Assembly (NCBI RefSeq): GCF_011045215.1
Contig: NZ_CP049201.1
DNA: 64,000 nucleotides
Origin: Escherichia coli
Lineage (GTDB): Bacteria > Pseudomonadota > Gammaproteobacteria > Enterobacterales > Enterobacteriaceae
Strand: one strand, 5' to 3'
In this document: positions 1 through 64,000 of the stretch, one piece after another
Numbering within the stretch: position 1 is the stretch's first letter
Layout of the letters: the number at the start of each line of letters is the position of its first letter
Notes under the pieces: model-generated
Told to the model about the DNA's origin: nothing
Database searches by the model: none
The model's input: the letters and a program-made list of their open reading frames with translations, nothing else
Program-made: the position numbers and the translations under genes

Positions 1-1036
1 TTTCTTCCAGCACCCGTAACAGGCGAGTCTGCAAAGGTAGCGGCATTTCGCCAATCTCATCCAAAAACAGCGTGCCACCGTGGGCGATTTCAAACAGCCC
101 GGCACGACCTCCGCGTCGCGAGCCGGTAAACGCCCCTTCCTCATAGCCAAACAGCTCCGCTTCCAGCAGCGATTCGGCAATCGCCCCGCAGTTGACGGCA
201 ACAAATGGATGCGACTTTTTGCCCTGTCGCGCATCGTGGCGGGCAAAATATTCCCGATGAATTGCCTGGGCCGCCAGCTCTTTGCCCGTCCCCGTTTCCC
301 CCTCAATCAACACCGCTGCACTGGAGCGGGCATACAGCAAAATAGTCTGCCGTACTTGTTCCATCTGTGGTGATTGACCGAGCATATCGCCCAGCACGTA
401 ACGAGTTCTCAGGGCGTTGCGGGTGGCATCGTGAGTGTTATGGCGTAACGACATGCGCGTCATATCCAGCGCATCGCTGAACGCCTGGCGCACGGTGGCG
501 GCGGAATAGATAAAAATTCCGGTCATTCCGGCTTCTTCTGCCAGATCGGTAATCAACCCCGCGCCGACCACCGCTTCGGTGCCGTTAGCTTTTAGCTCGT
601 TAATCTGCCCGCGTGCGTCTTCTTCGGTAATGTAGCTACGTTGATCGAGGCGCAAATTAAAGGTTTTTTGAAACGCCACCAGTGCCGGAATAGTTTCCTG
701 ATAAGTGACAACGCCGATAGAAGAGGTGAGCTTTCCGGCTTTTGCCAGTGCCTGTAACACATCGTAGCCGCTCGGTTTAATCAAAATAACTGGCACTGAC
801 AGGCGGCTTTTCAGGTACGCGCCGTTAGAGCCAGCGGCGATGATGGCGTCGCAGCGTTCGTTTGCCAGTTTCTTGCGGATATAGGTCACTGCTTTTTCAA
901 AGCCAAGCTGAATAGGGGTAATGTTCGCCAGGTGATCAAACTCGAGGCTGATATCGCGAAACAGCTCGAACAGGCGCGTTACAGATACCGTCCAGATAAC
1001 CGGTTTGTCGTCATTCAGCCGTGGTGGATGTGCCAT
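1..1036 (-). CDS. prpR: Propionate catabolism sigma-54-dependent activator PrpR, N-terminal part; the 3' end of the gene lies beyond the window start
   Basis: Reverse-strand translation from the ATG at 1036-1034 gives [19 protein letters not shown]... continuing into an AAA+ sigma-54 activator core (GETGTGKE Walker A). Divergent from prpB. Confidence 0.9.
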
Positions 1037-1212
1037 AGCGCACCGCAAAGTTAAGAAACCGAATATTGGGTTTAGCCTTGTTTCATAATTGTTGCAATGA
1101 AACGCGGTGAAACATTGTCTGAAACGTTAACTGAAACGCATATTTGCGGATTAGTTCATGACTTTATCTCTAACAAATTGAAACTAAACATTTAATTTTA
1201 TTCAGTCAATTG

Positions 1213-1228
1213 TGGCACACCCCTTGCT
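1213..1228 (+). promoter_or_regulatory. Sigma-54 (-24/-12) promoter of prpBCDE
   Basis: TGGCAC-N5-TTGCT at 1213-1228, with GG and GC 12 bp apart, about 47 bp upstream of the prpB ATG. Fits the consensus TGGCAC-N5-TTGCW. Confidence 0.75.
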
Positions 1229-1274
1229 TTGTCTTTATCAACGCAAATAACAAGTTGATAACAAAGGATGGGCT

Positions 1275-2165
1275 ATGTCTCTACACTCTCCAGGTAAAGC
1301 GTTTCGCGCTGCACTGTCTAAAGAAAATCCATTGCAGATTGTTGGCACCATTAACGCCAACCATGCGCTGTTGGCGCAGCGTGCCGGATATCAGGCAATT
1401 TATCTCTCCGGCGGTGGCGTGGCGGCAGGGTCGCTGGGGCTGCCCGATCTCGGTATTTCTACTCTTGATGACGTGTTGACAGATATTCGCCGTATCACCG
1501 ACGTTTGTTCGCTGCCGCTGCTGGTGGATGCGGATATCGGTTTTGGTTCTTCTGCTTTTAACGTGGCGCGCACCGTGAAATCGATGATTAAAGCCGGTGC
1601 GGCAGGATTGCATATTGAAGATCAGGTTGGTGCGAAACGCTGCGGTCATCGTCCGAATAAAGCGATCGTCTCGAAAGAGGAGATGGTGGATCGGATCCGC
1701 GCGGCGGTGGATGCGAAAACCGATCCTGATTTTGTGATCATGGCGCGCACCGATGCGCTGGCGGTTGAAGGACTGGATGCGGCGATCGAGCGTGCGCAGG
1801 CCTATGTTGAAGCGGGTGCCGAGATGTTGTTCCCGGAGGCGATTACCGAACTCGCCATGTACCGCCAGTTTGCCGATGCGGTGCAGGTGCCAATCCTCGC
1901 CAACATTACCGAATTTGGTGCCACGCCGCTGTTTACCACCGACGAATTACGCAGCGCCCATGTCGCAATGGCGCTGTACCCGCTTTCAGCGTTCCGTGCC
2001 ATGAACCGCGCCGCTGAACATGTCTACAACGTCCTGCGTCAGGAAGGCACGCAGAAAAGTGTCATCGACACCATGCAAACCCGCAACGAGCTGTACGAAA
2101 GCATCAACTACTACCAGTACGAAGAGAAGCTCGACGACCTGTTTGCCCGTAACCAGGCGAAATAA
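1275..2165 (+). CDS. prpB: 2-methylisocitrate lyase
   Basis: 296-aa [17 protein letters not shown]..., recognised as PrpB (isocitrate lyase/PEP mutase family). Confidence 0.95.
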
Positions 2166-2196
2166 AAAACGCCCGTTGGTTGTATTTGACAACCGA

Positions 2197-2285
2197 TGCC
2201 TGATGCGCCGCTGACGCGACTTATCAGGCCTACGGGGTGTACTGAACTGTAGGTCGGATAAGACGCATGGCGTCGCATCCGACAA
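2197..2285. repeat. REP/BIME element in the prpB-prpC intergenic region
   Basis: Two inverted REP units, gcctgatgcgccgctgacgcgacttatcaggcctac and gtaggtcggataagacgcatggcgtcgcatccgac. Confidence 0.8.
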
Positions 2286-2325
2286 CAATCTCGACCCTAC
2301 AAATGATAACAATGACGAGGACAAT

Positions 2326-3495
2326 ATGAGCGACACAACAATCCTGCAAAACAGTACCCATGTCATTAAACCGAAAAAATCTGTGGCACTTTCTGGCGTT
2401 CCGGCGGGCAATACGGCGCTCTGCACCGTGGGTAAAAGCGGCAATGACCTGCATTACCGCGGCTACGATATTCTTGATCTGGCGGAACATTGCGAATTTG
2501 AAGAAGTGGCGCATCTGCTGATCCACGGCAAACTGCCGACCCGTGACGAACTCGCCGCTTACAAAACGAAACTGAAAGCCCTGCGCGGTTTACCGGCTAA
2601 CGTGCGTACCGTGCTGGAAGCCTTACCGGCGGCGTCACACCCGATGGATGTTATGCGCACCGGCGTTTCCGCGCTCGGCTGCACGCTGCCAGAAAAAGAG
2701 GGGCATACCGTCTCTGGCGCGCGGGATATTGCCGACAAACTGCTGGCATCACTTAGCTCGATTCTCCTTTATTGGTATCACTACAGCCATAACGGCGAAC
2801 GCATCCAGCCGGAAACCGATGACGACTCCATCGGCGGTCACTTCCTGCATCTGCTGCACGGCGAAAAGCCGTCGCAAAGCTGGGAAAAGGCGATGCATAT
2901 TTCGCTGGTGCTGTACGCCGAACACGAGTTTAACGCCTCCACCTTTACCAGTCGGGTGATTGCGGGCACTGGCTCTGATATGTATTCCGCGATTATTGGC
3001 GCGATTGGCGCACTGCGCGGGCCGAAACACGGCGGGGCGAATGAAGTGTCGCTGGAGATCCAGCAACGCTACGAAACGCCAGACGAAGCCGAAGCCGATA
3101 TCCGCAAGCGGGTGGAAAACAAAGAAGTGGTCATTGGTTTTGGTCATCCGGTTTATACCATCGCCGACCCGCGCCACCAGGTGATTAAACGTGTGGCGAA
3201 GCAGCTCTCGCAGGAAGGCGGCTCGCTGAAGATGTACAACATCGCCGATCGCCTGGAAACGGTGATGTGGGAAACGAAAAAGATGTTCCCCAATCTCGAC
3301 TGGTTCTCCGCTGTTTCCTACAACATGATGGGCGTTCCCACCGAGATGTTCACACCACTGTTTGTTATCGCCCGCGTCACCGGCTGGGCGGCGCACATTA
3401 TCGAACAACGTCAGGACAACAAAATTATCCGTCCTTCCGCCAATTATGTTGGACCGGAAGACCGCCAGTTTGTCGCGCTGGATAAGCGCCAGTAA
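2326..3495 (+). CDS. prpC: 2-methylcitrate synthase
   Basis: 389-aa [21 protein letters not shown]..., citrate synthase family; GAGGA Shine-Dalgarno upstream. Confidence 0.95.
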
Positions 3496-3528
3496 ACCTC
3501 TACGAATAACAATAAGGAAACGTACCCA

Positions 3529-4980
3529 ATGTCAGCTCAAATCAACAACATCCGCCCGGAATTTGATCGTGAAATCGTTGATATCGTCGATTACGTCATG
3601 AACTACGAAATCAGCTCTAAAGTGGCCTACGACACCGCACATTTCTGCCTGCTCGACACTCTCGGCTGCGGTCTGGAAGCTCTCGAATACCCGGCCTGTA
3701 AAAAACTGCTGGGGCCAGTTGTCCCCGGCACCGTCGTACCTAACGGCGTGCGCGTCCCCGGAACTCAGTTCCAGCTCGACCCCGTCCAGGCGGCATTTAA
3801 CATCGGCGCGATGATCCGCTGGCTCGATTTCAACGATACCTGGCTTGCGGCAGAGTGGGGCCATCCTTCCGACAACCTCGGCGGCATTCTGGCAACGGCG
3901 GACTGGCTTTCACGCAACGCGGTCGCCAGCGGCAAAGCGCCGTTGACCATGAAACAGGTACTGACCGGAATGATTAAAGCTCATGAAATTCAGGGCTGCA
4001 TCGCGCTGGAAAACTCCTTTAACCGCGTCGGCCTCGACCACGTTCTGTTAGTGAAAGTGGCTTCCACCGCCGTGGTCGCCGAAATGCTCGGTCTGACCCG
4101 CGAGGAAATTCTCAATGCCGTTTCGCTGGCGTGGGTGGACGGTCAGTCGCTGCGCACCTATCGCCATGCGCCGAACACCGGCACGCGTAAATCCTGGGCA
4201 GCGGGCGATGCCACTTCCCGCGCGGTACGTCTGGCACTGATGGCGAAAACGGGCGAAATGGGTTATCCGTCAGCCCTGACTGCGCCTGTGTGGGGCTTCT
4301 ACGACGTTTCCTTCAAAGGTGAATCGTTCCGCTTCCAGCGCCCGTACGGTTCTTACGTGATGGAAAATGTGCTGTTCAAAATCTCCTTCCCGGCGGAGTT
4401 CCACTCCCAGACGGCAGTTGAAGCAGCGATGACGCTCTATGAACAGATGCAGGCAGCAGGCAAAACGGCGGCGGATATCGAAAAAGTGACCATTCGCACC
4501 CACGAAGCCTGTATTCGCATCATCGACAAAAAGGGGCCGCTTAATAACCCGGCAGACCGCGACCACTGCATTCAGTACATGGTGGCGATCCCGCTGCTGT
4601 TCGGGCGCTTAACGGCGGCAGATTACGAGGACAACGTTGCGCAAGATAAACGCATCGACGCCCTGCGCGAGAAGATCAATTGCTTTGAAGATCCGGCGTT
4701 TACCGCTGACTACCACGACCCGGAAAAACGCGCCATCGCCAATGCCATTACTCTTGAGTTCACCGACGGCACGCGCTTTGAAGAAGTGGTGGTGGAGTAC
4801 CCCATTGGTCATGCTCGCCGCCGTCAGGATGGCATTCCGAAGCTGGTGGATAAATTCAAAATCAATCTCGCGCGCCAGTTCCCGACTCGCCAGCAGCAGC
4901 GCATTCTGGAGGTTTCTCTCGACAGAGCTCGCCTGGAACAGATGCCGGTCAATGAGTATCTCGACCTGTACGTCATTTAA
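3529..4980 (+). CDS. prpD: 2-methylcitrate dehydratase
   Basis: 483-aa [23 protein letters not shown]..., MmgE/PrpD family. Confidence 0.95.
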
Positions 4981-5019
4981 GCAAACAGCGGTAAGGCGTA
5001 AGTTCAACAGGAGAGCATT

Positions 5020-6906
5020 ATGTCTTTTAGCGAATTTTATCAGCGTTCGATTAACGAACCGGAGCAGTTCTGGGCCGAGCAGGCCCGGCGTATTGACTGG
5101 CAGACGCCCTTTACGCAAACGCTCGATCACAGCAATCCTCCGTTTGCTCGTTGGTTTTGTGAAGGCCGAACCAACTTGTGTCACAACGCTATCGATCGCT
5201 GGCTGGAGAAACAGCCAGAGGCGCTGGCGCTGATTGCCGTCTCTTCGGAAACAGAAGAAGAGCGCACCTTTACCTTTCGTCAGCTGCATGACGAAGTGAA
5301 CGCGGTGGCGTCAATGCTGCGCTCACTGGGCGTGCAGCGTGGCGAACGGGTGCTGGTGTATATGCCGATGATTGCCGAAGCGCATATAACCCTGCTGGCT
5401 TGCGCGCGCATTGGCGCTATTCACTCGGTGGTGTTTGGTGGATTTGCCTCTCATAGCGTGGCGGCGCGAATTGATGATGCTAAACCGGTGCTGATTGTCT
5501 CGGCTGATGCCGGAGCGCGCGGTGGCAAAATCATTCCCTATAAAAAATTGCTCGACGATGCGATAAGTCAGGCGCAGCACCAGCCGCGCCATGTTTTGCT
5601 GGTGGATCGCGGGCTGGCGAAAATGGCGCGCGTCAGCGGGCGGGATGTCGATTTCGCGTCGTTGCGCCATCAACACATCGGCGCGCGGGTACCGGTGGCG
5701 TGGCTGGAATCCAACGAAACCTCCTGCATTCTCTACACCTCCGGCACGACCGGCAAACCTAAAGGCGTGCAGCGCGACGTCGGCGGATATGCGGTGGCGC
5801 TGGCGACCTCGATGGACACCATTTTTGGCGGCAAAGCGGGCGGTGTGTTCTTTTGTGCTTCGGATATCGGCTGGGTGGTGGGGCATTCGTATATCGTCTA
5901 CGCGCCGCTGCTGGCGGGGATGGCGACTATCGTTTACGAAGGATTACCGACCTGGCCGGACTGCGGCGTGTGGTGGAAAATCGTCGAGAAATATCAGGTT
6001 AGCCGGATGTTCTCAGCGCCGACCGCCATTCGCGTGCTGAAAAAATTCCCTACCGCTGAAATTCGCAAACACGATCTCTCGTCGCTGGAAGTACTCTATC
6101 TGGCGGGGGAGCCGCTGGACGAGCCAACCGCCAGTTGGGTAAGCAATACGCTGGATGTGCCGGTTATCGACAACTACTGGCAGACCGAATCCGGCTGGCC
6201 GATTATGGCGATTGCTCGCGGTCTGGACGACAGGCCGACGCGTCTGGGAAGCCCCGGCGTGCCGATGTATGGCTATAACGTGCAGTTGCTTAATGAAGTC
6301 ACCGGCGAACCGTGTGGCGTCAACGAGAAAGGGATGCTGGTGGTGGAAGGGCCGCTGCCGCCGGGCTGTATTCAGACCATCTGGGGCGACGACGACCGCT
6401 TTGTGAAGACTTACTGGTCGCTGTTTTCCCGCCCGGTGTACGCCACCTTTGACTGGGGCATCCGTGACGCTGACGGTTATCACTTTATTCTCGGGCGCAC
6501 TGACGATGTAATTAACGTCGCCGGGCATCGGCTGGGCACGCGCGAGATTGAAGAGAGTATCTCCAGTCATCCGGGCGTTGCCGAAGTGGCGGTGGTTGGG
6601 GTGAAAGATGCGCTGAAAGGGCAGGTGGCGGTGGCGTTTGTCATTCCGAAAGAGAGCGACAGTCTGGAAGACCGCGAGGTGGCGCATTCACAAGAGAACG
6701 CGATTATGGCGCTGGTGGACAGCCAGATTGGCAACTTTGGCCGCCCGGCGCACGTCTGGTTTGTCTCGCAATTGCCAAAAACGCGATCCGGAAAAATGCT
6801 GCGCCGCACGATCCAGGCGATTTGCGAAGGACGCGATCCTGGGGATCTGACGACCATTGATGATCCTGCGTCGTTGGATCAGATCCGCCAGGCGATGGAA
6901 GAGTAA
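5020..6906 (+). CDS. prpE: Propionyl-CoA synthetase
   Basis: 628-aa ORF with an acyl-CoA synthetase AMP-binding motif (YTSGTTGKPKG). Confidence 0.95.
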   Translation: MSFSEFYQRSINEPEQFWAEQARRIDWQTPFTQTLDHSNPPFARWFCEGRTNLCHNAIDRWLEKQPEALALIAVSSETEEERTFTFRQLHDEVNAVASMLRSLGVQRGERVLVYMPMIAEAHITLLACARIGAIHSVVFGGFASHSVAARIDDAKPVLIVSADAGARGGKIIPYKKLLDDAISQAQHQPRHVLLVDRGLAKMARVSGRDVDFASLRHQHIGARVPVAWLESNETSCILYTSGTTGKPKGVQRDVGGYAVALATSMDTIFGGKAGGVFFCASDIGWVVGHSYIVYAPLLAGMATIVYEGLPTWPDCGVWWKIVEKYQVSRMFSAPTAIRVLKKFPTAEIRKHDLSSLEVLYLAGEPLDEPTASWVSNTLDVPVIDNYWQTESGWPIMAIARGLDDRPTRLGSPGVPMYGYNVQLLNEVTGEPCGVNEKGMLVVEGPLPPGCIQTIWGDDDRFVKTYWSLFSRPVYATFDWGIRDADGYHFILGRTDDVINVAGHRLGTREIEESISSHPGVAEVAVVGVKDALKGQVAVAFVIPKESDSLEDREVAHSQENAIMALVDSQIGNFGRPAHVWFVSQLPKTRSGKMLRRTIQAICEGRDPGDLTTIDDPASLDQIRQAMEE

Positions 6907-6954
6907 GGTATTGTCGGATGCGTCGCGTGGCGCATCCGACAGTTGTGCGCAGAT

Positions 6955-7840
6955 GCCTGATGCGACGCTGGCGCGTCTTATCATGCCTACAGGCCTGAAC
7001 CGTAGGTCGGATAAGGCGCTCGCACCGCATCCGACACCGTGCTCAGTGCCTGATGCGACGCAGGCGCGTCTTATCATACCTACAGGCCTGAACCGTAGGT
7101 CGGATAAGGCGCTCGCGGCGCATCCGACACCATGCGCAGATGCCTGATGCGACGCTGATGCGTCTTATCATGCCTACAGGCCTGAACCGTAGGTCGGATA
7201 AGGCGCTCGCGCCGCATCCGACACCATGCGCAGATGCCTGATGCGACGCTGATGCGTCTTATCATGCCTACAGGCCTGAACCGTAGGTCGGATAAGGCGC
7301 TCGCGCCGCATCCGACACCATGCGCCGATGCCTGATGCGACGCAGGCGCGTCTTATCATGCCTACAGGCCTGAACCGTAGGTCGGATAAGGCGCTCGCAC
7401 CGCATCCGACACCGTGCTCAGTGCCTGATGCGACGCTGATGCGTCTTATCATGCCTACAGGCCTGAACCGTAGGTCGGATAAGGCGCTCGCGCCGCATCC
7501 GACACCATGCGCAGATGCCTGATGCGACGCTGATGCGTCTTATCATGCCTACAGGCCTGAACCGTAGGTCGGATAAGGCGCTCGCGCCGCATCCGACACC
7601 ATGCGCCGATGCCTGATGCGACGCTGGCGCGTCTTATCATGCCTACAGGCCTGAACCGTAGGTCGGATAAGGCGCTCGCGCCGCATCCGACACCGTGCGC
7701 AGATGCCTGATACGACGCAGGCGCGTCTTATCATGCCTACAGGCCTGAACCGTAGGTCGGATAAGGCGCTCGCGCCGCATCCGACACCATGCGCCGATGC
7801 CTGATGCGACGCTTACCGCGTCTTATCATGCCTACCCACT
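6955..7840. repeat. Tandem array of REP/BIME units, about 9.5 copies of a ~94-bp unit
   Basis: Unit gcctgatgcgacgc...gtcttatcatgcctacaggcctgaaccgtaggtcggataaggcgctcgcgccgcatccgacacc... recurs with starts near 6955, 7049, 7143, 7237, 7331, 7425, 7519, 7613, 7707 and 7800, with a few point differences between copies. Confidence 0.9.
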
Positions 7841-7905
7841 GTTTTTACACCGATAATTTTCCCCCCACCTTTTTGCACTCATTCATATAAAAAATATATT
7901 TCCCC

Positions 7906-7921
7906 ACGAAAACGATTGCTT
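7906..7921 (+). promoter_or_regulatory. Candidate PurR operator (PUR box) upstream of codBA
   Basis: ACGAAAACGATTGCTT resembles the PUR-box consensus ANGCAAACGTTTNCNT and sits about 70 bp upstream of the codB start. Confidence 0.35.
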
Positions 7922-7987
7922 TTTATCTTCAGATGAATAGAATGCGGCGGATTTTTTGGGTTTCAAACAGCAAAAAGGGGGAATTTC

Positions 7988-9247
7988 GTGTCGCAAGATA
8001 ACAACTTTAGCCAGGGGCCAGTCCCGCAGTCGGCGCGGAAAGGGGTATTGGCATTGACGTTCGTCATGCTGGGATTAACCTTCTTTTCCGCCAGTATGTG
8101 GACCGGCGGCACTCTCGGAACCGGTCTTAGCTATCATGATTTCTTCCTCGCAGTTCTCATCGGCAACCTTCTCCTCGGTATTTACACTTCATTTCTCGGT
8201 TACATTGGCGCAAAAACCGGCCTGACCACTCATCTTCTTGCTCGCTTCTCGTTTGGTGTTAAAGGCTCATGGCTGCCTTCACTGCTGCTGGGCGGCACCC
8301 AGGTTGGCTGGTTTGGCGTCGGTGTGGCGATGTTTGCTATTCCGGTGGGCAAGGCAACCGGGCTGGATATTAATTTGCTGATTGCCGTTTCCGGTTTACT
8401 GATGACCGTCACCGTCTTCTTTGGCATTTCGGCGCTGACAGTTCTTTCGGTGATTGCGGTTCCGGCGATCGCCTGTCTTGGCGGTTATTCCGTGTGGCTG
8501 GCCGTTAACGGCATGGGCGGCCTGGACGCCTTAAAAGCGGTCGTTCCCGCACAACCATTAGATTTCAATGTCGCGCTGGCGCTGGTTGTGGGGTCATTTA
8601 TCAGTGCGGGTACGCTCACCGCCGACTTTGTCCGGTTTGGTCGCAATGCCAAACTGGCGGTGCTGGTGGCGATGGTGGCCTTTTTCCTCGGCAACTCGTT
8701 GATGTTTATTTTCGGTGCAGCGGGCGCTGCGGCACTGGGGATGGCGGATATCTCTGATGTGATGATTGCTCAGGGCCTGCTGTTGCCTGCGATTGTGGTG
8801 CTGGGGCTAAATATCTGGACCACCAACGATAACGCGCTCTATGCGTCGGGTTTAGGTTTCGCCAACATTACCGGGATGTCGAGCAAAACCCTTTCGGTAA
8901 TCAACGGTATTATCGGTACGGTCTGCGCATTATGGCTGTATAACAATTTTGTCGGCTGGTTGACCTTCCTTTCGGCAGCTATTCCTCCGGTGGGTGGCGT
9001 GATCATTGCCGACTATCTGATGAACCGTCGCCGCTATGAGCACTTTGCGACCACGCGTATGATGAGTATCAATTGGGTGGCGATTCTGGCGGTCGCCTTG
9101 GGGATTGCTGCAGGCCACTGGTTACCGGGAATTGTTCCGGTCAACGCGGTATTAGGTGGCGCGCTGAGCTATCTGATCCTTAACCCGATTTTGAATCGTA
9201 AAACGACAGCAGCAATGACGCATGTGGAGGCTAACAGTGTCGAATAA
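7988..9247 (+). CDS. codB: Cytosine permease (NCS1 family)
   Basis: 419-aa ORF starting at a [22 protein letters not shown]..., multi-pass membrane protein. Confidence 0.93.
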
Positions 9248-10520
9248 CGCTTTACAAACAATTATTAACGCCCGGTTACCAGGCGAAGAGGGGCTGTGGC
9301 AGATTCATCTGCAGGACGGAAAAATCAGCGCCATTGATGCGCAATCCGGCGTGATGCCCATAACTGAAAACAGCCTGGATGCCGAACAAGGTTTAGTTAT
9401 ACCGCCGTTTGTGGAGCCACATATTCACCTGGACACCACGCAAACCGCCGGACAACCGAACTGGAATCAGTCCGGCACGCTGTTTGAAGGCATTGAACGC
9501 TGGGCCGAGCGCAAAGCGTTATTAACCCATGACGATGTGAAACAACGCGCATGGCAAACGCTGAAATGGCAGATTGCCAACGGCATTCAGCATGTGCGTA
9601 CCCATGTCGATGTTTCGGATGCAACGCTAACTGCGCTGAAAGCAATGCTGGAAGTGAAGCAGGAAGTCGCGCCGTGGATTGATCTGCAAATCGTCGCCTT
9701 CCCTCAGGAAGGGATTTTGTCGTATCCCAACGGTGAAGCGTTGCTGGAAGAGGCGTTACGCTTAGGGGCAGATGTAGTGGGGGCGATTCCGCATTTTGAA
9801 TTTACCCGTGAATACGGCGTGGAGTCGCTGCATAAAACCTTCGCCCTGGCGCAAAAATACGACCGTCTCATCGACGTTCACTGTGATGAGATCGATGACG
9901 AGCAGTCGCGCTTTGTCGAAACCGTTGCTGCCCTGGCGCACCATGAAGGCATGGGCGCGCGAGTCACCGCCAGCCACACCACGGCAATGCACTCCTATAA
10001 CGGGGCGTATACCTCACGCCTGTTCCGCTTGCTGAAAATGTCCGGTATTAACTTTGTCGCCAATCCGCTGGTCAATATTCATCTGCAAGGACGTTTCGAT
10101 ACGTATCCAAAACGTCGCGGCATCACGCGCGTTAAAGAGATGCTGGAGTCCGGCATTAACGTCTGCTTTGGTCACGATGATGTCTTCGATCCGTGGTATC
10201 CGCTGGGAACGGCGAATATGCTGCAAGTGCTGCATATGGGGCTGCATGTGTGTCAGTTGATGGGTTACGGGCAGATTAACGATGGTCTGAATTTGATCAC
10301 CTACCACAGCGCCAGAACGTTGAATTTGCAGGATTACGGCATTGCCACCGGAAACAGCGCCAACCTGATTATCCTGCCGGCTGAAAATGGATTTGATGCG
10401 CTGCGCCGTCAGGTTCCGGTACGTTATTCGGTACGTGGCGGCAAGGTGATTGCCAGCACACAACCGGCACAAACCACCGTATATCTGGAGCAGCCGGAAG
10501 CCATCGATTACAAACGGTGA
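9237..10520 (+). CDS. codA: Cytosine deaminase
   Basis: Start placed at the GTG at 9237 ([19 protein letters not shown]...), overlapping the codB 3' end; 427 aa. The ORF track starts 15 nt upstream. Confidence 0.9.
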
Positions 10521-10557
10521 TCGGCTGGGCTGTGTGTTGACAAAGCGAGCGTAGTTT

Positions 10558-10640
10558 ATGCCGGATGCGGCGTGAACGCCTTATCCGGCCTACGTAGAGC
10601 ACCGAACTCGTAGGCCTGATAAGCGTAGCGCATCAGGCAA
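10558..10640. repeat. REP element downstream of codA
   Basis: gccggatgcggcgtgaacgccttatccggcctac ... gtaggcctgataagcgtagcgcatcaggc. Confidence 0.8.
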
Positions 10641-10652
10641 TTGTGTCAGTGG

Positions 10653-11552
10653 CTACCGTGATTCATTCCCGCCAACATCCGCGCATTCCTCCAACGCCAT
10701 GTGCAAAAATGCCTTCGCAGCGGCAGTCTGCCAGCTATTTTTCCGCCGCAACAAAACCGCCGTTCTCTCCAGTAGTGGCGGGGCAAGAGAAATAGCTTTA
10801 AGCCCGTCATGTTGTGTGGCAATCGCTGCTGGTAACAATGTGGAAAGGGAAGTGCGGCGAATCAGCTCCAGAACCGCGCTAATTGAGTTCGCCTCAATTA
10901 CCACCTGTGGATGCAGCCCCGCTTTCTCGCAGTAGTGGTCAATTTGCTCTCTGGTGGCAAATTCCGCGCTGAGCAGTACCAGTTTTTCATCATGCAAGCG
11001 ACTCAACGCCACCTGTTCATGGACTGCCAGCGGATGATGTTGCGCCACGACTAACGCTAAACTTTCTGTCAGTAAAGGAATTGCCTCCAGCTCCGGCGAA
11101 TGCACAGGCGCGAAGGCAATCCCAACGTCCAACTCGTCGCGGCAAAGCATATCCTCGATTTTCTCCTGCGACATTTCCTGTAGCTGGAGCGTGATGCCGG
11201 GATAGCGCGCATAGAAATCCGCCATTAAGGGGCCGATAAAGTAGCTCGTAAAGGTGGGGGTGACGGCGATACGCAGCGATCCTCGCGTCAGATCGGCAAC
11301 ATCATGAATCGCCCGTTTACCCGCCCCCAGTTCCTGTAACGCCCGGCTGGCGTACTGTCGCCAGACTTCTCCTGCATCAGTGAGACGAATCGTTCGCCCG
11401 CTACGGTCAAACAGCGGCACGCCTAAACTCTCCTCTAACTGGCGGATCTGCTGGGAAAGCGCAGGCTGGGAGACGTGCAACGCACTGGCGGCACGGGTGA
11501 AGCTGCCATGTTCAGCCACGGCAAGAAAATAATTGATATGTCGAGAGAGCAT
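10653..11552 (-). CDS. cynR: LysR-family transcriptional activator of the cyn operon
   Basis: Protein [40 protein letters not shown]... with an N-terminal LysR HTH; 299 aa. The start is trimmed 8 codons from the ORF-track start. Divergent from cynT. Confidence 0.9.
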
Positions 11553-11661
11553 TCGCCAACCTATAAGTAAATCCAATAGAACTCATCATAAATGAGACTT
11601 TTACCTTATGACAATCGGCGAGTAGTCTGCCTCTCATTCCAGAGACAGACAGAGGTTAACG

Positions 11662-12321
11662 GTGAAAGAGATTATTGATGGATTCCTTAAATTCCAGCGC
11701 GAGGCATTTCCGAAGCGGGAAGCCTTGTTTAAACAGCTGGCGACACAGCAAAGCCCGCGCACACTTTTTATCTCCTGCTCCGACAGCCGTCTGGTCCCTG
11801 AGCTGGTGACGCAACGTGAGCCTGGCGATCTGTTCGTTATTCGCAATGCGGGCAATATCGTCCCTTCCTACGGGCCGGAACCCGGTGGCGTTTCTGCTTC
11901 GGTGGAGTATGCCGTCGCCGCGCTTCGGGTATCTGACATTGTGATTTGCGGTCATTCCAACTGTGGCGCGATGACCGCCATTGCCAGCTGTCAGTGCATG
12001 GACCATATGCCTGCCGTCTCCCACTGGCTGCGTTATGCCGATTCAGCCCGCGTCGTTAATGAGGCGCGCCCGCATTCCGATTTACCGTCAAAAGCTGCGG
12101 CGATGGTACGTGAAAACGTCATTGCTCAGTTGGCTAATTTGCAAACTCATCCATCGGTGCGCCTGGCGCTCGAAGAGGGGCGGATCGCCCTGCACGGCTG
12201 GGTCTACGACATTGAAAGCGGCAGCATCGCAGCGTTTGACGGCGCAACCCGCCAGTTTGTGCCACTGGCCGCTAATCCTCGCGTTTGTGCCATACCGCTA
12301 CGCCAACCGACCGCAGCGTAA
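11662..12321 (+). CDS. cynT: Carbonic anhydrase (beta class)
   Basis: 219-aa [23 protein letters not shown]... Confidence 0.93.
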
Positions 12322-12333
12322 CCTTATTTTTAA

Positions 12334-12822
<489 letters not shown>

Positions 12823-12827
12823 CAGCC

Positions 12828-14009
12828 ATGCGCAACCATCAAAAGACGTTCACGATACTGCTGGTTCTGGTGCTGATTGGTCTTAATATGCGACCTCTGC
12901 TCACCTCCGTCGGGCCACTGCTACCGCAATTGCGCCAGGCAAGCGGAATGAGCTTTAGCGTGGCTGCCCGGTTGACCGCTCTGCCGGTGGTTACCATGGG
13001 CGGGCTGGCGCTGGCCGGAAGCTGGCTTCATCAGCATGTCAGCGAACGTCGCAGCGTCGCCATCAGTTTGTTACTGATTGCCGTCGGTGCATTGATGCGT
13101 GAGCTTTACCCCCAAAGTGCGCTGCTGCTTAGCAGCGCACTGCTCGGTGGGGTGGGGATCGGCATCATTCAGGCGGTGATGCCTTCGGTGATTAAACGGC
13201 GGTTTCAGCAGCGCACGCCACTGGTGATGGGGCTGTGGTCCGCGGCTCTGATGGGCGGCGGTGGGCTTGGTGCCGCCCTGACACCCTGGTTAGTTCAACA
13301 TAGCGAAACCTGGTATCAAACACTCGCCTGGTGGGCGCTGCCTGCCGTTGTTGCGCTCTTTGCCTGGTGGTGGTGAAGCGCCCGCGAGGTCGCCTCTTCC
13401 CACAAGACAACAACCACTCCGGTTCGCGTGGTTTTCACTCCTCGCGCGTGGACGCTGGGTGTTTACTTCGGTCTGATTAACGGTGGTTACGCCAGCCTGA
13501 TTGCCTGGTTACCCGCCTTCTATATTGAGATTGGTGCCAGCGCGCAGTACAGCGGTTCCTTGCTGGCATTGATGACGCTTGGGCAAGCCGCAGGAGCTTT
13601 GCTGATGCCTGCTATGGCTCGCCATCAGGATCGGCGCAAACTTTTGCTGTTGGCACTGGCGTTACAACTGGTGGGTTTCTGCGGCTTTATCTGGCTGCCG
13701 CTGCAATTGCCGGTATTGTGGGCGATGGTGTGTGGTTTAGGTCTGGGCGGCGCATTTCCGCTCTGTTTGCTGCTGGCTCTCGATCACTCTGTGCAACCGG
13801 CTATTGCTGGCAAGCTGGTGGCGTTTATGCAGGGGATCGGTTTTATCATCGCCGGGCTTGCCCCGTGGTTTTCTGGCGTGCTGCGTAGTATCAGCGGCAA
13901 TTACCTGATGGACTGGGCGTTTCATGCGCTGTGCGTCGTTGGGCTGATGATTATAACCCTGCGTTTTGCACCAGCACGTTTTCCGCAGCTGTGGGTCAAA
14001 GAGGCATAA
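12828..14009 (+). pseudogene. cynX: Cyanate transporter CynX (MFS), interrupted by an in-frame TGA at 13374-13376
   Basis: ORFs 12828-13376 and 13428-14009 are in the same frame and together reconstitute a CynX-like protein (...ALFAWWW*SAREVASSHKTTTTPVRVVFTPRAW...). Only the single stop codon breaks the reading frame. Confidence 0.6.
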
Positions 14010-14039
14010 TGCGACGCTTGTTTCTGCGCTTTGTTCACG

Positions 14040-14100
14040 CCGGATGCGGCCTACGTAGATCACTGAATTTGTAGGCCTGATAAGCGAAGCGTATCAGGCA
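14040..14100. repeat. REP element between cynX and lacA
   Basis: cggatgcggcctacgtagatcactgaatttgtaggcctgataagcgaagcgtatcaggc. Confidence 0.8.
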
Positions 14101-14111
14101 ATTTTTATAAT

Positions 14112-14723
14112 TTAAACTGACGATTCAACTTTGTAATCTCTGAAATAATATTGCTTATCCCGGTCGTTTATTTCGCGAATAACCCGACAAGGAACGCCAG
14201 CCGCCACGACGTTTGGTGGAATGTCTTTTGTGACGATACTACCCGCGCCAATAACAGAATTATCCCCGATGGTGACGCCTGGATTAATAACCACATGACT
14301 TCCGATCCAGACGTTATTGCCAATCGTTATCGGAAAAGAGTACATCTCACCGTTTTTTCTCAATTCATGGTGTACAGGGTGTCCCGTAACGGAAAGAGTA
14401 ACGTTGGGTGCAATCAGTACGTTATCACCGATTGTTACCGTGTAGTCATCGACAATGGTTAAATTGAAATTTGCATAAAAATTGCGGCCTATATGGATGT
14501 TGGAACCGTAAGAGAAATAGACGGGGGGTTCTACCCAGGCGTTTTCCCCTACCGTGGCAAACATTTCTTTAATCAGGCTTTCTCTTTTTTCAACTTCTGA
14601 TGGATGCGAGTGATTAAACTCATACATTAACGTTTTCCCACGAAGTCTTTTTTCCGGTAAGCCTTCGCACATATCGGTAAATAGCTTGCCTGCTTTTATT
14701 CTTTCTGTCATCGACATGTTCAT
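14112..14723 (-). CDS. lacA: Galactoside O-acetyltransferase
   Basis: Protein MNMSMTERIKAGKLFTDMCEGLPEKRLRG..., hexapeptide-repeat acetyltransferase, 203 aa. The start is trimmed from the ORF-track start, which runs into a REP element. Confidence 0.92.
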   Translation of the reverse strand: MNMSMTERIKAGKLFTDMCEGLPEKRLRGKTLMYEFNHSHPSEVEKRESLIKEMFATVGENAWVEPPVYFSYGSNIHIGRNFYANFNLTIVDDYTVTIGDNVLIAPNVTLSVTGHPVHHELRKNGEMYSFPITIGNNVWIGSHVVINPGVTIGDNSVIGAGSIVTKDIPPNVVAAGVPCRVIREINDRDKQYYFRDYKVESSV

Positions 14724-14737
14724 TGCGATCATTCCGT

Positions 14738-14775
14738 TATGATATGTTGGTCGGATAAGGCGCTCGCGCCGCATC
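14738..14775. repeat. REP element in the lacY-lacA intergenic region
   Basis: ggtcggataaggcgctcgcgccgcatccgaca. Confidence 0.7.
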
Positions 14776-14788
14776 CGACATTGATTGC

Positions 14789-16087
<1,299 letters not shown>

Positions 16088-16093
16088 TTATTA

Positions 16094-19206
<3,113 letters not shown>

Positions 19207-19212
19207 TCACAC

Positions 19213-19242
19213 AACATACGAGTCGGACGCATAAAGTGTAAA
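19213..19242 (-). promoter_or_regulatory. lac promoter P1 (-10 TATGTT and -35 TTTACA, 18-bp spacer)
   Basis: Plus-strand aacata at 19213-19218 is the -10 and tgtaaa at 19237-19242 is the -35. The spacer has two substitutions relative to the familiar K-12 sequence. Confidence 0.85.
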
Positions 19243-19244
19243 GC

Positions 19245-19268
19245 CTGGGGTGCCTAATGAGTGAGCTG
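19245..19268 (-). promoter_or_regulatory. CRP (CAP) binding site of the lac promoter
   Basis: taatgagtgagctgactcacatta retains the TGTGA...TCACA half-sites, with one central change from the K-12 site. Confidence 0.85.
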
Positions 19269-19290
19269 ACTCACATTAATTGCGTTGCGC

Positions 19291-20373
19291 TCACTGCCCG
19301 CTTTCCAGTCGGGAAACTTGTCGTGCCAGCTGCATTAATGAATCGGCCAACGCGCGGGGAGAGGCGGTTTGCGTCTTGGGCGCCAGGGTGGTTTTTCTTT
19401 TCACCAGAGAGACGGGCAAAAGCTGATTGCCCTTCACCGCCAGGCCCTGAGAGAGTTGCAGCAAGCGGTCCACGCTGGTTTGCCCCAGCAGGCGAAAATC
19501 CTGTTTGATGGTGGTTAACGGCGGGATATAACACGAGCTGTCTTCGGTATCGTCGTATCCCACTACCGAGATATCCGCACCAACGCGCAACCCGGACTCG
19601 GTAATGGCGCGCATTGCGCCCAGCGCCATCTGATCGTTGGCAACCAGCATCGCAGTGGGAACGATGCCCTCATTTAGCATTTGCATGGTTTGTTGAAAAC
19701 CGGACATGGCACTCCAGTCGCCCTCCCGTTCCGCTATCGGCTGAATTTGATTGCGAGTGAGATATTTATGCCAGCCCGCCAGACGCAGACGCGCCGAGAC
19801 AGAACTTAATGGGCCCGCTAACAGCGCGATTTGCTGGTGACCCAATGCGACCAGATGCTCCACGCCCAGTCGCGTACCGTCTTCATGGGAGAAAATAATA
19901 CTGTTGATGGGAGTCTGGTCAGAGACATCAAGAAATAACGCCGGAACATTAGCGCAGGCAGCTTCCACAGCAATGGCATCCTGGTCATCCAGCGGATAGT
20001 TAATGATCAGCCCACTGACGCGTTGCGCGAGAAGATTGTGCACCGCCGCTTTACAGGCTTCGACGCCGCTTCGTTCTACCATCGACACCACCACGCTGGC
20101 ACCCAGTTGATCGGCGCGAGATTTAATCGCCGCGACAATTTGCGACGGCGCGTGCAGGGCCAGACTGGAGGTGGCAACGCCAATCAGCAACGACTGTTTC
20201 CCCGCCAGTTGTTGTGCCACGCGGTTGGGAATGTAATTCAGCTCCGCCATCGCCGCTTCCACTTTTTCCCGCGTTTTCGCAGAAACGTGGCTGGCCTGAT
20301 TCACCACGCGGGAAACGGTCTGATAAGAGACACCGGCATACTCTGCGACATCGTATAGCGTTACTGGTTTCAC
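19291..20373 (-). CDS. lacI: Lactose operon repressor
   Basis: GTG start giving VKPVTLYDVAEYAGVSYQTVSRVVNQASHVSAKTREKVEAAMAELNYIPNR..., 360 aa. The ORF track begins 3 codons upstream. Confidence 0.95.
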   Translation of the reverse strand: MKPVTLYDVAEYAGVSYQTVSRVVNQASHVSAKTREKVEAAMAELNYIPNRVAQQLAGKQSLLIGVATSSLALHAPSQIVAAIKSRADQLGASVVVSMVERSGVEACKAAVHNLLAQRVSGLIINYPLDDQDAIAVEAACANVPALFLDVSDQTPINSIIFSHEDGTRLGVEHLVALGHQQIALLAGPLSSVSARLRLAGWHKYLTRNQIQPIAEREGDWSAMSGFQQTMQMLNEGIVPTAMLVANDQMALGAMRAITESGLRVGADISVVGYDDTEDSSCYIPPLTTIKQDFRLLGQTSVDRLLQLSQGLAVKGNQLLPVSLVKRKTTLAPKTQTASPRALADSLMQLARQVSRLESGQ

Positions 20374-20449
20374 ATTCACCACCCTGAATTGACTCTCTTC
20401 CGGGCGCTATCATGCCATACCGCGAAAGGTTTTGCGCCATTCGATGGTG

Positions 20450-21283
20450 TCAACGTAAATGCACGCCGCTTCGCCGTCCGGCTACCAGAATAGCCTGCGA
20501 TTCAACCCCTTCTTCGATCTGTTTTGCTACCCGTTGTAGCGCCGGAAGATGCTTTTCCGCTGCCTGTTCGATGGTCATTGCGCTCGCCATATACACCAGA
20601 TTCAGACAGCCAATCACCCGTTGTTCACTGCGCAGCGGTACGGCGATAGAGGCGATCTTCTCCTCCTGATCCCAGCCGCGGTAGTTCTGTCCGTAACCCT
20701 CTTTGCGCGCGCGCGCCAGAATGGCTTCCAGCTTTAACGGTTCTCGTGCCAGTTGATAGTCATCACCGGGGCGGGAGGCTAACATCTCGATTAATTCCTT
20801 GCGTTCTTGTTCCGGGCAAAAGGCCAGCCAGGTCAGGCCCGAGGCGGTTTTCAGAAGCGGCAAACGTCGCCCGACCATTGCCCGGTGAAAGGATAAGCGG
20901 CTGAAACGGTGGGTGGTTTCGCGTACCACCATTGCATCAACATCCAGCGTAGACACATCTGTCGGCCATACCACTTCGCGCAACAGATCGCCCAGCAGTG
21001 GGGCCGCCAGTGCAGAAATCCACTGTTCGTCACGAAATCCTTCGCTTAATTGCCGCACTTTGATGGTCAGACGAAAACTATCATCGGAGGGACTACGCCG
21101 GACATATCCCTCTTCCTGCAGCGTCTCCAGCAGTCGCCGCACAGTGGTGCGATGCAGGCCGCTGAGTTCCGCCAGCAGCCCGACGCTGGCACCGCCGTCA
21201 AGTTTATTTAACATATTTAATAACATTAGACCGCGGGTTAAGCCGCGCACGGTTTTGTATTCCGTCTGCTCATTGTTCTGCAT
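20450..21283 (-). CDS. mhpR: IclR-family activator of the mhp operon
   Basis: Protein MQNNEQTEYKTVRGLTRGLMLLNMLNKLDGG..., 277 aa. The ORF-track start is 38 codons further upstream, but that extension lacks supporting context. Confidence 0.88.
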   Translation of the reverse strand: MQNNEQTEYKTVRGLTRGLMLLNMLNKLDGGASVGLLAELSGLHRTTVRRLLETLQEEGYVRRSPSDDSFRLTIKVRQLSEGFRDEQWISALAAPLLGDLLREVVWPTDVSTLDVDAMVVRETTHRFSRLSFHRAMVGRRLPLLKTASGLTWLAFCPEQERKELIEMLASRPGDDYQLAREPLKLEAILARARKEGYGQNYRGWDQEEKIASIAVPLRSEQRVIGCLNLVYMASAMTIEQAAEKHLPALQRVAKQIEEGVESQAILVAGRRSGVHLR

Positions 21284-21316
21284 ATTAATTGACATTTCTA
21301 TAGTTAAAACAACGTT

Positions 21317-21331
21317 GTGCACCTGGTGCAC
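21317..21331 (+). promoter_or_regulatory. Candidate MhpR operator in the mhpR-mhpA divergent region
   Basis: Inverted repeat GTGCACCTGGTGCAC between the divergent mhpR and mhpA starts. Confidence 0.5.
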
Positions 21332-21473
21332 ATTCGGGCATGTTTTGATTGTAGCCGAAAACACCCTTCCTATACTGAGCGCACAATAAAAAATCATTTA
21401 CATGTTTTTAACAAAATAAGTTGCGCTGAACTGTGCGCGCAACGGCATTTTGTCCGAGTCGTGAGGTACTGAA

Positions 21474-23138
21474 ATGGCAATACAACACCCTGACATCCAG
21501 CCTGCTGTTAACCATAGCGTTCAGGTGGCGATCGCTGGTGCCGGTCCGGTCGGGCTGATGATGGCGAACTATCTCGGCCAGATGGGCATTGACGTGCTGG
21601 TGGTGGAGAAACTCGATAAGTTGATCGACTACCCGCGTGCGATTGGTATTGATGACGAGGCGCTGCGCACCATGCAGTCGGTCGGCCTGGTCGATAATGT
21701 TCTGCCGCATACAACGCCGTGGCACGCGATGCGTTTTCTCACCCCGAAGGGCCGCTGTTTTGCTGATATTCAGCCAATGACCGATGAATTTGGCTGGCCG
21801 CGCCGTAACGCCTTTATTCAGCCGCAGGTCGATGCGGTGATGCTGGAAGGGGTGTCGCGTTTTCCGAATGTGCGCTGCTTGTTTTCCCGCGAGCTGGAGG
21901 CCTTCAGTCAGCAAGATGACGAAGTGACCTTGCACCTGAAAACGGCAGAAGGGCAGCGGGAAATAGTCAAATCCCAGTGGCTGGTGGCCTGTGATGGTGG
22001 GGCAAGTTTTGTCCGTCGCACCCTGAATGTGCCGTTTGAAGGTAAAACTGCGCCAAATCAGTGGATTGTGGTAGATATCGCCAACGATCCGTTAAGTACG
22101 CCGCATATCTATTTGTGTTGCGATCCGGTGCGCCCGTATGTTTCTGCCGCGCTACCTCATGCGGTACGTCGCTTTGAATTTATGGTGATGCCAGGAGAAA
22201 CCGAAGAACAGCTGCGTGAGCCGCAAAATATGCGCAAGCTGTTAAGCAAAGTGCTGCCTAATCCGGACAATGTTGAATTGATTCGCCAGCGTGTCTACAC
22301 CCACAACGCGCGACTGGCGCAACGTTTCCGTATTGATCGCGTACTGCTGGCGGGCGATGCCGCGCACATCATGCCGGTATGGCAGGGGCAGGGCTATAAC
22401 AGTGGCATGCGCGACGCCTTTAACCTCGCATGGAAACTGGCGTTGGTTATCCAGGGGAAAGCCCGCGATGCGCTGCTCGATACCTATCAACAAGAACGTC
22501 GCGATCACGCCAAAGCGATGATTGACCTGTCCGTGACGGCGGGCAACGTGCTGGCTCCGCCGAAACGCTGGCAGGGTACGTTACGTGACGGCATTTCCTG
22601 GCTGCTGAATTATCTGCCGCCAGTAAAACGCTACTTCCTCGAAATGCGCTTCAAGCCGATGCCGCAATATTACGGCGGTGCGCTGGTACGTGAGGGCGAA
22701 GCGAAGCACTCTCCGGTCGGCAAGATGTTTATTCAGCCGAAAGTCACGCTGGAAAACGGCGACGTGACGCTACTCGATAACGCGATCGGCGCGAACTTCG
22801 CGGTAATTGGCTGGGGATGCAATCCACTGTGGGGGATGAGCGACGAGCAAATCCAGCAGTGGCGCGCGTTGGGCACACGCTTCATTCAGGTGGTGCCGGA
22901 AGTGCAAATTCATACCGCACAGGATAACCACGACGGCGTACTACGCGTGGGGGATACGCAATGTCGTCTGCGTAGCTGGTTCGCGCAACACAATGCTTCG
23001 CTGGTGGTGATGCGCCCGGATCGCTTTGTTGCCGCCACCGCCATTCCGCAAACCCTGGGCAAGACCCTGAATAAACTGGCGTCGGTGATGACGCTGACCC
23101 GCCCTGATGCCGACGTTTCTGTCGAAAAGGTAGCCTGA
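21474..23138 (+). CDS. mhpA: 3-(3-hydroxyphenyl)propionate hydroxylase (FAD monooxygenase)
   Basis: 554-aa ORF with an N-terminal FAD-binding motif ([17 protein letters not shown]). Confidence 0.93.
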
Positions 23139-23139
23139 T

Positions 23140-24084
23140 ATGCACGCTTATCTTCATTGTCTTTCCCACTCGCCGCTGGTGGGGTATGTCGACCCAGCAC
23201 AAGAGGTACTCGATGAGGTCAATGGCGTGATTGCCAGCGCCCGCGAGCGTATTGCGGCTTTCTCCCCTGAACTGGTGGTGCTGTTTGCGCCAGATCACTA
23301 CAACGGCTTTTTCTATGACGTGATGCCACCGTTCTGTTTAGGCGTTGGAGCGACGGCAATTGGTGATTTCGGCAGTGCGGCAGGAGAGCTGCCCGTGCCT
23401 GTGGAGCTGGCGGAGGCCTGTGCGCATGCCGTCATGAAGAGCGGGATCGATCTTGCCGTTTCTTATTGTATGCAGGTGGACCACGGGTTCGCCCAGCCGC
23501 TGGAGTTCCTGCTCGGTGGGCTGGATAAGGTGCCAGTTCTGCCTGTGTTCATCAACGGTGTCGCCACGCCGCTGCCCGGTTTCCAGCGTACCCGCATGTT
23601 GGGTGAAGCCATTGGACGTTTCACCAGCACTCTCAATAAACGCGTGCTGTTCCTGGGTTCCGGTGGGCTTTCCCATCAGCCGCCGGTGCCCGAACTGGCG
23701 AAAGCCGATGCCCATATGCGCGACCGCCTGTTGGGGAGCGGGAAAGATTTACCCGCCAGTGAGCGCGAATTGCGTCAGCAACGGGTGATTAGCGCCGCTG
23801 AGAAGTTTGTTGAGGATCAGAGAACTCTGCATCCGCTCAACCCGATTTGGGATAACCAGTTCATGACTTTGCTGGAGCAGGGACGCATACAGGAACTGGA
23901 TGCCGTCAGTAACGAAGAGCTTTCCGCCATTGCCGGAAAGTCGACACATGAAATCAAAACCTGGGTCGCCGCTTTTGCCGCTATTTCTGCATTTGGCAAC
24001 TGGCGTAGCGAAGGGCGTTATTACCGCCCAATCCCGGAGTGGATTGCCGGATTTGGCTCGTTAAGCGCCAGAACAGAGAACTGA
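23140..24084 (+). CDS. mhpB: 2,3-dihydroxyphenylpropionate 1,2-dioxygenase (extradiol)
   Basis: 314-aa [25 protein letters not shown]... Confidence 0.93.
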
Positions 24085-24086
24085 AT

Positions 24087-24968
24087 ATGCAGGAGAAGAT
24101 GATGAGTTATCAGCCACAAACCGAAGCCGCCACCAGCCGTTTTCTGAATGTAGAAGAAGCGGGTAAAACGCTGCGCATCCATTTTAATGACTGCGGACAA
24201 GGCGACGAAACCGTTGTCCTGCTGCATGGTTCCGGCCCGGGTGCTACTGGCTGGGCGAACTTCAGCCGCAATATCGATCCGCTGGTAGAGGCGGGCTATC
24301 GGGTGATCCTGCTGGATTGTCCGGGTTGGGGCAAGAGCGATTCGATCGTTAATAGTGGTTCGCGATCGGATCTTAATGCACGAATCCTGAAAAGCGTGGT
24401 GGATCAACTGGAAATCGCCAAAATCCACCTGCTGGGCAACTCGATGGGTGGTCATAGTTCTGTGGCGTTCACCCTTAACTGGCCGGAGCGCGTCGGCAAA
24501 CTGGTGCTGATGGGCGGCGGTACGGGCGGCATGAGTTTGTTTACGCCGATGCCAACCGAAGGTATTAAGCGACTGAATCAGCTTTATCGTCAGCCGACTA
24601 TCGAAAACCTGAAGCTGATGATGGATATCTTCGTTTTTGATACCAGCGATTTGACCGACGCCCTGTTTGAAGCGCGCCTGAATAATATGCTGTCGCGCCG
24701 CGATCACCTGGAAAATTTCGTTAAGAGCCTGGAAACTAATCCGAAACAGTTCCCGGATTTTGGCCCACGTCTGGCGGAAATCAAAGCGCAAACCCTGATT
24801 GTCTGGGGGCGCAACGACCGCTTTGTGCCGATGGATGCGGGTCTGCGTCTGCTGTCCGGCATTGCCGGTTCTGAACTGCATATCTTCCGCGACTGTGGTC
24901 ACTGGGCGCAGTGGGAACATGCCGACGCTTTCAATCAACTGGTGCTGAATTTCCTCGCACGTGCTTAA
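24087..24968 (+). CDS. mhpC: 2-hydroxy-6-ketonona-2,4-dienedioate hydrolase (alpha/beta hydrolase)
   Basis: [29 protein letters not shown]... with a GNSMGG nucleophile elbow. The start is uncertain: the ORF track begins at 24039, and alternative ATGs follow. Confidence 0.88.
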
Positions 24969-26730
<1,762 letters not shown>

Positions 26731-26734
<4 letters not shown>

Positions 26735-27744
26735 ACGGTAAAAAACTTTATATCTCGGACGTCACGTTGCGTGACGGTATGCACGCCATTCGTCATCAGT
26801 ATTCGCTGGAAAACGTTCGCCAGATTGCCAAAGCACTGGACGATGCCCGCGTGGATTCGATTGAAGTGGCCCACGGCGACGGTTTGCAGGGTTCCAGCTT
26901 TAACTATGGTTTCGGCGCACATAGCGACCTTGAATGGATTGAAGCAGCGGCGGATGTGGTGAAGCACGCCAAAATCGCGACGTTGTTGCTGCCAGGAATC
27001 GGCACTATTCACGATCTGAAAAATGCCTGGCAGGCTGGCGCGCGGGTGGTTCGTGTGGCAACGCACTGTACCGAAGCTGATGTTTCCGCCCAGCATATTC
27101 AGTATGCCCGCGAGCTCGGAATGGACACCGTTGGTTTTCTGATGATGAGCCATATGACCACGCCGGAGAATCTCGCCAAGCAGGCAAAGCTGATGGAAGG
27201 CTACGGTGCGACCTGCATTTATGTGGTGGATTCTGGCGGTGCGATGAACATGAGCGATATCCGTGACCGTTTCCGCGCCCTGAAAGCAGTGCTGAAACCA
27301 GAAACGCAAACCGGCATGCACGCTCACCATAACCTGAGTCTTGGCGTGGCGAACTCTATCGCGGCGGTGGAAGAGGGCTGCGACCGAATCGACGCCAGCC
27401 TCGCGGGAATGGGAGCGGGCGCAGGTAACGCGCCGCTGGAAGTATTTATTGCCGCCGCGGATAAACTGGGTTGGCAGCATGGGGCCGATCTCTATGCGTT
27501 AATGGATGCCGCTGACGACCTGGTGCGTCCGTTGCAGGATCGACCGGTACGAGTCGATCGCGAAACGCTGGCGCTGGGATACGCTGGTGTTTACTCCAGC
27601 TTCCTGCGTCACTGTGAAACGGCGGCGGCGCGTTATGGCTTAAGCGCGGTGGATATTCTCGTTGAGCTGGGCAAACGCCGGATGGTTGGCGGCCAGGAGG
27701 ATATGATCGTCGACGTGGCGCTGGATCTGCGCAACAACAAATAA
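26731..27744 (+). CDS. mhpE: 4-hydroxy-2-oxovalerate aldolase
   Basis: 337-aa [28 protein letters not shown]...; overlaps the mhpF stop. Confidence 0.93.
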
Positions 27745-27789
27745 TATTGACTGCCGAGAACGTGCATTTTGTATGCCCATCCCAGCACG

Positions 27790-28135
<346 letters not shown>

Positions 28136-28222
28136 CCCGTAGGCAGTCATTAAATAGTTCTGATGACGCGGCTGGCAATGTATCCGTCGCGATTCACCTG
28201 CACACGCAACGAGGTTCATCTT

Positions 28223-29434
28223 ATGTCGACTCGTACCCCTTCATCATCTTCATCCCGCCTGATGCTGACCATCGGGCTTTGTTTTTTGGTCGCTCTGATG
28301 GAAGGGCTGGATCTTCAGGCGGCTGGCATTGCGGCGGGTGGCATCGCCCAGGTTTTCGCACTCGATAAAATGCAAATGGGCTGGATATTCAGCGCCGGAA
28401 TACTCGGTTTGCTACCCGGCGCGTTGGTTGGCGGAATGCTGGCGGACCGTTATGGTCGCAAGCGCATTTTGATTGGCTCAGTTGCGCTGTTTGGTTTGTT
28501 CTCGCTGGCAACGGCGATTGCCTGGGATTTCCCCTCACTGGTCTTTGCGCGGCTGATGACCGGTGTCGGGCTGGGGGCGGCGTTGCCGAATCTTATCGCC
28601 CTGACGTCTGAAGCCGCGGGTCCACGTTTTCGTGGGACGGCAGTGAGCCTGATGTATTGCGGTGTTCCCATTGGCGCGGCGCTGGCGGCGACACTGGGTT
28701 TCGCGGGGGCAAACTTAGCATGGCAAACGGTGTTTTGGGTAGGTGGTGTGGTGCCGTTGATTCTGGTGCCGCTATTAATGCGCTGGTTGCCGGAGTCGGC
28801 GGTTTTCGCTGGCGAAAAACAGGCTGCGCCACCACTGCGTGCGTTATTTGCGCCAGAAACGGCAACCGCGACGCTGCTGCTGTGGCTGTGTTATTTCTTC
28901 ACTCTGCTGGTGGTTTACATGTTGATCAACTGGCTACCGCTGCTTTTGGTGGAGCAAGGATTCCAGCCATCGCAGGCGGCAGGGGTGATGTTTGCACTGC
29001 AAATGGGGGCGGCAAGCGGGACGTTAATGTTGGGCGCATTGATGGATAAGCTGCGTCCAGTAACCATGTCGCTACTGATTTATAGCGGCATGTTAGCTTC
29101 GCTGCTGGCGCTGGGAACGGTGTCGTCATTTAACGGTATGTTGCTGGCGGGATTTGTCGCGGGGTTGTTTGCGACAGGTGGGCAAAGCGTTTTGTATGCC
29201 CTGGCACCGTTGTTTTACAGTTCGCAGATCCGCGCAACAGGTGTGGGAACAGCCGTGGCGGTAGGGCGTCTGGGGGCTATGAGCGGTCCGTTACTGGCCG
29301 GGAAAATGCTGGCATTAGGCACTGGCACGGTCGGCGTAATGGCCGCTTCTGCACCGGGTATTCTTGTTGCTGGGTTGGCGGTGTTTATTTTGATGAGTCA
29401 GAGATCAAGAATGCAGCCGTGTGCCGATGCCTGA
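28223..29434 (+). CDS. mhpT: 3-hydroxyphenylpropionate transporter (MFS)
   Basis: Protein MSTRTPSSSSSRLMLTIGLCFLVALMEGLDLQ..., 403 aa. The ORF-track start is 20 codons upstream, inside the REP array. Confidence 0.88.
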   Translation: MSTRTPSSSSSRLMLTIGLCFLVALMEGLDLQAAGIAAGGIAQVFALDKMQMGWIFSAGILGLLPGALVGGMLADRYGRKRILIGSVALFGLFSLATAIAWDFPSLVFARLMTGVGLGAALPNLIALTSEAAGPRFRGTAVSLMYCGVPIGAALAATLGFAGANLAWQTVFWVGGVVPLILVPLLMRWLPESAVFAGEKQAAPPLRALFAPETATATLLLWLCYFFTLLVVYMLINWLPLLLVEQGFQPSQAAGVMFALQMGAASGTLMLGALMDKLRPVTMSLLIYSGMLASLLALGTVSSFNGMLLAGFVAGLFATGGQSVLYALAPLFYSSQIRATGVGTAVAVGRLGAMSGPLLAGKMLALGTGTVGVMAASAPGILVAGLAVFILMSQRSRMQPCADA

Positions 29435-29535
29435 CGCGCCTTATTAAGCAGGGGCGAAAGGGACTTGCCCCCAATACACCCACGGCGTTTACAGGTATAC
29501 TCGCTAAAAATTATTCAGCGGGTTTGGAAACAAAG

Positions 29536-30075
29536 ATGGCAAAACTTACCTTACAAGAGCAGTTGCTCAAAGCAGGATTAGTCACCAGCAAAAAAGCGGC
29601 GAAGGTCGAGAGAACGGCGAAAAAATCGCGCGTTCAGGCGCGTGAAGCTCGGGCGGCGGTAGAAGAAAATAAAAAGGCACAGCTTGAGCGTGATAAACAG
29701 CTTAGCGAACAGCAAAAACAAGCGGCGTTGGCGAAAGAATATAAAGCCCAGGTGAAGCAGCTCATTGAAATGAACCGAATCACCATTGCCAATGGCGATA
29801 TTGGTTTTAACTTCACTGACGGCAATCTGATTAAGAAGATTTTTGTCGATAAGCTCACACAGGCGCAGTTGATTAATGGTCGTCTGGCGATTGCCCGCTT
29901 GTTGGTCGATAACAATAGCGAAGGTGAATACGCCATTATTCCCGCCAGCGTTGCCGATAAAATTGCTCAGCGTGATGCCAGCAGTATTGTGTTGCACAGC
30001 GCGCTCAGTGCCGAAGAGCAGGATGAAGACGATCCGTATGCCGACTTCAAAGTGCCTGATGATTTGATGTGGTAA
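29536..30075 (+). CDS. yaiL: DUF2058-family protein YaiL
   Basis: Protein MAKLTLQEQLLKAGLVTSKKAAKVERTAKKSR..., 179 aa. The ORF-track start is 39 codons upstream. Confidence 0.8.
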   Translation: MAKLTLQEQLLKAGLVTSKKAAKVERTAKKSRVQAREARAAVEENKKAQLERDKQLSEQQKQAALAKEYKAQVKQLIEMNRITIANGDIGFNFTDGNLIKKIFVDKLTQAQLINGRLAIARLLVDNNSEGEYAIIPASVADKIAQRDASSIVLHSALSAEEQDEDDPYADFKVPDDLMW

Positions 30076-30094
30076 ACATAGATAAGTCGTGCGC

Positions 30095-30190
30095 AGATGC
30101 CTGATGCGACGCTATGCGCGTCTTATCATGCCTACGGCCTGCGGGCGAAATGTAGGCGGATAAGGCGTTCACGCCGCATCCGGCAGTCGT
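30095..30190. repeat. REP/BIME element between yaiL and frmB
   Basis: gcgcagatgcctgatgcgacgctatgcgcgtcttatcatgcctacgg ... gtaggcggataaggcgttcacgccgcatccggcag. Confidence 0.8.
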
Positions 30191-30199
30191 GCACTATTA

Positions 30200-31033
30200 T
30201 CAACGCATATTCAGTTTATTGGCGTGGTAGGCAATATGCTCGCCAATAAAACTGGAGACAAAATAATAGCTGTGGTCGTAACCCTCGTGATAACGGATTA
30301 ACGTCTTGATATTCATCTCCTGGCAGATCTTTTCAAGATTTTGAGTCCGCAGCTGTTCCGCGTAAAAATCATCACTCAACCCCTGATCAACCATGATTTC
30401 CGCAACGCGTTGACCTTGTGAAATAAGACTCACCGGGTCGTAATCCAACCAGGCCTCTTTATTTTCACCAAGATATGCAGCAAAGGCTTGCTGTCCCCAC
30501 GGCACTTGCGATGGGGAGACAATGGGCGAAAACGCCGAGACGCTGACATATTCATCTGGGTTACGTAACGCCAGCACCAGCGCGCCCAGCCCGCCCATAG
30601 AATGACCAGAGATAGACTTTTTGGCCGTTGCCGGAAAATGTTGCATCACTAAATCCGGCAGCTCGTTGCGGATATAGTCATACATTTTGTAATGTTCATT
30701 CCACGGCGCTTGCGTCGCGTTCAGGTAAAACCCGGCACCTTGCCCGAGATCGTAACGGTCGGCATCTGCGACATGACTGCCTCGCGGACTGGTGTCCGGC
30801 GCAACAATAATAATGTTGTGCTCAGCCGCGTAACGCTGCATCCCCGATTTAGTAATGAAATTCTGCTCATTGCAGGTCAGGCCCGAAAGCCAGTACAGCA
30901 CAGGTAATTTTTCACCTGCAGCTTTTGGTGGGAGATAGACGCCGACATTCATTTCACATTTCAGTGATGCGGAATAATGCCGATACACATTTTGCCAGCC
31001 GCCAAAGCTGGCATGTTTTTCAATGAGTTCCAT
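30200..31033 (-). CDS. frmB: S-formylglutathione hydrolase
   Basis: 277-aa ORF, MELIEKHASFGGWQNVYRHYSASL..., esterase D family with GHSMGG. Confidence 0.93.
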   Translation of the reverse strand: MELIEKHASFGGWQNVYRHYSASLKCEMNVGVYLPPKAAGEKLPVLYWLSGLTCNEQNFITKSGMQRYAAEHNIIIVAPDTSPRGSHVADADRYDLGQGAGFYLNATQAPWNEHYKMYDYIRNELPDLVMQHFPATAKKSISGHSMGGLGALVLALRNPDEYVSVSAFSPIVSPSQVPWGQQAFAAYLGENKEAWLDYDPVSLISQGQRVAEIMVDQGLSDDFYAEQLRTQNLEKICQEMNIKTLIRYHEGYDHSYYFVSSFIGEHIAYHANKLNMR

Positions 31034-31125
31034 CAGTCATTATCTCACGGTTAATCCCCCGGACGGCTGCCCGGGGAGAGTATTAAGAACCCCGCCTGAA
31101 CTGGACGGGGTAAACCAGCGGGAAA

Positions 31126-32265
<1,140 letters not shown>

Positions 32266-32269
32266 TCAG

Positions 32270-32545
32270 CTATTTAAGATAGGCACGAACCAGTTCAATA
32301 GTGTCGTCAACGGATTGGCTGACTTCGCGGCTGTAGCAGTCATTTCGGTCAAACGTTTCCCGGATATGGCTTTCAAGCACTTCTGCCATCAGCCCATTAG
32401 CCGCGCCCCGAACGGCAGCGATCTGTTGGAGTATGGCACGGCATTCGGCATCACCCTCCAGCGACCGTTCCAGAGCATCAATCTGCCCTCGAATACGACG
32501 AACTCGAGTAAGGACCTTTTTCTTCTCTTCCGGAGTACTGGGCAT
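32270..32545 (-). CDS. frmR: Formaldehyde-responsive repressor FrmR (CsoR/RcnR family)
   Basis: Protein [48 protein letters not shown]..., 91 aa. The ORF track starts 7 codons upstream. Confidence 0.9.
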
Positions 32546-32570
32546 TTCGCACCTCATCATCTGCATGCAA

Positions 32571-32622
32571 TATACTATAGGGGGGTATGCTATATGTCAA
32601 TGCATACCCCCCTATAGTATAT
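32571..32622 (-). promoter_or_regulatory. frmRAB promoter/operator: long G/C-tract inverted repeat
   Basis: atactataggggggtatgc ... gcatacccccctatagtat forms a near-perfect palindrome immediately upstream of frmR. Confidence 0.7.
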
Positions 32623-32704
32623 AACACTGGAGAATAATTGTTGTCCGAAGCCTAACCAGGCGAACGGTCCCTCAAGACAGATGGGGACCGTTTATGTGCT
32701 ATTT

Positions 32705-33751
32705 TTATGCCGCATCCGCTAAAACAAACATCCCGTAAGGATGGATTTCGAGGTAATAGTGCTCACCAATATCGGGCTGTAAACGGGTGGCGTTTACTTG
32801 TAATAAAATCTCCTGTCCATGCCACTCTACGGTCACTTCGTACTGCGGCCCCATGTAGGCGACATGGCGAATAACACAACGCTGACTCTCTTCGCCGTGA
32901 TTGCTTAAGGTGATGGCTTCCGGGCGAACGCCGACGGTGCCGCTACCTTGCGCCGGGAAATGCGCCGCGCGCGGCAGGCGATAACCGTAGATATCGACAT
33001 ACTCTTCGCTAAAGTTCGCCGGGAACAGGTTGGCGTCGCCCATAAAACTTGCCATAAATCGGGAGGCTGGCTGACGATAGAGATCCTGCGGTGAGCCAAT
33101 CTGCATGATGTGACCTTTATTCATCACCAGCACAGTGTCGGACACCGCGAAAGCTTCACTTTGATCGTGAGTGACGTAGAGCGACGTGATATTAAACTGC
33201 TTTTGCAGCTCGCGGATCTTATCGCGCATACTGCGGCGCAGGTTGGCATCGAGGTTACTTAACGGCTCATCAAACAGCAGCACCTTTGGCTTGAGGATCA
33301 ACGCGCGGGCCAGTGCCACACGCTGTTGCTGACCACCGGAAATCTGATCGACATAGCGGTCCTCGAAGCCTTCCAGATCCACCATTGCCAGCGCCTCCTT
33401 CACCCGCTGTTTCACTTCGCTACGCGACACGCCAAGCATCTTCAGCCCGTAGCCAACGTTTTCACCCAGCGACATATGCGGGAACAGAGCGTATGACTGA
33501 AACACCATGCAGATATCGCGCTGTTGAATGGAACGATGCGTGACATCTTCGCCATCAATAAAAATTTGCCCTTCGCTCGGTTTTTCCAGCCCGGCAACCA
33601 GACGCAAAATGGTGGTTTTGCCACAGCCGGAAGGACCGAGCAGCGTCACCATTTGCCCTTGTGGAATGGTGAGATTGATATTGTCGATAACCGTATTACT
33701 GCCGAATCGTTTAGTGACGTTGCGCAGTTCAACAAAATTTTTCTGACTCAT
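32705..33751 (-). CDS. afuC: ABC transporter ATP-binding subunit, AfuC/FbpC-type, with a C-terminal TOBE-like domain
   Basis: Walker [13 protein letters not shown] signature [15 protein letters not shown], Walker [12 protein letters not shown]. Start chosen at the second ATG ([12 protein letters not shown]...), which has a GGAG Shine-Dalgarno sequence; the ORF-track ATG at 33763 overlaps the afuB stop as TAATG. Confidence 0.85.
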
Positions 33752-33762
33752 AGTGCGCTCCA

Positions 33763-35841
33763 TTACGCCTGGTTTTTGGCTTTAGAACGGGAGATACGAG
33801 CTTCTCCGATCAGCCAGTCAAAGAGGAAAATAATCGCCAGCATCACCACGATCAGAATCGAACCATAGGCGATGGCTACGCCATATTCGCCGTCTTCAAC
33901 GCGGTTAAGAATGTAGGCGGTTGCCACGCGGGTGTCCGGCGTGACGAGAAAGACGATGGCGCTGACCGTCGTGATGGCCCGCACAAAGCTGTAGATCAGG
34001 GCCGAGAGAATGGCCGGACGCAGCAGCGGCAGTAAAATGTGGGTTATGGTTCGCAAGGAACCCGCGCGCAGGCTGAGTGAGGCTTCATCCAGCGATTTGT
34101 CGATCTGCCCCAGACCCGCAATCCCGGCGCGAATACCCACCGGAACGTTACGCATCACCATCGAGATAATCACAATTGCCGCCGTTCCGGTGAGATAAAC
34201 CGGAGCGCTGTTAAAGGCAAGAATATACGAAACGCCCGCCACCGTACCCGGTACGGCAAAGCACAGCATGGTGGTGAACTCGATGGTCTTTTTGCCTTTG
34301 AATTGTTGACGCACCACCACCCAGGCGATGAGCAGGCCAAAGATAGCGGTAATGGGAGCGGCAATCCCGGCGTAGAGCAGGGTATCCAGCAGTGAAGGCC
34401 ACGCGCCGTCGCTCATTCCCTGACCAAATAGCTTGATAAAGTTATCCAGCGTCAGGGTGTAGTCCACGCCCCAGTTCACCGTGAAGCTGCCGTAGAAAAT
34501 GCTGCCGTAGAGCAGGGCGTTAAAGGCAATCCATATCGCAAGTATGGCGACCACGCTCCACACCAGGGTGACCGGTAGCGGCTGGACGTCGCCACGGTAG
34601 GATTTGCCGGAAACCGTGACGTAAGAGCGTTTACCAATCCACATATACTGGATGCAGAACACCAGCAGCGAGAACAGCAGCAGGAAAGCGCCAAGGGTGC
34701 TGGCGGCCTGATAATCCAGCTGCGAGCCGGTAATATAGAAGTAAATTTGCGTCGCCAGTACGTCGAAGTTACCGCCAAGTACCAGCGGGTTACTGAAATC
34801 AGCCAGTGACTGTACCACGACGATTAAAAAGGCATTGGCGAGTGCGGGCTTTAGCAACGGCACAAACACGCCGTTAAAGGTTTGCCAGCGGCTGGCGCGC
34901 AGGGTGTAGGAGGCCTCTTCCAGCGAGGGATGAATGGTTTTAATGGCCCCGTCGAGGATCATAAATGCCATTGGCGTGAATGCCAGAACCTGTGCCAGCC
35001 AGATCCCGGTAAAACCGTACAGCCAGTTGGTGTTGGTCAGCCCAAACCACTCCACCATAAATTCCGTAACATAGCCGGAGCGCCCCATCATGAGCGTCAC
35101 GCCTAAGCCGACCACAAACGGTGGCGTAACGATGGGCAAAATGGAAAAGATGCGACCAATAATGGCGCTGCGTTTAGCGATGCGCGTGGTATAAATCGCC
35201 AGCACCAGGCCGAAGAAAGTACAGCCTATCCCCACCGCTATCGACAAGACGATAGAGTTGACGATCACCTGAACAATATGTGCCTGCGAGAGCACGGTCA
35301 TAAACGCCAGCGGGGCGAACTCTCCCGCGTCGTTGGTGAACATCGGGATAAAAATGGCGATGCTCGGCCAGACGATAAAAATGCCAATCAGCGCCACAAT
35401 CGCAATCAGTGAGCCGATCACGAAGCGGTCGCCGCCCAGCCATTCGAGGCGGGTTAAGGCCAGCGTCATAATCGCGCCTAGTTCAACAAACAGCACGATG
35501 GCGGCGTAGCCTAAACCGCGTCCAGCCACGGTGGCGCTGATGACGATAAACGCCATACAGAGCAATGCCCAGCTGGCATCAAAATAATGACGACTACGCT
35601 GTTCGCGTGTGACCTCACGAAACGGGCGAACCAGCAACAGACTCGGTAACAAATACCACAGCCAGCTGATATTAAAATGCGACCAGCCATAAGCCTCGAG
35701 GATCTCATCACTCGTGGACTCCAGCAGGCCATAATCGAGGCTCCAGCTCGGCAACAGTATAAATGCCAGCCAGCCCAGCAAAACCCAAAGGAAAATCGCA
35801 TCCCGCTTTTTCACGGGATGGAGTGCAAGTGTCTGTGACAT
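33763..35841 (-). CDS. afuB: ABC transporter permease, fused two-domain FbpB/AfuB type
   Basis: About 692 aa and highly hydrophobic, with duplicated permease halves. Start taken at the ATG giving [14 protein letters not shown]...; the ORF-track start at 35892 is a TTG. Confidence 0.8.
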
Positions 35842-35909
35842 AGCAGTTCCGGTATGGTTGGCCGGGGCAGGCGTTTGTGCTGCACCCGGCAAATACGCCT
35901 AATGCGGGT

Positions 35910-36941
35910 TTATTTACCCATCTTCACTTCGCTGACCCATTTATTAATCAATGCCTTACGAACATCCGTGGAACCATATTTATCCATGTCGTAGTTGATT
36001 AATTTCAGGTCGTCGAGCTTCAGCGAATTTGGCGACGTTTCGGCGGTGGTATTGGTCAGGATCTGATAAGACTTCCCTTTCTTCCACGCCAGTTCCTGAG
36101 CTTCTTTTGATAATACCCAGTCCACAAACAGTTTGGCGTTGTCGAGGTTGCGCGCGCCTTTCAGAATGCTGACGCCGCCAATTTCGTAGCCCGTACCTTC
36201 ACACGGGGAAATCAACTCCAGCGGCGCGCCCTGTTCTTTTTCCAGCGAGTAGTCATGCAGGAAGCCAATACCAATCGCCGTTTCGCCACGGGCGGCGTTA
36301 CGTGCCGGGGCTATGCCTGATTTGGTGTACTGAGAGACGTTGGCGTTCAGTTGTTTTAGATAATCAAAGGCCTGATCTTCCCCCCACAGCTGCGCAAAAG
36401 TAGCCAGGGCGGTGTAGGCAGTACCGGAACTTTGCGGATCGGCAATTTGAATTTCGCCTTTATATTCCGGTTTGGTGAGATCTTTCCAGCACTTCGGCAC
36501 CGGCAGGTTTTTCTCTTTCAGACGATCGGTGTTTACGCCAAAACCGAGGATCCCCACATAAACGGCAGAGGACAGATTCCCTTTCACTTTTGCCGGATCG
36601 CGGAATTTCTCCATGATCTGCTCAAGGTTAGGGGATTTATACGCCTGTAGCAGGCCCATCTCGCCAGCCTGCGATTGCGGGTCTAAAGTGCCGCCGTACC
36701 AGACGTCAGCCTGGGGGTTTTTCTTTTCAGCATCGACTTTTGCCAGGGTGCTTCCGGAACCGTTGCGGATAAACGAGGTTTTTACATCATATTTCTCGCC
36801 AAACGCTTTGGTTTCGGCCTCACACATTTCATTGGTGGCGCTGCAATAGACCACCAGCCGGCCTTTTGCCTGCGCGGCACCCGTTAAAGTCGCCAGCGCA
36901 ACGGCAGAAGCAATCAGAGTAGAGGTAAAGGTCATTTTCAT
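35910..36941 (-). CDS. afuA: Periplasmic substrate-binding protein, AfuA-type (sugar-phosphate/ferric-binding fold family)
   Basis: Start at the ATG at 36941-36939, preceded by AAGGA, giving MKMTFTSTLIASAVALATLTGAAQA-KGR... with a clear signal peptide; 343 aa. The ORF track extends 109 codons upstream with no support. Confidence 0.85.
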   Translation of the reverse strand: MKMTFTSTLIASAVALATLTGAAQAKGRLVVYCSATNEMCEAETKAFGEKYDVKTSFIRNGSGSTLAKVDAEKKNPQADVWYGGTLDPQSQAGEMGLLQAYKSPNLEQIMEKFRDPAKVKGNLSSAVYVGILGFGVNTDRLKEKNLPVPKCWKDLTKPEYKGEIQIADPQSSGTAYTALATFAQLWGEDQAFDYLKQLNANVSQYTKSGIAPARNAARGETAIGIGFLHDYSLEKEQGAPLELISPCEGTGYEIGGVSILKGARNLDNAKLFVDWVLSKEAQELAWKKGKSYQILTNTTAETSPNSLKLDDLKLINYDMDKYGSTDVRKALINKWVSEVKMGK

Positions 36942-38242
36942 TGTTTTATCCTTCGAGCGTGAGTGGTGGTGATGCCCGCCATCAGTAACGGCATCAGCAG
37001 TAAACCCATAAGTACTGCGGCGACCGAGAGTAAACTGAACATTCCCGGCCAGCCGTAGCGTTCGATGACCAGCGACAGCGGCCAGCCTGCCAGCGCCGCG
37101 CCAAGGTAAGCGAACAGGCCGAGAAATCCGGTGATTGAACCCGCCGCAGCTTTGTGCCCACACTCCACCGCCGCAAGTCCAATCAGCATTTGTGGGCCAA
37201 AGACGAAAAAGCCCACGGTAAAAAAGCACACTGCCAGCAGAGCGTAGTGATGAACCGGTGCCAGCCACAGTGCGGCGACTGACACCATCAACCCCAACGT
37301 GAACAGCAAAATCATTGGCGCTCGTTGCCCGCTAAACAGCAAATCCGATCCCCATCCGGCAAATAACGCGCCGAGTAAGCCGCCCACTTCAAACAGCATT
37401 ACCGTGGCGTTGGCGCTGAGCAGGTTGACACCGTGGCTTTCCGTCAGCCAGATATTGCCCCAGTCGTTAAGCGCAATCCGGATCACATAAACCAGTACAT
37501 AAGAGACGCCCAGTAGCCAGATCAGCGGATTTTGCAGCATGGTGGTGCGCAACATTTGCCACAGCCCCATCGGCGGACTTTGTTGTTCCTGACGTAACTC
37601 CAGCGGATCGTGACGCCAGTGACCAACTGTCGGTAATCCCTCTTCCTGGGGCGTGCCTTTGAGTTGTAGCGTTAACCAGATCCCTAATGCCATGCTGATT
37701 ATCCCCGGTGTCAGCATCGCGGCCTGCCAGCCCCACCAGTGGGCGGCAAAGGCGCTAATCAGCGGAATAATCGCTCCGCCAATGTTGATCGACATATTCC
37801 AGCAGCCCCACCAGAAACCGCGCTCATTGCGTGAGTACCAGTGGGTCAGCAAGCGGGCACACGGTGGCCATCCCCAGCCCTGAAAAAAACCGTTCAGTGT
37901 CCAGACCACAAGCAGAAGCGTAAGTGATTCGCCAAAGGCAAACACCACGTTCAATAACCCGGTGGCGAACAAGCCGACGCCCATAAAACCGCGTTGTCCG
38001 TGGCTGTCATGCCACAGTCCGGCGGTAAATTTCGACAATCCGTAGCTGAGATAAAACAGCGAACCCAGCAGGCCAATGTCGCCTTTATCCAGTCCGAGGT
38101 CGGTTTGTAGCGCCGGAAGGACGTAATTCACGCTTTTTCGCGTCAGATAAAATGCGGCGTAGCCAATAATCATGCACATCAGCAATCGCGGACGTAATGT
38201 CCGGTAGCATTGATTAATTTCTCTCGCTGAACGCGCGTGCAT
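36938..38242 (-). CDS. MFS organophosphate:phosphate antiporter-family protein, UhpC-like (probable sugar-phosphate sensor)
   Basis: About 434 aa with UhpC/UhpT-like sequence (...YAAFYLTRKSVNYVLPALQTDLGL...). Its TGA stop overlaps the afuA ATG (ATGA). Start probably at the second ATG (GGAGA Shine-Dalgarno); 38254 is the alternative. Confidence 0.8.
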   Translation of the reverse strand: MHARSAREINQCYRTLRPRLLMCMIIGYAAFYLTRKSVNYVLPALQTDLGLDKGDIGLLGSLFYLSYGLSKFTAGLWHDSHGQRGFMGVGLFATGLLNVVFAFGESLTLLLVVWTLNGFFQGWGWPPCARLLTHWYSRNERGFWWGCWNMSINIGGAIIPLISAFAAHWWGWQAAMLTPGIISMALGIWLTLQLKGTPQEEGLPTVGHWRHDPLELRQEQQSPPMGLWQMLRTTMLQNPLIWLLGVSYVLVYVIRIALNDWGNIWLTESHGVNLLSANATVMLFEVGGLLGALFAGWGSDLLFSGQRAPMILLFTLGLMVSVAALWLAPVHHYALLAVCFFTVGFFVFGPQMLIGLAAVECGHKAAAGSITGFLGLFAYLGAALAGWPLSLVIERYGWPGMFSLLSVAAVLMGLLLMPLLMAGITTTHARRIKQ

Positions 38243-38326
38243 GGTTGTCTCCATGTTGCTGACTATATGAAAATGAAAGTGAAAGGGGATGAGAGAAAAT
38301 CCGGGATACCTAAGACTTTTTCCTGG

Positions 38327-39868
38327 TTATCCGGCGATTTGTTGCAAAAATGTGGGCAAGTTAACAATTACCCGCGTGCCGTGCTGTTTTTCGAGCGTTA
38401 AGTCGCCGCCCAGGGCGCTGACGCGCTCACGCATCCCCTGAATGCCAAATCCGGCCATTTTCCCGCTGGCGATCCCCACACCGTTGTCGCTGACTTCCAG
38501 ATGCAATACCTCTCCCTGCTGGCGCAGGATAATCGTCACTTCGCTGGCTTCGGCGTGTTTACAGATGTTATTGAGCAACTCCTGCAATAACCGATACAAG
38601 GTAAAGCGCACCGTTTCGTTTTCTGGTGTGGAGTTCAGTTGATAGGCAAACTGGCAATGAATGCCGCGTTCACTAAAGGCAAATTCATTAATCAGATGCA
38701 ACAACGCTTCGCGAAATGTCAGTTCATCAAGCGCGGGAGGCCGCAACTGGCGTAGCAATTGGCGGGTGGAGAGATGAATGCGGCGGGCGAGCTCATTGAT
38801 TTGGCTGGCTGCGGATTGAATTTGCGCCGGATCACGCGCCCGCTTCACCAGTTGCGACTGGATCTGAATGGCGGTGATGTTCTGACCGATTTCGTCGTGC
38901 AGCTCTCGCGCCAGGTTTTTTCGCGTGTCCTCCTCGGTGTGGATCAGCTTTTCCGCCAATGCCCGCCGCGCTGCCAGCTCGGCCTCCAGCCGTTGTCGGT
39001 AATGGTGCAGGTTTAGCGCCAGATGTTGCTGGCGACTGATGGCAATGCCCAGGCCAATTCCCAGCAAGGCCTGGGTCGCGAGGAAAATCTCCAGCTCCAC
39101 CAGGTTACTAAAGCCCACGCCAATCTGGCGGGCGATGGTGATCATCATGCTGCCCAAAAGCCCGGAGAGTACGCCACCTTGCCAGCCAAATTTCCACGCC
39201 ATCACCACATTGGGCAAAAAGACCACGATCAACAGCAGACGTTCAATTTCAGGTGACAGCACCATCTGAGTGCCGATACCAATAATAAAAAACAGGCTAC
39301 ACCAGATGATTAAAGAGGTACGCAAGGGGGGATTATGCGTATCGAGTCCCAGGAGCTGGTAGCGATGCTGCTGGCGCAGAAACTCAAAGATAAGATAGAC
39401 AAACGGCGTCAGTAATACGCCGCCGGTAAATGAGGTCAAACCCGGCAGCATTATTGGGCCCGACATAAAAGGGGAGAGCAGGGCGGTATTCAACAATGAA
39501 GCTGCCGTGACAGTGGCTAACAGCAACGTCAGACGCTGCCAGTAAAGTGGAAAACGGTGCCAGAAGTTTTGCGCAAGGAGGACAGGAAACAGGCTAATAA
39601 CCGGCGTTGCCAGCATGAGATAACCGTTCAATAGCTGTTCACTATGGAGCCAGAACATCATCAGCAAAGGGGGGAGCACCAACGCAGGCCAGTAGCGGCG
39701 AGAGAGCAAAATAACAAGGGCGAGATAAACTCCCTGAGGGAGAAACAACACTGCCTGTTGACCGTTATTGGTCAGATAAAAGCTGAGCGTCCACAGCATC
39801 AGCCAGCCGGTTCCCCAGGCCAGCACAATAAACAGCGAAATCACCCAATGACGAAGATTGCGCGACAT
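38327..39868 (-). CDS. Membrane sensor histidine kinase, UhpB-like (MASE1 N-terminal domain, HisKA_3, HATPase)
   Basis: 513 aa with about 8 N-terminal transmembrane helices, an H-box RELHDEIGQNITAIQ, and ATPase motifs DNGVGI...GFGIQGMRERV. Confidence 0.85.
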   Translation of the reverse strand: MSRNLRHWVISLFIVLAWGTGWLMLWTLSFYLTNNGQQAVLFLPQGVYLALVILLSRRYWPALVLPPLLMMFWLHSEQLLNGYLMLATPVISLFPVLLAQNFWHRFPLYWQRLTLLLATVTAASLLNTALLSPFMSGPIMLPGLTSFTGGVLLTPFVYLIFEFLRQQHRYQLLGLDTHNPPLRTSLIIWCSLFFIIGIGTQMVLSPEIERLLLIVVFLPNVVMAWKFGWQGGVLSGLLGSMMITIARQIGVGFSNLVELEIFLATQALLGIGLGIAISRQQHLALNLHHYRQRLEAELAARRALAEKLIHTEEDTRKNLARELHDEIGQNITAIQIQSQLVKRARDPAQIQSAASQINELARRIHLSTRQLLRQLRPPALDELTFREALLHLINEFAFSERGIHCQFAYQLNSTPENETVRFTLYRLLQELLNNICKHAEASEVTIILRQQGEVLHLEVSDNGVGIASGKMAGFGIQGMRERVSALGGDLTLEKQHGTRVIVNLPTFLQQIAG

Positions 39869-40497
39869 TAATGCCCCGCCAGCAGATGGTGGTCGAGCGC
39901 AAAATGTACCAGTTCAATGGTGCTATGGCAGTTCAGTTTTCCCAGCACATTGGCGCGATGCACATGTACCGTTTTATGACTGAGTTCGAGTTTAAAGGCG
40001 ATCTCTTTAACGCTGTCTCCTTTGACCAGTAAATCAAACACTTCACGTTCTCGTGGGGTGAGAATTTCTAGCGCCTGGGCGGGTTGCCCGCCGCCGCGTA
40101 AAGCCCGAATCGCATCGGCACAGAGATAATGCCCGCCCAGCCCGACCGAGCGCACCGCCTGTACTAACTCTTCCGGCCCACAGCGTTTGGTTAAATACCC
40201 GCTGGCACCAGCATCCAGCGCGCTTTGCACAAAGGTTGGCGCGTCATAAATGCTAAGAATAATGGCGCGAAATTGCGGTTTTTGTGCACGCAGGCGCTTA
40301 AGCAAACTGAGGCCGTTTTCGTCCGGCATGGCAATATCAATGACGGCAACATTGACGTCATCACGGATTAATGCCGACCATGCCTGCGCGGCACTACTGT
40401 ACTGACCAATGACCTCCAGATCGTCTTCCAGAGAGAGTAATTGTGCGAAGCCAGAGCGCACCACCACATGGTCATCCACCAGCACTACCCGAATCAT
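39868..40497 (-). CDS. Response regulator, UhpA-like (NarL/LuxR family)
   Basis: 209 aa, MIRVVLVDDHVVVRSGFAQLL... receiver domain plus a C-terminal LuxR HTH (TPREREVFDLLVKGDSVKEIAFKLELSHKTVHVHRANVLGKL). Its TAA stop overlaps the kinase ATG (TAATG). Confidence 0.85.
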   Translation of the reverse strand: MIRVVLVDDHVVVRSGFAQLLSLEDDLEVIGQYSSAAQAWSALIRDDVNVAVIDIAMPDENGLSLLKRLRAQKPQFRAIILSIYDAPTFVQSALDAGASGYLTKRCGPEELVQAVRSVGLGGHYLCADAIRALRGGGQPAQALEILTPREREVFDLLVKGDSVKEIAFKLELSHKTVHVHRANVLGKLNCHSTIELVHFALDHHLLAGH

Positions 40498-40799
40498 ACT
40501 TTTCTTCTCTTATTATCTAATTCTCCTATCATGCATCACGGCGCGGCGCTGGCAATCAACCAGCGACAGATATGGAATGGATGTAACAAAATGGCAATAA
40601 TTTGCCGGAGCGCACACATCTTATCTGGCTTGTGAACCGGCGGGATACGTTCGCCAAAACCGCAAAATGCGCAAACTCGCTAACCATTGCCGATTTTTTT
40701 CTAAAAACGCTTTGTTCTTAACAAGACCTTTTAATTCCTTTATCAAACTGACCCGCAACGAAATACTGCTCCCATAACAAGACAGGGGAGCAGACAATC

Positions 40800-41762
40800 A
40801 TGGCAATTTCATCGCGTAACACTCTTCTTGCCGCACTGGCATTCATCGCTTTTCAGGCGCAGGCGGTGAACGTCACCGTGGCGTATCAAACCTCAGCCGA
40901 ACCGGCGAAAGTGGCTCAGGCTGATAACACCTTTGCCAAAGAGAGCGGGGCGAACGTGGACTGGCGCAAGTTTGACAGCGGAGCCAGCATCGTGCGGGCG
41001 CTGGCTTCAGGCGATGTGCAAATCGGCAACCTCGGTTCCAGCCCGTTAGCGGTTGCAGCCAGCCAACAGGTGCCGATTGAAGTCTTCTTGCTGGCGTCAA
41101 AACTGGGTAACTCCGAAGCGCTGGTGGTAAAGAAAACTATCAGCAAACCCGAGGATCTGATTGGCAAACGCATCGCAGTGCCGTTTATCTCCACCACCCA
41201 CTACAGCCTGCTGGCGGCGCTGAAACACTGGGGCATTAAACCCGGGCAAGTGGAGATTGTGAACCTGCAGCCGCCCGCGATTATCGCTGCCTGGCAGCGG
41301 GGAGATATTGATGGTGCTTATGTCTGGGCACCGGCGGTTAACGCCCTGGAAAAAGACGGCAAGGTGTTGACCGATTCTGAACAGGTCGGGCAGTGGGGCG
41401 CGCCAACGCTGGACGTTTGGGTGGTGCGCAAAGATTTTGCCGAGAAACATCCTGAGGTCGTGAAAGCGTTCGCTAAAAGCGCCATCGATGCTCAGCAACC
41501 GTACATTGCTAACCCAGACGTGTGGCTGAAACAGCCGGAAAACATCAGCAAACTGGCGCGTTTAAGCGGCGTGCCTGAAGGTGACGTTCCGGGGCTGGTG
41601 AAGGGGAATACCTATCTGACGCCGCAGCAACAAACGGCAGAACTGACCGGACCGGTGAACAAAGCGATCATCGACACCGCGCAGTTTTTGAAAGAGCAGG
41701 GCAAGGTCCCGGCTGTAGCGAATGATTACAGCCAGTACGTTACCTCGCGCTTCGTGCAATAA
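40800..41762 (+). CDS. tauA: Taurine ABC transporter periplasmic binding protein
   Basis: 320-aa ORF with a signal peptide, MAISSRNTLLAALAFIAFQAQA... Confidence 0.93.
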   Translation: MAISSRNTLLAALAFIAFQAQAVNVTVAYQTSAEPAKVAQADNTFAKESGANVDWRKFDSGASIVRALASGDVQIGNLGSSPLAVAASQQVPIEVFLLASKLGNSEALVVKKTISKPEDLIGKRIAVPFISTTHYSLLAALKHWGIKPGQVEIVNLQPPAIIAAWQRGDIDGAYVWAPAVNALEKDGKVLTDSEQVGQWGAPTLDVWVVRKDFAEKHPEVVKAFAKSAIDAQQPYIANPDVWLKQPENISKLARLSGVPEGDVPGLVKGNTYLTPQQQTAELTGPVNKAIIDTAQFLKEQGKVPAVANDYSQYVTSRFVQ

Positions 41763-41774
41763 AAGGAGGCGCAG

Positions 41775-42542
41775 ATGCTGCAAATCTCTCATCTTTACGC
41801 CGATTATGGCGGCAAACCGGTACTGGAAGATATCAACCTGACGCTGGAAAGCGGCGAGCTACTGGTGGTGCTGGGGCCGTCCGGCTGCGGTAAAACCACC
41901 CTGCTGAATTTGATTGCCGGTTTTGTGCCTTATCAGCATGGCAGCATTCAACTGGCGGGTAAGCGTATTGAGGGGCCGGGAGCAGAGCGTGGCGTAGTTT
42001 TTCAGAATGAAGGGCTACTACCGTGGCGCAATGTACAGGACAACGTGGCGTTCGGCCTGCAATTGGCAGGTATAGAGAAAATGCAGCGACTGGAAATCGC
42101 GCACCAGATGCTGAAAAAAGTGGGGCTGGAAGGCGCAGAAAAACGCTACATCTGGCAGCTTTCCGGTGGTCAACGTCAGCGGGTGGGGATTGCCCGCGCG
42201 CTGGCGGCGAATCCCCAGCTGTTATTACTCGACGAACCGTTTGGTGCGCTGGACGCCTTCACCCGCGACCAGATGCAAACCCTGCTGCTGAAACTCTGGC
42301 AGGAGACGGGCAAGCAGGTGCTGTTGATTACCCACGATATAGAAGAAGCGGTGTTTATGGCGACTGAACTGGTTCTGCTTTCATCCGGCCCTGGACGTGT
42401 GCTGGAGCGGCTGCCGCTCAACTTTGCTCGCCGCTTTGTTGCGGGAGAGTCGAGCCGCAGCATCAAGTCCGATCCACAATTCATCGCCATGCGCGAATAT
42501 GTTTTAAGCCGCGTATTTGAGCAACGGGAGGCGTTCTCATGA
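41775..42542 (+). CDS. tauB: Taurine ABC transporter ATP-binding protein
   Basis: 255-aa ORF with Walker [10 protein letters not shown] and signature [15 protein letters not shown]. Confidence 0.93.
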
Positions 42543-43366
42543 GTGTGCTCATTAATGAAAAACTGCATTCGCGGCGGCTGAAATGGCGCTGGCCGCTCTC
42601 GCGTCAGGTGACCTTAAGCATTGGCACGTTAGCGGTTTTACTCACTGTATGGTGGACGGTGGCGGCGCTGCAACTGATTAGCCCGCTGTTTTTACCGCCG
42701 CCGCAACAAGTACTGGCAAAACTGCTCACCATTGCCGGACCGCAGGGATTTATGGACGCCACGCTGTGGCAGCATCTGGCAGCCAGCCTGACGCGCATTG
42801 TGCTGGCGCTACTCGCGGCGGTGTTGATCGGCATTCCGGTCGGGATCGCCATGGGGCTAAGCCCGACGGTGCGCGGCATTCTGGATCCGGTAATCGAACT
42901 TTATCGTCCGGTGCCGCCGCTGGCTTATTTACCACTGATGGTGATCTGGTTTGGTATTGGCGAAACCTCGAAGATCTTACTGATCTATTTAGCGATTTTT
43001 GCGCCGGTGGCGATGTCGGCGCTGGCAGGGGTGAAAAGCGCGCAGCAGGTTCGCATTCGTGCCGCCCAGTCGCTGGGTGCCAGCCGTGCGCAGGTGCTGT
43101 GGTTTGTCATTTTGCCCGGCGCGCTGCCGGAAATCCTCACCGGATTACGTATTGGTCTGGGTGTGGGCTGGTCTACGCTGGTGGCGGCGGAGCTGATTGC
43201 CGCGACGCGCGGTTTAGGATTTATGGTTCAGTCAGCGGGTGAATTTCTCGCGACTGACGTGGTGCTGGCGGGGATCGCGGTGATTGCGATTATCGCCTTT
43301 CTTTTAGAACTGGGTCTGCGCGCGTTACAGCGCCGCCTGACGCCCTGGCATGGAGAAGTACAATGA
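42539..43366 (+). CDS. tauC: Taurine ABC transporter permease
   Basis: 275-aa membrane ORF; overlaps the tauB stop. Confidence 0.93.
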
Positions 43367-44214
43367 GTGAACGTTTGAGTATTACCCCGCTGGGGCCGTA
43401 TATTGGCGCACAAATTTCGGGTGCCGACCTGACGCGCCCGTTAAGCGATAATCAGTTTGAACAACTTTACCATGCTGTACTGCGCCATCAGGTGGTGTTT
43501 CTGCGCGATCAAGCCATTACGCCGCAGCAGCAACGCGCGCTGGCCCAGCGTTTTGGTGAACTGCATATTCACCCTGTTTACCCTCATGCCGAAGGGGTTG
43601 ACGAGATCATCGTGCTGGATACCCATAACGATAATCCGCCAGATAACGACAACTGGCATACCGATGTGACATTTATTGAAACGCCACCCGCAGGGGCGAT
43701 TCTGGCGGCGAAAGAGTTACCCTCGACCGGCGGTGATACGCTCTGGACCAGCAGTATTGCGGCCTATGAGGCGCTCTCTGTTCCCTTCCGCCAGCTGCTA
43801 AGCGGGCTGCGTGCGGAGCATGATTTTCGTAAATCGTTCCCGGAATACAAATACCGCAAAACCGAGGAGGAACATCAACGCTGGCGCGAGGCGGTCGCGA
43901 AAAATCCGCCGTTGCTACATCCGGTGGTGCGAACGCATCCGGTGAGCGGTAAACAGGCGCTGTTTGTGAATGAAGGCTTTACTACGCGAATTGTTGATGT
44001 CAGCGAGAAAGAGAGCGAAGCCTTGTTAGGCTTTTTATTCGCCCATATCACTAAACCGGAGTTTCAGGTGCGCTGGCGCTGGCAACCGAATGATATTGCG
44101 ATTTGGGATAACCGTGTGACTCAGCACTATGCCAATGCCGATTACCTGCCACAGCGGCGGATTATGCATCGGGCGACGATTCTTGGGGATAAACCGTTTT
44201 ATCGGGCGGGGTAA
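43363..44214 (+). CDS. tauD: Taurine dioxygenase (alpha-ketoglutarate dependent)
   Basis: 283-aa [35 protein letters not shown]... Confidence 0.95.
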
Positions 44215-44224
44215 TACGAGAGTG

Positions 44225-44290
44225 GACGGTCCCCTCGCCCCTTGGGGAGAGGGTTAGGGTGAGGGGGCGTTCACCGTGCTTTCAACAGGT
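44225..44290. repeat. GC-rich palindromic intergenic repeat (box C-like)
   Basis: gacggtcccctcgccccttggggagagggttagggtgagggggcgttcacc lies between the convergent tauD and hemB; it contains the palindrome ccccttgggg and G-tract repeats. Confidence 0.4.
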
Positions 44291-44319
44291 TAACTCCCCC
44301 TTTCTGAAAGGAAACAAAA

Positions 44320-45294
44320 TTAACGCAGAATCTTCTTCTCAGCCAGATCCAGCGCAAAGTAGCTGAAAATCAGATCCGCACCTGCACGCTTAATCGAACC
44401 TAAGCTTTCGAGCACCACTTTCTCTTCATCTATAGCACCCGCCAGCGCGGCGAACTTAATCATCGCGTACTCACCGCTCACCTGATACGCGCCAATCGGC
44501 AATTCAGTACGTTCACGCAGCTCACGCACGATGTCGAGGTACGCTCCAGCAGGTTTAACCATCAGGCAGTCTGCGCCCTGGGCTTCATCCAGCAGTGACT
44601 CACGAATCGCCTCACGACGGTTCATTGGGTTCATCTGATAGCTTTTGCGGTCGCCTTTTAATGCGCTTCCGGCAGCTTCACGGAACGGACCATAAAAGGA
44701 GGAGGCGAACTTGGTCGAATACGACATAATCGCCGTATCTTTAAAGCCAGCAGCGTCCAGCGCCTGGCGAATCGCCTGTACCTGGCCATCCATCGCGGCG
44801 GAAGGGGCGATGAAGTCTGCACCTGCAGCAGCTGCAACCACGGCTTGCTTGCCTAAATTTTCCAGAGTCGCGTCGTTGTCGACGCCATGCTCGCACAGCA
44901 CACCGCAGTGACCGTGAGAAGTGTATTCACAGAAGCAGGTGTCTGACATGACAATCATTTCTGGCACTGTCTGCTTGCAGATGCGCGACATACGCGCCAC
45001 CAGTCCATCTTCCCGCCAGGCATCGCTGCCGGTTTCATCGGTATGGTGAGAGATGCCGAAAGTCATCACGGAACGAATACCGGCGTTGGCGATGCGTTCA
45101 ATTTCGCGTGCCAGATGTTTCTCTGGAATGCGCATCACGCCAGGCATGGCTTCAACGGCTTTGTAGTCGTCAATTTCTTCTTCAACAAAGATCGGCAACA
45201 CCAGGTCGTTAAGGCTAAGTGTTGTCTCTTCAAACATAGCGCGCAGCGCAGGAGATTTGCGCAGGCGACGAGGGCGTTGGATTAAGTCTGTCAT
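44320..45294 (-). CDS. hemB: Porphobilinogen synthase (delta-aminolevulinate dehydratase)
   Basis: Protein [39 protein letters not shown]..., 324 aa. The ORF-track start is 11 codons upstream. Confidence 0.93.
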
Positions 45295-45819
45295 GGTCTG
45301 CCTGATGTTTGTGGAATTAAGGTGCACAGTATACCTGAAGCGGGGCAGGAGTGTTTTACGAAAGTTGTCACGATGTTGACAAGAAGAGAATGAAAGAGAG
45401 ACCAGGGCATCTTTGTAATAGAAATAGCAATAACTTCATATTCACTGAAAATATTTTTTAATTTTTATTTATAGGTGCTGGTTATTATTTTTGCTAATTT
45501 GGTTGAACTGTCAAAAATTGAATTACTTAAAGTTCATTGTTTATTGATACATTATTTGTCTGATTTGTTGTTTTGGTATTTTTAGGATCTATAATTCAAA
45601 ATTAATGATTTCATTAACGTGTTGAAATGCAGTGTTTTTGTCAACTTATTCTTTGTGCGTATAGATATTTTTATATATGTCCGCAATCGGACTTAGGGGA
45701 AAGAATAATTGAACCATTCCTCTATAACGCCGCATAATCGTAAACGCGAAACATAAGATGTTTTCTATGCATTGATAATTGATGGATCAACTTATTACGT
45801 CCCTGAGGAGGGATGACAA

Positions 45820-48819
<3,000 letters not shown>

Positions 48820-48820
48820 A

Positions 48821-49509
<689 letters not shown>

Positions 49510-50667
49510 TCAGGATGCGGGGATAACCAACGGTTTATTCCCGCTTAGCTCGGTCACCAGATCATTGATGCCATCGCTCATATTTTTAAAGCGCGTCAAC
49601 GGCGAACGAGTGACCACCACAAATGCGCCAATATTCTTCTGCGGGATCATCGCCATATAGGTAATGAAACCGCCACCACCGCCTGTCTTCTGAATAATCC
49701 CCGGACGACCCTCTTTCGGGGCCATATATACCCAGCCTAAACCAAGCGCATCCGCTTTGCCGGGGACATCCATGCCAATCACTTTCGTAAACTGCGCGCG
49801 CTGATAAATCAACGTCTGCATGCGATCTGCCTGGTTACTGCGCTGATAAAAATCAGATGACAAATACTGCTGCATCCAGCGCATCATATCGCCAGGCGTG
49901 GAATAGACGCCGCCGCTGCCAATTGCCGCCAGCGTGTTATTGCACGGACTGGCTCCGCGCTCAGCAACCATTAAACGGCGGCACTGATCCGGTGAGGGGG
50001 TGTAGGTGGTGTCTTTCATCCCCAATGGACGGGTAATCTGCTCTTCAAACAACTGGGTATAAGGCTTGCCGGACGCATTCGCCAGTGCATCTGCCAGCAG
50101 GTCGAACGCAAGGTTAGAGTACGCCGCCTGACTGCCTGGCGCGGCTTTCAGCTTCGCCGTAGAAAGGTATTTCCAGCGTTGCTCGCGCGTTGGCCAGACA
50201 AACACCGGACGATGTGCCGCGCCACCGGGCTGTTCACGGGGCAGGGCGCTGGTATGGGTTGCCAGATTGACCAGCGTAATGGGCGTCCCATTGTAGGTTG
50301 GCACGCGTGCGCCTGGCGGAGCATATTTACTTAGCGGATCGTTTAACTTCACGGTCCCCTGGTCGAGCAATTTCACCAGCATCTCACTGGTCATTAGCTT
50401 GGTGAGGGAAGCAATACGCACGACCGAATCCAGCTGCGGGCGAACGTTATTACCAGGTCGCGTTTCGCCATAACTGCGAAAGACGCGCTGGTTACCGTCG
50501 ATAACAACCAGCGCCATCCCCGTGGCACCGCTGCCGTAAAAAATATGATCGGCATAACGATCGACAATATCAGAGGCAAACTCCGGTTCAGTGATCGGCT
50601 GCGCCGCATGGACGGAGGTCAATGACGCCGCACACAGCACGGCAGAAAAAAGCAGACTACGTTTCAA
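49510..50667 (-). CDS. ampH: Penicillin-binding protein AmpH (class C beta-lactamase-like, D-alanyl-D-alanine carboxypeptidase/endopeptidase)
   Basis: 385-aa ORF, MKRSLLFSAVLCAASLTSVHA..., with an SxxK motif (IASLTK). Confidence 0.92.
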   Translation of the reverse strand: MKRSLLFSAVLCAASLTSVHAAQPITEPEFASDIVDRYADHIFYGSGATGMALVVIDGNQRVFRSYGETRPGNNVRPQLDSVVRIASLTKLMTSEMLVKLLDQGTVKLNDPLSKYAPPGARVPTYNGTPITLVNLATHTSALPREQPGGAAHRPVFVWPTREQRWKYLSTAKLKAAPGSQAAYSNLAFDLLADALANASGKPYTQLFEEQITRPLGMKDTTYTPSPDQCRRLMVAERGASPCNNTLAAIGSGGVYSTPGDMMRWMQQYLSSDFYQRSNQADRMQTLIYQRAQFTKVIGMDVPGKADALGLGWVYMAPKEGRPGIIQKTGGGGGFITYMAMIPQKNIGAFVVVTRSPLTRFKNMSDGINDLVTELSGNKPLVIPAS

Positions 50668-51018
50668 CGGTGGTGTCCATAAATTGAATGAAGGTAACTG
50701 AGCGTATTTATACTACTCATTGATGGATTGCAAAGGGCGAATTAGTGCAATAATAGTGTTAAAAACGTAACGGCGCGTAAACACGATCTTTTTCCTGCTC
50801 ACCAATGCCTGCATTTGTGATCCTGCGCGTGTTAATCCGCTTATGTAAACAATCTTTGGTTTGTGAAATCCGTCGAAACAATTCTTATGGCCAGGCTGGC
50901 GAACTAAGCGCCTTGCTATGGGTCACAATGGGCGGTTTCATTTGGCTGACGCTTTGTAGCGGTCATGCGGTTAATACACAGCAGTTGTTAAAACGATAAG
51001 AAGTTAGCAGGAGTGCAT

Positions 51019-52239
51019 ATGTTTAAGTCTTTTTTCCCAAAGCCGGGAACGTTTTTTCTCTCGGCCTTTGTTTGGGCATTGATTGCCGTTATCTTCTGGC
51101 AAGCCGGTGGGGGGGACTGGGTGGCGCGTATCACCGGCGCTTCCGGGCAGATCCCGATTAGCGCCGCGCGTTTCTGGTCGTTGGATTTCCTGATTTTTTA
51201 CGCTTACTACATTGTTTGCGTAGGACTTTTTGCATTGTTCTGGTTTATCTACAGCCCGCACCGTTGGCAATACTGGTCAATACTCGGTACTGCACTGATC
51301 ATCTTCGTCACCTGGTTTTTGGTGGAAGTCGGGGTTGCCGTCAACGCCTGGTATGCACCGTTCTATGATCTGATTCAAACCGCGCTAAGTTCGCCGCATA
51401 AAGTCACTATCGAACAATTTTACCGCGAAGTGGGCGTCTTTCTGGGGATTGCGCTGATCGCGGTAGTGATCAGTGTGCTGAATAACTTCTTTGTCAGTCA
51501 CTACGTGTTCCGCTGGCGTACGGCGATGAACGAATATTACATGGCGAACTGGCAACAACTGCGTCATATCGAAGGCGCCGCACAGCGTGTGCAGGAAGAC
51601 ACCATGCGTTTTGCTTCAACGCTGGAGAATATGGGCGTCAGTTTTATCAACGCCATCATGACGTTGATCGCCTTCCTGCCGGTGCTGGTAACGCTCTCCG
51701 CGCATGTGCCGGAGCTGCCGATTATCGGGCACATTCCGTATGGTCTGGTGATTGCCGCTATCGTCTGGTCGCTGATGGGGACCGGATTGCTGGCAGTGGT
51801 AGGGATCAAACTGCCGGGGCTGGAGTTTAAAAACCAGCGAGTAGAGGCTGCCTACCGTAAAGAGCTGGTTTATGGTGAAGACGATGCCACGCGCGCGACG
51901 CCGCCAACGGTACGCGAGCTGTTTAGCGCCGTACGGAAAAACTATTTCCGCCTCTATTTTCACTATATGTATTTCAACATCGCTCGCATTCTCTATTTGC
52001 AGGTCGATAACGTTTTCGGTTTGTTCTTGCTGTTTCCGTCAATTGTTGCCGGTACGATTACGCTCGGCCTGATGACGCAGATTACCAACGTTTTTGGTCA
52101 GGTTCGCGGTGCTTTCCAGTACCTGATTAACTCATGGACCACACTGGTTGAGTTGATGTCTATCTACAAACGTCTGCGCAGCTTTGAACATGAGCTGGAT
52201 GGTGACAAAATTCAGGAAGTAACCCATACCTTGAGCTAA
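51019..52239 (+). CDS. sbmA: Peptide antibiotic/microcin transporter SbmA
   Basis: Protein [34 protein letters not shown]..., 406 aa. The ORF track starts 2 codons upstream. Confidence 0.92.
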
Positions 52240-52251
52240 AAAGGAGAAGTA

Positions 52252-53346
52252 ATGTCGCGCGTCAATCCTCTATCTTCGCTGTCATTGTTGGCGGTTCTGG
52301 TTTTAGCGGGGTGCAGTAGTCAGGCTCCGCAACCGTTGAAAAAGGGCGAAAAAGCGATAGATGTGGCGAGCGTCGTGCGGCAGAAGATGCCTGCGAACGT
52401 GAAAGACCGTGATGCCTGGGCAAAAGATCTCGCCACCACCTTTGAAAGTCAGGGGCTGGCACCGACGCTGGAAAACGTCTGCTCGGTGCTGGCGGTGGCG
52501 CAGCAGGAGTCAAATTATCAGGCAGATCCGGCCGTTCCGGGCTTAAGCAAAATCGCCTGGCAAGAGATTGACCGTCGTGCTGAACGGATGCACATTCCTC
52601 CTTTTCTGGTTCATACCGCGCTAAAAATCAAATCGCCAAACGGCAAAAGTTATAGCGAACGGTTAGATTCGGTGCGTACAGAAAAGCAATTGAGCGCGAT
52701 TTTTGACGATCTGATCAGCATGGTGCCAATGGGGCAGACGCTGTTTGGTTCGCTTAATCCGGTGCGCACCGGTGGGCCGATGCAGGTCAGCATTGCTTTT
52801 GCCGAACAGCATACCAAAGGGTATCCGTGGAAAATGGACGGTACAGTCCGTCAGGAAGTCTTTAGTCGCCGCGGCGGGTTGTGGTTTGGTACTTACCATT
52901 TACTGAATTATCCCGCCAGTTATAGCGCACCGATATACCGTTTTGCTGATTTTAACGCTGGCTGGTACGCCAGCCGTAATGCCGCGTTTCAGAACGCGGT
53001 CAGTAAGGCCAGCGGCGTGAAGCTGGCACTGGACGGTGATTTAATTCGTTACGACAGTAAAGAACCCGGGAAAACCGAACTGGCAACGCGCAAACTGGCG
53101 GCAAAACTGGGGATGAGCGACAGCGAAATTCGTCGTCAGCTAGAGAAAGGTGACAGCTTCTCTTTTGAGGAGACGGCGCTGTACAAGAAAGTTTATCAAC
53201 TTGCCGAAGCGAAAACGGGTAAATCACTCCCCCGCGAAATGTTGCCTGGCATTCAACTGGAAAGCCCGAAAATCACCCGCAACCTGACTACGGCCTGGTT
53301 TGCGAAGCGCGTAGACGAACGGCGGGCGCGTTGTATGAAACAGTGA
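52252..53346 (+). CDS. yaiW: Surface-exposed lipoprotein YaiW
   Basis: 364-aa ORF with a lipoprotein signal and lipobox (LLAVLVLAGCSS); the start is 13 nt after the sbmA stop. Confidence 0.88.
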   Translation: MSRVNPLSSLSLLAVLVLAGCSSQAPQPLKKGEKAIDVASVVRQKMPANVKDRDAWAKDLATTFESQGLAPTLENVCSVLAVAQQESNYQADPAVPGLSKIAWQEIDRRAERMHIPPFLVHTALKIKSPNGKSYSERLDSVRTEKQLSAIFDDLISMVPMGQTLFGSLNPVRTGGPMQVSIAFAEQHTKGYPWKMDGTVRQEVFSRRGGLWFGTYHLLNYPASYSAPIYRFADFNAGWYASRNAAFQNAVSKASGVKLALDGDLIRYDSKEPGKTELATRKLAAKLGMSDSEIRRQLEKGDSFSFEETALYKKVYQLAEAKTGKSLPREMLPGIQLESPKITRNLTTAWFAKRVDERRARCMKQ

Positions 53347-53404
53347 TCAAACAGGAATGTCATGCCAGATAAGGCGTTTTAGGCCGTATCTGGCAACGTA
53401 AATC

Positions 53405-53713
53405 TTACTGGCGGCGATGTCGCCAGTGCAGCCATAGCGCCACCACTGCAAAAATGAGGCAGCCTACTAAAAACGGGATCAGCCCGAAAATGGTGCCGAC
53501 ACCTAAACCAATTTCCACCCGTGGGCGACCTGTTTCCTGGACCTGCATTAAACGCTCATAGACGCCGGGCGCATGCACTAACAGGTTCAGCAATTGCGCC
53601 CCAGCCCAAAAGCAAAACAGCACAAACAACGCATAGGCAATGTTGCCAGGCGTTGAAGAGGCATTGCGATATTTTCCGCTAAACAGCGATTTTGACAGGG
53701 TGAAATCAGCCAT
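53405..53713 (-). CDS. yaiY: Inner membrane protein YaiY (DUF2755)
   Basis: 102-aa hydrophobic [23 protein letters not shown]... Confidence 0.85.
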
Positions 53714-53972
53714 AAAAACCTCCGGAAGTCATCTGCTTCTCTTCTGGTGTGATACCAGCGGCTTATGGCAAGTCTGACAGGTCATTTAGATTGTCAATAT
53801 CAGAATCATGGTAAATTGATGTTGGGAATATTCCCGAAGCGTGAATCTTCGCTGCGAGTCACAAAATAGCAACTTTAAGTTAAATTTATTAACAATTGCG
53901 AAAATGTTGTCTACACCACAGACGGTTGTTGCAGAATATGCAAGGATGTTGTTTTTCGTTAACGGAGCAGCC

Positions 53973-54185
53973 ATGAATCTGCCTGTAAAAATCCGCCGTG
54001 ACTGGCACTACTATGCGTTCGCCATTGGTCTTATATTCATTCTTAATGGCGTGGTGGGGTTACTGGGATTTGAAGCAAAAGGTTGGCAGACCTATGCCGT
54101 CGGTCTGGTGACGTGGGTGATTAGTTTCTGGCTGGCGGGGTTGATTATTCGTCGTCGCGATGAAGAAACTGAAAACGCCCAATAA
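53973..54185 (+). CDS. yaiZ: Small membrane protein YaiZ (DUF2754)
   Basis: Protein MNLPVKIRRDWHYYAFAIGLIFILNGVVGLLGF..., 70 aa, with a GGAG Shine-Dalgarno sequence. The ORF-track start is 44 codons upstream. Confidence 0.8.
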   Translation: MNLPVKIRRDWHYYAFAIGLIFILNGVVGLLGFEAKGWQTYAVGLVTWVISFWLAGLIIRRRDEETENAQ

Positions 54186-54208
54186 GAATATTATCGGGCG
54201 TTAAAATA

Positions 54209-55303
54209 TTACATTGTGGTTTTCAATGCGTTATCCGCAGCGTGACGCTCCAGCGCCAGCTCAATCAAACGTGTGATCAGATCGGTGTAACCCAGACCGC
54301 TGGCTTGCCACAGCTTCGGATACATACTGATGTTGGTGAAGCCAGGCAGTGTGTTGATCTCGTTGATCACCACTTCGTTCTCTGGGGTTAAAAACACGTC
54401 TACACGCGCCATGCCTGCGCATCCCAACGTCTGATAAGCCTGAACGGCAATCGCCCGGATCTTATCGTTGATTTCTGGCGCAATGGCTGCCGGAACTACC
54501 ACTTTCGCGCCATCTTCGTCAATGTACTTGGTGTCGTAGGCATAGAAATCGCTGTTGAGTACGATCTCGCCACAGGTGCTGGCTTGCGGATTGTCGTTGC
54601 CCAGAACTGCGCATTCGATCTCACGACCTTTGATCCCTTGCTCAACGATCACTTTATGATCGAACTCGAACGCCAGATCGACGGCAATTGCGTACTGTTC
54701 TTCACTGGTTACTTTGCTGACACCAACAGAAGAGCCCTGATTAGCCGGTTTTACAAACAGTGGTAACCCCAGTTTAGACTCCACTTCGGCAAAACTGATG
54801 TTGTGACGATTAGCGCGCGTCAGGGTAATAAATGGCGCAATGTTCAGCCCGGCATCGCGTAGCAGACGTTTGGTGACATCTTTATCCATACAGGCTGCTG
54901 AAGCCAGAACATCAGAACCTACAAACGGTAAATTGGCGACCCGCAGCATTCCCTGCAAGGAACCATCTTCGCCCAGCGTACCGTGGACAATCGGGAAAAT
55001 GACATCCACCGTCGGCAACGGCTGACCGTTTTGCGCGTCGATAAGCTGATGCTCATGTTTACCTGGCACTTGCGCAAGGCTGGTCGCCGAAGGGCGCAAC
55101 GCAATATGGGCAGGATCGTCTGCATTTAGCAGATAATTGCTGGCATCGCTGACGTGCCATTGCCCTTGTTTATCAATGCCCAGCAGCACAACGTCGAAGC
55201 GACTTTTATCAATGGCATCGACAATGTTTTTTGCCGATTGCAGAGACACTTCATGTTCCGCTGATTTACCACCAAAAACGATTCCTACCCGCAGTTTTTC
55301 CAT
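54209..55303 (-). CDS. ddlA: D-alanine--D-alanine ligase A
   Basis: 364-aa [31 protein letters not shown]... Confidence 0.95.
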
Positions 55304-55765
55304 CTTAAAAACCTATCCCGTCTAACACAAAGTGCATACATTACCACGACAAAACGGGGGATTCGCGGCCTTCTGAAAGATTGTTGCAATCTTCTGCTGA
55401 CAAAGCGTGCAACGTACTGGTGAAGAAAGTGCGTTATCTCAAAGATGTGCGCAAGATCACAAAAATGATGAACGGGAAGCTAATTTATTCCTGGCTTAAA
55501 TGGCCATGCGGTGAGTTTTTTTCTCTTAATTATAAGTTAACGAAGAGAATATATTTCATAACTTTTATTTATAATAAAGGTTGATAATTAAAAGCCTATA
55601 TTTTGTGTGGGTAATTATTTAAATAAGAGAAACGTTTCGCTGGTAATCAAACAAAAAATATTTGCGCAAAGTATTTCCTTTGTCATAAAAATAATACTTC
55701 CAGACACTATGAAGTTGTGAAACATAATGTTAACTTCTCCATACTTTGGATAAGGAAATACAGAC

Positions 55766-56026
55766 ATGAAAAATCTCATTGCTGAGTTGTTATTTAAGCT
55801 TGCCCAAAAAGAAGAAGAGTCGAAAGAACTGTGTGCGCAGGTAGAAGCTTTGGAGATTATCGTCACTGCAATGCTTCGCAATATGGCGCAAAATGACCAA
55901 CAACGGTTGATTGATCAGGTAGAGGGGGCGCTGTACGAGGTAAAGCCCGATGCCAGCATTCCTGACGACGATACGGAGCTGCTGCGCGATTACGTAAAGA
56001 AGTTATTGAAGCATCCTCGTCAGTAA
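55766..56026 (+). CDS. iraP: Anti-adaptor protein IraP (RpoS stabiliser under phosphate starvation)
   Basis: 86-aa [34 protein letters not shown]... Confidence 0.9.
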
Positions 56027-56046
56027 AAAGTTAATCTTTTCAACAG

Positions 56047-56064
56047 CTGTCATAAAGTTGTCAC
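56047..56064 (+). promoter_or_regulatory. Pho box (PhoB binding site) of the phoA promoter
   Basis: CTGTCATAAAGTTGTCAC, two 7-bp direct repeats 11 bp apart, placed where a -35 would be; a TATAGT -10 follows at 56075-56080. Confidence 0.85.
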
Positions 56065-56126
56065 GGCCGAGACTTATAGTCGCTTTGTTTTTATTTTTTA
56101 ATGTATTTGTACATGGAGAAAATAAA

Positions 56127-57542
56127 GTGAAACAAAGCACTATTGCACTGGCACTCTTACCGTTACTGTTTACCCCTGTGACAAAAGCCCGGACACCAGA
56201 AATGCCTGTTCTGGAAAACCGGGCTGCTCAGGGCGATATTACTGCACCCGGCGGTGCTCGCCGCTTAACGGCTGATCAGACCGCCGCTCTGCGTGATTCT
56301 CTTAGCGATAAACCTGCAAAAAATATTATTTTGCTGATTGGCGATGGGATGGGGGATTCGGAAATTACTGCCGCACGTAATTATGCCGAAGGTGCGGGCG
56401 GCTTTTTTAAAGGTATCGATGCCTTACCGCTGACCGGGCAATACACTCACTATGCGCTGAATAAAAAAACCGGCAAACCGGACTACGTCACCGACTCGGC
56501 TGCATCAGCAACCGCCTGGTCAACCGGTGTCAAAACCTATAACGGCGCGCTGGGCGTCGATATTCACGAAAAAGATCACCCAACGATTCTGGAAATGGCA
56601 AAAGCCGCAGGTCTGGCGACCGGTAACGTTTCTACCGCAGAGTTGCAGGATGCCACGCCCGCTGCGCTGGTGGCACATGTGACCTCGCGCAAATGCTACG
56701 GTCCGAGCGCGACCAGTGAAAAATGTCCGGGTAACGCTCTGGAAAAAGGCGGAAAAGGATCGATTACCGAACAGCTGCTTAACGCTCGTGCCGACGTTAC
56801 GCTTGGCGGCGGCGCAAAAACCTTTGCTGAAACGGCAACCGCTGGTGAATGGCAGGGAAAAACGCTGCGTGAACAGGCACAGGCGCGTGGTTATCAGTTG
56901 GTGAGCGATGCTGCCTCACTGAATTCGGTGACGGAAGCGAATCAGCAAAAACCCCTGCTTGGCCTGTTTGCTGACGGCAATATGCCAGTGCGCTGGCTAG
57001 GACCGAAAGCAACATACCATGGCAATATCGATAAGCCCGCAGTCACCTGTACGCCTAATCCGCAACGTAATGACAGTGTACCAACCCTGGCGCAGATGAC
57101 CGACAAAGCCATTGAATTGTTGAGTAAAAATGAGAAAGGCTTTTTCCTGCAAGTTGAAGGTGCGTCAATCGATAAACAGGATCATGCTGCGAATCCTTGT
57201 GGGCAAATTGGCGAGACGGTCGATCTCGATGAAGCCGTACAACGGGCGCTGGAATTCGCTAAAAAGGAGGGTAACACGCTGGTCATAGTCACCGCTGATC
57301 ACGCCCACGCCAGCCAGATTGTTGCGCCGGATACCAAAGCTCCGGGCCTCACCCAGGCGCTAAATACCAAAGATGGCGCAGTGATGGTGATGAGTTACGG
57401 GAACTCCGAAGAGGATTCACAAGAACATACAGGCAGTCAGTTGCGTATTGCGGCGTATGGCCCGCATGCCGCCAATGTTGTTGGACTGACCGACCAGACC
57501 GATCTCTTCTACACCATGAAAGCCGCCCTGGGGCTGAAATAA
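56127..57542 (+). CDS. phoA: Alkaline phosphatase
   Basis: GTG start at 56127 with GGAGA upstream; [21 protein letters not shown] signal peptide; 471 aa. The ORF track extends 23 codons upstream. Confidence 0.93.
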
Positions 57543-57549
57543 AACCGCG

Positions 57550-57586
57550 CCCGGCAGTGAATTTTCGCTGCCGGGTGGTTTTTTTG
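57550..57586 (+). terminator. Rho-independent terminator downstream of phoA
   Basis: Stem cccggcag / ctgccggg around a 10-nt loop, followed by tggttttttt. Confidence 0.8.
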
Positions 57587-57660
57587 CTGTTAGCAACCAG
57601 ACTTAATGGCAGATCACAGGCGCATACGCTCATGGTTAAAACATGAAGAGGGATGGTGCT

Positions 57661-57981
57661 ATGAAAATTACATTACTGGTTACCTTGCTTTTCGGTCTGG
57701 TTTTTTTAACCACCGTCGGCGCTGCCGAGAGAACCTTAACCCCACAACAACAGCGTATGACCTCCTGTAATCAGCAGGCGACGGCGCAGGCGTTGAAAGG
57801 GGATGCTCGTAAGACCTACATGAGTGATTGCCTGAAGAACAGCAAGTCTGCGCCTGGTGAAAAAAGTTTGACGCCACAGCAGCAAAAGATGCGCGAATGT
57901 AATAATCAAGCAACGCAACAATCTCTGAAAGGTGATGATCGTAATAAGTTTATGAGCGCCTGCCTCAAGAAAGCCGCCTGA
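57661..57981 (+). CDS. psiF: Phosphate starvation-inducible protein PsiF
   Basis: Protein MKITLLVTLLFGLVFLTTVGA... with two LTPQQQ(R/K)M..C repeats; 106 aa. The ORF track starts 6 codons upstream. Confidence 0.88.
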   Translation: MKITLLVTLLFGLVFLTTVGAAERTLTPQQQRMTSCNQQATAQALKGDARKTYMSDCLKNSKSAPGEKSLTPQQQKMRECNNQATQQSLKGDDRNKFMSACLKKAA

Positions 57982-58082
57982 CACCTGATAGTGCTAACGG
58001 GTGAGCTACGAAAATGGCTCACCCGAAATTTCATACTTCTGCCTTTAGCCCCGTCTCTATAATTTGGGAAAATTGTTTCTGA

Positions 58083-59198
58083 ATGTTCCCAAAAATAATG
58101 AATGATGAAAACTTTTTCAAAAAAGCGGCGGCGCACGGGGAGGAACCTCCTTTAACTCCTCAAAACGAACATCAGCGGTCCGGGCTGCGCTTCGCCCGTC
58201 GCGTCAGACTACCCCGCGCGGTTGGTCTGGCTGGCATGTTCTTACCGATTGCTTCAACGCTGGTTTCGCACCCGCCGCCGGGCTGGTGGTGGCTGGTGTT
58301 GGTCGGCTGGGCGTTCGTCTGGCCGCATTTAGCCTGGCAGATAGCGAGCAGGGCCGTCGATCCGCTTAGCCGGGAAATTTACAACTTAAAAACCGATGCA
58401 GTATTAGCGGGAATGTGGGTAGGCGTAATGGGCGTAAACGTGCTGCCTTCCACCGCGATGTTGATGATTATGTGTCTGAATTTGATGGGGGCAGGCGGCC
58501 CCCGTCTGTTTGTCGCGGGTCTGGTGTTGATGGTGGTTTCCTGCCTTGTCACCCTCGAGCTGACGGGCATCACCGTGTCGTTCAATAGTGCGCCGCTGGA
58601 ATGGTGGCTCTCCCTTCCCATTATTGTCATTTATCCTCTGCTGTTTGGCTGGGTCAGCTACCAGACGGCGACTAAACTGGCGGAACATAAACGCAGGTTG
58701 CAGGTCATGAGTACCCGCGACGGCATGACGGGCGTGTATAACCGACGTCATTGGGAAACTATGTTACGCAATGAATTTGATAACTGTCGGCGGCATAATC
58801 GCGATGCAACGTTACTGATTATCGATATCGACCATTTCAAGAGCATCAACGATACCTGGGGCCATGATGTGGGCGATGAAGCGATTGTGGCGCTTACCCG
58901 ACAGTTACAAATTACCCTGCGCGGTAGCGATGTGATTGGTCGGTTTGGCGGCGATGAGTTTGCAGTAATCATGTCCGGTACGCCAGCTGAGAGCGCCATT
59001 ACCGCCATGTTACGGGTGCATGAAGGGCTAAATACATTACGTTTGCCGAATACGCCACAGGTAACTTTACGGATTAGTGTGGGGGTTGCGCCGCTGAACC
59101 CACAAATGAGTCACTATCGTGATTGGTTGAAATCGGCAGATTTGGCGCTTTACAAAGCAAAGAAAGCCGGACGTAACCGCACCGAAGTGGCGGCCTGA
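58083..59198 (+). CDS. dgcC: Diguanylate cyclase DgcC (AdrA; MASE2 domain plus GGDEF)
   Basis: 371-aa ORF with an N-terminal membrane domain and a C-terminal GGDEF domain (RFGGDEF). Confidence 0.92.
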   Translation: MFPKIMNDENFFKKAAAHGEEPPLTPQNEHQRSGLRFARRVRLPRAVGLAGMFLPIASTLVSHPPPGWWWLVLVGWAFVWPHLAWQIASRAVDPLSREIYNLKTDAVLAGMWVGVMGVNVLPSTAMLMIMCLNLMGAGGPRLFVAGLVLMVVSCLVTLELTGITVSFNSAPLEWWLSLPIIVIYPLLFGWVSYQTATKLAEHKRRLQVMSTRDGMTGVYNRRHWETMLRNEFDNCRRHNRDATLLIIDIDHFKSINDTWGHDVGDEAIVALTRQLQITLRGSDVIGRFGGDEFAVIMSGTPAESAITAMLRVHEGLNTLRLPNTPQVTLRISVGVAPLNPQMSHYRDWLKSADLALYKAKKAGRNRTEVAA

Positions 59199-59214
59199 CG
59201 TCCGGCGAAAGTCA

Positions 59215-60024
59215 TCAGGATTTGCTGAGTTTTTCTGATTTTTCCATACACTTCGTCATCGCTTCGATCACTGCAGCACGGAAGCCTTTCTCTTCCAGTA
59301 CGCGTACCGCTTCAATGGTGGTGCCTCCCGGTGAGCAGACCATATCTTTCAGTGCCCCCGGATGTTCTCCCGTTTCCAGCACCATTTTTGCGGAACCCAT
59401 TACCGCCTGAGCGGCAAATTTATACGCCTGGGCACGTGGCATCCCGCCCAGCACGGCGGCGTCGGCCATCGCTTCGATAAACATAAATACGTAGGCTGGC
59501 GAAGAACCGCTCACACCGACCACCGGGTGGATCATCGGCTCAGCAATTACTTCCGCTTCGCCAAAGCAGCGGAAAATATTCAGCACATCAGCGGTATCTT
59601 CTGGGGTTACCAGCGCGTTTGGCGTTACGGAGGTCATCCCGGCATTAACCAGCGCGGGAGTGTTCGGCATGGCGCGGATAATTTTCCGGTCATGGCCCAG
59701 CGCGCGGGCAAGCTGGTCGAGCGTGACACCTGCAGCAATAGAAACGACCAGAGAGTCTTTATTCAGGCTGGAGGTGATTTCGCTAAGCACTTTAATCATG
59801 ATGCCAGGTTTAACGGCAGCAAAAATGATGTCGGCGATTTGCGCCACTTCTTGCGCCGATTCTGCGGCGTTGATGCCGAACTGGTCATGCAGGGCGGCGA
59901 CTTTATCCGGGGAGGGGGTGTATACCCAGATTTGCCCTGGAAGCACCTGACCGCTGGCAATCAGACCGCCGAGAATGGCTTTTCCCATATTGCCGCAGCC
60001 AATAAAACCGATTTTCTTTTCCAT
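59215..60024 (-). CDS. proC: Pyrroline-5-carboxylate reductase
   Basis: Protein [27 protein letters not shown]..., 269 aa. The ORF track extends 36 codons upstream. Confidence 0.93.
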
Positions 60025-60143
60025 TGCCTCACTCCTGCCGTGAAATTCATTGTTTTGATAATCGCTGGCAGAAGCATAAACAGAACTATGCCGGAAGGCA
60101 AAAGCGCGACACAATAGAGGATTACCCAACAAAGGATGACTTT

Positions 60144-60602
60144 ATGACAATTTGGGTGGATGCCGACGCGTGTCCCAATGTAATTAAAGAGATTTTGTAT
60201 CGCGCGGCGGAACGTATGCAGATGCCGCTGGTACTGGTAGCAAACCAGAGTTTACGCGTGCCGCCATCGCGATTTATTCGTACGCTGCGCGTCGCGGCAG
60301 GTTTCGACGTTGCCGATAACGAAATTGTCCGGCAGTGTGAAGCGGGCGATTTGGTGATCACCGCAGATATACCTTTGGCTGCTGAAGCCATCGAGAAAGG
60401 CGCTGCGGCGCTTAATCCGCGCGGCGAACGTTACACGCCAGCGACCATTCGTGAGCGCCTGACGATGCGCGATTTTATGGATACCTTACGTGCCAGTGGG
60501 ATCCAGACCGGCGGACCAGATAGCCTTTCACAACGTGACCGCCAGGCCTTTGCCGCGGAGCTGGAGAAGTGGTGGCTGGAAGTGCAACGTAGTCGTGGCT
60601 AA
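60144..60602 (+). CDS. yaiI: UPF0178 protein YaiI (DUF188)
   Basis: Protein [34 protein letters not shown]..., 152 aa. The ORF track extends 40 codons upstream into proC. Confidence 0.85.
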
Positions 60603-60603
60603 A

Positions 60604-60621
60604 TGTAATTTATTATTTACA
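60604..60621 (+). promoter_or_regulatory. TyrR box 1 upstream of aroL
   Basis: TGTAAT-N6-TTTACA matches the TyrR box consensus TGTAAA-N6-TTTACA. Confidence 0.7.
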
Positions 60622-60679
60622 CTTCATTCTTGAATATTTATTGGTATAGTAAGGGATGTATTGAGATTTTCACTTTAAG

Positions 60680-60697
60680 TGGAATTTTTTCTTTACA
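60680..60697 (+). promoter_or_regulatory. TyrR box 2 upstream of aroL
   Basis: TGGAAT-N6-TTTACA. Confidence 0.6.
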
Positions 60698-60706
60698 ATC
60701 GAAATT

Positions 60707-60725
60707 GTACTAGTTTGATGGTATG
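60707..60725 (+). promoter_or_regulatory. Candidate TrpR operator upstream of aroL
   Basis: GTACTAGTTTGATGGTATG contains the TrpR half-site core ACTAGT. Confidence 0.55.
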
Positions 60726-60784
60726 ATCGCTATTCTCATGACACCGGCTTTCGCCGCATTGCGACCTATTGGGGAAAACCCACG

Positions 60785-61309
60785 ATGACACAACCTCTTT
60801 TTCTGATCGGGCCTCGGGGCTGTGGTAAAACAACGGTCGGAATGGCCCTTGCCGATTCGCTTAACCGTCGGTTTGTCGATACCGATCAGTGGTTGCAATC
60901 ACAGCTCAATATGACGGTCGCGGAGATCGTCGAAAGGGAAGAGTGGGCGGGATTTCGCGCCAGAGAAACGGCGGCGCTGGAAGCGGTAACTGCGCCATCC
61001 ACCGTTATCGCCACGGGGGGCGGCATTATTCTGACGGAATTTAATCGTCGCTTCATGCAAAATAACGGAATCGTGGTTTATTTGTGTGCGCCAGTTTCAG
61101 TCCTGGTTAACCGACTGCAAGCTGCACCGGAAGAAGATTTACGGCCAACCTTAACGGGAAAACCTCTGAGCGAAGAAGTTCAGGAAGTGCTGGAAGAGCG
61201 CGATGCGCTATATCGCGAAGTTGCGCATATTATCATCGACGCAACAAACGAACCCAGCCAGGTGATTTCTGAAATTCGTAGCGCCCTGGCACAGACGATC
61301 AATTGTTGA
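60785..61309 (+). CDS. aroL: Shikimate kinase II
   Basis: 174-aa [29 protein letters not shown]..., with a P-loop. Confidence 0.95.
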
Positions 61310-61349
61310 TTTTAGAGCGCCTATACTTAACGTTCATCCCGTGAAATAA

Positions 61350-61550
<201 letters not shown>

Positions 61551-61807
61551 CCGCATCAGACTGCTCGGAAGGGAGTCTGAGTGCCACTACAAGGGATCTG
61601 CGTCACATTTTTCATAATTCATGTTTTTCTAATAATTAGAATATTAAACAATAACAATCCATTACTGGAATCATTTGGAATCTTTACATTATGTCGTGCA
61701 CGTCTGCTGCTACGCTTTTTGTCATTTGTAGCACAAGTAAGTGTCAGCAGTGGTGCTTCACACTTGCCCGGTAATTAACGACGAAAGAAAAGTAAGGTGG
61801 AAGAACA

Positions 61808-62485
61808 ATGAGTGCGTCGTTGGCGATCCTGACCATCGGCATTGTACCTATGCAGGAAGTTTTGCCGCTCCTGACGGAATACATTGACGAAGATAATATT
61901 TCCCATCATAGCCTGCTGGGGAAGTTAAGTCGTGAAGAAGTGATGGCGGAGTACGCGCCAGAAGCAGGCGAAGACACCATTCTCACATTATTAAATGACA
62001 ACCATCTGGCCCATGTTTCGCGTCGCAAAGTAGAGCGTGACCTGCAAGGTGTGGTTGAAGTGCTCGATAATCAGGGCTACGACGTCATTTTATTAATGAG
62101 TACAGCAAACATTAGTAGTATGACTGCGCGTAATACGATCTTTCTTGAGCCGTCGCGAATATTGCCTCCACTGGTTTCCTCTATTGTTGAAGATCATCAG
62201 GTGGGGGTTATCGTTCCGGTTGAGGAGATGCTGCCCGTTCAGGCGCAAAAATGGCAAATTTTGCAGAAATCGCCGGTATTTTCATTGGGTAACCCCATTC
62301 ATGATTCAGAACAAAAAATCATTGACGCCGGGAAAGAATTACTGGCAAAAGGGGCTGATGTCATCATGCTGGATTGTTTAGGATTTCACCAACGTCATCG
62401 CGATTTACTGCAAAAACAGCTCGATGTTCCTGTCTTGCTGTCTAACGTATTGATTGCACGGCTAGCTGCGGAATTACTGGTGTAA
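61808..62485 (+). CDS. aroM: AroM protein (function unknown, co-transcribed with aroL)
   Basis: 225-aa [29 protein letters not shown]..., with AAGGTGGAAG Shine-Dalgarno. Confidence 0.9.
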
Positions 62486-62556
62486 TTTTGCGTGACAGCC
62501 AGCGCCTCTGGCCCCTATAGTGAAGTAGATGTTCAACTACCAGACAGGGCCAGTTT

Positions 62557-62841
62557 ATGCTTCAAAGTAATGAGTACTTTTCCGGCAAAGTGAAATCGAT
62601 CGGCTTTTCCAGCAGCAGCACTGGTCGCGCCAGCGTGGGTGTTATGGTTGAAGGCGAATACACCTTCAGCACCGCTGAGCCGGAAGAGATGACGGTAATC
62701 AGTGGCGCGCTGAATGTGTTACTGCCTGACGCGACCGACTGGCAAGTGTATGAAGCCGGTTCGGTGTTTAATGTTCCCGGTCACAGTGAGTTTCATCTGC
62801 AAGTTGCCGAACCCACCTCTTATCTGTGCCGCTATCTGTAA
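62557..62841 (+). CDS. ppnP: Pyrimidine/purine nucleoside phosphorylase PpnP (YaiE)
   Basis: 94-aa [33 protein letters not shown]... Confidence 0.9.
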
Positions 62842-62847
62842 TTCCTC

Positions 62848-62876
62848 GCCTTCCCCTTGAACGGGAGGGCATTTTT
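62848..62876 (+). terminator. Probable rho-independent terminator after ppnP
   Basis: Imperfect 8-bp stem, gccttccc / gggagggc, around loop cttgaac, followed by attttt. Confidence 0.6.
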
Positions 62877-62984
62877 CTGAAATATCCTCTCTTTAACCCA
62901 TAATAATATTTCCTTTGCTGCGATTTTTTCAATTTCCGATATATTCATAATTCATCAAGGTTGATATAAATATCATTGAAGATT

Positions 62985-64000
62985 ATGAATAGAATTAATA
63001 TATTGGTCATCTGTATGGTCGTATTTTTTATGACTGGCAATGCATGTGCCACAGAGTGGATCAGTAGCGAGGAGCTTATCACCTCTGACTTTCATCTTAT
63101 GACGGCAGATGAGCGCAACGTGGTTAAAGCGGCAACCGACGATAGTATGGAAGCTGCTTATATGCTAAAAGATAATATCCGCTGGTATTATCATAATGGT
63201 GACCTATCATTACCCGCTAACTTCAGCAATAAAAATAAACTGGTGGTAAACGGTAATTTAACGATTTCCGGCGATTATGATGATTATCTGTCAGGTAATG
63301 GTCATCTGATTGTATTAGGTAATGTTATTGTCGATAACTTTATTAATCATGATTTCGCGTATGTCAAAGGACAGATGACAGCGAAAGGTTTAGTTTATGC
63401 TGATTACAATGATCATAACTTTGAAGTGATGAAGGGAATTAGTGCGCGAGGCATTATTGTTTCCGATAAAGCAACGCAATTTGAAGTCATTAAAGCTGAA
63501 TTTTATATCAATGAAGATGGAAGTGGTGAAGGATATAACTGGGATGAGAATATTCAAAAAGCCTATTCACTGGTGACTGCCGATCTTTATGATCACACTG
63601 AAATCGAAACCGATAACATTTCCAATGCGTATCCTGACTATGATAGCGTCGCAGACAACATCGTTCAGGGTTTACCGCTTTTTCGAGATAAAGCCGTTCC
63701 TGAAATTAATGAGAAATTAAAATGGATTGAAACGGGGAAACTCGATAATTTCCCAGCGAATAAAATAAAGCATCAAGATCCACTGGTGGCACGTTTTCTG
63801 ACTCATACAGAGAGTTTATCACCCGCCGTTATGCTGCAACTGTTACAGCACCCCGATGACCAGACGCGTGAATCGATGGCGCAGTCCTGGCCCGCTCAAC
63901 AGATGCATTTGCTTACCGATGAATTAATTAAAGATGAGGCTGTTGCCAGAGGGCTGGTTAAAAACAGTAATATTTCCGCCGATGTGAATAAAAAATTAAT
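62985..64000 (+). CDS. Hypothetical secreted protein, 5' part; the ORF is still open at the window end
   Basis: ATG at 62985, then MNRINILVICMVVFFMTGNACATEWISSEEL... with a signal-peptide-like N-terminus. The frame was checked by hand line by line to 64000 and contains no stop (at least 338 codons). I do not recognise the sequence. Confidence 0.5.
   Translation, partial: MNRINILVICMVVFFMTGNACATEWISSEELITSDFHLMTADERNVVKAATDDSMEAAYMLKDNIRWYYHNGDLSLPANFSNKNKLVVNGNLTISGDYDDYLSGNGHLIVLGNVIVDNFINHDFAYVKGQMTAKGLVYADYNDHNFEVMKGISARGIIVSDKATQFEVIKAEFYINEDGSGEGYNWDENIQKAYSLVTADLYDHTEIETDNISNAYPDYDSVADNIVQGLPLFRDKAVPEINEKLKWIETGKLDNFPANKIKHQDPLVARFLTHTESLSPAVMLQLLQHPDDQTRESMAQSWPAQQMHLLTDELIKDEAVARGLVKNSNISADVNKKL

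Follow-up and report, generated by a model that had tools for sequence, protein, structure and literature searches.

The gap between prpE and codB in this Escherichia coli genome is largely filled by near-identical units of repeated DNA, which raises the question of what kind of element this is, how it came to be so long, and whether its length matters to the genes on either side. Within the window (the whole 64-kb stretch of DNA that was analysed) this array is by far the strongest tandem repeat detected by Tandem Repeats Finder (TRF), with a period of 94, 9.6 copies, 94% matches and a score of 1575 (Table 1). It is extragenic, as it lies between the prpE stop codon (TAA, 6904-6906) and the codB start (7988). 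The NCBIfam models place prpE and codB both on the + strand. The two genes are thus co-directional (in tandem), and the original prediction was mistaken in calling the gap convergent. Elsewhere in the window, large ORFs at 14.1-20.4 kb have an order and sizes that fit lacA, lacY, lacZ and lacI. Over 30-50 kb the nearest complete genome to the window is PapM-32-1, from a Gambian baboon, at 99.7% identity. The vicinity of prpE has only 97.65% identity to PapM-32-1 and is closest to O157/O55-like lineages (98.7-98.8%). This difference between the prpE vicinity and the wider window indicates that the region is a recombination mosaic.

The units of the array are 93-95 bp long, and a fixed 94-bp register therefore drifts along it; the unit register was set by anchoring on CATCCGACA. 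The resulting unit lengths are 95, 93, 94, 94, 94, 93, 94, 94 and 94 bp, followed by a 63-bp terminal part, and each unit differs from the consensus at 0-6 positions. Every unit pairs a + strand REP of type Z2 (GCCTGATGCGACGCTGGCGCGTCTTATCATGCCTAC) with an inverted REP of type Y (GTAGGTCGGATAAGGCGCTCGCGCCGCATCCGACA), in the order iY, 12-nt head-to-head linker, Z2, and 11-nt tail-to-tail linker (AGGCCTGAACC). In total there are 10 Z2 REPs (+) and 9 Y REPs (-), that is 19 full REPs, plus a hairpin at the head of the element. These counts, with the TRF result, bear out the long tandem REP/BIME array with a unit of ~94 bp that had been proposed. The head hairpin pairs the 3' arm of an inverted Y REP with the complement of that arm and begins 3 nt past the prpE stop codon. 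It was found in every allele examined and is conserved in PapM-32-1, O157:H7, O55:H7, LD91-1 and M15. Once it is counted the element starts at 6910; the span first given for the array, 6955-7840, begins with Z2 REP 1, ends shortly after Z2 REP 10 and leaves this head out. At the other end, the terminal Z2 type (REP 10) is the sole REP in the one-unit allele of strain M15.

Table 1. Positions of genes, repeats and associated features around the prpE-codB gap, numbered from the first letter of the window.
Feature	Position	Strand	Basis
prpD	3529-4980	+	NCBIfam equivalog model
prpE (propionate--CoA ligase), upstream gene	5020-6906	+	NCBIfam TIGR02316, 1301.7 bits vs cutoff 827
Head hairpin, perfect 15-bp palindrome	6910-6943	+	RNA fold -25.3 kcal/mol
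Predicted BIME-2 tandem array, orthologue of K-12 REP26	6931-7835	+	TRF, unit alignment, REP26 in preprint supplement
Z2 REP 1	6955-6990	+	unit alignment
Y REP 1 (inverted)	7002-7036	-	unit alignment
Z2 REP 2, tail ATCATACCTAC	7048-7083	+	unit alignment
Y REP 2 (inverted)	7095-7129	-	unit alignment
Z2 REP 3	7142-7177	+	unit alignment
Y REP 3 (inverted)	7189-7223	-	unit alignment
Z2 REP 4	7236-7271	+	unit alignment
Y REP 4 (inverted)	7283-7317	-	unit alignment
Z2 REP 5	7330-7365	+	unit alignment
Y REP 5 (inverted)	7377-7411	-	unit alignment
Z2 REP 6	7423-7458	+	unit alignment
Y REP 6 (inverted)	7470-7504	-	unit alignment
Z2 REP 7	7517-7552	+	unit alignment
Y REP 7 (inverted)	7564-7598	-	unit alignment
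Z2 REP 8	7611-7646	+	unit alignment
Y REP 8 (inverted)	7658-7692	-	unit alignment
Z2 REP 9, GATACG variant	7705-7740	+	unit alignment
Y REP 9 (inverted)	7752-7786	-	unit alignment
Z2 REP 10, terminal, TTACC loop variant	7799-7835	+	unit alignment
Nine iY-linker-Z2 pairs, Rfam RF02564 naRNA4	7005-7832	+	covariance-model matches
C-rich, G-poor, rut-like tract just after array	7810-7927	+	composition; counterpart of K-12 Rho-binding site
codB (cytosine permease), downstream gene, GTG start	7988-9247	+	NCBIfam NF008241, 695 bits; ORF list
codA	9222-10520	+	NCBIfam equivalog model

BIME-2 elements are defined by y and z2 REPs in multiple tandem copies, with short linkers and no L linker (PMC3333891). 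The array consists of Y and Z2 units in which REP and inverted REP alternate across short linkers, in multiple tandem copies. Its Z2 REPs have one mismatch to the published z2 consensus, and its Y REPs have five to the y consensus (both consensus sequences from PMC11208160), two of which compensate each other by turning a C:G pair of the stem into T:A; the Z2 stem has a C.U mismatch. Judged by its sequence, the feature is almost certainly a BIME-2, a tandem array of alternating Y and Z2 REPs orthologous to REP26 of K-12. This kind of element is already known, as are the copy-number polymorphism, gyrase binding and 3'-UTR effects of BIME-2. A BIME-1 was rejected because the REPs are of the Z2 type, the linkers are short, there are ten copies and the IHF consensus WATCAANNNNTTR has no match inside 6907-7840. 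Binding of IHF, which had been expected here, belongs to the L linker of BIME-1, where the IHF site resides (PMC3333891), and does not carry over to this array. A CRISPR-like array was also rejected, as there are no unique spacers and the same short linker separates the REPs in every unit.

The paired REPs were also recognized by the Rfam model of naRNA4, an RNA from the K-12 element REP325, which is a BIME-2 of six units lying between yjdM and yjdN, two co-directional genes (PMC4550694). Eight of the nine iY-linker-Z2 pairs matched at 61.6-71 bits, at or above the gathering score of 59.5, and one at 59.2 bits; a tenth, weaker match covers 6912-6987 (+, 51.4 bits), and scores on the - strand are lower. 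The minimum free energy fold of 7567-7643 consists of two hairpins, of -18.8 and -14.8 kcal/mol when folded separately. The same model also scores 84-88 bits on another, unrelated BIME-2 array (27785-28129 of the window), compared with 59-71 bits here, so a match marks the Y/Z2 pair and not a specific function.

How unusual ten units are at this site can be judged from other E. coli. The two flanks, with the array removed, were searched against 5,426 complete E. coli genomes and the locus was found in 5,232; insert length was taken as the span of the joined match minus the query length. Among 59 evenly spaced sampled records, 16 have an insert of ~82-96 bp (one Z2 REP), 32 have 177-191 bp (two Z2 REPs, K-12 included), three have about 277 bp (three Z2 REPs) and one has 558 bp (six Z2 REPs). 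A further three, all O157:H7, have 746 bp (eight Z2 REPs), and four have 1,374-1,469 bp with an annotated IS621 transposase. One or two units are thus present in about 81% of the sampled genomes. Long alleles were counted with graded flank-only queries, in which the pieces join if they lie within half the query length + 500 bp. The records with at least 80% coverage numbered 4,858 at a threshold of 800 bp, 4,894 at 890 bp, 4,903 at 980 bp, 4,907 at 1,350 bp and 5,194 at 1,700 bp. Subtraction of these numbers, which is indirect and could err by a few, gives ~36 records with 9 units, ~9 with 10 units and ~4 with 11-14 units, and places ~287 of about 5,235 records (~5%) in the IS621 size class of 1,350-1,700 bp. 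The cross-genome comparison called for by the original prediction therefore reveals wide variation, from 1 to at least 10 units, and the ten-unit allele falls in roughly the top 0.3% at the prpE-codB locus. The 355 annotated REPs of K-12 hold 1-12 palindromic units, REP325 (12) being among the longest, and the 19 REPs found here are well beyond that range.

The proneness to expansion and contraction that was predicted for the array is evident at the scale of the species and not at that of the clone. The 52 O157:H7-type records listed are uniform, each with a span of 1,746 bp (8 units), and the O55:H7 records span 1,558-1,559 bp (6 units); copy number is fixed within clones. To follow the individual units, each distinct unit sequence was given one letter, which turns every allele into a barcode: A B C C D E C F G H for the window, I C J E G M for O55:H7, I J K L J E G M for O157:H7 and A E N O P Q R S T U for PapM-32-1. 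What the alleles have in common is the head hairpin, their first unit and the types of their last two units; the interiors differ, also between the two ten-unit arrays of the window and PapM-32-1. Unit types are reused within an array, C three times in the window and J twice in O157:H7. At the level of unit sequences, the barcodes show that the array grew by drawing repeatedly on a small set of locus-specific unit types, with the end units fixed. Recurring unit types combined with differing interiors are what duplication and loss in place, of single units or of several at a time, leave behind.

The distribution of the unit type points in the same direction. Among 100,044 species-representative genomes the exact 31-nt tail-to-tail linker occurs in one, that of Escherichia whittamii, where it lies at the orthologous prpE-codB site in an element with three Z2 REPs. 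The unit type is therefore specific to the prpE-codB locus, and its presence in a second Escherichia species may reflect either common descent or transfer. Units may be gained and lost by unequal recombination, by replication slippage between the 94-bp units or by strand transfer through TnpA_REP, which in vitro cuts BIMEs and links them in tandem (PMC3333891). Such gain and loss would be rare enough for copy number to stay fixed within clones.

What the array might do was approached through the RNA that it would encode. No intrinsic terminator-like site was found on the + strand in 6700-8100; the head hairpin is followed by GUUGUGCGC and does not make up the GC-rich hairpin and U run of an intrinsic terminator. 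A REP that lies no more than about 15 nt from a stop codon reportedly reduces translation by stalling ribosomes, and the head hairpin, by its distance from the prpE stop, would qualify for such an effect. A search for promoters inside the array gave one weak sigma-70-like match (7707-7734), no more than shuffled sequences give. The RNA of 6895-7220 folds at -168.9 kcal/mol (z = -7.9). Just after the array, the C-rich tract has 28 C and 7 G in 7810-7887, compared with a C/G ratio of 1.12 in the array itself, and it overlaps the codB promoter region. The corresponding region of K-12 contains the in-vitro Rho site P_R10_256 (354711-354878, +), which is in sense orientation and has a 59-bp overlap with REP26 (bioRxiv 10.64898/2026.03.23.713779).

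By analogy with REP325, the array would form the 3' UTR of the prp operon transcript. A stable stack of hairpins would block 3'-to-5' exonucleases and so stabilize prpE-proximal mRNA, and read-through into codBA would be subject to partial Rho-dependent attenuation. For REP325 itself, deletion leaves less of the upstream yjdM mRNA and about 10-fold more of the downstream yjdN mRNA, transcript ends form a ladder at the hairpins, and partial Rho dependence is a property of the full array and not of fragments with 2-4 hairpins (bioRxiv 10.64898/2026.03.23.713779). The predicted stabilization of upstream mRNA thus has a precedent in the equivalent REP325 array, and on this analogy we lean, if only slightly, towards a dual role as stabilizer and attenuator for the prpE-codB array. 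Array length probably increases both effects, again by analogy. REP effects are context-dependent, mRNA half-lives are not uniformly changed by REPs, and less canonical REPs have been linked to weaker effects (bioRxiv 10.64898/2026.03.23.713779); the REPs at prpE-codB depart further from the canonical sequences than the REPs of REP325 do, as seen in their lower naRNA4 scores and in the mismatch of the Z2 stem. Natural alleles with 1, 2, 3, 6, 8, 9 and 10 units at one site make the locus a test bed for length dependence of the REP325 type.

Because most E. coli have just one or two units, the extra units may add nothing that is selected. On such an account the expansion would be neutral or selfish, driven by RAYT (TnpA_REP) or by slippage, and copies beyond the first one or two would have no further effect on prp or cod expression; we consider this possible though rather unlikely. 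In its favour, short alleles prevail, long alleles are rare and confined to lineages, and TnpA_REP does make tandem BIME copies in vitro (PMC3333891). The Rho dependence and strength of attenuation of REP325 only at full length speak against it, as they lead one to expect that length matters, and so does the eight-unit allele, which is unchanged in all O157:H7 records listed. The dual role as stabilizer and attenuator stays our preferred reading of function, held at the strength given above.

The opposite proposal, that length has been selected, brings in the insertion sequence IS621. Its natural target is ATCAGGCCTAC; ATCGGGCCTAC is also accepted, and other mismatches are poorly tolerated (PMC11208160). 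Neither 11-nt sequence has an exact match in the array, and there are six matches elsewhere in the window. The Z2 tails here read ATCATGCCTAC nine times and ATCATACCTAC once; all have T for G at position 5 of the 11-nt target, which leaves this allele without an exact IS621 target. The long alleles of PapM-32-1, O157:H7 and O55:H7 also lack one, and the terminal Z2 of K-12 keeps ATCAGGCCTAC. In LD91-1 an IS621 of 1,279 bp has inserted into the terminal Z2, precisely at ...ATCAGGCCT/TG...ACAGTATCT/AC... (slashes mark the junctions). The suggestion that such arrays are preferred targets of IS elements consequently holds for the locus in the species, with IS621 in 4 of the 59 sampled records and the insert-size class described above, and fails for the window allele. 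One could imagine that length is a selected, lineage-specific rheostat that sets the Rho insulation of codBA and the life of prpE mRNA, and that the G-to-T change in the Z2 tails shields long arrays from IS621. We regard this combined proposal as doubtful. If it were true, each added Y/Z2 pair would insulate codBA further from propionate-induced prp transcription, and IS621 would be found only in the short alleles that keep the canonical target.

A different concern is whether the strain has ten units at all, since the true number could differ from the assembled one. Exact repeats inside the array reach 203 bp (at 7141 and 7422), and three of the units do not differ at all, so the count is out of reach of reads below about 200-300 nt. 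An identical PrpE is encoded on just one other contig, from a short-read assembly (SRR11014969), which ends inside the first Z2 REP, in keeping with the warning that short-read assemblies fail at such repeats. An assembly artefact is nevertheless very unlikely. The independent complete genome of PapM-32-1 has ten units at the same site and gives a single ungapped alignment to 6407-8340 of the window, of identical length, and there are ~9 records in the ten-unit size class and ~36 in the nine-unit class. The window array also has distinct unit variants in order, with its first and penultimate units common to other alleles, and collapsed or inflated repeats would not usually show ordered, shared variants. 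Arrays of ten-unit size clearly exist in nature; ten is the count as assembled here, and since short-read assemblies break at the first REP, long reads are needed to settle it, as for the copy number of any long allele.

The array may also act as DNA. BIME-2 elements are enriched in gyrase cleavage sites, which occur preferentially at y REPs and independently of transcription (PMC6379681); this makes gyrase binding plausible at this array, as the original prediction held; by analogy, the array DNA is probably a transcription-independent gyrase site. The supplements of this gyrase Topo-seq paper (PMC6379681) make no mention of the prpE/codB locus, and the RepRanger paper has nothing on it. A further proposal is that the array organizes the nucleoid, with naRNA4-like transcripts and HU bridging cruciform-forming REPs and condensing the chromosome. 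Eight units pass the naRNA4 gathering score and fold into the two required hairpins, and HU binding and DNA condensation were reported for naRNA4 (Qian et al. 2015, PMC4550694). Against this, neither deletion nor over-expression of REP325 changed the nucleoid, no stable HU-RNA-cruciform complex was found, and Hi-C gave no REP-REP contacts (bioRxiv 10.64898/2026.03.23.713779); the authors of this contradicting preprint include the senior author of the 2015 work. The naRNA4 model, moreover, scores higher on the unrelated BIME-2 array at 27.8-28.1 kb. Given the 2026 preprint, a nucleoid role deserves low weight, and we judge it very unlikely.

Finally, that the array encodes repeat proteins can be dismissed with near certainty: ORFs of 61-96 aa do occur on both strands, but they recur at the array period on both, have no Pfam family match at E <= 0.01 and correspond to no RefSeq CDS in the gap of PapM-32-1, O157:H7, O55:H7 or K-12, and REP consensus elements account for the whole sequence, so that the ladder of ORFs is a product of the repeat, as had been supposed.

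Taken together, these results make it likely that the feature is a BIME-2, the counterpart of REP26, which has expanded in place with rare unit turnover and would serve as a stabilizer and attenuator of transcripts and as a gyrase site.

Comparison with known systems places the array most readily beside tandem REP elements. BIME-1, the IHF-binding RIB/RIP type, likewise consists of inverted REP pairs in intergenic DNA, but is single-copy, combines Y with Z1 and carries its IHF site on a long L linker (PMC3333891), whereas the window array has Z2 REPs, short linkers and many copies. The inverted REP doublets of about 100 bp resemble REPINs, the unit on which RAYT is thought to act, and TnpA_REP can assemble tandem BIMEs in vitro (PMC3333891). 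Here the unit type is confined to one locus, which argues for local duplication and not for dispersal. The rayT gene of K-12, at about 247.6 kb (bioRxiv 10.64898/2026.03.23.713779), is roughly 100 kb from the locus and is therefore not expected within the window. IS621 hits the prpE-codB locus in other strains at ATCAGGCCT/AC of the terminal Z2, which is its published target (PMC11208160).

REP325 (naRNA1-6) is alike in being, by comparison of the sequences, a tandem iY-linker-Z2 array between co-directional genes in the same orientation to transcription, without an intrinsic terminator and with units that match the same Rfam family, RF02564. It has 6 units of 100 bp, 12 canonical REPs and a 17-nt tail linker, compared with 10 units of 94 bp, 19 REPs plus the head and an 11-nt tail linker in the window array, where the Y variant has a compensatory stem change, the Z2 variant has a stem mismatch and function would follow by analogy. 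The closest relative is REP26 of K-12, annotated as 'Tandem' between prpE and codB (MG1655 354,600-354,770; bioRxiv 10.64898/2026.03.23.713779). It occupies the same locus and has the same head hairpin, Y/Z2 unit type and terminal junction (CCTACCCACTG). The two alleles differ in their IS621 target, which the terminal Z2 of REP26 keeps and no REP of the window allele does, and in their length, REP26 having 2 Z2 units in an insert of 182 bp where the window has 10 units in 934 bp.

Comparison with PapM-32-1 indicates that window 4907-9740 is a recombination mosaic. Identity to this strain is 97.65% for prpE and its upstream flank, 96.3% for the main prpE-codB array and 99.3% on the codB side, and reaches 99.7% over 30-50 kb of the window. 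None of the complete RefSeq E. coli genomes matches the prpE-codB flanks at an identity above ~99%.

In other strains the prpE-codB locus carries the IS110-family element IS621. In E. coli LD91-1 (NZ_CP042585.1), a 1,279-bp IS621 (1676-2955) lies inside the terminal Z2 REP of the prpE-codB BIME, with an insertion point exactly at the published target core. The element is also present at this locus in three further E. coli matches of the flank-only query (H23, H37 and H39), and an insert of its size class is found there in ~5.5% of complete E. coli genomes, as counted by threshold. The 7-nt sequence ACCCACT occurs twice 3' of the LD91-1 copy at this locus.

The window also contains a second BIME-2 array and, in further gaps between genes, four single REPs, most with exact IS621 targets (see table). 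The naRNA4 matches (Rfam RF02564) in the second array score 84-88 bits and are on the - strand, opposite to the large + strand ORFs on either side (26731-27744 and 28163-29434).

REP elements and codB-upstream features, in window coordinates
Feature	Position	Context	IS621 target
Second BIME-2 array, canonical Y/Z2 REPs	27785-28129	Period 101 bp, 3.4 copies	Exact, n=3 (27844, 27945, 28046)
Isolated REP	2223	Gap between ORFs 1275-2165 and 2326-3495	Exact
Isolated REP	10610	3' of codA	Exact
Isolated REP	14071	Directly downstream of ORF 14112-14774	Exact
Isolated REP	30125		ATCATGCCTAC variant in place of exact target
Sigma-70-like promoter match, TTTGCA-17-TATATT	7872-7900	Upstream of codB	
ACGAAAACGATTGC	7906-7919	3' of sigma-70-like match	

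The sequence ACGAAAACGATTGC, upstream of codB, is putatively similar to a PurR operator half-palindrome. Both this sequence and the sigma-70-like match fall within the C-rich tract equivalent to a K-12 Rho-binding site. A second in-vitro Rho-binding site in K-12 MG1655 (354,838-354,990, - strand) is antisense to the codB 5' UTR and 68 bp from REP26, the K-12 orthologue of the main array (supplement of bioRxiv 10.64898/2026.03.23.713779); this site may be a sign that antisense transcription running into the REP array is terminated.

Escherichia whittamii Sa2BVA5 has a REP-like tandem repeat of 92 bp (1088-1282, 2.1 copies) between its first two large ORFs, which match window ORFs 1275-2165 and 2326-3495 in size and order. 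This is a different repeat from the 94-bp prpE-codB unit, and it occupies a gap that in the window holds only a single REP.

Follow-up and report, generated by a model that had tools for sequence, protein, structure and literature searches.

Organization of the cyn locus

The window analysed here is a stretch of 64,000 nucleotides of Escherichia coli contig NZ_CP049201.1, in which the genes follow the order prpR-prpBCDE-codBA-cynR-cynTSX-lacAYZI-mhp...-aroM. Its cyn segment (cynR, cynT, cynS, cynX, then lacA) is arranged as in annotated genomes: cynX is the third gene of cynTSX, placed downstream of cynS and convergent with lacA. The three other cyn genes are intact. The exact CynT protein is very common in public assemblies, and the exact CynR protein is on record in many. 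Features discussed below are collected in Table 1.

Table 1. Features of the cyn locus, in window coordinates
Feature	Coordinates	Strand	Basis
cynR (LysR-type regulator), intact, 299 aa	10653..11552	-	full length
cynT (carbonic anhydrase), intact, 219 aa	11662..12321	+	99.1% identity to the reference strain, full length
cynS (cyanase), intact, 156 aa	12352..12822	+	100% protein identity to PapM-32-1, full length
cynX pseudogene, last gene of cynTSX	12828..14009	+	translation, NF007256, RefSeq colinearity
N-terminal remnant, 182 aa, roughly TM1-TM6 (N-domain of the MFS fold)	12828..13373	+	ORF list, profile positions 4-182
Private change L48R, codon 48 CTG>CGG, hydrophobic segment	12969..12971	+	allele comparison
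Premature TGA, codon 183	13374..13376	+	CGA (Arg) in sister genome, CAA (Gln) in 42 other E. coli alleles
C-terminal remnant, roughly TM7-TM12	13377..14009	+	ORF 13428-14009, profile positions 202-393

The start of cynX deserves a comment. At 12855-12857, where the common RefSeq annotation places an ATG (384-aa form), the window has ATA, as do two unrelated contigs (L009 and L010); for this reason the ATG at 12828 is more likely to be the true start, and the resulting 393-aa form fits the 393-position NCBIfam profile. This ATG has no Shine-Dalgarno sequence and lies 5 nt past the stop codon of cynS, which suggests that cynX may be translationally coupled to cynS.

In other strains among the loci collected, the locus has decayed in different ways. 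In L041 (GCA_011884625.2) cynX lies directly next to cynR, with neither cynS nor cynT called and an interval about 455 bp shorter. Two others, L028 and L032, have no lacA between cynX and lacY.

A single in-frame TGA interrupts cynX

Translated in a single frame, the 394 codons of cynX contain one internal stop only, at codon 183. The surrounding sequence (13365-13385) reads TGG TGG TGG TGA AGC GCC CGC, and its translation ...ALFAWWW*SAREVASSHKTTTTPVRVVFTPRAW... The ORF list accordingly holds two entries of the same frame, 12828-13376 (182 aa) and 13428-14009 (193 aa, GTG start). The initial annotation had read this as a TGA splitting one CynX-like MFS protein, and both halves of that statement are borne out: the fragments match positions 4-182 and 202-393, respectively, of the 393-position NCBIfam profile NF007256 'cyanate transporter'. 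Once the stop is repaired, the protein scores 765.7 bits against NF007256 over positions 4-393 (cut-off 312 bits) and 470.4 bits against TIGR00896, again above the cut-off (406 bits). The gene is also colinear with RefSeq cynX of three complete genomes, at 98.8-99.3% identity. Judged by these matches, the two ORFs are a genuine interrupted cynX orthologue and not a chance juxtaposition. No uninterrupted ORF covers both six-helix domains, the TGA standing at the end of TM6; with codon 183 so occupied, the locus is filed as a pseudogene of the CynX/NimT family and not as one of its functional members.

The stop codon is reproduced in a second assembly

From the reads of run SRR11014969, Logan provides three contigs that match the window at 100% identity along 20,074 nt, the TGA and the G at 12970 included. 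They correspond to window positions 7806-10583 (contig _434, 2,778 nt), 10613-14778 (contig _483, 4,166 nt) and 14751-27880 (contig _67, 13,130 nt). The window itself may have been built from the very same reads, so that the agreement of the contigs excludes an artefact of the assembler and not a systematic read error. Elsewhere in the 64-kb window, the other genes annotated in PapM-32-1 all align over their full length with neither stop nor frameshift. The stop is thus reproducible and the assembly of the window is not error-ridden; the identity of the Logan contigs together with the clean neighbouring reference genes makes an assembly artefact unlikely. Of the two explanations offered by the initial annotation, these observations favour a real nonsense mutation leaving cynTS intact, to which the single-base step described below and the integrity of cynT, cynS and cynR add their weight; a sequencing or assembly error is correspondingly disfavoured. 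As one specific source of error we considered a Nanopore miscall at a Dcm site: the last base of the motif CCTGG (13362-13366) precedes the changed one by 8 nt, and the identical Logan contigs would argue against a platform-specific artefact.

Codon 183 in other E. coli and the origin of the stop

The cynX gene is present in 4,259 of the 5,426 complete RefSeq E. coli genomes, with a best identity to the window of 99.3%; over window positions 1-25000 the best match in the same collection reaches 98.7%. The comparison with other E. coli cynX proposed in the initial annotation gives a clear answer as to the sense codon. Three RefSeq genomes and seven public contigs carry CAA (Gln) at codon 183, and across all loci collected we count 42 CAA, 2 CGA and 1 TGA, the two CGA loci being one contig fetched twice. 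A sense codon therefore occupies the site in close and distant orthologues alike. When a 61-nt query centred on the stop was used, it found matches in 4,220 of the 5,426 complete genomes; the TGA allele was in none of these 4,220, and the best match still had two mismatches. Neither a TGA nor a TAA allele at codon 183 was matched in JGI metagenome contigs or GTDB species representatives. In the collections searched, the exact 182-aa CynX fragment is on record from SRR11014969 alone.

The nearest relative found, hereafter the sister genome, was retrieved by searching for exact matches to the CodA allele private to the window: GCA_910665095.1, contig CAJVFD010000008.1. Across window positions 7213-24009 the two sequences disagree at 6 of 16,797 nt, and cynX of the sister genome is intact (393 aa), with CGA (Arg) at codon 183. 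Because of this intact CGA allele, the stop is accounted for by a single C>T transition, at the end of the path CAA>CGA>TGA. The ancestral Gln183 codon CAA became CGA earlier in the lineage, and one further transition changed CGA to the stop in the window's strain.

Polarised against the panel, three of the six differences are derived on the window branch: cynX L48R (12970 T>G), cynX R183* (13374 C>T) and lacZ P452S (17815). Two others arose on the branch of the sister genome (cynS A123T and mhpB G206A), and the sixth falls in a repeat array with ambiguous polarity. All five coding differences are nonsynonymous. At position 12970 the window and the Logan contig alone have G; the 43 other alleles, that of the sister genome included, have T. 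The lacZ change at codon 452 is likewise private, seen only in the window and a Logan contig of SRR11014969. The window's LacZ allele is recorded for that run alone; its LacY allele is too common to single out the sister genome.

Several more complex origins were considered. Set against CAA alleles alone, the change could plausibly have been a tandem double substitution, an inversion of 2 bp (CA>TG) or slippage within the TGG repeat; these were rejected in view of the CGA of the sister genome. A templated mutation from an ectopic or quasi-palindromic donor was rejected as well: the window holds no donor, and the change breaks a local 7-bp inverted repeat instead of perfecting it. This repeat, perfect in wild-type cynX, spans 13357-13377 around the WWW codons (CTTTGCC-TGGTGGT-GGCAAAG); one of its pairs is broken by the CGA of the lineage and two by the TGA of the window.

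Predicted consequences for the transporter

The hydropathy minimum of the whole CynX lies at residues 186-192, just past the stop. The stop therefore sits where TM6 gives way to the central loop and the N-domain meets the C-domain, which is removed as a whole. Translation would stop after TM6, where the central cytoplasmic loop begins, and would release a 182-aa half-transporter that would be unable to form the 12-helix MFS fold. The remaining N half bears a further private change, L48R, which adds a charge to a hydrophobic segment.

The C-terminal remnant is probably untranslated, since no Shine-Dalgarno sequence precedes GTG 13428, the first codon at which translation could restart in frame. 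The anti-SD duplex energy at this codon is -2.4 kcal/mol, compared with -6.5 to -10.7 kcal/mol at real starts in the window. The sole in-frame ATG backed by a Shine-Dalgarno sequence is at 13605, and its product would be without TM7-8. A conserved independent start with a ribosome-binding site is thus missing for the C half, and the split itself is private to one strain. With no ribosome-binding site of its own, the C-terminal half would most likely not be made, and expression of cynX as a split gene was rejected for this lack of a Shine-Dalgarno sequence. Since cynX is the last gene of cynTSX, its interruption would leave cynS, cynT and cynR unaffected.

Recoding of the stop was examined next to this. 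The RNA of 13365-13450, immediately 3' of the stop, folds no better than its shuffles (z = 0.27), giving no SECIS-like structure, and Rfam returns no match downstream of the stop at E <= 1. Homologues among the loci collected have Gln or Arg at codon 183, and none has Cys or Sec. Selenocysteine insertion or another structured recoding was rejected for the absent fold and the absent Rfam match. UGA is nonetheless the leakiest stop codon in E. coli, and three UGG codons stand directly before it here; small amounts of full-length CynX may be produced by read-through with Trp.

From the truncation after TM6 we infer that the transport function of CynX is lost. Even the wild-type CynX of E. coli is described as no more than a putative cyanate transporter (PMC6627978).

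Inactivation of cynX in other strains

Contigs on which this C-terminal ORF is a gene of its own show other, independent disruptions of cynX. The allele W162* (TGG>TAG, codon 162) occurs in three complete genomes, ETEC1732, ETEC1734 and MB53, which come from pigs in Belgium and poultry in Cuba; in the records of ETEC1732 and MB53, PGAP annotates cynX as a pseudogene with an 'internal stop'. Another allele, W168* (TGG>TAG, codon 168), is present on three contigs and was not found among the 5,426 complete E. coli genomes, and an indel allele is present on a further contig. In the sequences searched, loss of cynX is therefore recurrent but rare. Such repeated independent inactivation is the reason to consider cynX dispensable: its loss would be tolerated in most niches, and we infer that it is selectively neutral. 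The cynX-lacA intergenic region has served as a neutral integration site in EHEC (PMC6705877).

Other features of the window

The prpE-codB intergenic region (6946-7808) contains an array of about 9-10 tandem units with a period of ~94 bp and REP/BIME-like palindromic sequence. It occupies a 1.08-kb gap, gives many short spurious ORFs, and the length of this gap varies widely from strain to strain among the fetched loci. Further REP-type palindromic elements are found in the cynX-lacA (14035-14100) and lacA-lacY (14745-14790) intergenic regions; these elements explain why the 25-kb BLAST search gives numerous additional short matches in each genome.

In the 3' part of codA, seven substitutions are gathered in 284 bp (10064-10347; five synonymous, plus H356Y and A371T). 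Apart from the window, only the sister genome has them, and 23-24 other haplotypes lack them; the segment looks like a short recombination tract from a divergent donor. On a larger scale, most proteins encoded from mhpR onward (20453-64000) are 100% identical to those of the baboon isolate PapM-32-1, whereas the prp-cod-cyn-lac genes of 1-20400 are only 97.7-99.8% identical to it; this contrast suggests that a mosaic or recombination boundary lies close to lacI/mhpR. The window lacks a gene pair, encoding an MBL-fold hydrolase and a GlxA regulator, that separates mhpR from lacI in PapM-32-1 as well as in many further strains.

Discussion

We propose that cynX of the window is very probably a recent, lineage-private nonsense pseudogene, created in one step from CGA to TGA, whose C half is not made and whose loss is tolerated.

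The most immediate objection is that an error in sequencing or in the consensus produced the TGA, in which case codon 183 would really be CGA, as in the sister genome, and cynX would be intact. At codon 183 the two genomes are indeed a single base apart, the TGA allele comes from only one sequencing run across all collections searched, and the Logan contigs possibly share the reads of the window. However, two different assemblies have the same base and agree completely over 20 kb, the remaining reference genes of the window are free of stops and frameshifts, and cynX carries another damaging private change, L48R, which is likewise present in the Logan contig; we thus regard an error as highly unlikely. 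That a functional transporter is still made, be it by read-through of UGA (Trp after WWW), by selenocysteine recoding or by co-expressed N and C halves acting as a split permease, appears extremely unlikely. Split MFS permeases can function if both halves are expressed, as known for LacY, and the stop falls exactly between the six-helix domains, where such splits are tolerated; the leakiness of UGA and a C-terminal ORF devoid of further damage also speak for this possibility. Against it stand the lack of a SECIS-like structure and of an Rfam match, the homologues with Gln or Arg and never Cys or Sec, the restart at GTG 13428 with its weak duplex and an alternative at ATG 13605 that would lose TM7-8, the charge brought by L48R into the N half, and the stop itself, which a single private mutation separates from an intact allele and which is no conserved arrangement.

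A different question is whether the loss was positively selected in this lineage, adaptive rather than a matter of neutral decay. The gene makes up 7% of the compared length, yet of the three substitutions that arose on the window branch within the 16.8 kb, two lie in it, and both are damaging; the naive probability of this is ~0.014, and cynX was knocked out independently in several other lineages. The two hits are suggestive of relaxed or positive selection. But it was the stop that drew attention to cynX, and given this, the probability that one or both of the other two changes fall there is ~0.13, which is not significant. Moreover, about 4,200 of the 5,426 complete genomes keep the cynX stretch, mostly annotated as intact, and the knock-out alleles found are rare (3, 0 and 0 genomes). 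We consider adaptive loss unlikely. The odds are similarly small for a further proposal, in which cynX inactivation would be recurrently selected in some niches, this strain then showing two successive hits (L48R and R183*), or a low amount of transporter would persist via Trp read-through behind the WWW motif.

The preferred reading, a nonsense pseudogene, can be set beside known systems. Annotated E. coli CynX (NF007256 / TIGR00896, CynX/NimT family MFS) and the gene of the window share the locus codA-cynR-cynTSX-lacAYZI, the length and the frame; they are 97.7-99.3% identical, and the repaired protein is a full-length match to the profile. What sets the window apart is the TGA at codon 183, the private L48R and the ATA at 12855. 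The closest parallel is found in the W162* pseudogenes of ETEC1732, ETEC1734 and MB53: there too, a single-base nonsense mutation hits the second half of the N-domain and leaves cynT, cynS and lacA intact. The mutations themselves differ (TGG>TAG at codon 162 as opposed to CGA>TGA at codon 183), and the W162* haplotype has a background unrelated to that of the window (97.7% identity), which makes them independent events. With bacterial selenoprotein genes such as fdhF, the window cynX shares an in-frame UGA inside a continuous coding frame; unlike them, it has no SECIS hairpin, its orthologues carry Gln or Arg in place of Cys or Sec, and its UGA is private to one strain.

We regard the interrupted cynX as an ordinary pseudogene of an evidently dispensable gene, neither novel in kind nor surprising. 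For annotation, the locus should be described as one cynX pseudogene with an internal stop and not as two MFS genes. The path CAA>CGA>TGA, its intermediate kept in the sister genome, resolves an apparent tandem double substitution into two ordinary transitions. The strain is predicted to retain cyanase and carbonic anhydrase while being deprived of the putative cyanate permease. Altogether, with the W162*, W168* and indel alleles, this interrupted gene provides further evidence for the dispensability of cynX in E. coli.

Follow-up and report, generated by a model that had tools for sequence, protein, structure and literature searches.

An O-island OI-20 module with Uhp-like regulators as a probable old resident of the frmR-tauA interval in Escherichia coli

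Results

Gene content of the interval

The window considered here is a 64,000-nucleotide stretch of E. coli DNA. Between frmR and tauA it carries six intact genes, all on the minus strand (Table 1), which account for 7,635 of the 8,233 bases in 32567-40799 (~93%). The four non-coding gaps measure 158, 68, 84 and 302 bp and thus leave no room for an IS element. PGAP annotation of the closest genome, identical across this stretch, lists the same six genes and nothing more. A first-pass annotation, made from the sequence alone, had held that IS elements and yaiO-, yaiX-, yaiP- or yaiS-type genes are missing from the interval, and that its sizeable ORFs all belong to one afu/uhp-like block. Both statements are confirmed by the presence of fusR, fusK, z0461, afuA, afuB and afuC only, and this six-gene content also bears out the description of the interval as a single coherent functional module rather than IS debris.

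The start of frmR was placed at 32546 rather than 32566: in the longer ORF, the match to the FrmR profile begins only at residue 8, and the PGAP coordinates of the closest genome concur. The z0461 gene starts at 38242, at an ATG kept across genera, and overlaps the start of afuA by 4 nt, while the stop of fusR overlaps the start of fusK. The product of afuC combines the Pfam domains ABC_tran and TOBE_2.

Table 1. Features of the frmR-tauA interval and its immediate flanks.
Feature	Position	Strand	Remarks
frmR	32271..32546	-	left core flank; NCBIfam FrmR equivalog 188.8 bits
inverted repeat, 21 nt, 100% complementary, ATATACTATAGGGGGGTATGC / GCATACCCCCCTATAGTATAT	32570..32622		upstream of frmR
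allele-specific block, 8,024 bp	32638..40661		pairwise BLAST breakpoints vs empty state and K-12
afuC (annotated fbpC), ABC transporter ATPase	32705..33751	-	NF008513 699.5 bits, cutoff 496
afuB, fused double permease, 692 aa	33763..35841	-	two BPD_transp_1 stretches; PGAP coordinates
afuA, periplasmic sugar-phosphate binding protein	35910..36941	-	match to PDB 4R72-4R75
uhpC-like MFS protein (z0461 of EDL933)	36938..38242	-	NCBIfam UhpC subfamily 587.7 bits, cutoff 564
-10-like hexamer TATAGT, putative z0461-afuABC promoter	38262..38267	-	conserved in cross-genus gap alignment
inverted repeat ACCAGGAAAAAGTCTTAGG, YYARG-N7-YYTRG, candidate FusR (UhpA paralogue) site	38309..38327	-	centred near -62
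fusK, UhpB-like MASE1 histidine kinase	38327..39868	-	Pfam MASE1 + HisKA_3 + HATPase_c
fusR, UhpA-like response regulator	39868..40497	-	Pfam Response_reg + GerE
fusR-proximal non-coding block, incl. TATGGAATGGATGTAACAAAATGGCAAT	40498..40605	-	candidate fusR promoter/operator
variable spacer, fusR vs tauA control regions	40606..40689		not kept between genera; empty-state breakpoint 40661/40662
tauA upstream block, kept across genera	40690..40799	+	in window and empty state; K-12: last 38 bp only
tauA	40800..41762	+	right core flank; NCBIfam NF008553 697.5 bits

The module is already known. We are almost certain that the unit fusR-fusK-z0461(uhpC-like)-afuA-afuB-afuC is OI-20, the O-island published for E. 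coli O157:H7, on which Sit et al. placed afuABC and FusKR (PMC4546632). OI-20 of EDL933 (Z0458-Z0463: afuC, afuB, afuA, z0461, fusK, fusR) matches the window in genes, order, strand and frmR/tauA flanks, and the block is 99.0% identical over 8,024 bp to that of EDL933 and other O157:H7 and O55:H7 genomes, with the flanks alike. The window itself is not O157:H7 and is nearer to PapM-32-1 and ZF8-1 (from baboon stool and chicken faeces; 99.7-99.8%). The first-pass annotation did not identify the block with the published island (FusKR, z0461, AfuABC).

Allelic states across E. coli

The interval had been called variable, and three main states were indeed found among 5,426 complete E. coli genomes. 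The K-12-type yaiO-yaiS block occupies it in at least 4,257, an empty junction with a REP element only in 594, and the module in 446 (8%); about 129 have other contents. By appearance, module-bearing genomes are mostly O157:H7 and relatives, while non-O157 carriers come from baboon stool, chicken faeces, beef and fresh water. As the first-pass annotation stated, the K-12 content is absent from the interval: at this position K-12 MG1655 has yaiO, yaiX (an acetyltransferase gene split by IS2), yaiP and a pseudogene of yaiS, and no afu/uhp-like genes. The K-12 block lies in the same frmR-tauA interval, with a left breakpoint within 11 bp of that in the window, but its genes are of other kinds (outer-membrane beta-barrel, acetyltransferase, glycosyltransferase, deacetylase), IS2 and pseudogenes are present, and its GC content is lower (47.2%, with a spacer at 29.3%, against 53.7% in the module and 52.8-55.4% in the flanks).

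In pairwise BLAST alignments, homology to both the empty state and K-12 stops after 32637; on the right it resumes at 40662 in the empty state and only at 40762 in K-12. Breakpoints are not the same from allele to allele. The empty state has 75 bp (the REP element) in place of the 8,024-bp block. The K-12 allele has had 100 bp of conserved tauA upstream region removed, and positions 40690-40761, which are conserved in the window, the empty state and other genera, are replaced there. The spacer corresponding to 40606-40689 contains REP-like elements in C. portucalensis, C. youngae and Raoultella.

The module in other genera

Comparison with other species was based on the best 80 loci. Of these, 73 have all six genes in unchanged order; the other seven lack at least one, several of those stretches being short. 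As in the window, tauA is divergent and no more than 700 bp from fusR in 26 of the 80, and the module adjoins tauA in Klebsiella, Raoultella, Enterobacter and others. The order in Citrobacter sedlakii is mhpDFE-mhpT-mmuPM-afuCBA-uhpC-fusKR-tauABCD-hemB, and that in C. braakii differs only by the lack of tauABCD. No D7-type integrase (see below) was found within 10 kb of the module at any of these best 80 loci. Representative genomes of E. albertii, E. fergusonii and E. marmotae are absent from the best 80, where carriers should rank, and the module thus appears patchy in the genus. On the left side there is no synteny with the outgroups (yaiL-frmBAR in the window, mmuPM in the outgroups), so polarity is readable at the right junction alone.

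When the window is compared with Citrobacter, Klebsiella and Enterobacter, module genes have an NG86 dS of 0.75-1.8, and tauA-D, hemB and mhpEFT one of 0.64-1.56; values near 1 are close to saturation and limit the power of this comparison. Within Escherichia, module divergence follows flank divergence over a wide range. Identity to the window is 97.3-99.9% (module) and 98.3-99.6% (flanks) in EDL933, 96.4-98.9% and 96.1-99.5% in UTME-7, 92.3-97.0% and 94.0-98.4% in MFDS1019527, and 91.8-95.1% and 90.0-93.8% in L014, a divergent Escherichia representative with the module beside tauA.

Copies elsewhere in E. coli

At other loci, a module copy with 92-94% identity is present in about 70 E. coli genomes, and module fragments occur on plasmids. 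Both of the other-locus copies examined (ST69 and D7) directly adjoin a tyrosine integrase, the D7 copy at tRNA-Phe; they comprise the same unit as the window, from the fusR promoter block to afuC, and indicate that the module can move. An IS4-family-like end, CTGTCTCTTATACACAA, abuts the 3' region of afuC in the ST69 copy. K-12 retains a remnant, mmuP-mmuM-afuC-afuB', in its CP4-6 region (afuC and part of afuB, 85.7% identity), in which afuB is truncated by IS1. The examined full copies and this remnant abut IS debris, and the full copies an integrase as well; the window copy has neither. The D7 and K-12 versions are, furthermore, mosaics with a Citrobacter-like afuC and mmuPM side (dS 0.97), unlike the window copy.

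Transport, sensing and candidate control sites

AfuA of the window matches PDB entries 4R72-4R75 (A. pleuropneumoniae AfuA, sugar-phosphate-bound) at E = 1.5e-169, and the ligand residues H205/D206/E229 named for that protein (PMC4546632) are conserved as H229/D230/E253. Orthologous AfuABC systems have been shown by others to perform ATP-driven import of glucose-6-P, fructose-6-P and sedoheptulose-7-P, and those of Actinobacillus pleuropneumoniae and Citrobacter rodentium (Sit et al. 2015, PMC4546632) share with the window a fused permease and a TOBE-domain ATPase. AfuABC of the window is very probably a sugar-phosphate importer, although its database label is still that of a "ferric" transporter (fbpC).

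The remaining genes resemble the UhpABC-UhpT system of K-12, which has the same order (regulator, MASE1 kinase, MFS receptor, transporter) and identical domain architectures. The fusR product is 47% identical to UhpA, the fusK product 35% to UhpB, and z0461 53% to UhpC and 30% to UhpT. We regard the Fus proteins as paralogues rather than orthologues, the fusR and fusK products scoring below the UhpA and UhpB equivalog cutoffs (193.4 against 258 bits and 381.7 against 408 bits, respectively). The two systems also differ in their output transporter (the ABC importer afuABC as opposed to the antiporter UhpT), in the position of the regulated promoter (putatively upstream of the receptor gene in the module, downstream of it in K-12 Uhp), and in the published signal of FusK, which is fucose, unlike the hexose-phosphates sensed by K-12 Uhp. 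The three upstream genes copy the UhpA/UhpB/UhpC sensor layout, with afuABC in place of uhpT.

Across many genera, 76 of 79 loci contain the YYARG-N7-YYTRG element between fusK and z0461, and Buttiauxella, Erwinia and Rahnella have it in perfect form (CCAGGAA-N3-TTCCTGG). The element occurs only once in the window, against a chance expectation of 0 matches, and its centre lies a fixed 50.5 nt from the -10 element in 67 of 72 loci, across lineages with saturated dS. The K-12 uhpT promoter has TCCAGG-N5-CCTGGA; the CCAGG/CCTGG half-sites are thus common to both systems and stand upstream of the transporter promoter in both, though spaced by 7 nt in the module and 5 in K-12. This repeat is absent from the FusR site quoted for ler, and a consensus promoter scan returned no more sites than expected by chance, the TATAGT promoter not being among them. 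Judged from these sequence elements, control of z0461-afuABC by FusR is an evenly poised proposition: phosphorylated FusR would act at the conserved repeat, ~62 nt upstream of the promoter start, and the promoter in this gap would drive a single z0461-afuABC transcript.

The fusR-proximal block is conserved in alignment with Citrobacter, Klebsiella, Raoultella, Enterobacter and Intestinirhabdus and includes a sigma-70-like site at 40555-40528; homology of the integrase-linked E. coli copies to it persists to about 40591.

Discussion

Our preferred explanation, to which we assign a probability of roughly 0.7, is that the interval holds the OI-20 unit as an old resident of the site, engaged in sugar-phosphate uptake with Uhp-like control. 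Two aspects of this explanation, namely what the module does and how it came to its position, meet different alternatives.

With respect to function, FusKR may instead be a dedicated fucose sensor for ler/LEE and the fuc genes, with z0461 as a fucose importer, an incidental adjacency of afuABC, and AfuABC outside FusR control. Summaries of the published FusKR work (PMC11644481, PMC6199705) describe fucose sensing by FusK with autophosphorylation in response, binding of FusR to the ler promoter, repression of z0461, fuc genes and ler by FusKR, and impaired growth on fucose after z0461 deletion; sugar-phosphate-dependent afuABC activation is not reported there. Several features of the module sit uneasily with such a role. 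Firstly, the six-gene order found in 73 of the best 80 loci extends to Serratia, Rahnella, Erwinia and Yersinia, none of which is known to carry LEE. Secondly, z0461 passes a curated model for UhpC, a glucose-6-P receptor, and has only the low identity to the transporter UhpT given above. Thirdly, the overlap of z0461 and afuA leaves no space for a promoter, and the UhpA-box-like repeat and -10 element upstream of z0461 are under purifying selection. A dedicated fucose sensor is conceivable but somewhat doubtful, and the two views are compatible if fucose/LEE control is a later co-option.

With respect to origin, we consider it probable that the module is the ancestral occupant rather than an IS- or integrase-borne insert, and that most E. 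coli exchanged or lost it. The module would have been present first beside tauA, in a slot that is orthologous in many Enterobacteriaceae; most E. coli would later have either swapped it for the lower-GC yaiO-yaiX-yaiP-yaiS block (K-12 type) or lost it with a REP element left behind (ST131 type), and alleles would then have passed between lineages as the conserved frm and tau flanks recombined homologously. The orthologous slot, together with divergence in step with the flanks, argues for old content and a derived K-12 content. Given that the module state is a minority, ancestry needs either several losses or one early, spreading replacement.

An unlikely variant is that the module was missing in the E. 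coli ancestor and was regained with its frm/tau flanks by homologous recombination from an Escherichia lineage such as a cryptic clade. The shared divergence level of module and flanks fits one recombined segment, the conserved flanks are recombination substrates, and L014, with flanks 90-94% identical, has the module beside tauA. Yet this variant departs from the preferred explanation in prior residence only, the module still being genus-ancestral and the event an allelic exchange, and the four divergence classes of the module-plus-flank segment suggest that several lineages have long harboured it.

The view usually taken in publications, a horizontally acquired island integrated in a frmR-tauA hotspot in O157:H7 and a few others, appears less likely still. 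The block's name, O-island OI-20, implies acquisition, and it has been called laterally acquired, "possibly from E. faecalis", and "present in EHEC O157:H7" (PMC11644481, PMC4810492); the minor frequency of the module state, its carriage as cargo on integrase-bearing islands at tRNA-Phe and elsewhere, and its fragments on plasmids are in keeping with this. The comparative data of the window do not back acquisition. At the frmR-tauA locus we found no integrase, tRNA, att-type direct repeat, target-site duplication or IS, and module GC equals flank GC. The position is orthologous, and dS flank-like, in Citrobacter, Klebsiella and Enterobacter, module and flanks co-diverge within Escherichia, and non-O157 strains of diverse sources carry the module too. 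For the same reasons, the integration hotspot proposed in the first-pass annotation is not upheld, and its implied polarity, with the module as the insert, is likely the reverse of the true one: the derived right junction is that of K-12, which lost a tauA-upstream block conserved across genera.

It is scarcely credible that the module represents cargo of a composite transposon or IS-mobilised unit that has decayed, its ends eroded past recognition, for although IS debris bounds the module elsewhere (the ST69 IS4-family-like end, the K-12 IS1 in afuB), transposase fragments, terminal repeats and duplications are all absent at the frmR-tauA locus, and the 158- and 302-bp gaps are mostly common to other states or genera.

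The earlier statement that the interval shows neither a transposase ORF nor a terminal inverted repeat holds: its genes have no transposase or integrase family match, and an inverted-repeat search found no pair bracketing the block. The sole strong inverted repeat in the interval is the G6/C6 palindrome at 32570-32622, upstream of frmR. As it occurs in all three allelic states (window, K-12 and empty), it is not a mobile-element end; a sigma-70-like site at 32600-32572 overlaps it, and the palindrome probably represents the FrmR operator together with the promoter.

Gene content of the frmR-tauA interval

The interval between frmR and tauA holds six genes, all intact and all on the minus strand, which together take up 7,635 of its 8,233 bases (93%). 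The first-pass annotation had assigned every sizeable open reading frame here to an afu/uhp-like block and had recorded the absence of genes of the yaiO, yaiX, yaiP and yaiS type, and the gene content bears out both statements. Within the afuABC operon, the permease and ATPase genes lie downstream of afuA with gaps of 68 and 11 bp. The longest reading frame of z0461 begins at 38254, although the only start conserved across genera is an ATG at 38242 that follows a conserved GGAGA; some O157:H7 annotations carry the longer form (438 versus 434 aa).

Features of the frmR-tauA interval and its flanks (positions refer to the window)
Feature	Position	Strand	Description
frmR	32271-32546	minus	left flank of interval
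afuC	32705-33751	minus	ABC ATPase, ABC_tran and TOBE_2 (Pfam); NCBIfam "ferric ABC transporter ATP-binding protein", 699.5 bits
afuB	33763-35841	minus	fused double permease, two BPD_transp_1 halves
afuA	35910-36941	minus	periplasmic binding protein
z0461	36938-38242	minus	UhpC-type MFS gene; NCBIfam UhpC subfamily, 587.7 bits (cutoff 564)
-10-like TATAGT	38262-38267		84-bp fusK-z0461 gap; conserved across genera
inverted repeat ACCAGGAAAAAGTCTTAGG	38309-38327		84-bp fusK-z0461 gap; starts at last base of fusK stop codon
fusK	38327-39868	minus	histidine kinase, MASE1, HisKA_3 and HATPase_c (Pfam)
fusR	39868-40497	minus	response regulator, REC and GerE (Pfam)
tauA	40800-41762	plus	right flank of interval

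Over 8,024 bp the block shares 99.0% identity with that of O157:H7 strain EDL933, and over its full length 99.0% with those of other O157:H7 strains and O55:H7, in each case between the same flanks. The published content of O-island OI-20 (afuCBA, z0461, fusK and fusR; Sit et al., PMC4546632) agrees, and this match identifies the kinase as FusK, the regulator as FusR and the MFS gene as z0461. The module is therefore already known: it is OI-20, a catalogued difference between O157:H7 and K-12 whose functions have been studied.

A profile search matched none of the six genes to a transposase or integrase family, and the non-coding gaps of the interval (158, 68, 84 and 302 bp) could not hold an IS-sized element. 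The block ends were searched for terminal inverted repeats, direct repeats and duplications, and yielded only a palindrome upstream of frmR and short matches at chance level. The marks of an IS or composite transposon (a transposase reading frame, terminal inverted repeats and a target-site duplication) are thus all absent from the interval, as the first-pass annotation had anticipated for the first two. The palindrome (32570-32622), whose two 21-nt arms match perfectly and have G6/C6 cores, is the only strong inverted repeat in the interval; it overlaps a sigma-70-like promoter (32600-32572) and is probably the FrmR operator. Since it is common to all three allelic states described below, it is better read as a control sequence of frmR than as the end of a mobile element.

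Alternative occupants of the interval in E. coli

Of 5,426 complete E. coli genomes, 446 (8%) carry the module between both flanks, at least 4,257 a K-12-type yaiP-yaiS segment and 594, ST131 included, an empty junction, while around 129 were assigned to none of these three main states. Several alternative contents, IS variants among them, therefore stand between the same core genes, and the interval is variable, as had been proposed. We found no specific description of a frmR-tauA/yaiO hotspot in the literature. Isolates carrying the module include those from baboon stool, chicken faeces, beef and fresh water.

In K-12 MG1655, alignment recovered no afu/uhp-like genes at this position; frmR and tauA instead enclose yaiO, an IS2-split acetyltransferase gene, yaiP and a yaiS pseudogene. 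In the empty state they lie 305 bp apart with a REP element between them, and in Ecol_276 (locus L003, 3639-3713) the place of the module is taken by 75 bp forming a REP-type palindromic element. On the left, all three states are homologous as far as window position 32637; on the right, homology to the window resumes at 40662 in the empty state and only at 40762 in K-12. On the left the empty state has 11 more bases in common with K-12, and on the right it has 100 more in common with the window; no junction of the three states shows a direct repeat or duplication. In some genomes a yaiP-yaiS-like segment matches at only ~85% identity and 73% coverage (hits H137-H139), and this segment may be a paralogue, or a divergent form, of the K-12-type block.

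Probable ancestry of the module

The first-pass annotation saw in the interval an integration hotspot holding a single coherent functional module, an interpretation that we consider half right. Variability of the site is confirmed, and the module, a six-gene unit of sensor and importer, is coherent and free of IS debris, yet it was probably not brought here by an integration event. The locus has no integrase, tRNA, att target or flanking direct repeats, whereas such features accompany the D7 and ST69 copies at other loci. Nor does the module display the features expected of a site-specific island, being neither atypical in composition nor missing from the orthologous site in related genera.

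We favour, with a probability of roughly 0.7, a reading in which the module would be the ancestral occupant of the slot. The empty state would then reflect deletion of the module with the REP element remaining, the yaiO-yaiS block a later replacement, possibly by way of the empty state, and homologous recombination within the frm and tau flanks would subsequently have exchanged alleles. The argument rests on the missing integration apparatus together with composition, position, synonymous divergence, co-divergence with the flanks and the derived appearance of a K-12 junction.

Firstly, the GC content of the module (53.7%) resembles that of its flanks (52.8% and 55.4%), whereas the K-12 block stands at 47.2% and its spacer adjoining tauA at 29.3%. 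Secondly, a scan for AfuA with one genome per species gave 348 loci, of which the best 80 were examined. All six genes occur in the same order in 73 of these, the other seven lacking at least one gene (several of those stretches are short). A divergent tauA lies no more than 700 bp from fusR, as in the window, in 26 of the 80, distributed over Citrobacter, Klebsiella, Raoultella, Enterobacter, Leclercia, Silvania, Huaxiibacter, Intestinirhabdus and others, and within 3.6 kb in four more; mmuM directly follows afuC in 23. The order in C. sedlakii is mhpDFE-mhpT-mmuPM-afuCBA-uhpC-fusKR-tauABCD-hemB, and C. braakii has the same without tauABCD, so that both species share with the window the placement of the module in an mhpT-hemB slot.

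Thirdly, comparison of the window with Citrobacter, Klebsiella and Enterobacter gave Nei-Gojobori dS values of 0.75-1.8 for the module genes and 0.64-1.56 for tauA-D, hemB and mhpEFT, which, albeit near saturation, give no sign of a younger module. Within Escherichia, module and flanks diverge together at four levels: identity to the window is 97.3-99.9% (module) and 98.3-99.6% (flanks) in EDL933, 96.4-98.9% and 96.1-99.5% in UTME-7, 92.3-97.0% and 94.0-98.4% in MFDS1019527, and 91.8-95.1% and 90.0-93.8% in L014, a divergent species representative labelled E. coli.

Lastly, a tauA-proximal block (~40690-40799) is conserved in all genera compared, the window and the empty state, while K-12 keeps only its last 38 bp, which marks K-12 as derived at the right junction. 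From Escherichia to Enterobacter, ~70-100 bp upstream of tauA are conserved (window 40690-40761) but missing from the K-12 locus (L002, 8196-8772), where a 29% GC spacer stands instead, so that most of the tauA control region of K-12 is not homologous to the ancestral one. Conservation across genera is also seen in a fusR-proximal block (40498-40605), and the stretch between the two blocks is variable, with REP-like elements in C. portucalensis, C. youngae and Raoultella. Such elements are also seen just downstream of afuC in several of the examined outgroup loci (C. amalonaticus, Klebsiella, Raoultella and Enterobacter), as well as in the D7 and K-12 copies discussed below.

Several observations weaken the case for ancestry. 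The module is present in only 8% of E. coli genomes, and the representatives of E. albertii, E. fergusonii and E. marmotae gave no match among the best 80 of the 348 loci. The left flank, moreover, offers no polarity, as afuC is followed in the outgroups by REP elements and mmuM rather than by frmR; neither frmR nor a D7-type integrase accompanies any of the best 80 of the 348 loci.

Copies of the module elsewhere

At least 80% of the block is carried by 518 genomes (~9.5% of complete E. coli) as against the 446 with it at frmR-tauA, which leaves up to ~72 genomes with the module elsewhere, at 92-94% identity. The module is thus able to travel. In an ST69 (O15:H18) genome (L004, 8023-17279) a complete six-gene copy adjoins a tyrosine integrase, and the island around them also holds iha and IS debris; the match of this copy to the afuC 3' region of the window lasts for the first 22 nt and then gives way to an IS4-family-like end. 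In strain D7 (L005, 8001-17509) a complete copy adjoins a tyrosine integrase at tRNA-Phe, with mmuM-mmuP on the far side. Homology in the copies elsewhere spans afuC to window position ~40591, comprising the six genes and the conserved fusR-proximal block; judged by its sequence, this span is a complete functional unit.

The CP4-6 region of K-12 MG1655 (L006, 6001-7406) retains an mmuP-mmuM-afuC-afuB' remnant of a second copy, truncated by IS1 and 85.7% identical to the window over 1.4 kb. Remnants of this type occur in hundreds of genomes, accounting for most of 458 records at 80-90% identity plus 45 plasmid places. Relative to the window, the D7/K-12 version has a dS of 0.97 in afuC (Citrobacter-like) and of 0.18-0.31 from afuB to fusR (Escherichia-like), and is accordingly a mosaic.

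The AfuABC importer

[quoted passage not shown] The AfuA of the window matches ligand-bound A. pleuropneumoniae AfuA (4R72-4R75) with E = 1.5e-169, and the three sugar-coordinating residues named in PMC4546632 are kept in the 4R72 alignment as H229, D230 and E253 of the window protein. Reference annotation nevertheless mis-names the block as a ferric-iron transporter, against the published evidence for sugar-phosphate import: in PGAP/NCBIfam, afuC is still "ferric ABC transporter ATP-binding protein FbpC" and afuB sometimes "iron ABC transporter permease" (32705-35841).

The FusKR-z0461 sensor and its candidate promoter

The module copies the uhpA-uhpB-uhpC-uhpT layout, encoding in that order a REC-GerE regulator, a MASE1-HisKA_3-HATPase_c kinase and a UhpC-type MFS receptor, with afuABC standing where uhpT does. 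FusR, FusK and z0461 are, from their sequences, paralogues of the Uhp proteins: identity is 47% to UhpA, 35% to UhpB and 53% to UhpC, and scores fall below the cutoffs for the UhpA (193.4 bits, cutoff 258) and UhpB (381.7, cutoff 408) equivalogs. z0461 and the transporter UhpT share only 30% identity. The 4-nt overlap of z0461 and afuA leads us to expect co-transcription.

An inverted repeat of the form YYARG-N7-YYTRG precedes z0461 in 76 of 79 loci, as a perfect CCAGGAA-N3-TTCCTGG in Buttiauxella, Erwinia and Rahnella, and occurs once in the window. In 67 of 72 loci the distance from its centre to the downstream -10 element is exactly 50.5 nt, which places it near -62. The K-12 uhpT promoter (TCCAGG-TTTTG-CCTGGA) has the same half-sites at a spacing of 5 nt. 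Conservation of the repeat and the -10 element across lineages with saturated dS points to a selected cis-element; a consensus promoter and terminator scan of the interval was uninformative, giving chance-level counts and failing to call the conserved TATAGT. Phosphorylated FusR may act at this candidate repeat on a z0461-afuABC transcript, a proposal to which we give even odds.

In reviews and citing papers (PMC11644481, PMC6199705, PMC4810492), FusK is described as sensing fucose and FusR as repressing ler, z0461 and the fuc genes, with the fucose signal and the repression of z0461 ascribed to FusKR in PMC11644481 and PMC6199705. Gene order and the UhpC-type receptor suggest, by analogy with Uhp, sugar-phosphate sensing instead of fucose. 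The two views could be compatible if fucose control of the LEE were a later EHEC co-option. We found no specific regulatory link between FusK and AfuA in the literature.

Implications for the view of OI-20

Finding the block is in itself ordinary; what this analysis adds is its likely polarity (module ancestral, K-12 content derived), its distribution, and a candidate promoter and operator. The literature regards OI-20 as a recent horizontal and nearly EHEC-specific acquisition, and the distribution seen here is wider than it states. With the module in ~9.5% of E. coli and in the same slot in many genera at flank-like divergence, its role in EHEC evolution reads differently. The conserved inverted repeat and promoter offer a directly testable link from the FusKR sensor to the AfuABC importer.

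A further reading, which we advance tentatively and rate somewhat short of even, would make the module an ancient, vertically inherited Enterobacterales system rather than an EHEC-specific island. Its primary, Uhp-like role would be to sense external sugar-phosphates through the UhpC-type receptor z0461, with FusR controlling a single z0461-afuABC transcript; the fucose sensing and LEE repression reported for O157:H7 would have been co-opted secondarily. As for the site itself, its real newcomer would be the yaiO-yaiS block, which would have displaced most of the tauA control region inherited from the ancestor as well.

Relatives of this copy and minor polymorphisms

The window does not derive from O157:H7, to which identity is 99.0% as compared with 99.7-99.8% to its closest matches, strains from baboon stool and chicken faeces. 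Nor is it PapM-32-1, the closest genome, with which it is collinear apart from an extra 1.8 kb in that genome between lacI and mhpR. This segment (L091, 11924-13757, ~1.8 kb) encodes an MBL-fold hydrolase and a GlxA-family regulator, is missing at window ~20443-20454, and represents another small presence/absence polymorphism. The window also contains two REP/BIME-type tandem arrays: 9.6 copies of a 94-bp unit at 6931-7835, placed between prpE and codB by collinearity with PapM-32-1, and 3.4 copies of a 101-bp unit at 27785-28129, between mhpE and mhpT.

Follow-up and report, generated by a model that had tools for sequence, protein, structure and literature searches.

The window, a 64-kb stretch of Escherichia coli DNA (64,000 nt), carries the frmRAB operon on its minus strand and, ahead of it, a long inverted repeat. 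The cognate DUF156 repressor gene frmR is the first gene of the operon, directly downstream of two FrmR sites contained in the repeat, and is followed by frmA and frmB. The repeat lies 25-77 nt upstream of frmR, whose start at 32545 is 27 nt from the promoter-proximal site. The 161-nt region around the palindrome is 100% identical to that of strain PapM-32-1, and frmR is annotated in thousands of RefSeq genomes. The features of the locus are as follows.

30200-31033, minus strand: frmB/fghA, S-formylglutathione hydrolase (equivalog-level match)
31126-32235, minus strand: frmA, S-(hydroxymethyl)glutathione dehydrogenase (equivalog-level match)
32270-32545, minus strand: frmR, formaldehyde-responsive repressor of 91 amino acids (NCBIfam NF008464 equivalog, 189 bits against a cut-off of 133; RefSeq annotation)
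32570-32590, no strand: left arm of the 21-nt inverted repeat, ATATACTATAGGGGGGTATGC (repeat finder and sequence)
32572-32577, minus strand: predicted -10 hexamer TAGTAT with a 17-nt spacer (consensus)
32572-32588, minus strand: promoter-proximal FrmR type I site, ATACCCCCCTATAGTAT on the frmR strand, spanning promoter spacer and -10 (site definition from PMC5146963)
32574-32579, minus strand: alternative -10 TATAGT with a 15-nt spacer, two bases upstream of TAGTAT (PMC3946193)
32580-32585, plus strand: G6 run (C6 on the frmR strand), within the proximal site and the 17-nt spacer between -35 and -10
32595-32600, minus strand: predicted -35 hexamer TTGACA, in the 11-nt centre of the palindrome (consensus)
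32602-32622, no strand: right arm of the 21-nt inverted repeat, GCATACCCCCCTATAGTATAT (repeat finder and sequence)
32604-32620, minus strand: promoter-distal FrmR type I site, ATACTATAGGGGGGTAT on the frmR strand, ending 3 nt upstream of the -35 (site definition from PMC5146963)
32607-32612, plus strand: C6 run (G6 on the frmR strand), within the distal site and upstream of the -35

The repeat finder and direct reading of the sequence agree on two arms of 21 nt each, 100% complementary, separated by an 11-nt centre. The original prediction had described a near-perfect inverted repeat with G/C runs of 6-7 nt; the repeat is real, but it is perfect, it begins one base earlier at 32570, and both runs are exactly 6 nt. 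Among perfect inverted repeats of the window with a loop of at most 20 nt it is the longest, the runner-up having arms of 13 nt, and 20 block shuffles of the window gave maximum arms of 8-12 nt, so the palindrome is far beyond chance. The second rank is shared by two repeats with 13-nt arms, one at 48839-48868 and one at 19179-19213 (TGTGTGAAATTGT/ACAATTTCACACA), the latter situated between lacI and lacZ, in the lac operator region. The description of the G/C tracts as unusually long is not apt, since type I operators of the CsoR/RcnR family are defined by G/C tracts of 3-8 bp and the rcnR-rcnA operator has runs of G6 and G7.

Each arm contains one type I operator motif, ATAC-TATAGGGGG-GTAT at 32572-32588 and ATAC-CCCCCTATA-GTAT at 32604-32620, each with a 6-nt G/C run. 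The two sites are inverted with their starts 32 bp apart, and they are the only occurrences of ATAC-N9-GTAT in the window, where 0.34 would be expected. The sole sigma-70-like promoter match between 32200 and 32800 is TTGACA-17-TAGTAT on the minus strand. This predicted core promoter overlaps the FrmR sites, with the -35 placed between them and the -10 inside the proximal site, and transcription of frmRAB is predicted to start near 32565-32567. Genomic SELEX with the RpoD holoenzyme lists the frmR-yaiO spacer and assigns TTGACA-15-TATAGT to frmRAB (PMC3946193).

The same architecture has been described in E. coli K-12, in which a large inverted repeat of Pfrm centred at -29 was identified as tandem type I FrmR sites with ATAC/GTAT around 9-bp G/C-rich tracts (Denby et al. 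2016, PMC5146963). K-12 PfrmRAB is the same locus with the same 17-bp sites, ATACTATAGGGGGGTAT and ATACCCCCCTATAGTAT, in the same relation to the -35 and -10, and the window simply represents another E. coli strain. The operator reading is therefore not new. Small differences occur between the two. K-12 and NCTC9038 have T in place of G at window position 32589, which shortens the perfect arms to 19 nt compared with 21 here, and the spacing of 32 bp counted here from start to start compares with site centres 31 bp apart in the published description. The upstream neighbour is yaiO in K-12 and fbpC in the window.

E. coli has two alternative forms of the DNA upstream of the palindrome (window 32638 onward, approximately 32705-40500), with the breakpoint just 15 bp from the palindrome edge. 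In 450 of 5,415 genomes, including O157:H7, O145, PapM-32-1 and the window itself, fbpC, an ABC permease, a binding protein, uhpC, a MASE1 sensor kinase and a response regulator lie upstream; the remaining E. coli genomes have yaiO, an acetyltransferase and yaiP. Directly past the fbpC stop codon a further hairpin, AACGGUCCCC...GGGACCGUU, is present at 32662-32691 on the minus strand and lacks a subsequent U run; a 78-nt stretch containing it folds at -21.9 kcal/mol (z = -1.9).

The binding of Pfrm by FrmR, its release by formaldehyde and the sufficiency of the sites for repression are taken here from published work. FrmR binds Pfrm DNA (a PCR fragment) with a Kd of about 220 nM and dissociates on exposure to formaldehyde through Pro2-Cys35 methylene bridges, and a stop codon in frmR gives constitutive expression (PMC5146963). 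ATAC-N9-GTAT sites transplanted into the constitutive promoter J23100 confer FrmR-dependent repression, and a truncated promoter that keeps both sites loses repression at chromosomal FrmR levels, indicating that flanking DNA or protein dosage also matters (PMC11127321). In Salmonella the frmRA operator DNA saturates at two FrmR tetramers (PMC4528141). Published work on the CsoR/RcnR family describes recognition as a combination of DNA shape, in particular the A-form propensity of the G/C tract, and a constant separation of the ATAC and GTAT half-sites. No nucleotide-resolution FrmR footprint on frm operator DNA was found in the literature, and the word "footprint" is absent from PMC5146963.

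The closest relative within E. coli is the rcnR-rcnA operator, which resembles the frm operator in having a DUF156/CsoR-RcnR repressor, two type I sites and G runs with short AT-rich inverted-repeat flanks. Read in K-12, its G6 and G7 runs lie in TACTGGGGGGTAGTA and TACTGGGGGGGAGTA, with the arrangement TACT-G6-N-AGTA. The RcnR sites are 15 bp long with TACT/AGTA flanks and form direct repeats approximately 20 bp apart, and the effector is nickel or cobalt (Iwig and Chivers 2009, quoted in PMC5146963), whereas the FrmR sites are inverted, 32 bp apart and 17 bp long with ATAC/GTAT flanks, an asymmetric TATAG-G5 core and formaldehyde as the effector. The frmRA system of Salmonella Typhimurium, compared by its published description, has an orthologous repressor in an autoregulated operon, two tetramers on the operator and de-repression by formaldehyde (Osman et al. 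2015/2016; PMC4528141, PMC5016687); the operon is frmRA and lacks frmB, unlike frmRAB of E. coli.

A scan across species with FrmR as the query, taking one genome per species, returned 80 frmR loci from gamma-, beta- and alpha-proteobacteria. In 68 of the 80 loci ATAC-N(7-11)-GTAT is found no more than 130 nt ahead of frmR, and N is 9 in 83 of the 89 sites. The longest G/C run within the site varies from 1 to 6 across species, a run of 6 being found only in Escherichia and a few others; the proximal site of E. albertii has TCCCC. Between species the run thus changes by substitution with N9 kept, which suggests that selection holds the length of the site constant. Two sites are present at 21 loci (Enterobacterales, Aeromonas, Deefgea and Paraburkholderia), 32-40 bp apart except in Paraburkholderia with 23 bp. 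These pairs are mostly inverted, with 5-9 of the 9 core positions complementary; in Erwinia endophytica the two sites are in direct orientation (7/9 direct, 2/9 inverted). A single site with no palindrome is found at 47 of the 80 loci, usually right after TTGACA, and across the loci the sites usually abut or overlap TTGACA/TATAGT-like promoter elements. Across these loci the conserved functional unit is thus the 17-bp ATAC-N9-GTAT site on the promoter, and neither the G/C run nor the palindrome; the long perfect palindrome is a trait of the Escherichia lineage and of a mobile frm module.

The frmR module referred to (loci L023, L025 and L033, approximately positions 1090-1200) has its own double operator with cores GTGGAG/CTCCAC and perfect arms of 18 nt. 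It is found on an Edwardsiella anguillarum plasmid, in Enterobacter sp. 10-1 and in Morganella psychrotolerans, and the upstream operator-promoter sequence is identical among them except for a couple of changes immediately before the start codon in Morganella. This module appears mobile. A 2.5-kb frm query also gave 36 matches on E. coli plasmids. A different arrangement is seen in the frmR homologues of seven Lysobacteraceae loci, where ATACTCCCCCCCACT, containing a C7 run, directly abuts the predicted ATG and a GTAT half-site is lacking. The operator there may be leaderless or arranged in another way, or the start codon may be wrongly assigned.

The suggestion in the original prediction that the repeat is a probable FrmR binding site is supported by the published work (PMC5146963, PMC11127321), with which the gene context, the promoter overlap and the conservation across taxa agree. 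The palindrome is best read as the frmRAB operator-promoter, composed of two inverted 17-bp type I sites from which FrmR tetramers would occlude the -35 and -10 until formaldehyde releases them, and we place the probability of this reading at roughly 0.92. What the present analysis observes directly is the anatomy of the repeat, its overlap with the promoter, the identities of the genes, the invariance in the population and the conservation of the 17-bp unit across species. The exact base contacts, the placing of one tetramer on each site and occlusion of the polymerase as the mechanism of repression are what we infer. In the proposed mechanism FrmR tetramers, most likely one per site, would sit on both sites when formaldehyde is absent and exclude RNA polymerase, with the G/C runs forming part of the recognition element. 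Formaldehyde would then cross-link Pro2 of FrmR to Cys35, FrmR would leave the DNA and frmR, frmA and frmB would be transcribed.

The length of the two runs was followed across complete E. coli genomes. A single copy of the frm locus was found in each of 5,411-5,415 of the 5,426 genomes, and in an evenly spaced sample of 60 locus matches 59 show no net length change. Shortened runs were counted with variant segments kept so short on either side that they could not seed a match in wild-type genomes, giving the plus-strand G5 in 14 genomes and C5 in 16 (30 in all); no run of four bases was found at either position in this variant-segment census. Lengthened runs were counted with flank-seeded queries within a band of at least 99% identity, since masking evidently keeps runs of 7 or more from seeding a match, and these searches left approximately 5-7% of genomes unscored owing to flank polymorphism. 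They gave G7 in at least 22 genomes (20 exact and 2 with an extra SNP), G8 in 1 and C7 in at least 8. Six variant representatives were verified by reading the sequence. In total approximately 61 of about 5,411 genomes (1.1%) depart from 6/6, in nearly every case by a single base and in one by +2, and approximately 98.9% are 6/6. The proposal that tract length may vary between strains holds only at this low level, as rare and sporadic changes of one base (one of +2).

Named variants are MRE162 (G7), 81EVA (a run of 8), E. coli 536 (C7, in the distal site) and K-12 DHB4 (G5). The G7 of MRE162 is found in three separately sequenced sub-strains, and its 2.5-kb haplotype is otherwise identical to a G6 haplotype common to many strains (for example ATCC 8739 and H10407), so the change is recent and sporadic and is no clade marker. 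Variants in general are scattered as singletons on common haplotypes with no clade fixed for another length, and the four O145 carriers of C5 are likewise scattered among near-identical O145 genomes having C6. The exact 81-nt allele of the window is present in only 248 genomes, the other single-base differences falling mostly outside both 17-bp sites. A frmR/yaiO intergenic difference has also been recorded in strains ZK1142 and ZK1143 compared with the reference ZK126 (PMC7858067).

As a control, six G6/C6 runs inside K-12 coding genes of the yeh/bts region were scored in the same genome collection for the loss of one base, with the following counts.

yehA run: 13 "-1" variants
yehI run (1): 11 "-1" variants
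yehI run (2): 3 "-1" variants
yehP run: 14 "-1" variants
yehQ run: 10 "-1" variants
btsS run: 7 "-1" variants

The control counts of 3-14 (mean 9.7) compare with 14 and 16 at the operator runs, which places the operator at most approximately 1.5 times above the baseline of error and pseudogenes; matching wild-type control segments were found at a median of six of the seven possible places per genome. The "+1" control was readable only at the two joined yehI runs, where approximately 10 genomes (about 5 per run) compare with 22 and 8 at the operator. The runs of the rcnR operator gave 0 "-1" matches, a result that was not used because its sensitivity is doubtful, the two adjacent G runs being possibly masked.

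Several carriers of a shortened operator run have lost a base elsewhere. RM9873-C1 (O145, operator C5) also has a G6-to-G5 frameshift in the nearby MASE1 sensor kinase gene (window 39326-39331), FORC_044 (operator C5) also has a G7-to-G6 change in sbmA, and RM8995-C1 and RM14723, both operator -1 carriers, recur as -1 carriers at the control runs. The coincidence of these changes with further -1 changes in other G/C runs, frameshifts included, indicates under-calling in assembly, and several of the operator run variants are probably assembly errors. A few, the G7 of MRE162 and the C7 of 536, look genuine. The operator runs show occasional slippage or miscalling as at any 6-nt run, and nothing indicates that their length serves to tune expression. 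Two other runs of the window vary as well. A G7 near the 5' end of sbmA (51109-51115) is G6 in five genomes, four of O157:H7 and FORC_044, in which a shorter SbmA is annotated; this is either an assembly error or a real variant that shifts the start. A C6 run in the codB-prpE intergenic region (7861-7866) is C5 in at least 57 genomes, among them PapM-32-1 and every O145:H28 genome among the matches listed (more than 20), and seems, in contrast to the operator runs, to be a homopolymer polymorphism inherited by a clade.

The original prediction had proposed that slipped-strand changes in tract length tune repression of the operon. In this reading the G6 and C6 runs are a contingency locus in which frequent slippage by one base changes the half-site spacing and, at the proximal run, the spacing of -35 and -10, producing heritable differences in frmRAB expression that can be selected. 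Phase-variable homopolymer tracts in promoters are known from the contingency loci of Neisseria and Haemophilus, and the frm operator shares with these a G/C homopolymer between -35 and -10. The proximal run does lie within the 17-nt spacer, so a change of one base there would alter both the promoter and the half-site spacing and plausibly expression, and with the C run only the distal site would be affected. Runs of other lengths are indeed found (proximal 5 in 14 genomes, 7 in at least 22 and 8 in 1; distal 5 in 16 and 7 in at least 8), the 7-run of MRE162 recurs in its independently sequenced sub-strains, 536 has its distal 7-run, and the proximal +1 count of 22 exceeds the approximately 5 per run at the coding yehI runs. 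These points are outweighed by the population data. Approximately 98.9% of the genomes are 6/6, the variants occur singly on widespread haplotypes, the -1 counts are near those of the six coding runs, RM9873-C1, FORC_044, RM8995-C1 and RM14723 carry further -1 changes elsewhere, and between species the run is altered by substitution with N9 kept in 83 of 89 sites. Six bases is also short for a phase-variable tract, which typically has about 8 or more identical bases. Compared with the Neisseria and Haemophilus tracts, the frm runs are just 6 nt, are invariant in approximately 99% of genomes, vary at a frequency like that of coding runs and lie in a site of conserved length; polymorphism is infrequent and the tract is not long. 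Tuning by slippage is thus largely refuted at the population level and is very unlikely as an account of the runs; the claim that tract length tunes repression finds no support, the variant frequency being about that of coding G6/C6 runs with no lineage pattern. A narrower version, in which the minority lineages with genuine runs changed by one or two bases (MRE162 with 7, 81EVA with 8, 536 with a distal 7 and up to about 30 "+1" genomes) are regulatory variants that recur under mild selection, is improbable too; if true, the frm operator would be a low-rate evolvability hotspot of formaldehyde detoxification and not a fixed site.

Two further alternatives concern how the palindrome works. It could act as a structure in nucleic acid, as a DNA cruciform or as an RNA hairpin in read-through transcripts (a terminator or insulator), rather than as protein sites. 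As single-stranded DNA it forms a very stable hairpin (-22.2 kcal/mol compared with -7.5 +/- 2.1 in shuffles, z = -7.15), and the upstream gene, fbpC here and yaiO in most strains, is co-directional, so that read-through RNA would contain it. The cores also co-vary in several Enterobacterales with the arms staying complementary, for example at 9/9 in the GTGGAG/CTCCAC cores of the mobile frm module. However, a transcript from the operon's own promoter starts downstream of the repeat, and the frmRAB mRNA would therefore lack the hairpin. The palindrome is absent from the 47 of 80 loci with a single site, the sites of Erwinia endophytica are direct, the arms in other taxa match at just 5-7 of 9 core positions, and an Rfam search returned only sub-threshold microRNA-hairpin noise. 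On neither strand is the stem followed by a T/U run (ATTGCATGCAG on the minus, ATAACACTGG on the plus) and the terminator scan did not call the palindrome, on which grounds an intrinsic terminator was rejected. A repetitive extragenic palindrome or mobile-element end was rejected as well, the median genome among 5,411 having the sequence at a single place. A role as nucleic-acid structure is accordingly extremely improbable. The other alternative keeps FrmR as the ligand and changes the stoichiometry: a single tetramer would use both faces to hold both sites by looping or wrapping, in place of one tetramer per site. This was raised in PMC5146963 on the ground that the two sites are more widely spaced than those of the rcnR operator, and that study left undecided whether two tetramers or one using both faces occupy the E. 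coli operator. The 32-bp spacing is approximately three helical turns, which would place the sites on one face, and the loss of repression in the truncated promoter hints at flanking DNA or wrapping (PMC11127321). Against this, Salmonella FrmR saturates its operator at two tetramers (PMC4528141), the spacing between sites is unphased across taxa (32, 33, 34, 35 and 40 bp), most taxa repress with a single site, and a loop of 32 bp would be sterically very tight. A bridging tetramer is on balance unlikely, though it is a credible minor possibility, and the operator-promoter with a tetramer on each of its two type I sites is preferred.

The element itself adds little, since this FrmR operator is already published and its operon well studied. 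The present work adds that the 6/6 arrangement is held in approximately 99% of 5,400 complete E. coli genomes, and that the -1 variants apparent in public complete genomes can for the most part not be told apart from errors of homopolymer assembly. It further adds that the 17-bp unit is conserved across proteobacteria, which for the engineering of Pfrm formaldehyde biosensors would mean that N9 and the promoter spacer are constrained and the composition of the core is free.

Follow-up and report, generated by a model that had tools for sequence, protein, structure and literature searches.

The hairpin that separates frmR from afuC in the 64,000-nucleotide stretch of Escherichia coli DNA analysed here (the window, which covers the lac-mhp-yaiL-frmBAR region) lies inside an inserted block, O-island 20 (OI-20), immediately 3′ of afuC, with which the afu operon ends. 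The two other alleles of this locus lack it, and a hairpin is found again after afuC in a second genomic context. We tentatively propose that it is a gene-end (3′-end) stem-loop of the afu transcript, a reading that we regard as plausible, if somewhat short of probable, and for which we infer the strand of action and the effect on RNA.

Results

The stem-loop had been described in the original prediction as GGTCCCT (32666-32672), the loop caagacagat (32673-32682) and GGGGACC (32683-32689), followed by a T-rich run, gtttatgtgctattttta (32690-32707). Reading of the sequence verified these segments, and the stem-loop is real, although its stem is longer than was stated: AACGGTCCC (32663-32671) is perfectly complementary to GGGACCGTT (32684-32692), which gives nine Watson-Crick pairs (six of them G-C), and a T32672-G32683 wobble adds a further pair on top, on the plus strand only. 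The loop has 10 nt when this U-G pair is counted and 12 nt otherwise; a 7-nt loop appears in the minimum-free-energy fold only via a bulge and two added pairs. As an isolated 30-mer, the hairpin folds on both strands, with -15.4 kcal/mol for the plus (z-score versus dinucleotide shuffles, -3.4) and -16.3 kcal/mol for the minus strand (z-score, -3.9). The minus-strand fold is thus at least as stable as the plus-strand one, as would suit a structure of the afu RNA.

The palindrome is present in a single copy in the window even when up to three mismatches are allowed (chance expectation, 0.02 matches). The 64 kb hold nine sites with a perfect stem of at least 9 bp and a loop of up to 12 nt, versus about 3.6 in shuffles; this class of hairpin is enriched in the window, and one instance of it is no proof of function. 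Other perfect stems of at least 9 bp lie at 6912-6941, 13116-13141, 19179-19213 (which includes the lac operator), 48839-48868 (stem of 13 bp, loop of 4 nt), 49003-49026, 50485-50514 and 57998-58025, and the palindrome of the frmR control region, presumably the FrmR operator, also falls in this class. An Rfam 15 covariance search of 32000-33300 with E-values up to 10 found nothing at 32638-32704; its sole matches in that region were sub-threshold microRNA and snoRNA hits located on the same frmR control palindrome. Beside the main hairpin, the island trailer holds a small one with a 4-bp stem, which is weak and has strain variants (AGGC/AGGT and GCCT/GTCT). A 14-codon open reading frame on the plus strand (32694-32738) begins 6 nt past the hairpin-arm GGGGA and extends, antisense, into the end of afuC. 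Its first codons are changed non-synonymously in the copy of strain 6883 (MRYVY...), so it is probably no gene and is not treated as one.

The genes on both sides of the hairpin, afuA-afuB-afuC and frmR-frmA-frmB, all lie on the minus strand (Table 1), a point that the original prediction missed. The RNA polymerase that reaches the hairpin therefore comes from the afu operon, with the frmR promoter lying about 65 nt ahead, and it is the afu operon's own transcription that most needs an end here. The position of the stem, 12 nt past the afuC stop codon and on the strand common to all six genes, is one argument for a stem-loop at the afu 3′ end. The mechanically called afuC frame has 352 aa; the RefSeq start is an ATG 12 bases downstream (33751), which gives 348 aa, and the stop codon occupies bases 32705-32707 of the minus strand. 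In strain PapM-32-1, whose spacer is 100% identical, RefSeq annotates on the frmR strand fbpC (afuC), an ABC permease, a substrate-binding protein, a UhpC-type MFS transporter, a MASE1 histidine kinase and a response regulator, and tauABCD comes after this six-gene block. The frmR control region contains a perfect 21-bp inverted repeat, which we take to be the FrmR operator, and within it the sole promoter-like site of the frmR-afuC spacer (minus strand; TTGACA, 17 nt, TAGTAT; 32600..32572). No promoter-like site was predicted on the plus strand in 31000-34500. The earlier statement that no plus-strand gene lies upstream is correct, the nearest being yaiL, which ends at 30075.

Table 1. Positions of the hairpin, the island limits and the neighbouring genes in the window.
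Feature	Position	Strand	Basis
frmB	30200-31033	-	ORF list
frmA	31126-32235	-	ORF list
frmR coding sequence (backbone)	32270..32545	-	ORF list; RefSeq annotation of the identical PapM-32-1 locus and of K-12
Perfect 21-bp inverted repeat with 11-bp spacer, frmR control region (backbone)	32570..32622		Repeat and promoter scans; in 5,412/5,426 genomes
Last 15 bases of shared backbone (ending ACACTGGAGAATAA)	32623..32637		Megablast; alignments with K-12 and the empty-site allele
Inserted block, O-island 20, 8,026 bp	32638..40663		Junction alignments; RefSeq gene content; PMC4546632
Small hairpin GCCT-aacc-AGGC, 4 bp, in the island trailer	32650..32661		Folds; strain variants
Hairpin AACGGTCCC / 12 nt / GGGACCGTT, 12 nt 3′ of the afuC stop on the minus strand	32663..32692		Sequence, folds, shuffles
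Interrupted T-rich stretch gtttatgtgctattttta	32690..32707	+	Sequence, ORF list, scan
afuC (annotated fbpC), ABC-transporter ATPase, last afu operon gene	32705..33763	-	ORF list; RefSeq; Pfam ABC_tran and TOBE_2
ABC permease ORF, 709 aa	33763-35892	-	ORF list
Resumed backbone, 136 bp upstream of the tauA ATG (40800), common to the empty-site allele	40664..40799	+	Alignments

When the 159 bases at 32546-32704 were searched by megablast, the first 92 (window 32546-32637) were matched in 5,412 of the 5,426 complete E. coli genomes covered, and the full 159 bases in only 450. Alignment with genomes that lack the afu block, which had been proposed as the way to place the junction, yielded an exact boundary: with both K-12 and the empty site, the left island junction falls between 32637 and 32638. 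As the hairpin starts at 32663, that is, 26 bp inside the island, it is not at the junction. The block replaces 77 bp of the empty site without target duplication, and no direct or inverted repeats pairing the island ends were found. These results dispose of the idea that the hairpin is a remnant of the insertion junction, as does its occurrence after afuC in an unrelated context (see below). As an attachment site or insertion scar it was likewise rejected, being 26 bp off the boundary of a block that has neither end repeats nor a duplication.

The block carries, on the minus strand, afuC, afuB, afuA, a uhpC-like MFS gene and the genes for a MASE1 histidine kinase (fusK) and a response regulator (fusR). 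OI-20 of EHEC O157:H7 encodes the AfuABC sugar-phosphate uptake system and the FusKR two-component system (PMC4546632), and O157:H7 genomes are 99.4% identical to 32630-32790 (blastn). The block is OI-20, with afuABC, the uhpC-like transporter gene and the FusK and FusR genes, adjoining frmR; it agrees with the EHEC O157:H7 island (afuABC, Z0461, fusKR) in gene content and in its neighbour frmR, with no difference at the level of the island.

Three alleles of the frmR-tauA spacer were found among the 5,426 complete E. coli genomes: an empty one with a REP element (594 genomes), the afu/fus block, OI-20 (450), and the yaiO..yaiS block of K-12 in the rest, which are the majority. In the K-12 allele (L001:6093-11310) the backbone ends with GGAGAATAA and continues at the junction with AATTTATCCGGTGAATG, followed by yaiO, a transferase gene, IS2, yaiP and yaiS. 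The empty allele, which we found via contigs encoding an identical FrmR, has a frmR-tauA gap of only 305 bp (L090:2196-2500), in which GGAGAATAA is followed by AATTTATCCGG, a REP-like palindrome and then AAAATGCGCAAACTCGC, onward to tauA. Neither the afu/fus block nor the yaiO..yaiS block has terminal repeats. The original prediction had named the same hairpin in genomes without the afu block as the observation that would assign it to the frmR locus; it is absent from K-12-type and empty-type spacers, where homology ends at 32637, and sensitive blastn finds it only at the afu block. The hairpin came with the island and is not part of the frmR locus, as would be expected of an element of the afu operon.

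The K-12 allele has a positional counterpart of the afuC hairpin, the GC-rich hairpin GCCGCCC..GGGCGGC, 8 nt past the yaiO stop codon and before the frmR promoter, which by position also favours a gene-end role. Between the backbone junction and the yaiO stop (L001:6120-6180) this allele contains a ten-G run in addition to that hairpin. At the other end of the spacer, 136 bp before the tauA ATG are common to the OI-20 and empty alleles, and K-12 is homologous only from 38 bp upstream of the ATG (window 40762; L001:11100-11350), so the tauABCD promoter region may differ in the K-12-type allele from that of the other two.

In a few strains the same six-gene block is present in integrase-bearing islands elsewhere in the chromosome, which shows it to be a movable cargo module that is not tied to frmR. 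In strains 6883 and GN06667 it stands beside tyrosine-recombinase genes (L083:9037-16829 and L084:9023-16815, respectively). The gene that neighbours the afuC end in strain 6883 is unrelated to frmR; nevertheless, GTCCCCTC-agagcaa-GAGGGGAC is found there at the same distance after afuC and folds with -16.5 kcal/mol on the afuC strand. Its stem is retained with the register shifted by one base, although identity to the window in the trailer farther on is only ~60% (hand count). A register-shifted hairpin after afuC in an integrase island indicates that the hairpin belongs to the afuC 3′ flank and travels with this gene, as an afu 3′ end would.

Strain GN06667 points the other way. It retains the afuC-proximal arm along with the 12-nt spacer and has the distal arm replaced by a sequence ending GTGTATAAGAGACAG, while all six genes of the block are annotated without pseudogene flags; the hairpin may thus be dispensable. 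Adjoining the remaining arm (L084:8972-8990) is TTTGTGTATAAGAGACAG, whose reverse complement, CTGTCTCTTATACACAAA, we take to resemble an IS50/Tn5-type outside end, which suggests that an IS insertion, or a remnant of one, may have removed the distal arm.

At the frmR site, copies of the 159 bp differ at 1-4 positions. In the copies examined, the nine core pairs are invariant, and the variable positions are the loop (A/G) and the top pair, the T-G of which is T-T in Z0117EC0005. This pattern, with the core fixed and the loop and top wobble free, favours the gene-end stem-loop; since the copies are nearly identical, however, the invariance of the stem has little weight. No true compensatory substitution was found among the E. 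coli copies, one lineage having a register shift only. The diverged E. coli species representative, SCPM-O-B-8794 (L003, NZ_JAATUR010000034.1), has GGAGACC as its proximal arm, a variant that might have disclosed a compensatory change, and its contig ends in the loop, 35 nt past the afuC stop; this arm variant was found in no complete genome (best identity, 93.6%). A metagenome scan with the afuC-proximal arm and spacer returned three contigs, all of the frmR-site type and with no new variation.

Outside Escherichia, no homologue of the 67-nt trailer was found after afuC in 80 loci of other genera, where only chance words of 11-12 nt matched. Unrelated hairpins of -10 kcal/mol or lower start at most 70 nt after the stop codon in 63 of 71 afuC loci of other genera, a proportion that is uncalibrated against random intergenic DNA; 47 of the 63, which are mostly REP-like, are without both a U-tail and an A-head. 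A stem-loop right after the last gene is a general pattern at such positions, and by analogy it supports the same role for the hairpin of E. coli. In Serratia (L030, L031, L042), CGGYCATYCC-loop-GGRRTGRCCG lies ~31 nt past the afuC stop, with AAUAA before and AAAAUAA after it; as in E. coli, the A-rich or T-rich flank is that of the antisense side only, and the sequence has no detectable homology to the E. coli trailer.

We then compared both strands with the criteria for an intrinsic terminator (a G+C-rich stem of at least 5 pairs, a loop of 3-8 nt and a U-tract of at least 5/8), also in a relaxed form with loops of up to 12 nt. The standard scan called the hairpin on neither strand and the relaxed scan on the plus strand only. 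On the minus strand, a stem of nine Watson-Crick pairs (-16.3 kcal/mol) is followed by CGCCUGGU, with 2 U in 8, or by UUCGCCUG, with 3 U, for a stem that stops at ...GGGACCG; the stem is adequate and the U-tract is wanting under the standard and the relaxed criteria alike. Without a U-tract, the hairpin would not be an efficient intrinsic terminator of the afu operon on its own. On the plus strand the hairpin is followed by UAUGUGCUAUUUUUA, and the T content of the tail depends on where the stem is ended: TTTATGTG has 5 T in 8 only with the stem ended two pairs earlier, at ...GGGACCG (RNA tail UUUAUGUG, 5 U in 8), and the full stem leaves TATGTGCT with 4/8. The T-rich run seen in the original prediction is thus present, but it is interrupted, and it ends in the three bases (32705-32707) that are complementary to the afuC stop codon; read on the minus strand, the stretch is the A-rich spacer UAAAAAUAGCACAUAAAC between this stop and the hairpin. 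The plus-strand loop of 10-12 nt is beyond the 3-8 nt of the criterion, and there is no transcription unit to be ended, with no gene nearer than yaiL and no promoter-like site in 31000-34500. Neither strand therefore qualifies as a canonical intrinsic terminator, given the large loop, a minus strand devoid of a U-tract and a plus-strand T-run that is interrupted and overlaps the afuC stop.

Discussion

In enterobacteria, stem-loops without a U-tract at gene ends reportedly (Dar and Sorek, in 2018) define or protect the 3′ ends of mRNAs whose termination was Rho-dependent or inefficient. The hairpin resembles these gene-end (3′ UTR) stem-loops in having a stable GC-rich stem right after the operon's last stop codon, no U-tract on the sense strand and a single genomic copy, and unrelated hairpins stand likewise after afuC in most other genera and after yaiO in K-12. 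It differs from them in its unusually large loop (10-12 nt) and in the short distance, ~65 nt, to the next promoter, and the role that the resemblance would give it here is conjectural. It lies in a 3′ trailer of ~67 nt that came with the 8-kb OI-20 block when this replaced 77 bp of the frmR-tauA spacer. Transcription of the afu operon on the minus strand, toward frmR, would form the stem-loop in the RNA 12 nt past the stop codon. There it would stop 3′-to-5′ exonucleases and pause RNA polymerase, in this way marking or protecting the end of the afu mRNA, and it would limit run-on from the afu operon into the FrmR-controlled frmRAB promoter ~65 nt downstream. Against such a role stand the two U of the minus-strand tail; a loop that is large for a terminator, with the sole T-rich flank on the plus strand; the loss of the distal arm in GN06667, where the six genes remain unflagged; and a trailer that has no homologue outside Escherichia and no true compensatory change within E. 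coli. Term-seq, dRNA-seq and RNA-seq data of EHEC Sakai are public (Sy et al. 2020, PMC7547250; GEO GSE143631).

It is possible, though we lean against it, that the hairpin is a neutral passenger with no present function, either a relic of earlier surroundings of the afu block or a chance repeat, preserved for no other reason than that the E. coli copies are 98-100% identical throughout. The few differences among frmR-site copies (1-4 in 159 bp), the truncated hairpin of GN06667, the 80 loci of other genera with no trailer homologue and the lack of a canonical terminator on both strands all agree with this, and about a third of such hairpins in the window may be due to chance. However, strain 6883 keeps a stable stem by a register shift despite the drift of its trailer, and the spot right after an operon's last stop codon is the usual place of functional stem-loops, as in 63 of 71 other afuC loci.

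A plus-strand intrinsic terminator or insulator, as first suggested, seems unlikely. On this account the hairpin, with UUUAUGUG...UUUUU, would stop rightward transcripts from the frmR region before they became antisense to afuC, or it would be the leftover half of a bidirectional terminator from a gene converging on afuC. The suggestion gained no positive support: there is no plus promoter in the frmR control region, the loop measures 10-12 nt and the T-run is interrupted. Only the plus strand has any T-tail (5 T in 8 nt past ...GGGACCG), which keeps a terminator there within consideration, and it is also the strand of the relaxed call and the only one with the top U-G pair. Yet that pair is U-U in Z0117EC0005, and the relaxed scan made 15 plus-strand calls in the 64 kb, this hairpin included, several of them within genes, so that a single call carries little weight. 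The distal part of the T-run is the afuC stop codon together with the A-rich spacer, which explains the run without a terminator role. No plus promoter was predicted from frmR to the hairpin, and the nearest plus-strand gene ends 2.6 kb upstream. A plus-strand phosphoethanolamine transferase gene does converge on afuC in the 6883 island, but it ends ~280 bp short of the hairpin. In comparison with intrinsic terminators, including bidirectional ones, the hairpin thus has the 9-10 bp stem, the six G-C pairs and one T-rich flank (plus strand, 5 T/8); it departs from them in its loop beyond 3-8 nt, the interrupted T-run, the lack of a U-tract on the minus strand and of a gene or predicted promoter feeding the T-rich side, and in being uncalled by the standard scan.

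Quite unlikely, in our estimate, is an island-borne insulator that would either end afu transcription without a U-tract, through the help of a factor or pausing, or stop antisense transcription on the plus strand. The formaldehyde-responsive frmRAB promoter and the sugar-phosphate (afu) operon, ~100 bp apart, would thereby stay transcriptionally independent, and the yaiO and afu cassettes would each have brought an element of their own.

We also rejected a REP or BIME element. The hairpin is, like these, an intergenic palindrome after a gene, and REP-type elements do stand at the corresponding place behind afuC of Citrobacter and Klebsiella, as well as in the empty frmR-tauA spacer of E. coli; unlike them, it occurs once per genome (a median of one place per genome by megablast and blastn, and one copy in the window) and has no similarity to the REP sequences of these loci.

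The island and its gene content are already known, and the hairpin, real but ordinary, fits the broad class of gene-end stem-loops. A literature search found no paper that usefully links afuC and frmR, and no mention of a 3′ element of OI-20 or of the hairpin. The findings have little import beyond annotation, where their use lies in the exact limits of OI-20 in the window (32638-40663), the recognition of the frmR-tauA spacer as a three-allele hot spot and the placing of the hairpin in the 3′ flank of afuC. Should the hairpin, as a gene-end stem-loop, shape the 3′ end of the afu mRNA, it would affect how strongly induction of the sugar-phosphate transporter carries over into the operon for formaldehyde detoxification in EHEC and related strains, a modest regulatory detail.

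Highly improbable is a site acting at the level of DNA, that is, a 9-bp inverted repeat bound by a dimeric protein (e.g. FusR) or a recombination site for cassette exchange: only its geometry, with arm centres 21 bp apart near one end of the three-form segment, speaks for it, whereas no second half-site pair was found anywhere in the window, island promoter regions included, no matching repeat stands at the island ends, the junction is 26 bp away, and its loop is no more like the tauA leader hairpin, on the other side of the variable region, than expected by chance. Kinship with that leader hairpin had been considered because of a common 8-mer, CAAGACAG, and TCCC/GGGA stems, and was put down to chance, the local alignment score of 16 being the mean of random window pieces. 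The tauA leader hairpin itself (40766-40793; CTGCTCCC-ataacaagacag-GGGAGCAG, 8-bp stem) lies directly upstream of the tauA start, includes the likely ribosome-binding GGGGAG and is kept in all three alleles.

Follow-up and report, generated by a model that had tools for sequence, protein, structure and literature searches.

In the Uhp paradigm it is UhpC, rather than the kinase UhpB, that detects the ligand, and in E. coli K-12 the output of the UhpABC system is the phosphate antiporter UhpT. The architecture examined here, a Uhp-like regulatory triad followed by an ABC importer, was reportedly characterised by Moisi in 2013 (J Bacteriol 195:1800) as the V. cholerae hexose-6-phosphate system, whose UhpA homologue is said to be needed both for induction of the ABC genes and for induced uptake. 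This system is VCA0682-VCA0687, and Vibrio is not known to have a separate UhpT. [quoted passage not shown]

Judged by its sequence, the locus analysed here is already known as O-island 20 (OI-20) of E. coli O157:H7, fusR-fusK-z0461-afuABC. Its kinase and regulator have been published as FusK and FusR, a "fucose sensor" (PMC11644481 and PMC6199705). As summarised there, FusK autophosphorylates on fucose, and ler, z0461 and the fuc genes are targets of repression by FusR (Pacheco 2012, Nature 492:113). A 2026 study further finds that repression of LEE by fucose requires fusKR (PMC12976359). The cassette genes are transcribed and regulated in EDL933 (PMC6199705), and z0461, afuB and fusK rise together in bovine gut contents (PMC6199705 supplement). 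Z0461 goes by the name of 'fucose transporter' in the EHEC literature. In the OI-20 literature FusKR (fucose, LEE) and AfuABC (sugar phosphates) appear as two unconnected neighbouring systems and not as one Uhp-like module, and no experiment tying the FusR regulator to afuABC in E. coli was found in the literature searched. Since the locus is OI-20, with a published fucose sensor, the module is not new, and its role as a sugar-phosphate sensor in E. coli is ambiguous.

The window, a 64-kb stretch of E. coli DNA, carries this locus with the gene content, gene order and frmR-tauA insertion point found in EDL933 (Z0458-Z0463) and Sakai (ECs_0413-0418), at protein identities of 99.0-100% to ECs_0413-0418 (Table 1). 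At the DNA level the island shares 99.0% identity with the O157:H7 copies but 99.8% with that of a chicken isolate, which indicates that the window strain is not O157:H7. The sequence-only reading had proposed that six co-oriented minus-strand genes replace K-12 genes between frmR and tauA as a strain-variable block, with an Afu-type ABC importer in the position of a uhpT-like antiporter, and this description holds throughout. All six ORFs are present at the coordinates it gave. K-12 carries yaiO-yaiX::IS2-yaiP-ykiC-yaiS at this site instead, and in a megablast comparison with K-12 376000-390000 the homology stops at window position 32637 and restarts at 40762. The segment between has flank-like GC (0.51-0.57) and no mobility genes, and an Rfam scan of window positions 32000-41200 gave no match. 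No uhpT-like gene was found in the 64-kb window, where a tblastn search with UhpT matches only the UhpC-like gene (30%). Within the block, the kinase start overlaps the regulator stop by 1 nt and the afuA start overlaps the MFS stop in an ATGA (4 nt). The mechanical ORF start of the MFS gene at 38254 runs into the Shine-Dalgarno sequence, and the conserved start is preferred; a 452-aa GTG ORF for afuA was rejected as an ORF-calling artefact.

Table 1. Positions of the six genes, the variable segment and the predicted promoter elements in the window.
Feature	Position	Strand	Remarks
Six-gene block	32705-40497	minus	all six ORFs intact, co-oriented
Response regulator (FusR / Z0463 / ECs_0418)	39868-40497	-	209 aa
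Sensor histidine kinase (FusK / Z0462 / ECs_0417)	38327-39868	-	513 aa; UhpB-like
UhpC-type MFS protein (Z0461 / ECs_0416)	36938-38242	-	434 aa from conserved start
AfuA, periplasmic sugar-phosphate-binding protein (Z0460 / ECs_0415)	35910-36941	-	343 aa
AfuB, fused double-domain ABC permease (Z0459 / ECs_0414)	33763-35841	-	692 aa
AfuC (FbpC), ABC ATPase (Z0458 / ECs_0413)	32705-33751	-	348 aa
Variable segment relative to K-12	32638-40761	.	8124 bp; megablast limits
Candidate regulated promoter of the MFS-afuABC operon	38243-38326	-	84-bp gap, kinase to MFS gene
Palindrome CCAGGAAAAAGTCTTAG	38326-38310	-	17 bp
CCCGGA block	38305-38300	-	promoter element
Invariant block TCTCATCC	38294-38287	-	promoter element
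-10 box TATAGT	38267-38262	-	promoter element
Shine-Dalgarno GGAGA	38252-38248	-	MFS gene

The regulatory half shares with K-12 UhpABC the same three families, the same order and the regulator/kinase overlap, at 35-53% identity and with the regulator and kinase falling below the equivalog cut-offs. Profile searches (NCBIfam, Pfam) give UhpA, UhpB and UhpC as the best families, which bears out the earlier claim of a Uhp-like triad. The regulator, a NarL/FixJ-family protein with a REC domain and a LuxR-type HTH, scores 193 bits on its best NCBIfam match, UhpA, against a cut-off of 258; it is 48% identical to K-12 UhpA (99.5% to Sakai ECs_0418) and conserves the phospho-acceptor Asp54. Its recognition helix KTVHVHRAN is identical to that of UhpA and is also kept in the Vibrio and Photobacterium regulators. 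The kinase has MASE1 (E 5e-60), HisKA_3 and HATPase_c domains, and its best NCBIfam match is UhpB (381.7 bits, cut-off 408); identity is 35% to K-12 UhpB, with a conserved His box ELHDEIGQ, and 99.6% to the Sakai protein.

The MFS protein, identical to its Sakai counterpart (100%), reaches 585.8 bits on the NCBIfam UhpC model NF008661, above the curated cut-off of 564, and only 213.7 bits on the UhpT model, with 53% identity to K-12 UhpC and 29% to UhpT. Residues R35, K71 and R255 are the kept equivalents of UhpT R46, K82 and R275, and the positions of UhpT D388 and K391 carry the UhpC-type Thr and Leu. These features suggest that Z0461 is probably an organophosphate receptor.

In the importer half, AfuA closely resembles the crystallised A. 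pleuropneumoniae protein, and AfuB and AfuC come after it as in the operon studied by Sit 2015. The gene order, with afuA followed by the fused double permease afuB and the ATPase afuC, is that of an AfuABC-type operon. Among PDB entries, AfuA matches 8x1a (E 1.7e-173) and A. pleuropneumoniae AfuA (4r72-4r75, E 1.5e-169). Its His229, Asp230 and Glu253 align with the sugar-coordinating H205, D206 and E229 (A. pleuropneumoniae numbering; residues named in PMC4546632), whereas the paralogue P5PA (6wce) has His-Ala...Ala and differs at two of these three positions. This conserved His-Asp...Glu set, together with PMC4546632, agrees with the earlier suggestion that enteric AfuABC imports sugar phosphates, and the window proteins are predicted to do the same. 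AfuB comprises two BPD-type permease halves (NCBIfam), is 99.0% identical to the Sakai protein and is colinear in all loci, while AfuC scores 699.6 bits on NCBIfam PRK11432 (cut-off 496) and is 99.7% identical to its Sakai counterpart. The putative output of the window system is an ATP-driven ABC importer, in contrast to the antiporter of K-12.

We further note that the two halves are kept together across a wide range of species. Among Enterobacterales loci with enough flanking DNA, the order RR-HK-MFS-AfuA-AfuB-AfuC is colinear in all 80 (80 species), with kinase identity down to 55%, and uhpT is absent from every one of these 80 cassette loci. The same gene order and Pfam content recur in Photobacterium and in Vibrio, where the locus, reached through the PDB 8x1a sequence, adjoins napABC. 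The V. metoecus/V. cholerae cluster shares this order and domain content with the window at only 42-76% protein identity, and its MFS-afuA gap is 112 nt compared with the 4-nt overlap of the window. Three AfuA 50%-identity representatives (P0121, P0123 and P0125) proved to be paralogue loci or short contigs and were uninformative on Vibrio. The MFS-afuA spacing lies between -4 and +60 nt in 77 of the 80 loci measured, the exceptions being two Yersinia (~160 nt) and the pseudogene copy in locus L018. This packing indicates that the MFS gene and afuA form one predicted operon.

Within E. coli, the complete cassette is found in 518 of 5426 complete genomes, and the K-12-type yaiP-yaiS segment in 4811. 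With uhpT present in 5406 of these genomes, the cassette is an extra system alongside uhpT, whereas Vibrio is not known to have both. Among the carriers are strains of O157:H7, O145 and O111 and isolates of avian, porcine and urinary origin; K-12 retains only a truncated afuB-afuC remnant at another site. The cassette adjoins tauAB in ~30 other Enterobacteriaceae species. A review suggests that it was gained "possibly from E. faecalis" (PMC4810492); a recent foreign import is rejected on the flank-like GC, the lack of mobility genes and the tauAB adjacency.

The gap between the kinase and MFS genes appears to hold a regulated promoter with a predicted UhpA-type binding region. Its blocks are conserved among 78 loci (77 distinct sequences), and its palindrome has the consensus CYAGGAAnnnTTCCTRG and is separated by 42 nt from the downstream -10 box in the window. 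In 77 of 80 loci the 140 nt preceding the MFS gene contain the palindrome CYAGGAANNNTTCCTRG with up to two mismatches, compared with a background of five matches in 1.51 Mb elsewhere, and the promoter copy is the sole match in the 64-kb window. Perfect copies stand in the same place in Vibrio, including the V. metoecus/V. cholerae cluster, and in Photobacterium. Similarly, the K-12 uhpT promoter has a two-mismatch copy 43 nt upstream of its -10. The K-12 promoter lies between uhpC and uhpT, whereas the window candidate lies upstream of the UhpC-like gene and would place the sensor gene inside the operon. Aligned in full, the K-12 uhpT and window promoters are identical at 31 of 80 positions, a chance level equalled by 765 of 20,000 shuffles and at 669 other window positions, and our argument therefore uses the conserved palindrome and its distance from the -10, and makes no use of overall similarity. 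A generic sigma-70 promoter/terminator scan did not call the MFS promoter and returned sites no more numerous than in shuffles; the omission is explained by a poor -35, as expected for an activator-dependent promoter.

Colinearity, the MFS-afuA packing, the UhpA-box-like palindrome and the identical recognition helix support a wiring in which sensor and importer form one predicted module. We think it reasonably probable that the block, as the E. coli version of an old and widespread six-gene cassette, constitutes a second Uhp-type hexose-phosphate system. In the mechanism we propose, the UhpC-type Z0461 would bind external sugar phosphate and switch the MASE1 kinase FusK to its kinase state, and FusK would then phosphorylate FusR. 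[quoted passage not shown] The binding of the palindrome, the activation and the identity of sugar phosphate as the E. coli signal are inferred.

This wiring conflicts in part with the FusKR data, in which the signal is fucose and the regulator a repressor. The regulator and kinase scores below the equivalog cut-offs, the chance-level identity of the two whole promoters and the lack of resemblance between the palindrome and the published FusR site at ler also count against it. In Pacheco 2012, FusK alone was reportedly unresponsive to glucose-6-phosphate. Such a test leaves signalling through Z0461 possible, because it is UhpC and not UhpB that senses the ligand in the Uhp paradigm. The LEE control by FusR and the fucose response reported for EHEC may be additions specific to a lineage, on the output or the input side. 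More tentatively, and with somewhat less conviction than doubt, we suggest that FusKR could be, in origin and perhaps in main function, a Uhp-like hexose-phosphate kinase/regulator pair that needs Z0461 as its receptor and has z0461-afuABC as its primary regulon, with the fucose and LEE effects secondary or indirect.

An alternative is that nothing beyond the published model is needed: L-fucose would be the direct signal for FusK, FusR would act as the repressor of ler, z0461 and the fuc genes, Z0461 would carry fucose, AfuABC would simply lie downstream and be shut down, not induced, when the system is active, and the Uhp likeness would reflect ancestry only. The summaries of Pacheco 2012 (in PMC11644481, PMC4810492 and PMC6199705), the genetic dependence of fucose-mediated LEE repression on fusKR (PMC12976359) and the scores of regulator and kinase below the UhpA and UhpB equivalog cut-offs all agree with it. 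However, Z0461 scores above the UhpC cut-off and has retained the arginine pair typical of organophosphate carriers, for which a carrier of fucose would have no need. Moreover, Vibrionaceae and at least 80 species of Enterobacterales keep the cassette together with the sugar-phosphate importer AfuABC, and most cassette-bearing species lack LEE. The promoter layout also points to an activator, with its poor -35 and a palindrome at about -64 as in uhpT, and the conserved palindrome does not resemble the footprint of FusR at ler. The published site has at best six mismatches to the palindrome, which in itself gives no support either way. We regard this alternative as unlikely.

Less likely still is that the two halves are mere neighbours, with afuABC expressed by read-through or from a CRP/Fur/PhoB-type promoter and the triad controlling other targets. 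No direct E. coli experiment on such a link was found in the literature searched, and Pasteurellaceae (Gallibacterium) have an afuABC operon with no Uhp-like genes beside it, which means that the importer can function when controlled in another way. On the other side, it is unlikely that afuABC is controlled separately, given that the MFS gene and afuA overlap in an ATGA or nearly adjoin in 77 of 80 loci, and the six-gene colinearity persists over deep divergence. In addition, the only strongly conserved non-coding element is the palindrome directly upstream of MFS-afuABC, as expected for a NarL/FixJ-type regulator, and the V. cholerae UhpA homologue is reportedly required for induction of the ABC genes (Moisi 2013). 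It is very improbable that the cassette, present in few strains and redundant with UhpT, is merely decaying in E. coli: its rarity relative to uhpT, the truncated afuB-afuC of K-12 and a premature stop in the MFS gene of one Citrobacter copy fit decay, but the window ORFs are intact with 99-100% protein identity to Sakai, loss of afuA in C. rodentium hampers colonisation and transmission (PMC4546632), and the genes are transcribed and regulated in EDL933 (PMC6199705).

As a discovery the present locus is minor, since the locus, the importer substrates and the architecture are already in the literature; what is new is the comparative and promoter evidence joining the sensor and importer halves. 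If the proposed second Uhp-type system operates as described, about one in ten sequenced E. coli strains would be able to take up hexose and heptose phosphates by a second route, driven by ATP, switched on by its own Uhp-like sensor and independent of UhpT. This would bear on gut colonisation, given the impaired C. rodentium afuA mutant, on the behaviour of uhpT mutants on sugar phosphates, and on the reading of FusKR, at which fucose-based therapy is now aimed. On the more tentative reading of FusKR, uhpT and afuABC may also come under cross-regulation by the two Uhp-type systems that OI-20-positive strains possess, because the regulator has the recognition helix and box of UhpA.

The open reading frames at window 32705-40497 confirm in every particular the six co-oriented minus-strand genes claimed in the sequence-only reading, all of them intact. 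In NCBIfam, the regulator and kinase are nearest to the UhpA and UhpB families, both scoring just below the equivalog cut-offs; the MFS protein passes the curated cut-off for UhpC and is distant from UhpT. AfuC likewise exceeds the cut-off of its own family. Pfam assigns MASE1, HisKA_3 and HATPase_c domains to the kinase. With identities of 48, 35 and 53% to K-12 UhpA, UhpB and UhpC, respectively, the first three proteins bear out the proposed resemblance to uhpABC. As had also been claimed, uhpT is absent from the whole 64-kb window, the afuABC genes follow the MFS gene, and the cassette lies between its neighbours frmR and tauA, where K-12 carries yaiO-yaiX::IS2-yaiP-ykiC-yaiS. Comparison with K-12 sets the boundaries of the exchanged segment (table).

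Genes of the cassette and conserved blocks of the candidate promoter (window coordinates)
Feature	Coordinates	Strand	Remarks
Segment exchanged relative to K-12	32638-40761		
Response regulator	39868-40497	minus	
Histidine kinase	38327-39868	minus	start overlaps regulator stop
MFS protein	36938-38242	minus	84-bp gap separates it from the kinase gene
afuA	35910-36941	minus	start overlaps MFS stop (ATGA)
afuB	33763-35841	minus	
afuC	32705-33751	minus	
Promoter block 1, 17-bp palindrome	38310-38326		perfect form CCAGGAAnnnTTCCTGG; E. coli form CCAGGAAAAAGTCTTAG
Promoter block 2			CGGAcTTT
Promoter block 3			TCTCATCC, invariant
Promoter block 4, -10 box	38267-38262		TATAGT
Promoter block 5, ribosome-binding site			GGAGA

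The locus is already known, as O-island 20, as the FusKR system, as the AfuABC sugar-phosphate importer and as a hexose-6-P cluster of V. cholerae. The same six genes, with proteins 99.0-100% identical, lie between frmR and tauA in O157:H7 Sakai (ECs_0413-0418), and their EDL933 equivalents are Z0458-Z0460 (afuCBA), Z0461 (MFS protein) and Z0462/Z0463 (FusK/FusR). The sugar-phosphate import that the sequence-only reading had mentioned for AfuABC is borne out by crystallography, calorimetry and uhpT-mutant complementation, which showed glucose-6-P, fructose-6-P and sedoheptulose-7-P to be imported; loss of afuA in C. rodentium impairs both colonisation and transmission (Sit et al. 2015, PMC4546632). 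That paper's only remark on context is the proximity of afuABC to FusKR, called "fucose-sensing", and it is the only one in the searchable literature to bring together afuA and uhpC, or FusK and UhpB.

The same architecture recurs well beyond E. coli. Scanning one genome per species for AfuA, we found relatives in 348 species and examined the best 80 loci, all from Enterobacterales and with AfuA 85-99% identical. Wherever the flanking DNA is long enough, these 80 loci share the colinear order regulator-kinase-MFS-AfuA-AfuB-AfuC and lack a separate UhpT; the lowest identities are 72% for the regulator, 55% for the kinase and 67% for the MFS protein. From the PDB 8x1a sequence we further reached a V. 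metoecus/V. cholerae cluster and one Photobacterium genome with the same six genes and Pfam content, at 42-76% protein identity to the window; the Vibrio cassette adjoins napABC. The V. cholerae hexose-6-P cluster matches the window cassette in gene order and Pfam content, and its UhpA homologue VCA0682 is reported, in Moisi's work of 2013, to be needed for hexose-6-P induction. A citing paper describes the orthologous V. cholerae ABC genes as a hexose-6-P uptake system (PMC4101255). Unlike the cassette, afuABC of Pasteurellaceae occurs without Uhp-like genes. Of two Pasteurellaceae-type loci, the one in Gallibacterium anatis (L094 8001-13118) has an acid phosphatase gene after afuC, and the one on a metagenomic contig (L087 3550-5781) encodes two AfuA-like binding proteins in tandem.

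In 77 of the 80 loci measured, afuA starts no more than 60 nt after the MFS stop or overlaps it, and the sensor gene and importer genes therefore form one unit. The exceptions are two Yersinia (~160 nt) and Citrobacter youngae ATCC 29220 (L018), where a premature stop cuts the MFS gene. In this last locus the UhpC-like frame (8706-10001) ends at 9014, through either pseudogene formation, perhaps, or a sequencing error, and its five companion genes seem intact. The kinase-MFS gap measures ~85-110 bp in almost all loci, and alignment of 77 distinct sequences reveals sharply conserved blocks within it (table). With up to two mismatches, the palindrome occurs in the 140 nt preceding the MFS gene at 77/80 loci, against five matches in the remaining 1.51 Mb; it has no second match in the window, and its perfect form stands at the same place in Vibrio and Photobacterium.

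A related element, CTAAGAAATTTTCCAGG, with two mismatches to the palindrome consensus, lies in the K-12 uhpC-uhpT intergenic region, 43 nt before the TACAAT of the uhpT promoter, as compared with 42 nt between palindrome and -10 box in the window. This places it at about -72 to -56, inside the strong UhpA site. In the uhpT promoter the strong UhpA site lies upstream and a weak one downstream, according to a review. Overall similarity between the window and K-12 uhpT promoters is not above chance. The regulator's recognition helix, KTVHVHRAN, is identical to that of UhpA and is kept in the Vibrionaceae regulators. The MFS protein retains the two arginines that deal with the phosphate group in organophosphate carriers, and at the positions of UhpT D388/K391 its residues are of the UhpC type. 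AfuA keeps the His-Asp...Glu sugar-binding residues, which a pyridoxal-phosphate paralogue lacks.

We lean towards a Uhp-like model in which FusK/FusR with Z0461 would sense hexose phosphates and activate z0461-afuABC; that the regulator binds the palindrome, that it activates and that sugar phosphate is the ligand are what we infer. The sequence-only reading, which had proposed sugar-phosphate induction of AfuABC in place of UhpT, is reasonable, and the comparative and promoter findings strengthen it. A pure fucose/repressor model of FusKR seems unlikely; in its favour are published data, obtained with these E. coli proteins themselves, that point to fucose as the signal and to repression of z0461. 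The published FusR site at ler is unlike the palindrome. FusK alone in liposomes reportedly does not respond to glucose-6-P. Since UhpC, not UhpB, is the ligand detector of the Uhp system, as reviewed, such a test is not decisive. PMC6199705, PMC11644481 and PMC4810492 describe FusK/FusR as a fucose sensor, with FusR repressing ler, z0461 and fuc genes, and Z0461 as a fucose transporter, and a 2026 study again found that LEE repression by fucose requires fusKR (PMC12976359). A sensor triad without any regulatory link to afuABC is very improbable. Co-expression supports the wiring: levels of z0461, afuB and fusK all increase in the contents of the bovine gut (EDL933 RNA-seq, PMC6199705 supplement).

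The block had been called strain-variable, and a survey of complete E. coli genomes agrees: the full cassette is present in 518 of 5426 and the K-12-type yaiP-yaiS segment in 4811, which makes them almost mutually exclusive occupants of the frmR-tauA site. Since uhpT is found in 5406 of the genomes, the cassette is an additional system. By identity to the window, copies number 395 records at ≥99%, 56 at 95-99% and 68 at 90-95%. Carriers sampled across the spread include O157:H7, O145 and O111:H8 strains and chicken, pig, calf and human isolates, and the urinary-tract isolate EC1515 also carries the cassette. Contrary to a review (PMC11644481), FusKR is not confined to O157:H7.

As in the window, the cassette is divergent from tauA-tauB in ~30 Enterobacteriaceae species of at least nine other genera, namely Citrobacter, Klebsiella, Raoultella, Enterobacter, Leclercia, Lelliottia, Silvania, Huaxiibacter and Intestinirhabdus (comparison loci L005-L061, ~4400-6200, upstream of the regulator gene); frmR as the opposite neighbour is specific to E. 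coli. This suggests that the tauAB-adjacent site is ancestral rather than a recent import. Together with a GC content like that of the flanks, it points to an old position from which the cassette would have been lost or replaced in most E. coli. An import from E. faecalis, suggested in PMC4810492, is unsupported on the same two grounds. E. coli TOE17 (L085 3501-11293, NZ_CP069093.1) carries a complete, 94.3% identical six-gene cassette elsewhere in the chromosome, between lactate-utilisation and ula genes, with a tyrosine integrase gene and an IS66 fragment as neighbours. The whole cassette can therefore also be moved by a mobile island. A remnant of a second cassette copy persists in the CP4-6 region of K-12 MG1655 (L086 5001-6406; NZ_CP025268.1 276809-278214), where afuC/fbpC is intact and IS1 has left only the 3' end of afuB; it matches window 32705-34111 at 85.7% identity. 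Almost all of the ~458 records in the 80-90% identity band are partial matches of this type.

Elsewhere in the window, extra intergenic DNA between mhpE and mhpT (27826-28089), missing in Sakai and EC1515, matches an inverted stretch between yaiL and frmB of K-12 at 86-88% similarity and is probably a dispersed intergenic repeat. Positions 45900-47356, inside the ehaB/yaiT autotransporter adhesin gene, give no megablast alignment with Sakai and probably encode a divergent passenger domain; the EC1515 copy of this gene is cut short, with an IS3-family element behind it. At ~18500-20400 (placed by correspondence with L096 5781-7530), genes for a GlxA-family regulator and an MBL-fold hydrolase lie between lacI and mhpR, as they do in Sakai (ECs_0399/0400); as lacI adjoins mhpR directly in K-12, the two genes would make up one more short segment that varies between strains.

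Follow-up and report, generated by a model that had tools for sequence, protein, structure and literature searches.

In Escherichia coli K-12, the uhpT promoter lies in the 137-nt gap between uhpC, the gene for a sensor, and the transporter gene uhpT. In the E. coli OI-20 island, positioned between frmR and tauA in the 64,000-nt stretch of DNA that we analysed (the window), the gene for a UhpC-like sensor (uhpC') instead overlaps by 4 nt with afuA, the gene for a periplasmic binding protein. Where, then, is the regulated promoter of this locus, and are its sensor and transporter genes read from one mRNA? The original prediction held that the two genes are co-transcribed and translationally coupled, and it named the regions 38243-38326 and 40498-40799 as candidate promoter sites.

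The locus comprises six genes on the minus strand in the order uhpA'-uhpB'-uhpC'-afuA-afuB-afuC, the first three encoding a UhpA-like regulator, a UhpB-like kinase and the UhpC-like sensor (Table 1). It is the published OI-20/FusKR/Z0461/AfuABC island, an identity that had escaped the original prediction. Sit et al. (2015; PMC4546632) described afuABC in C. rodentium and, in EHEC, on the OI-20 island, and the genes of the FusKR-Z0461 system (Pacheco et al., 2012; cited in PMC11644481, PMC6199705, and PMC5120142) are the same Z0461-Z0463 genes. When the sensor was located by tblastn in strain EC974 (100% protein identity), the protein accession, WP_000543352.1, was that of Z0461 from strain EDL933.

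Table 1. Genes and regulatory elements of the locus. Positions are those of the window.
Feature	Position	Strand	Remark
uhpA', NarL/FixJ response regulator gene, UhpA-like	39868..40497	-	position of EHEC fusR/Z0463
uhpB', MASE1 histidine kinase gene, UhpB-like	38327..39868	-	position of EHEC fusK/Z0462
uhpC', UhpC-like MFS gene	36938..38242	-	same RefSeq protein as EHEC Z0461
afuA, periplasmic sugar-phosphate binding protein	35910..36941	-	match to PDB 4R72-4R75
afuB, fused double ABC permease (692 aa with PGAP start)	33763..35841	-	
afuC, ABC ATPase (PGAP start 33751)	32705..33763	-	NCBIfam NF008513
Predicted uhpA'-uhpB' promoter	40528..40588	-	promoter scan; elements preserved between E. coli and Yersinia
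CRP-like site TGTTAACTTGCCCACA, within the 3'-terminal part of uhpB'	38351..38366	-	centred 91.5 nt before the -10 region
Palindrome-type box (17 bp), CCAGGAAAAAGTCTTAG	38310..38326	-	directly after the kinase stop codon
Invariant box TCTCATCC, in place of a -35 region	38287..38294	-	counterpart of TCTCAGGCC in the weak UhpA site
Putative -10 hexamer TATAGT	38262..38267	-	T, A, and final T invariant
Conserved Shine-Dalgarno GGAG (38252-38249) and conserved ATG (38242-38240) of uhpC'	38240..38252	-	alignment
uhpC'/afuA junction: Shine-Dalgarno AAGGA (36953-36949), 7-nt spacer, ATGA (36941-36938)	36938..36953	-	

The three regulatory proteins resemble the Uhp system to different degrees. UhpA was the top NCBIfam match of the regulator (193.4 bits; cut-off 258 bits), which shares 48% identity with UhpA of K-12 and an identical recognition-helix core, KTVHVHRAN. 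The kinase, named MASE1 sensor kinase by PGAP, found UhpB as its top NCBIfam match (381.7 bits; cut-off 408 bits) and is 35% identical to K-12 UhpB over its full length. Because both score below the equivalog cut-offs, we regard them as paralogues rather than equivalogs of UhpA and UhpB. With NF008661, the NCBIfam model for the UhpC subfamily, the sensor reaches 587.7 bits and so passes the cut-off of 564 bits, while with the UhpT model it attains 213.8 bits, under the cut-off of 497; its identity to K-12 UhpC is 53%, as compared with 29% to UhpT. Z0461 hence appears to group with the organophosphate sensors and antiporters, in particular with the UhpC sensors, and not with FucP-type permeases.

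The transporter half of the locus matches a characterised importer. AfuA finds the A. pleuropneumoniae AfuA structures (PDB 4R72-4R75) with an E value of 1.5e-169 and contains the ligand motif FLHDYSLE...CEGTGYE (PMC4546632), whose ligand residues are H205, D206, and E229 in the numbering of the mature protein (H229, D230, and E253 in that of the precursor). AfuC scores 699.5 bits on NCBIfam NF008513 (cut-off 496). As in the published AfuABC systems, genes for a fused permease and an ATPase come after that for the binding protein with its H205/D206/E229 motif; the A. pleuropneumoniae and C. rodentium systems have been demonstrated to transport G6P, F6P, and S7P (PMC4546632). By these matches, the locus is a set of UhpABC paralogues followed by afuABC, a known sugar-phosphate importer. 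It shares with uhpABC-uhpT of K-12 a NarL-type regulator, a MASE1 kinase, and an MFS sensor in the same order, with overlapping regulator and kinase genes (by 1 nt in the island); its output is the ATP-driven importer AfuABC, whereas that of K-12 is the UhpT antiporter, and no uhpT-like gene was found in the island. Taken together with the promoter analysis below, the six genes probably constitute a Uhp-type sugar-phosphate module that has an ABC importer as its output and whose regulated promoter has been relocated.

The space for such a promoter is found between the kinase and sensor genes, which are separated by 72 nt if translation of uhpC' starts at the ATG at 38254 and by 84 nt (38243-38326) if it starts at the ATG at 38242. 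The latter start is conserved and used by PGAP; the upstream ATG is missing in most genera. Nearly all of the related loci have a gap of 75-96 nt at this position, as compared with 9 nt between uhpB and uhpC in K-12. Three boxes precede a putative -10 hexamer here (Table 1). The palindrome-type box is the only one of its kind within the window; it corresponds to CTAAGAAATTTTCCAGG, the strong UhpA site in the uhpT promoter, its mean column entropy is 0.31 bits, and in Buttiauxella and Erwinia it is a perfect palindrome, CCAGGAAnAATTCCTGG. The box that occupies the place of the -35 region has a mean entropy of 0.09 bits among 75 distinct sequences, and that of the -10 hexamer, which reads TACAGT or TACACT in other genera, is 0.38 bits. 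For comparison, the spacers between the boxes reach 1.0-1.6 bits and four-fold synonymous sites 1.16-1.28 bits. The synonymous positions of the CRP-like site are near-invariant (mean column entropy of 0.14 bits as compared with approximately 1.2 bits at four-fold sites), although its conservation is partly protein-driven since it codes for conserved residues.

The uhpT promoter of K-12 likewise combines a CRP site, a 17-bp palindrome-type site, and a TCTCA box without a -35 region. Merkel, Olekhnovich and Kadner reportedly placed its UhpA sites between -80 and -32 and its CAP site at -103.5. The geometry of the two promoters is nearly the same: counted from the -10 region, the CRP-like site, the centre of the palindrome, and the beginning of TCTCA lie at 91.5, 51, and 27 nt in the afu-type promoter and at 91.5 (CAP site GTGATGCATCTCAC), 52, and 27 nt in the uhpT promoter of K-12. 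Of 83 sequences, 80 contained a composite pattern of the boxes, each of them exactly once and invariably upstream of uhpC' (in K-12, upstream of uhpT), and no second copy occurred elsewhere in 2.4 Mb when both strands were scanned. Since the K-12 sequence and the afu-type sequences both informed the design of this pattern, its match in K-12 does not count as independent evidence, unlike the distances and the conservation. The region 38243-38326 and the final 40 nt of the kinase gene jointly carry a phylogenetically footprinted look-alike of the K-12 uhpT promoter. The first of the two regions singled out in the original prediction is hence strongly supported as the probable site of the regulated promoter, and the search for UhpA-type sites that it had suggested uncovered the palindrome-type and TCTCA boxes. 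As it had also anticipated, the regulated promoter would be placed differently from that of the canonical uhp locus, namely upstream of the sensor gene and not between the sensor and transporter genes, whereas that of K-12 is positioned downstream of uhpC. Transcription is predicted to start at approximately 38254-38257. The site that FusR occupies in the ler promoter was considered as a relative of the palindrome; by eye, only a GAATAAT core is common to both, and we gave this likeness no weight.

The second candidate region, 40498-40799, comprises the 302 nt that separate the regulator gene from the divergently read tauA, and here the expectation held in part. It does contain a conserved promoter of the sigma-70 type, with a TGTTAC box (40588-40573), a -35 region TTGCCA (40555-40550), a 16-nt spacer, and a -10 region CATGAT (40533-40528). 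This promoter is not of the Uhp type and would serve the regulator and kinase genes separately. The composite pattern found no Uhp-type boxes in 40498-40799, and we therefore rejected autoregulation of the regulator gene through such boxes. Nor do we claim that CRP binds the TGTTAC box in the class I manner: with 47.5 nt between its centre and the -10 region, the box is centred at about -59.5, which does not fit the usual -61.5.

Since the promoter in the kinase-sensor gap lacks a -35 region (ATCCCC is found at the proper spacing from TATAGT) and carries its boxes at -63 and -39, activation is predicted. The regulated unit is then most likely uhpC'-afuABC. This places the sensor gene in the regulated operon, whereas uhpC of K-12 is part of the constitutive uhpABC unit.

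The published view of Z0461 is a different one. According to PMC6199705, Z0461 is treated as a fucose transporter, and z0461 and the fuc genes were reported to be repressed by FusKR in fucose minimal medium (Pacheco et al., 2012). Our analysis points instead to a UhpC-type sensor whose gene shares an operon with afuABC, controlled by a Uhp promoter of the activation type. One may nevertheless read the boxes in the uhpB'-uhpC' gap as an operator at which the regulator (FusR) represses, with uhpC'-afuABC being transcribed mainly by read-through from the upstream promoter or, whenever the regulator is inactive, from the TATAGT promoter. Besides the reported repression, two observations are in line with such an arrangement. 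Between the kinase and sensor genes a convincing terminator is lacking: a weak match at 38375-38354 is the only one, and terminator-like matches in the region do not outnumber those in shuffled sequences. Furthermore, RNA-seq of EHEC in bovine gut contents found Z0459 (afuB) and Z0461 to be up, and because Z0462 and Z0463 rise as well, so that all four measured island genes increase together, these data cannot separate two transcription units. We nonetheless consider repression unlikely. The promoter that would have to be repressed is devoid of a -35 region; the boxes stand where UhpA and CAP bind to activate uhpT, while a repressor operator would more usually overlap the -10 region or the transcription start site; and a CRP-like site kept at -103.5 fits activation only.

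If an activated promoter in front of uhpC' is taken as the more probable arrangement, the question remains whether its transcript extends into afuA. The minus-strand sequence of the junction (...CGAAGGATAAAACAATGAAAATGACC...) confirms the overlap, its coordinates, and the AAGGA located 7 nt upstream of afuA as they had originally been described: the TGA stop codon of uhpC' (36940-36938; ORF 38254/38242..36938) overlaps the ATG of afuA (36941-36939), and the spacer reads TAAAACA. This first ATG is the start of afuA, because ATGAAA is found in all related loci and the second ATG (36935-36933) is not conserved. A 4-nt ATGA overlap is the commonest type of operon junction, and in the same neighbourhood it also occurs at mhpF/mhpE, tauB/tauC, and tauC/tauD. 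Among 78 related loci, the uhpC'-afuA junction measures -4 in 23 and -1 in 9, with small positive gaps in the others; it is at most 60 nt long in 76 of them (4-60 nt in the gapped relatives), the exceptions being two Yersinia loci with a gap of 157-160 nt. The overlap is ordinary, no more frequent than expected by chance, and one of several interchangeable short junctions in this family.

Translation of afuA may be coupled to that of uhpC', but independent initiation is equally possible since the overlap is not conserved, every locus has kept a strong Shine-Dalgarno sequence of its own for afuA, and the RNA around the junction is unstructured. Masking of the afuA Shine-Dalgarno sequence by RNA structure would have argued for obligatory coupling; no such structure was found (z-score 0.67). 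The notion of a fixed co-expression of sensor and transporter, which the original prediction had derived from the overlap, is supported as far as co-transcription is concerned; "fixed" is an overstatement because different protein ratios would be permitted by the Shine-Dalgarno sequence that afuA has to itself and by a GC-rich hairpin located between this gene and afuB.

Co-transcription would fail if afuABC had a promoter of its own within the 3' part of uhpC', in which case the overlap would reflect mere compact packing and sensor and transporter would be expressed independently. Promoters within coding sequences are common, a binding protein is usually required in far larger amounts than a membrane sensor, the strong Shine-Dalgarno sequence of afuA makes coupling unnecessary, and the wide gap of the two Yersinia loci could accommodate an additional promoter. 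A promoter scan of the minus strand within uhpC' (36941-38242), however, returned no sigma-70-like match, and the Uhp-type box pattern was found inside uhpC' in none of the loci. Variation at synonymous sites does not dip towards the 3' end of the gene either; the four-fold-site entropy of the last uhpC' windows (1.03-1.22 bits) stays inside the range of the gene (0.93-1.32 bits), and the C-terminal tail of the sensor varies freely in both length and sequence. We accordingly rejected an afuA promoter within uhpC', and judge it to be quite improbable. Co-transcription of the sensor gene with afuA is supported by the short junctions of 76 of the 78 loci and by the lack, within uhpC', of a promoter-like match, a synonymous dip, or a second Uhp pattern. 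The joint rise of Z0459 and Z0461 in bovine gut contents and the number of terminator-like matches, no greater than in shuffled sequences, also speak for a uhpC'-afuABC operon. As neither room nor a signal for a promoter is found between uhpC' and afuA, afuA would be translated from the uhpC' mRNA.

It is most improbable that the palindrome behind the kinase stop codon works at the RNA level, as a hairpin terminating or stabilising the transcript of the regulator and kinase genes, rather than as a DNA binding site, because the perfect 7-3-7 palindromes of Buttiauxella, Erwinia, and Rahnella would indeed fold (-6 to -8 kcal/mol predicted) and CC..GG and CT..AG variants co-vary, but the commonest form (45 of 75 distinct sequences, including that of E. 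coli) has 5 of 7 pairs, remains unfolded at 0.0 kcal/mol (on which ground we rejected a hairpin or terminator for this majority form) and is still conserved base for base, no T-run follows, and the invariant TCTCATCC box and the fixed distances to the -10 region would be left unexplained.

With the palindrome viewed as a probable regulator-binding site, the following picture of the circuit emerges. The uhpA' and uhpB' genes would be read from their own sigma-70-type promoter at approximately 40528-40555. The second promoter, in the 84-nt gap, would depend on an activator and be built like the uhpT promoter of K-12, with a CRP-like site at about -103.5, a strong 17-bp regulator site at about -63, a weak TCTCA site replacing the -35 region, and TATAGT as the -10 region. 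The phosphorylated regulator and CRP would activate it, and a single mRNA originating there would carry uhpC' and afuABC. Translation of afuA would begin from its own AAGGA inside the end of uhpC', and ribosomes that finish uhpC' at its TGA could also restart at the overlapping ATG. Read-through of the regulator-kinase transcript would presumably furnish a basal level of sensor. The inducing signal would most likely be G6P, F6P, or S7P, the ligands of AfuA. As the sensor gene is positioned inside an operon that the sensor would help to induce, positive feedback is to be expected. If this holds true, the circuit is unlike the textbook Uhp system in that the sensor is contained in the induced operon, and it predicts hysteresis along with the positive feedback. 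The conserved boxes provide a concrete and mutable target for experiments.

FusKR is much cited to illustrate how a pathogen can sense a sugar that the microbiota sets free. We tentatively suggest, as a reading that falls somewhat short of an even chance, that FusKR together with Z0461 may primarily carry out Uhp-type sensing of sugar phosphates, with Z0461 as the co-sensor of the MASE1 kinase, and with the regulator and CRP activating z0461-afuABC from the relocated uhpT-type promoter in a self-amplifying manner. Were this reading correct, secondary targets or cross-talk would account for the influence on fucose utilisation and LEE virulence genes, and tests of the kinase alone with G6P would have missed a real signal because its sensor partner was absent. 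If uhpC' and afuABC form a single operon behind a CRP-assisted promoter of the Uhp type, the natural trigger and the main output of the two-component system call for renewed study with sugar phosphates while Z0461 is also present. It would likewise be necessary to check deletions of z0461 for polarity on afuABC, since the afuA ribosome-binding site is contained within the last 16 nt of z0461 and the phenotypes of such deletions could in part be polar. The description of AfuABC speaks only of a "close genetic proximity" of FusKR to afuABC and contains nothing on promoter or operon structure (PMC4546632).

The island is important in gut colonisation: C. rodentium draws a competitive advantage from AfuABC (PMC4546632), and a therapeutic design now makes use of FusKR (PMC12976359). 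While a review calls FusKR confined to EHEC O157:H7, 518 of 5426 complete E. coli genomes possess the island, as do dozens of other genera; the module is thus widely distributed among Enterobacterales and no peculiarity of O157:H7. The gene order uhpA'-uhpB'-uhpC'-afuA-afuB-afuC is kept in all 80 Enterobacterales loci with enough flanking sequence (80/80), and it also occurs in Photorhabdus and Pectobacterium. The word-indexed protein search returned only relatives with at least 79% identity. Beside more distant AfuA relatives (72% and 54% identity), uhpABC-like neighbours were absent; the contexts of representatives at 72%, 54%, and 48% identity were short or unlinked. In V. cholerae, uhpABC presumably adjoins an afu-like transporter.

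The window is 99.8% identical to E. coli chromosomes, and the genes under study form an 8.3-kb block between frmR and tauA that is near-complete in 518 of 5426 complete E. coli genomes; carriers of the island (32600-40900) include urinary, poultry and mink isolates. Its regulator and kinase genes (uhpA', uhpB') are followed by a gene for a UhpC-like MFS sensor (uhpC') and by afuABC. Since both the regulator and the kinase scored below the NCBIfam equivalog cut-offs, with the identities listed in the table, we regard them as paralogues of UhpA and UhpB. The MFS protein exceeds the cut-off of the NCBI UhpC subfamily (564 bits) and is 53% identical to K-12 UhpC and only 29% to UhpT. AfuA matches the structures of A. 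pleuropneumoniae AfuA (4R72-4R75; E 1.5e-169) and retains the sugar-phosphate motif H205/D206/E229 defined by Sit et al. (PMC4546632). The MFS protein of the EC974 locus is 100% identical to that of the window (tblastn), and its accession (WP_000543352.1; PGAP) is also that of EDL933 Z0461, which identifies the locus as the EHEC island OI-20 (fusR Z0463, fusK Z0462, z0461, afuABC).

Features of the uhpA'B'C'-afuABC island (minus strand)
Feature	Coordinates	Remarks
TGTTAC(A/T) box	40588-40573	conserved from E. coli to Yersinia; ~60 nt before predicted start
Predicted promoter TTGCCA-16 nt-CATGAT	40555-40528	conserved; upstream of regulator gene
UhpA-like response regulator	40497..39868	NCBIfam best match UhpA; 48% identity
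UhpB-like MASE1 histidine kinase	39868..38327	NCBIfam best match UhpB; 35% identity
CRP-like site TGTTAACTTGCCCACA	38366-38351	within kinase coding sequence
17-bp palindrome-type box CCAGGAAAAAGTCTTAG (E. coli)	38310-38326	directly after kinase stop; mean entropy 0.31 bits
Invariant box TCTCATCC		uhpB'-uhpC' gap; mean column entropy 0.09 bits
-10 (TATAGT, TACAGT or TACACT across loci)		uhpB'-uhpC' gap; mean entropy 0.38 bits
GGAG and ATG of uhpC'		downstream of the -10; conserved in alignment
uhpC' longest ORF	38254..36938	438 codons; TGA stop 36940-36938
UhpC-like MFS protein	38242..36938	587.7 bits on NCBI UhpC subfamily model
afuA Shine-Dalgarno AAGGA	36953-36949	7 nt ahead of afuA ATG
afuA start ATG	36941-36939	encodes 343-residue protein with signal peptide
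AfuA, AfuB, AfuC		after uhpC', in that order
afuA-afuB gap	35842-35909	GC-rich hairpin GCCGGGTGCAGCACAAACGCCTGCCCCGGC after afuA

While the uhpB-uhpC gap of K-12 spans 9 nt, it measures 75-96 nt in the afu-linked clusters. An alignment of 75 distinct gap sequences revealed near-invariant blocks separated by freely varying spacers; the entropy of the spacers (1.0-1.6 bits) and of the four-fold synonymous sites in the flanking genes (1.16-1.28 bits) provides the background for the values in the table. The 17-bp box reads CCAGGAAnAATTCCTGG in Buttiauxella and Erwinia. At the -35 position the sequence is ATCCCC, and the lack of a -35 element is expected of an activator-dependent promoter. The ATG of uhpC' at 38254 is not conserved; it overlaps the Shine-Dalgarno GGAG, and most genera lack it, reading AAACGGAG. 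Judged from the alignment, the true start is the conserved ATG at 38242 (38240-38242), as annotated by PGAP; the upstream ATG (38252-38254) would, given the predicted promoter, fall at the extreme 5' end of the mRNA. In Raoultella planticola the kinase stop is 278 nt from the uhpC' start, instead of the usual ~84 nt. An insertion of ~194 nt, containing ...AATCCCCAGGAGCTTACATAAGTAAGTGACTGGGGTGAGT..., which resembles an ERIC/IRU repeat, splits the -10 region (CTATA...TATAGTC) and would part the regulator boxes from the -10.

The K-12 uhpT promoter displays, in order, GTGATGCATCTCAC, CTAAGAAATTTTCCAGG, TCTCAGGCC and TACAAT. Following studies by Merkel, Olekhnovich and Kadner, we assign these, respectively, to CAP binding (-103.5), to the strong UhpA region (centre near -64), to the weak UhpA region that stands in for a -35, and to the -10; a review likewise places the strong UhpA site upstream of the weak one and CRP further upstream. 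Counted to the first base of the -10, the centre of the CRP site lies at 91.5 in both K-12 and the window, that of the 17-bp box at 52 and 51, respectively, and the start of TCTCA at 27 in both. At the CRP-like site, synonymous positions hardly vary (mean 0.14 bits). We searched both strands of 2.4 Mb with a composite pattern (palindrome, 13-18 nt, TCTCA, 22 nt, TAnnnT): 80 of 83 sequences contained a single match each, in every case immediately upstream of uhpC' (in K-12, of uhpT), and there were no further matches; the three misses reflect a promoter insertion, missing upstream sequence and a TCTCC variant. Because both promoters were known when the pattern was designed, its match to K-12 does not count as independent evidence, unlike the element distances and the footprints. 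Comparative evidence lends good support to the original proposal of a regulated promoter within 38243-38326.

The half-sites are CTAAGAA and CCTGGAA in K-12 uhpT, as opposed to CCAGGAA and CTAAGAC in the window; those of the window box and of the K-12 strong site (2755-2771 of the K-12 uhp locus) differ by one base each. The core of the regulator's recognition helix (KTVHVHRAN) is the same as in UhpA, and, given the near-identical half-sites, UhpA and the island regulator could cross-regulate in strains possessing both systems. A reading of the palindrome as an RNA hairpin is unlikely, since its commonest form, found in 45 of 75 sequences, shows no folding and is nevertheless conserved.

The original observation that uhpC' and afuA share an ATGA overlap preceded by AAGGA was exact in every coordinate; on the minus strand the junction sequence is ...CTCGAAGGATAAAACAATGAAAATGACCTTT... 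Such an overlap is statistically unremarkable and ordinary: 4-nt overlaps also occur nearby at mhpF/mhpE, tauB/tauC and tauC/tauD, and uhpA' and uhpB' overlap by 1 nt. Across the family, the distance is -4 (ATGA) in 23 loci, -1 (TAATG) in nine, +4 to +20 in about 35, 35 to 60 in about 14 and 157-160 in two, both from Yersinia (Y. nurmii and Y. aldovae), whose spacers lack the Uhp-type box pattern and may hold an extra promoter, an RNA element or a remnant. The afuA Shine-Dalgarno (AAGGA or AAGG) and ATGAAA start are kept in all family loci, and the C-terminal tail of the sensor varies freely. With distances this variable, the conserved trait is tight linkage and not the overlap. As regards obligatory translational coupling, relatives manage with gaps and the RNA around the afuA Shine-Dalgarno is unstructured (z-score 0.67); coupling is possible without being required.

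A separate afuA promoter within uhpC' found no support: the promoter scan detected no sigma-70-like match on the same strand inside the gene, the Uhp-type box pattern was absent from it, and its last windows showed no dip at synonymous sites (1.03-1.22 bits; gene range 0.93-1.32). Co-transcription of uhpC' with afuA, as originally proposed, is well supported by the comparative evidence. The contrast drawn with the canonical uhp locus also holds, in that the K-12 uhpC-uhpT gap, the site of the uhpT promoter, measures 137 nt. Relative to the textbook system, the predicted regulated promoter of the island is situated one gene further upstream, and ABC importer genes replace the antiporter gene; this layout amounts to a new form of the Uhp system. 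The afuA-afuB hairpin is not significantly stable against shuffles (z-score -0.91), and the length of the gap differs from locus to locus (about 65-190 nt); in ABC operons, hairpins of this kind often increase the amount of binding protein relative to permease.

The second proposed promoter region, 40498-40799, holds a conserved promoter, best read as that of the regulator-kinase unit, and is devoid of Uhp-type boxes. Its TGTTAC box resembles a CRP half-site, but a centre at ~-59.5 misfits the usual class I position. A terminator separating the sensor gene from the kinase gene is poorly supported, the sole match being weak and within the number expected by chance, so that read-through providing basal sensor is plausible.

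We propose that the island is transcribed as two units: the sigma-70 promoter would serve the regulator and kinase genes, and the uhpT-type promoter would serve uhpC'-afuABC in a regulator-dependent, CRP-assisted manner. Placing the sensor inside the induced operon would therefore create positive feedback, and the inducers are most likely the sugar phosphates bound by AfuA. Sit et al. (PMC4546632) described AfuABC as an importer of sugar phosphates and located it on OI-20; their paper, the only one we found naming both uhpC and afuA, places afuABC in 'close genetic proximity' to FusKR and does not mention a promoter. Our searches for z0461-z0463 or for FusK with UhpB returned nothing on operon structure. 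In the FusKR literature, as far as summarised in PMC6199705, Z0461 is a fucose transporter repressed by FusKR; the promoter architecture predicts activation, in conflict with this report. RNA-seq of EHEC in bovine gut contents shows a rise of Z0459, Z0461, Z0462 and Z0463, which is compatible with the two-unit model and does not discriminate. What FusKR and Z0461 really sense and control thus becomes a testable question.

An AfuA scan, taking one genome per species, yielded 80 loci from Citrobacter, Klebsiella, Raoultella, Enterobacter, Lelliottia, Leclercia, Serratia, Buttiauxella, Rahnella, Erwinia, Pantoea, Brenneria, Yersinia and others. The six-gene order was unchanged in all loci with sufficient flank, and also in Photorhabdus and Pectobacterium. 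The cassette thus occurs in dozens of Enterobacterales genera (AfuA identity 85-99%), and the ~95% AfuA identity in Serratia marcescens suggests horizontal transfer. Two distant AfuA relatives (72% and 54% identity) have no uhpABC-like neighbours, which marks the cassette as a feature of this Enterobacterales clade. One of them belongs to a tandem pair of binding-protein genes that follows udk/dcd-like genes; the other is encoded by a binding-protein gene that stands alone, preceded by a metallophosphatase gene and an Opp-like transporter. A review confines FusKR to EHEC O157:H7, a restriction contradicted by its presence across E. coli genomes and genera.
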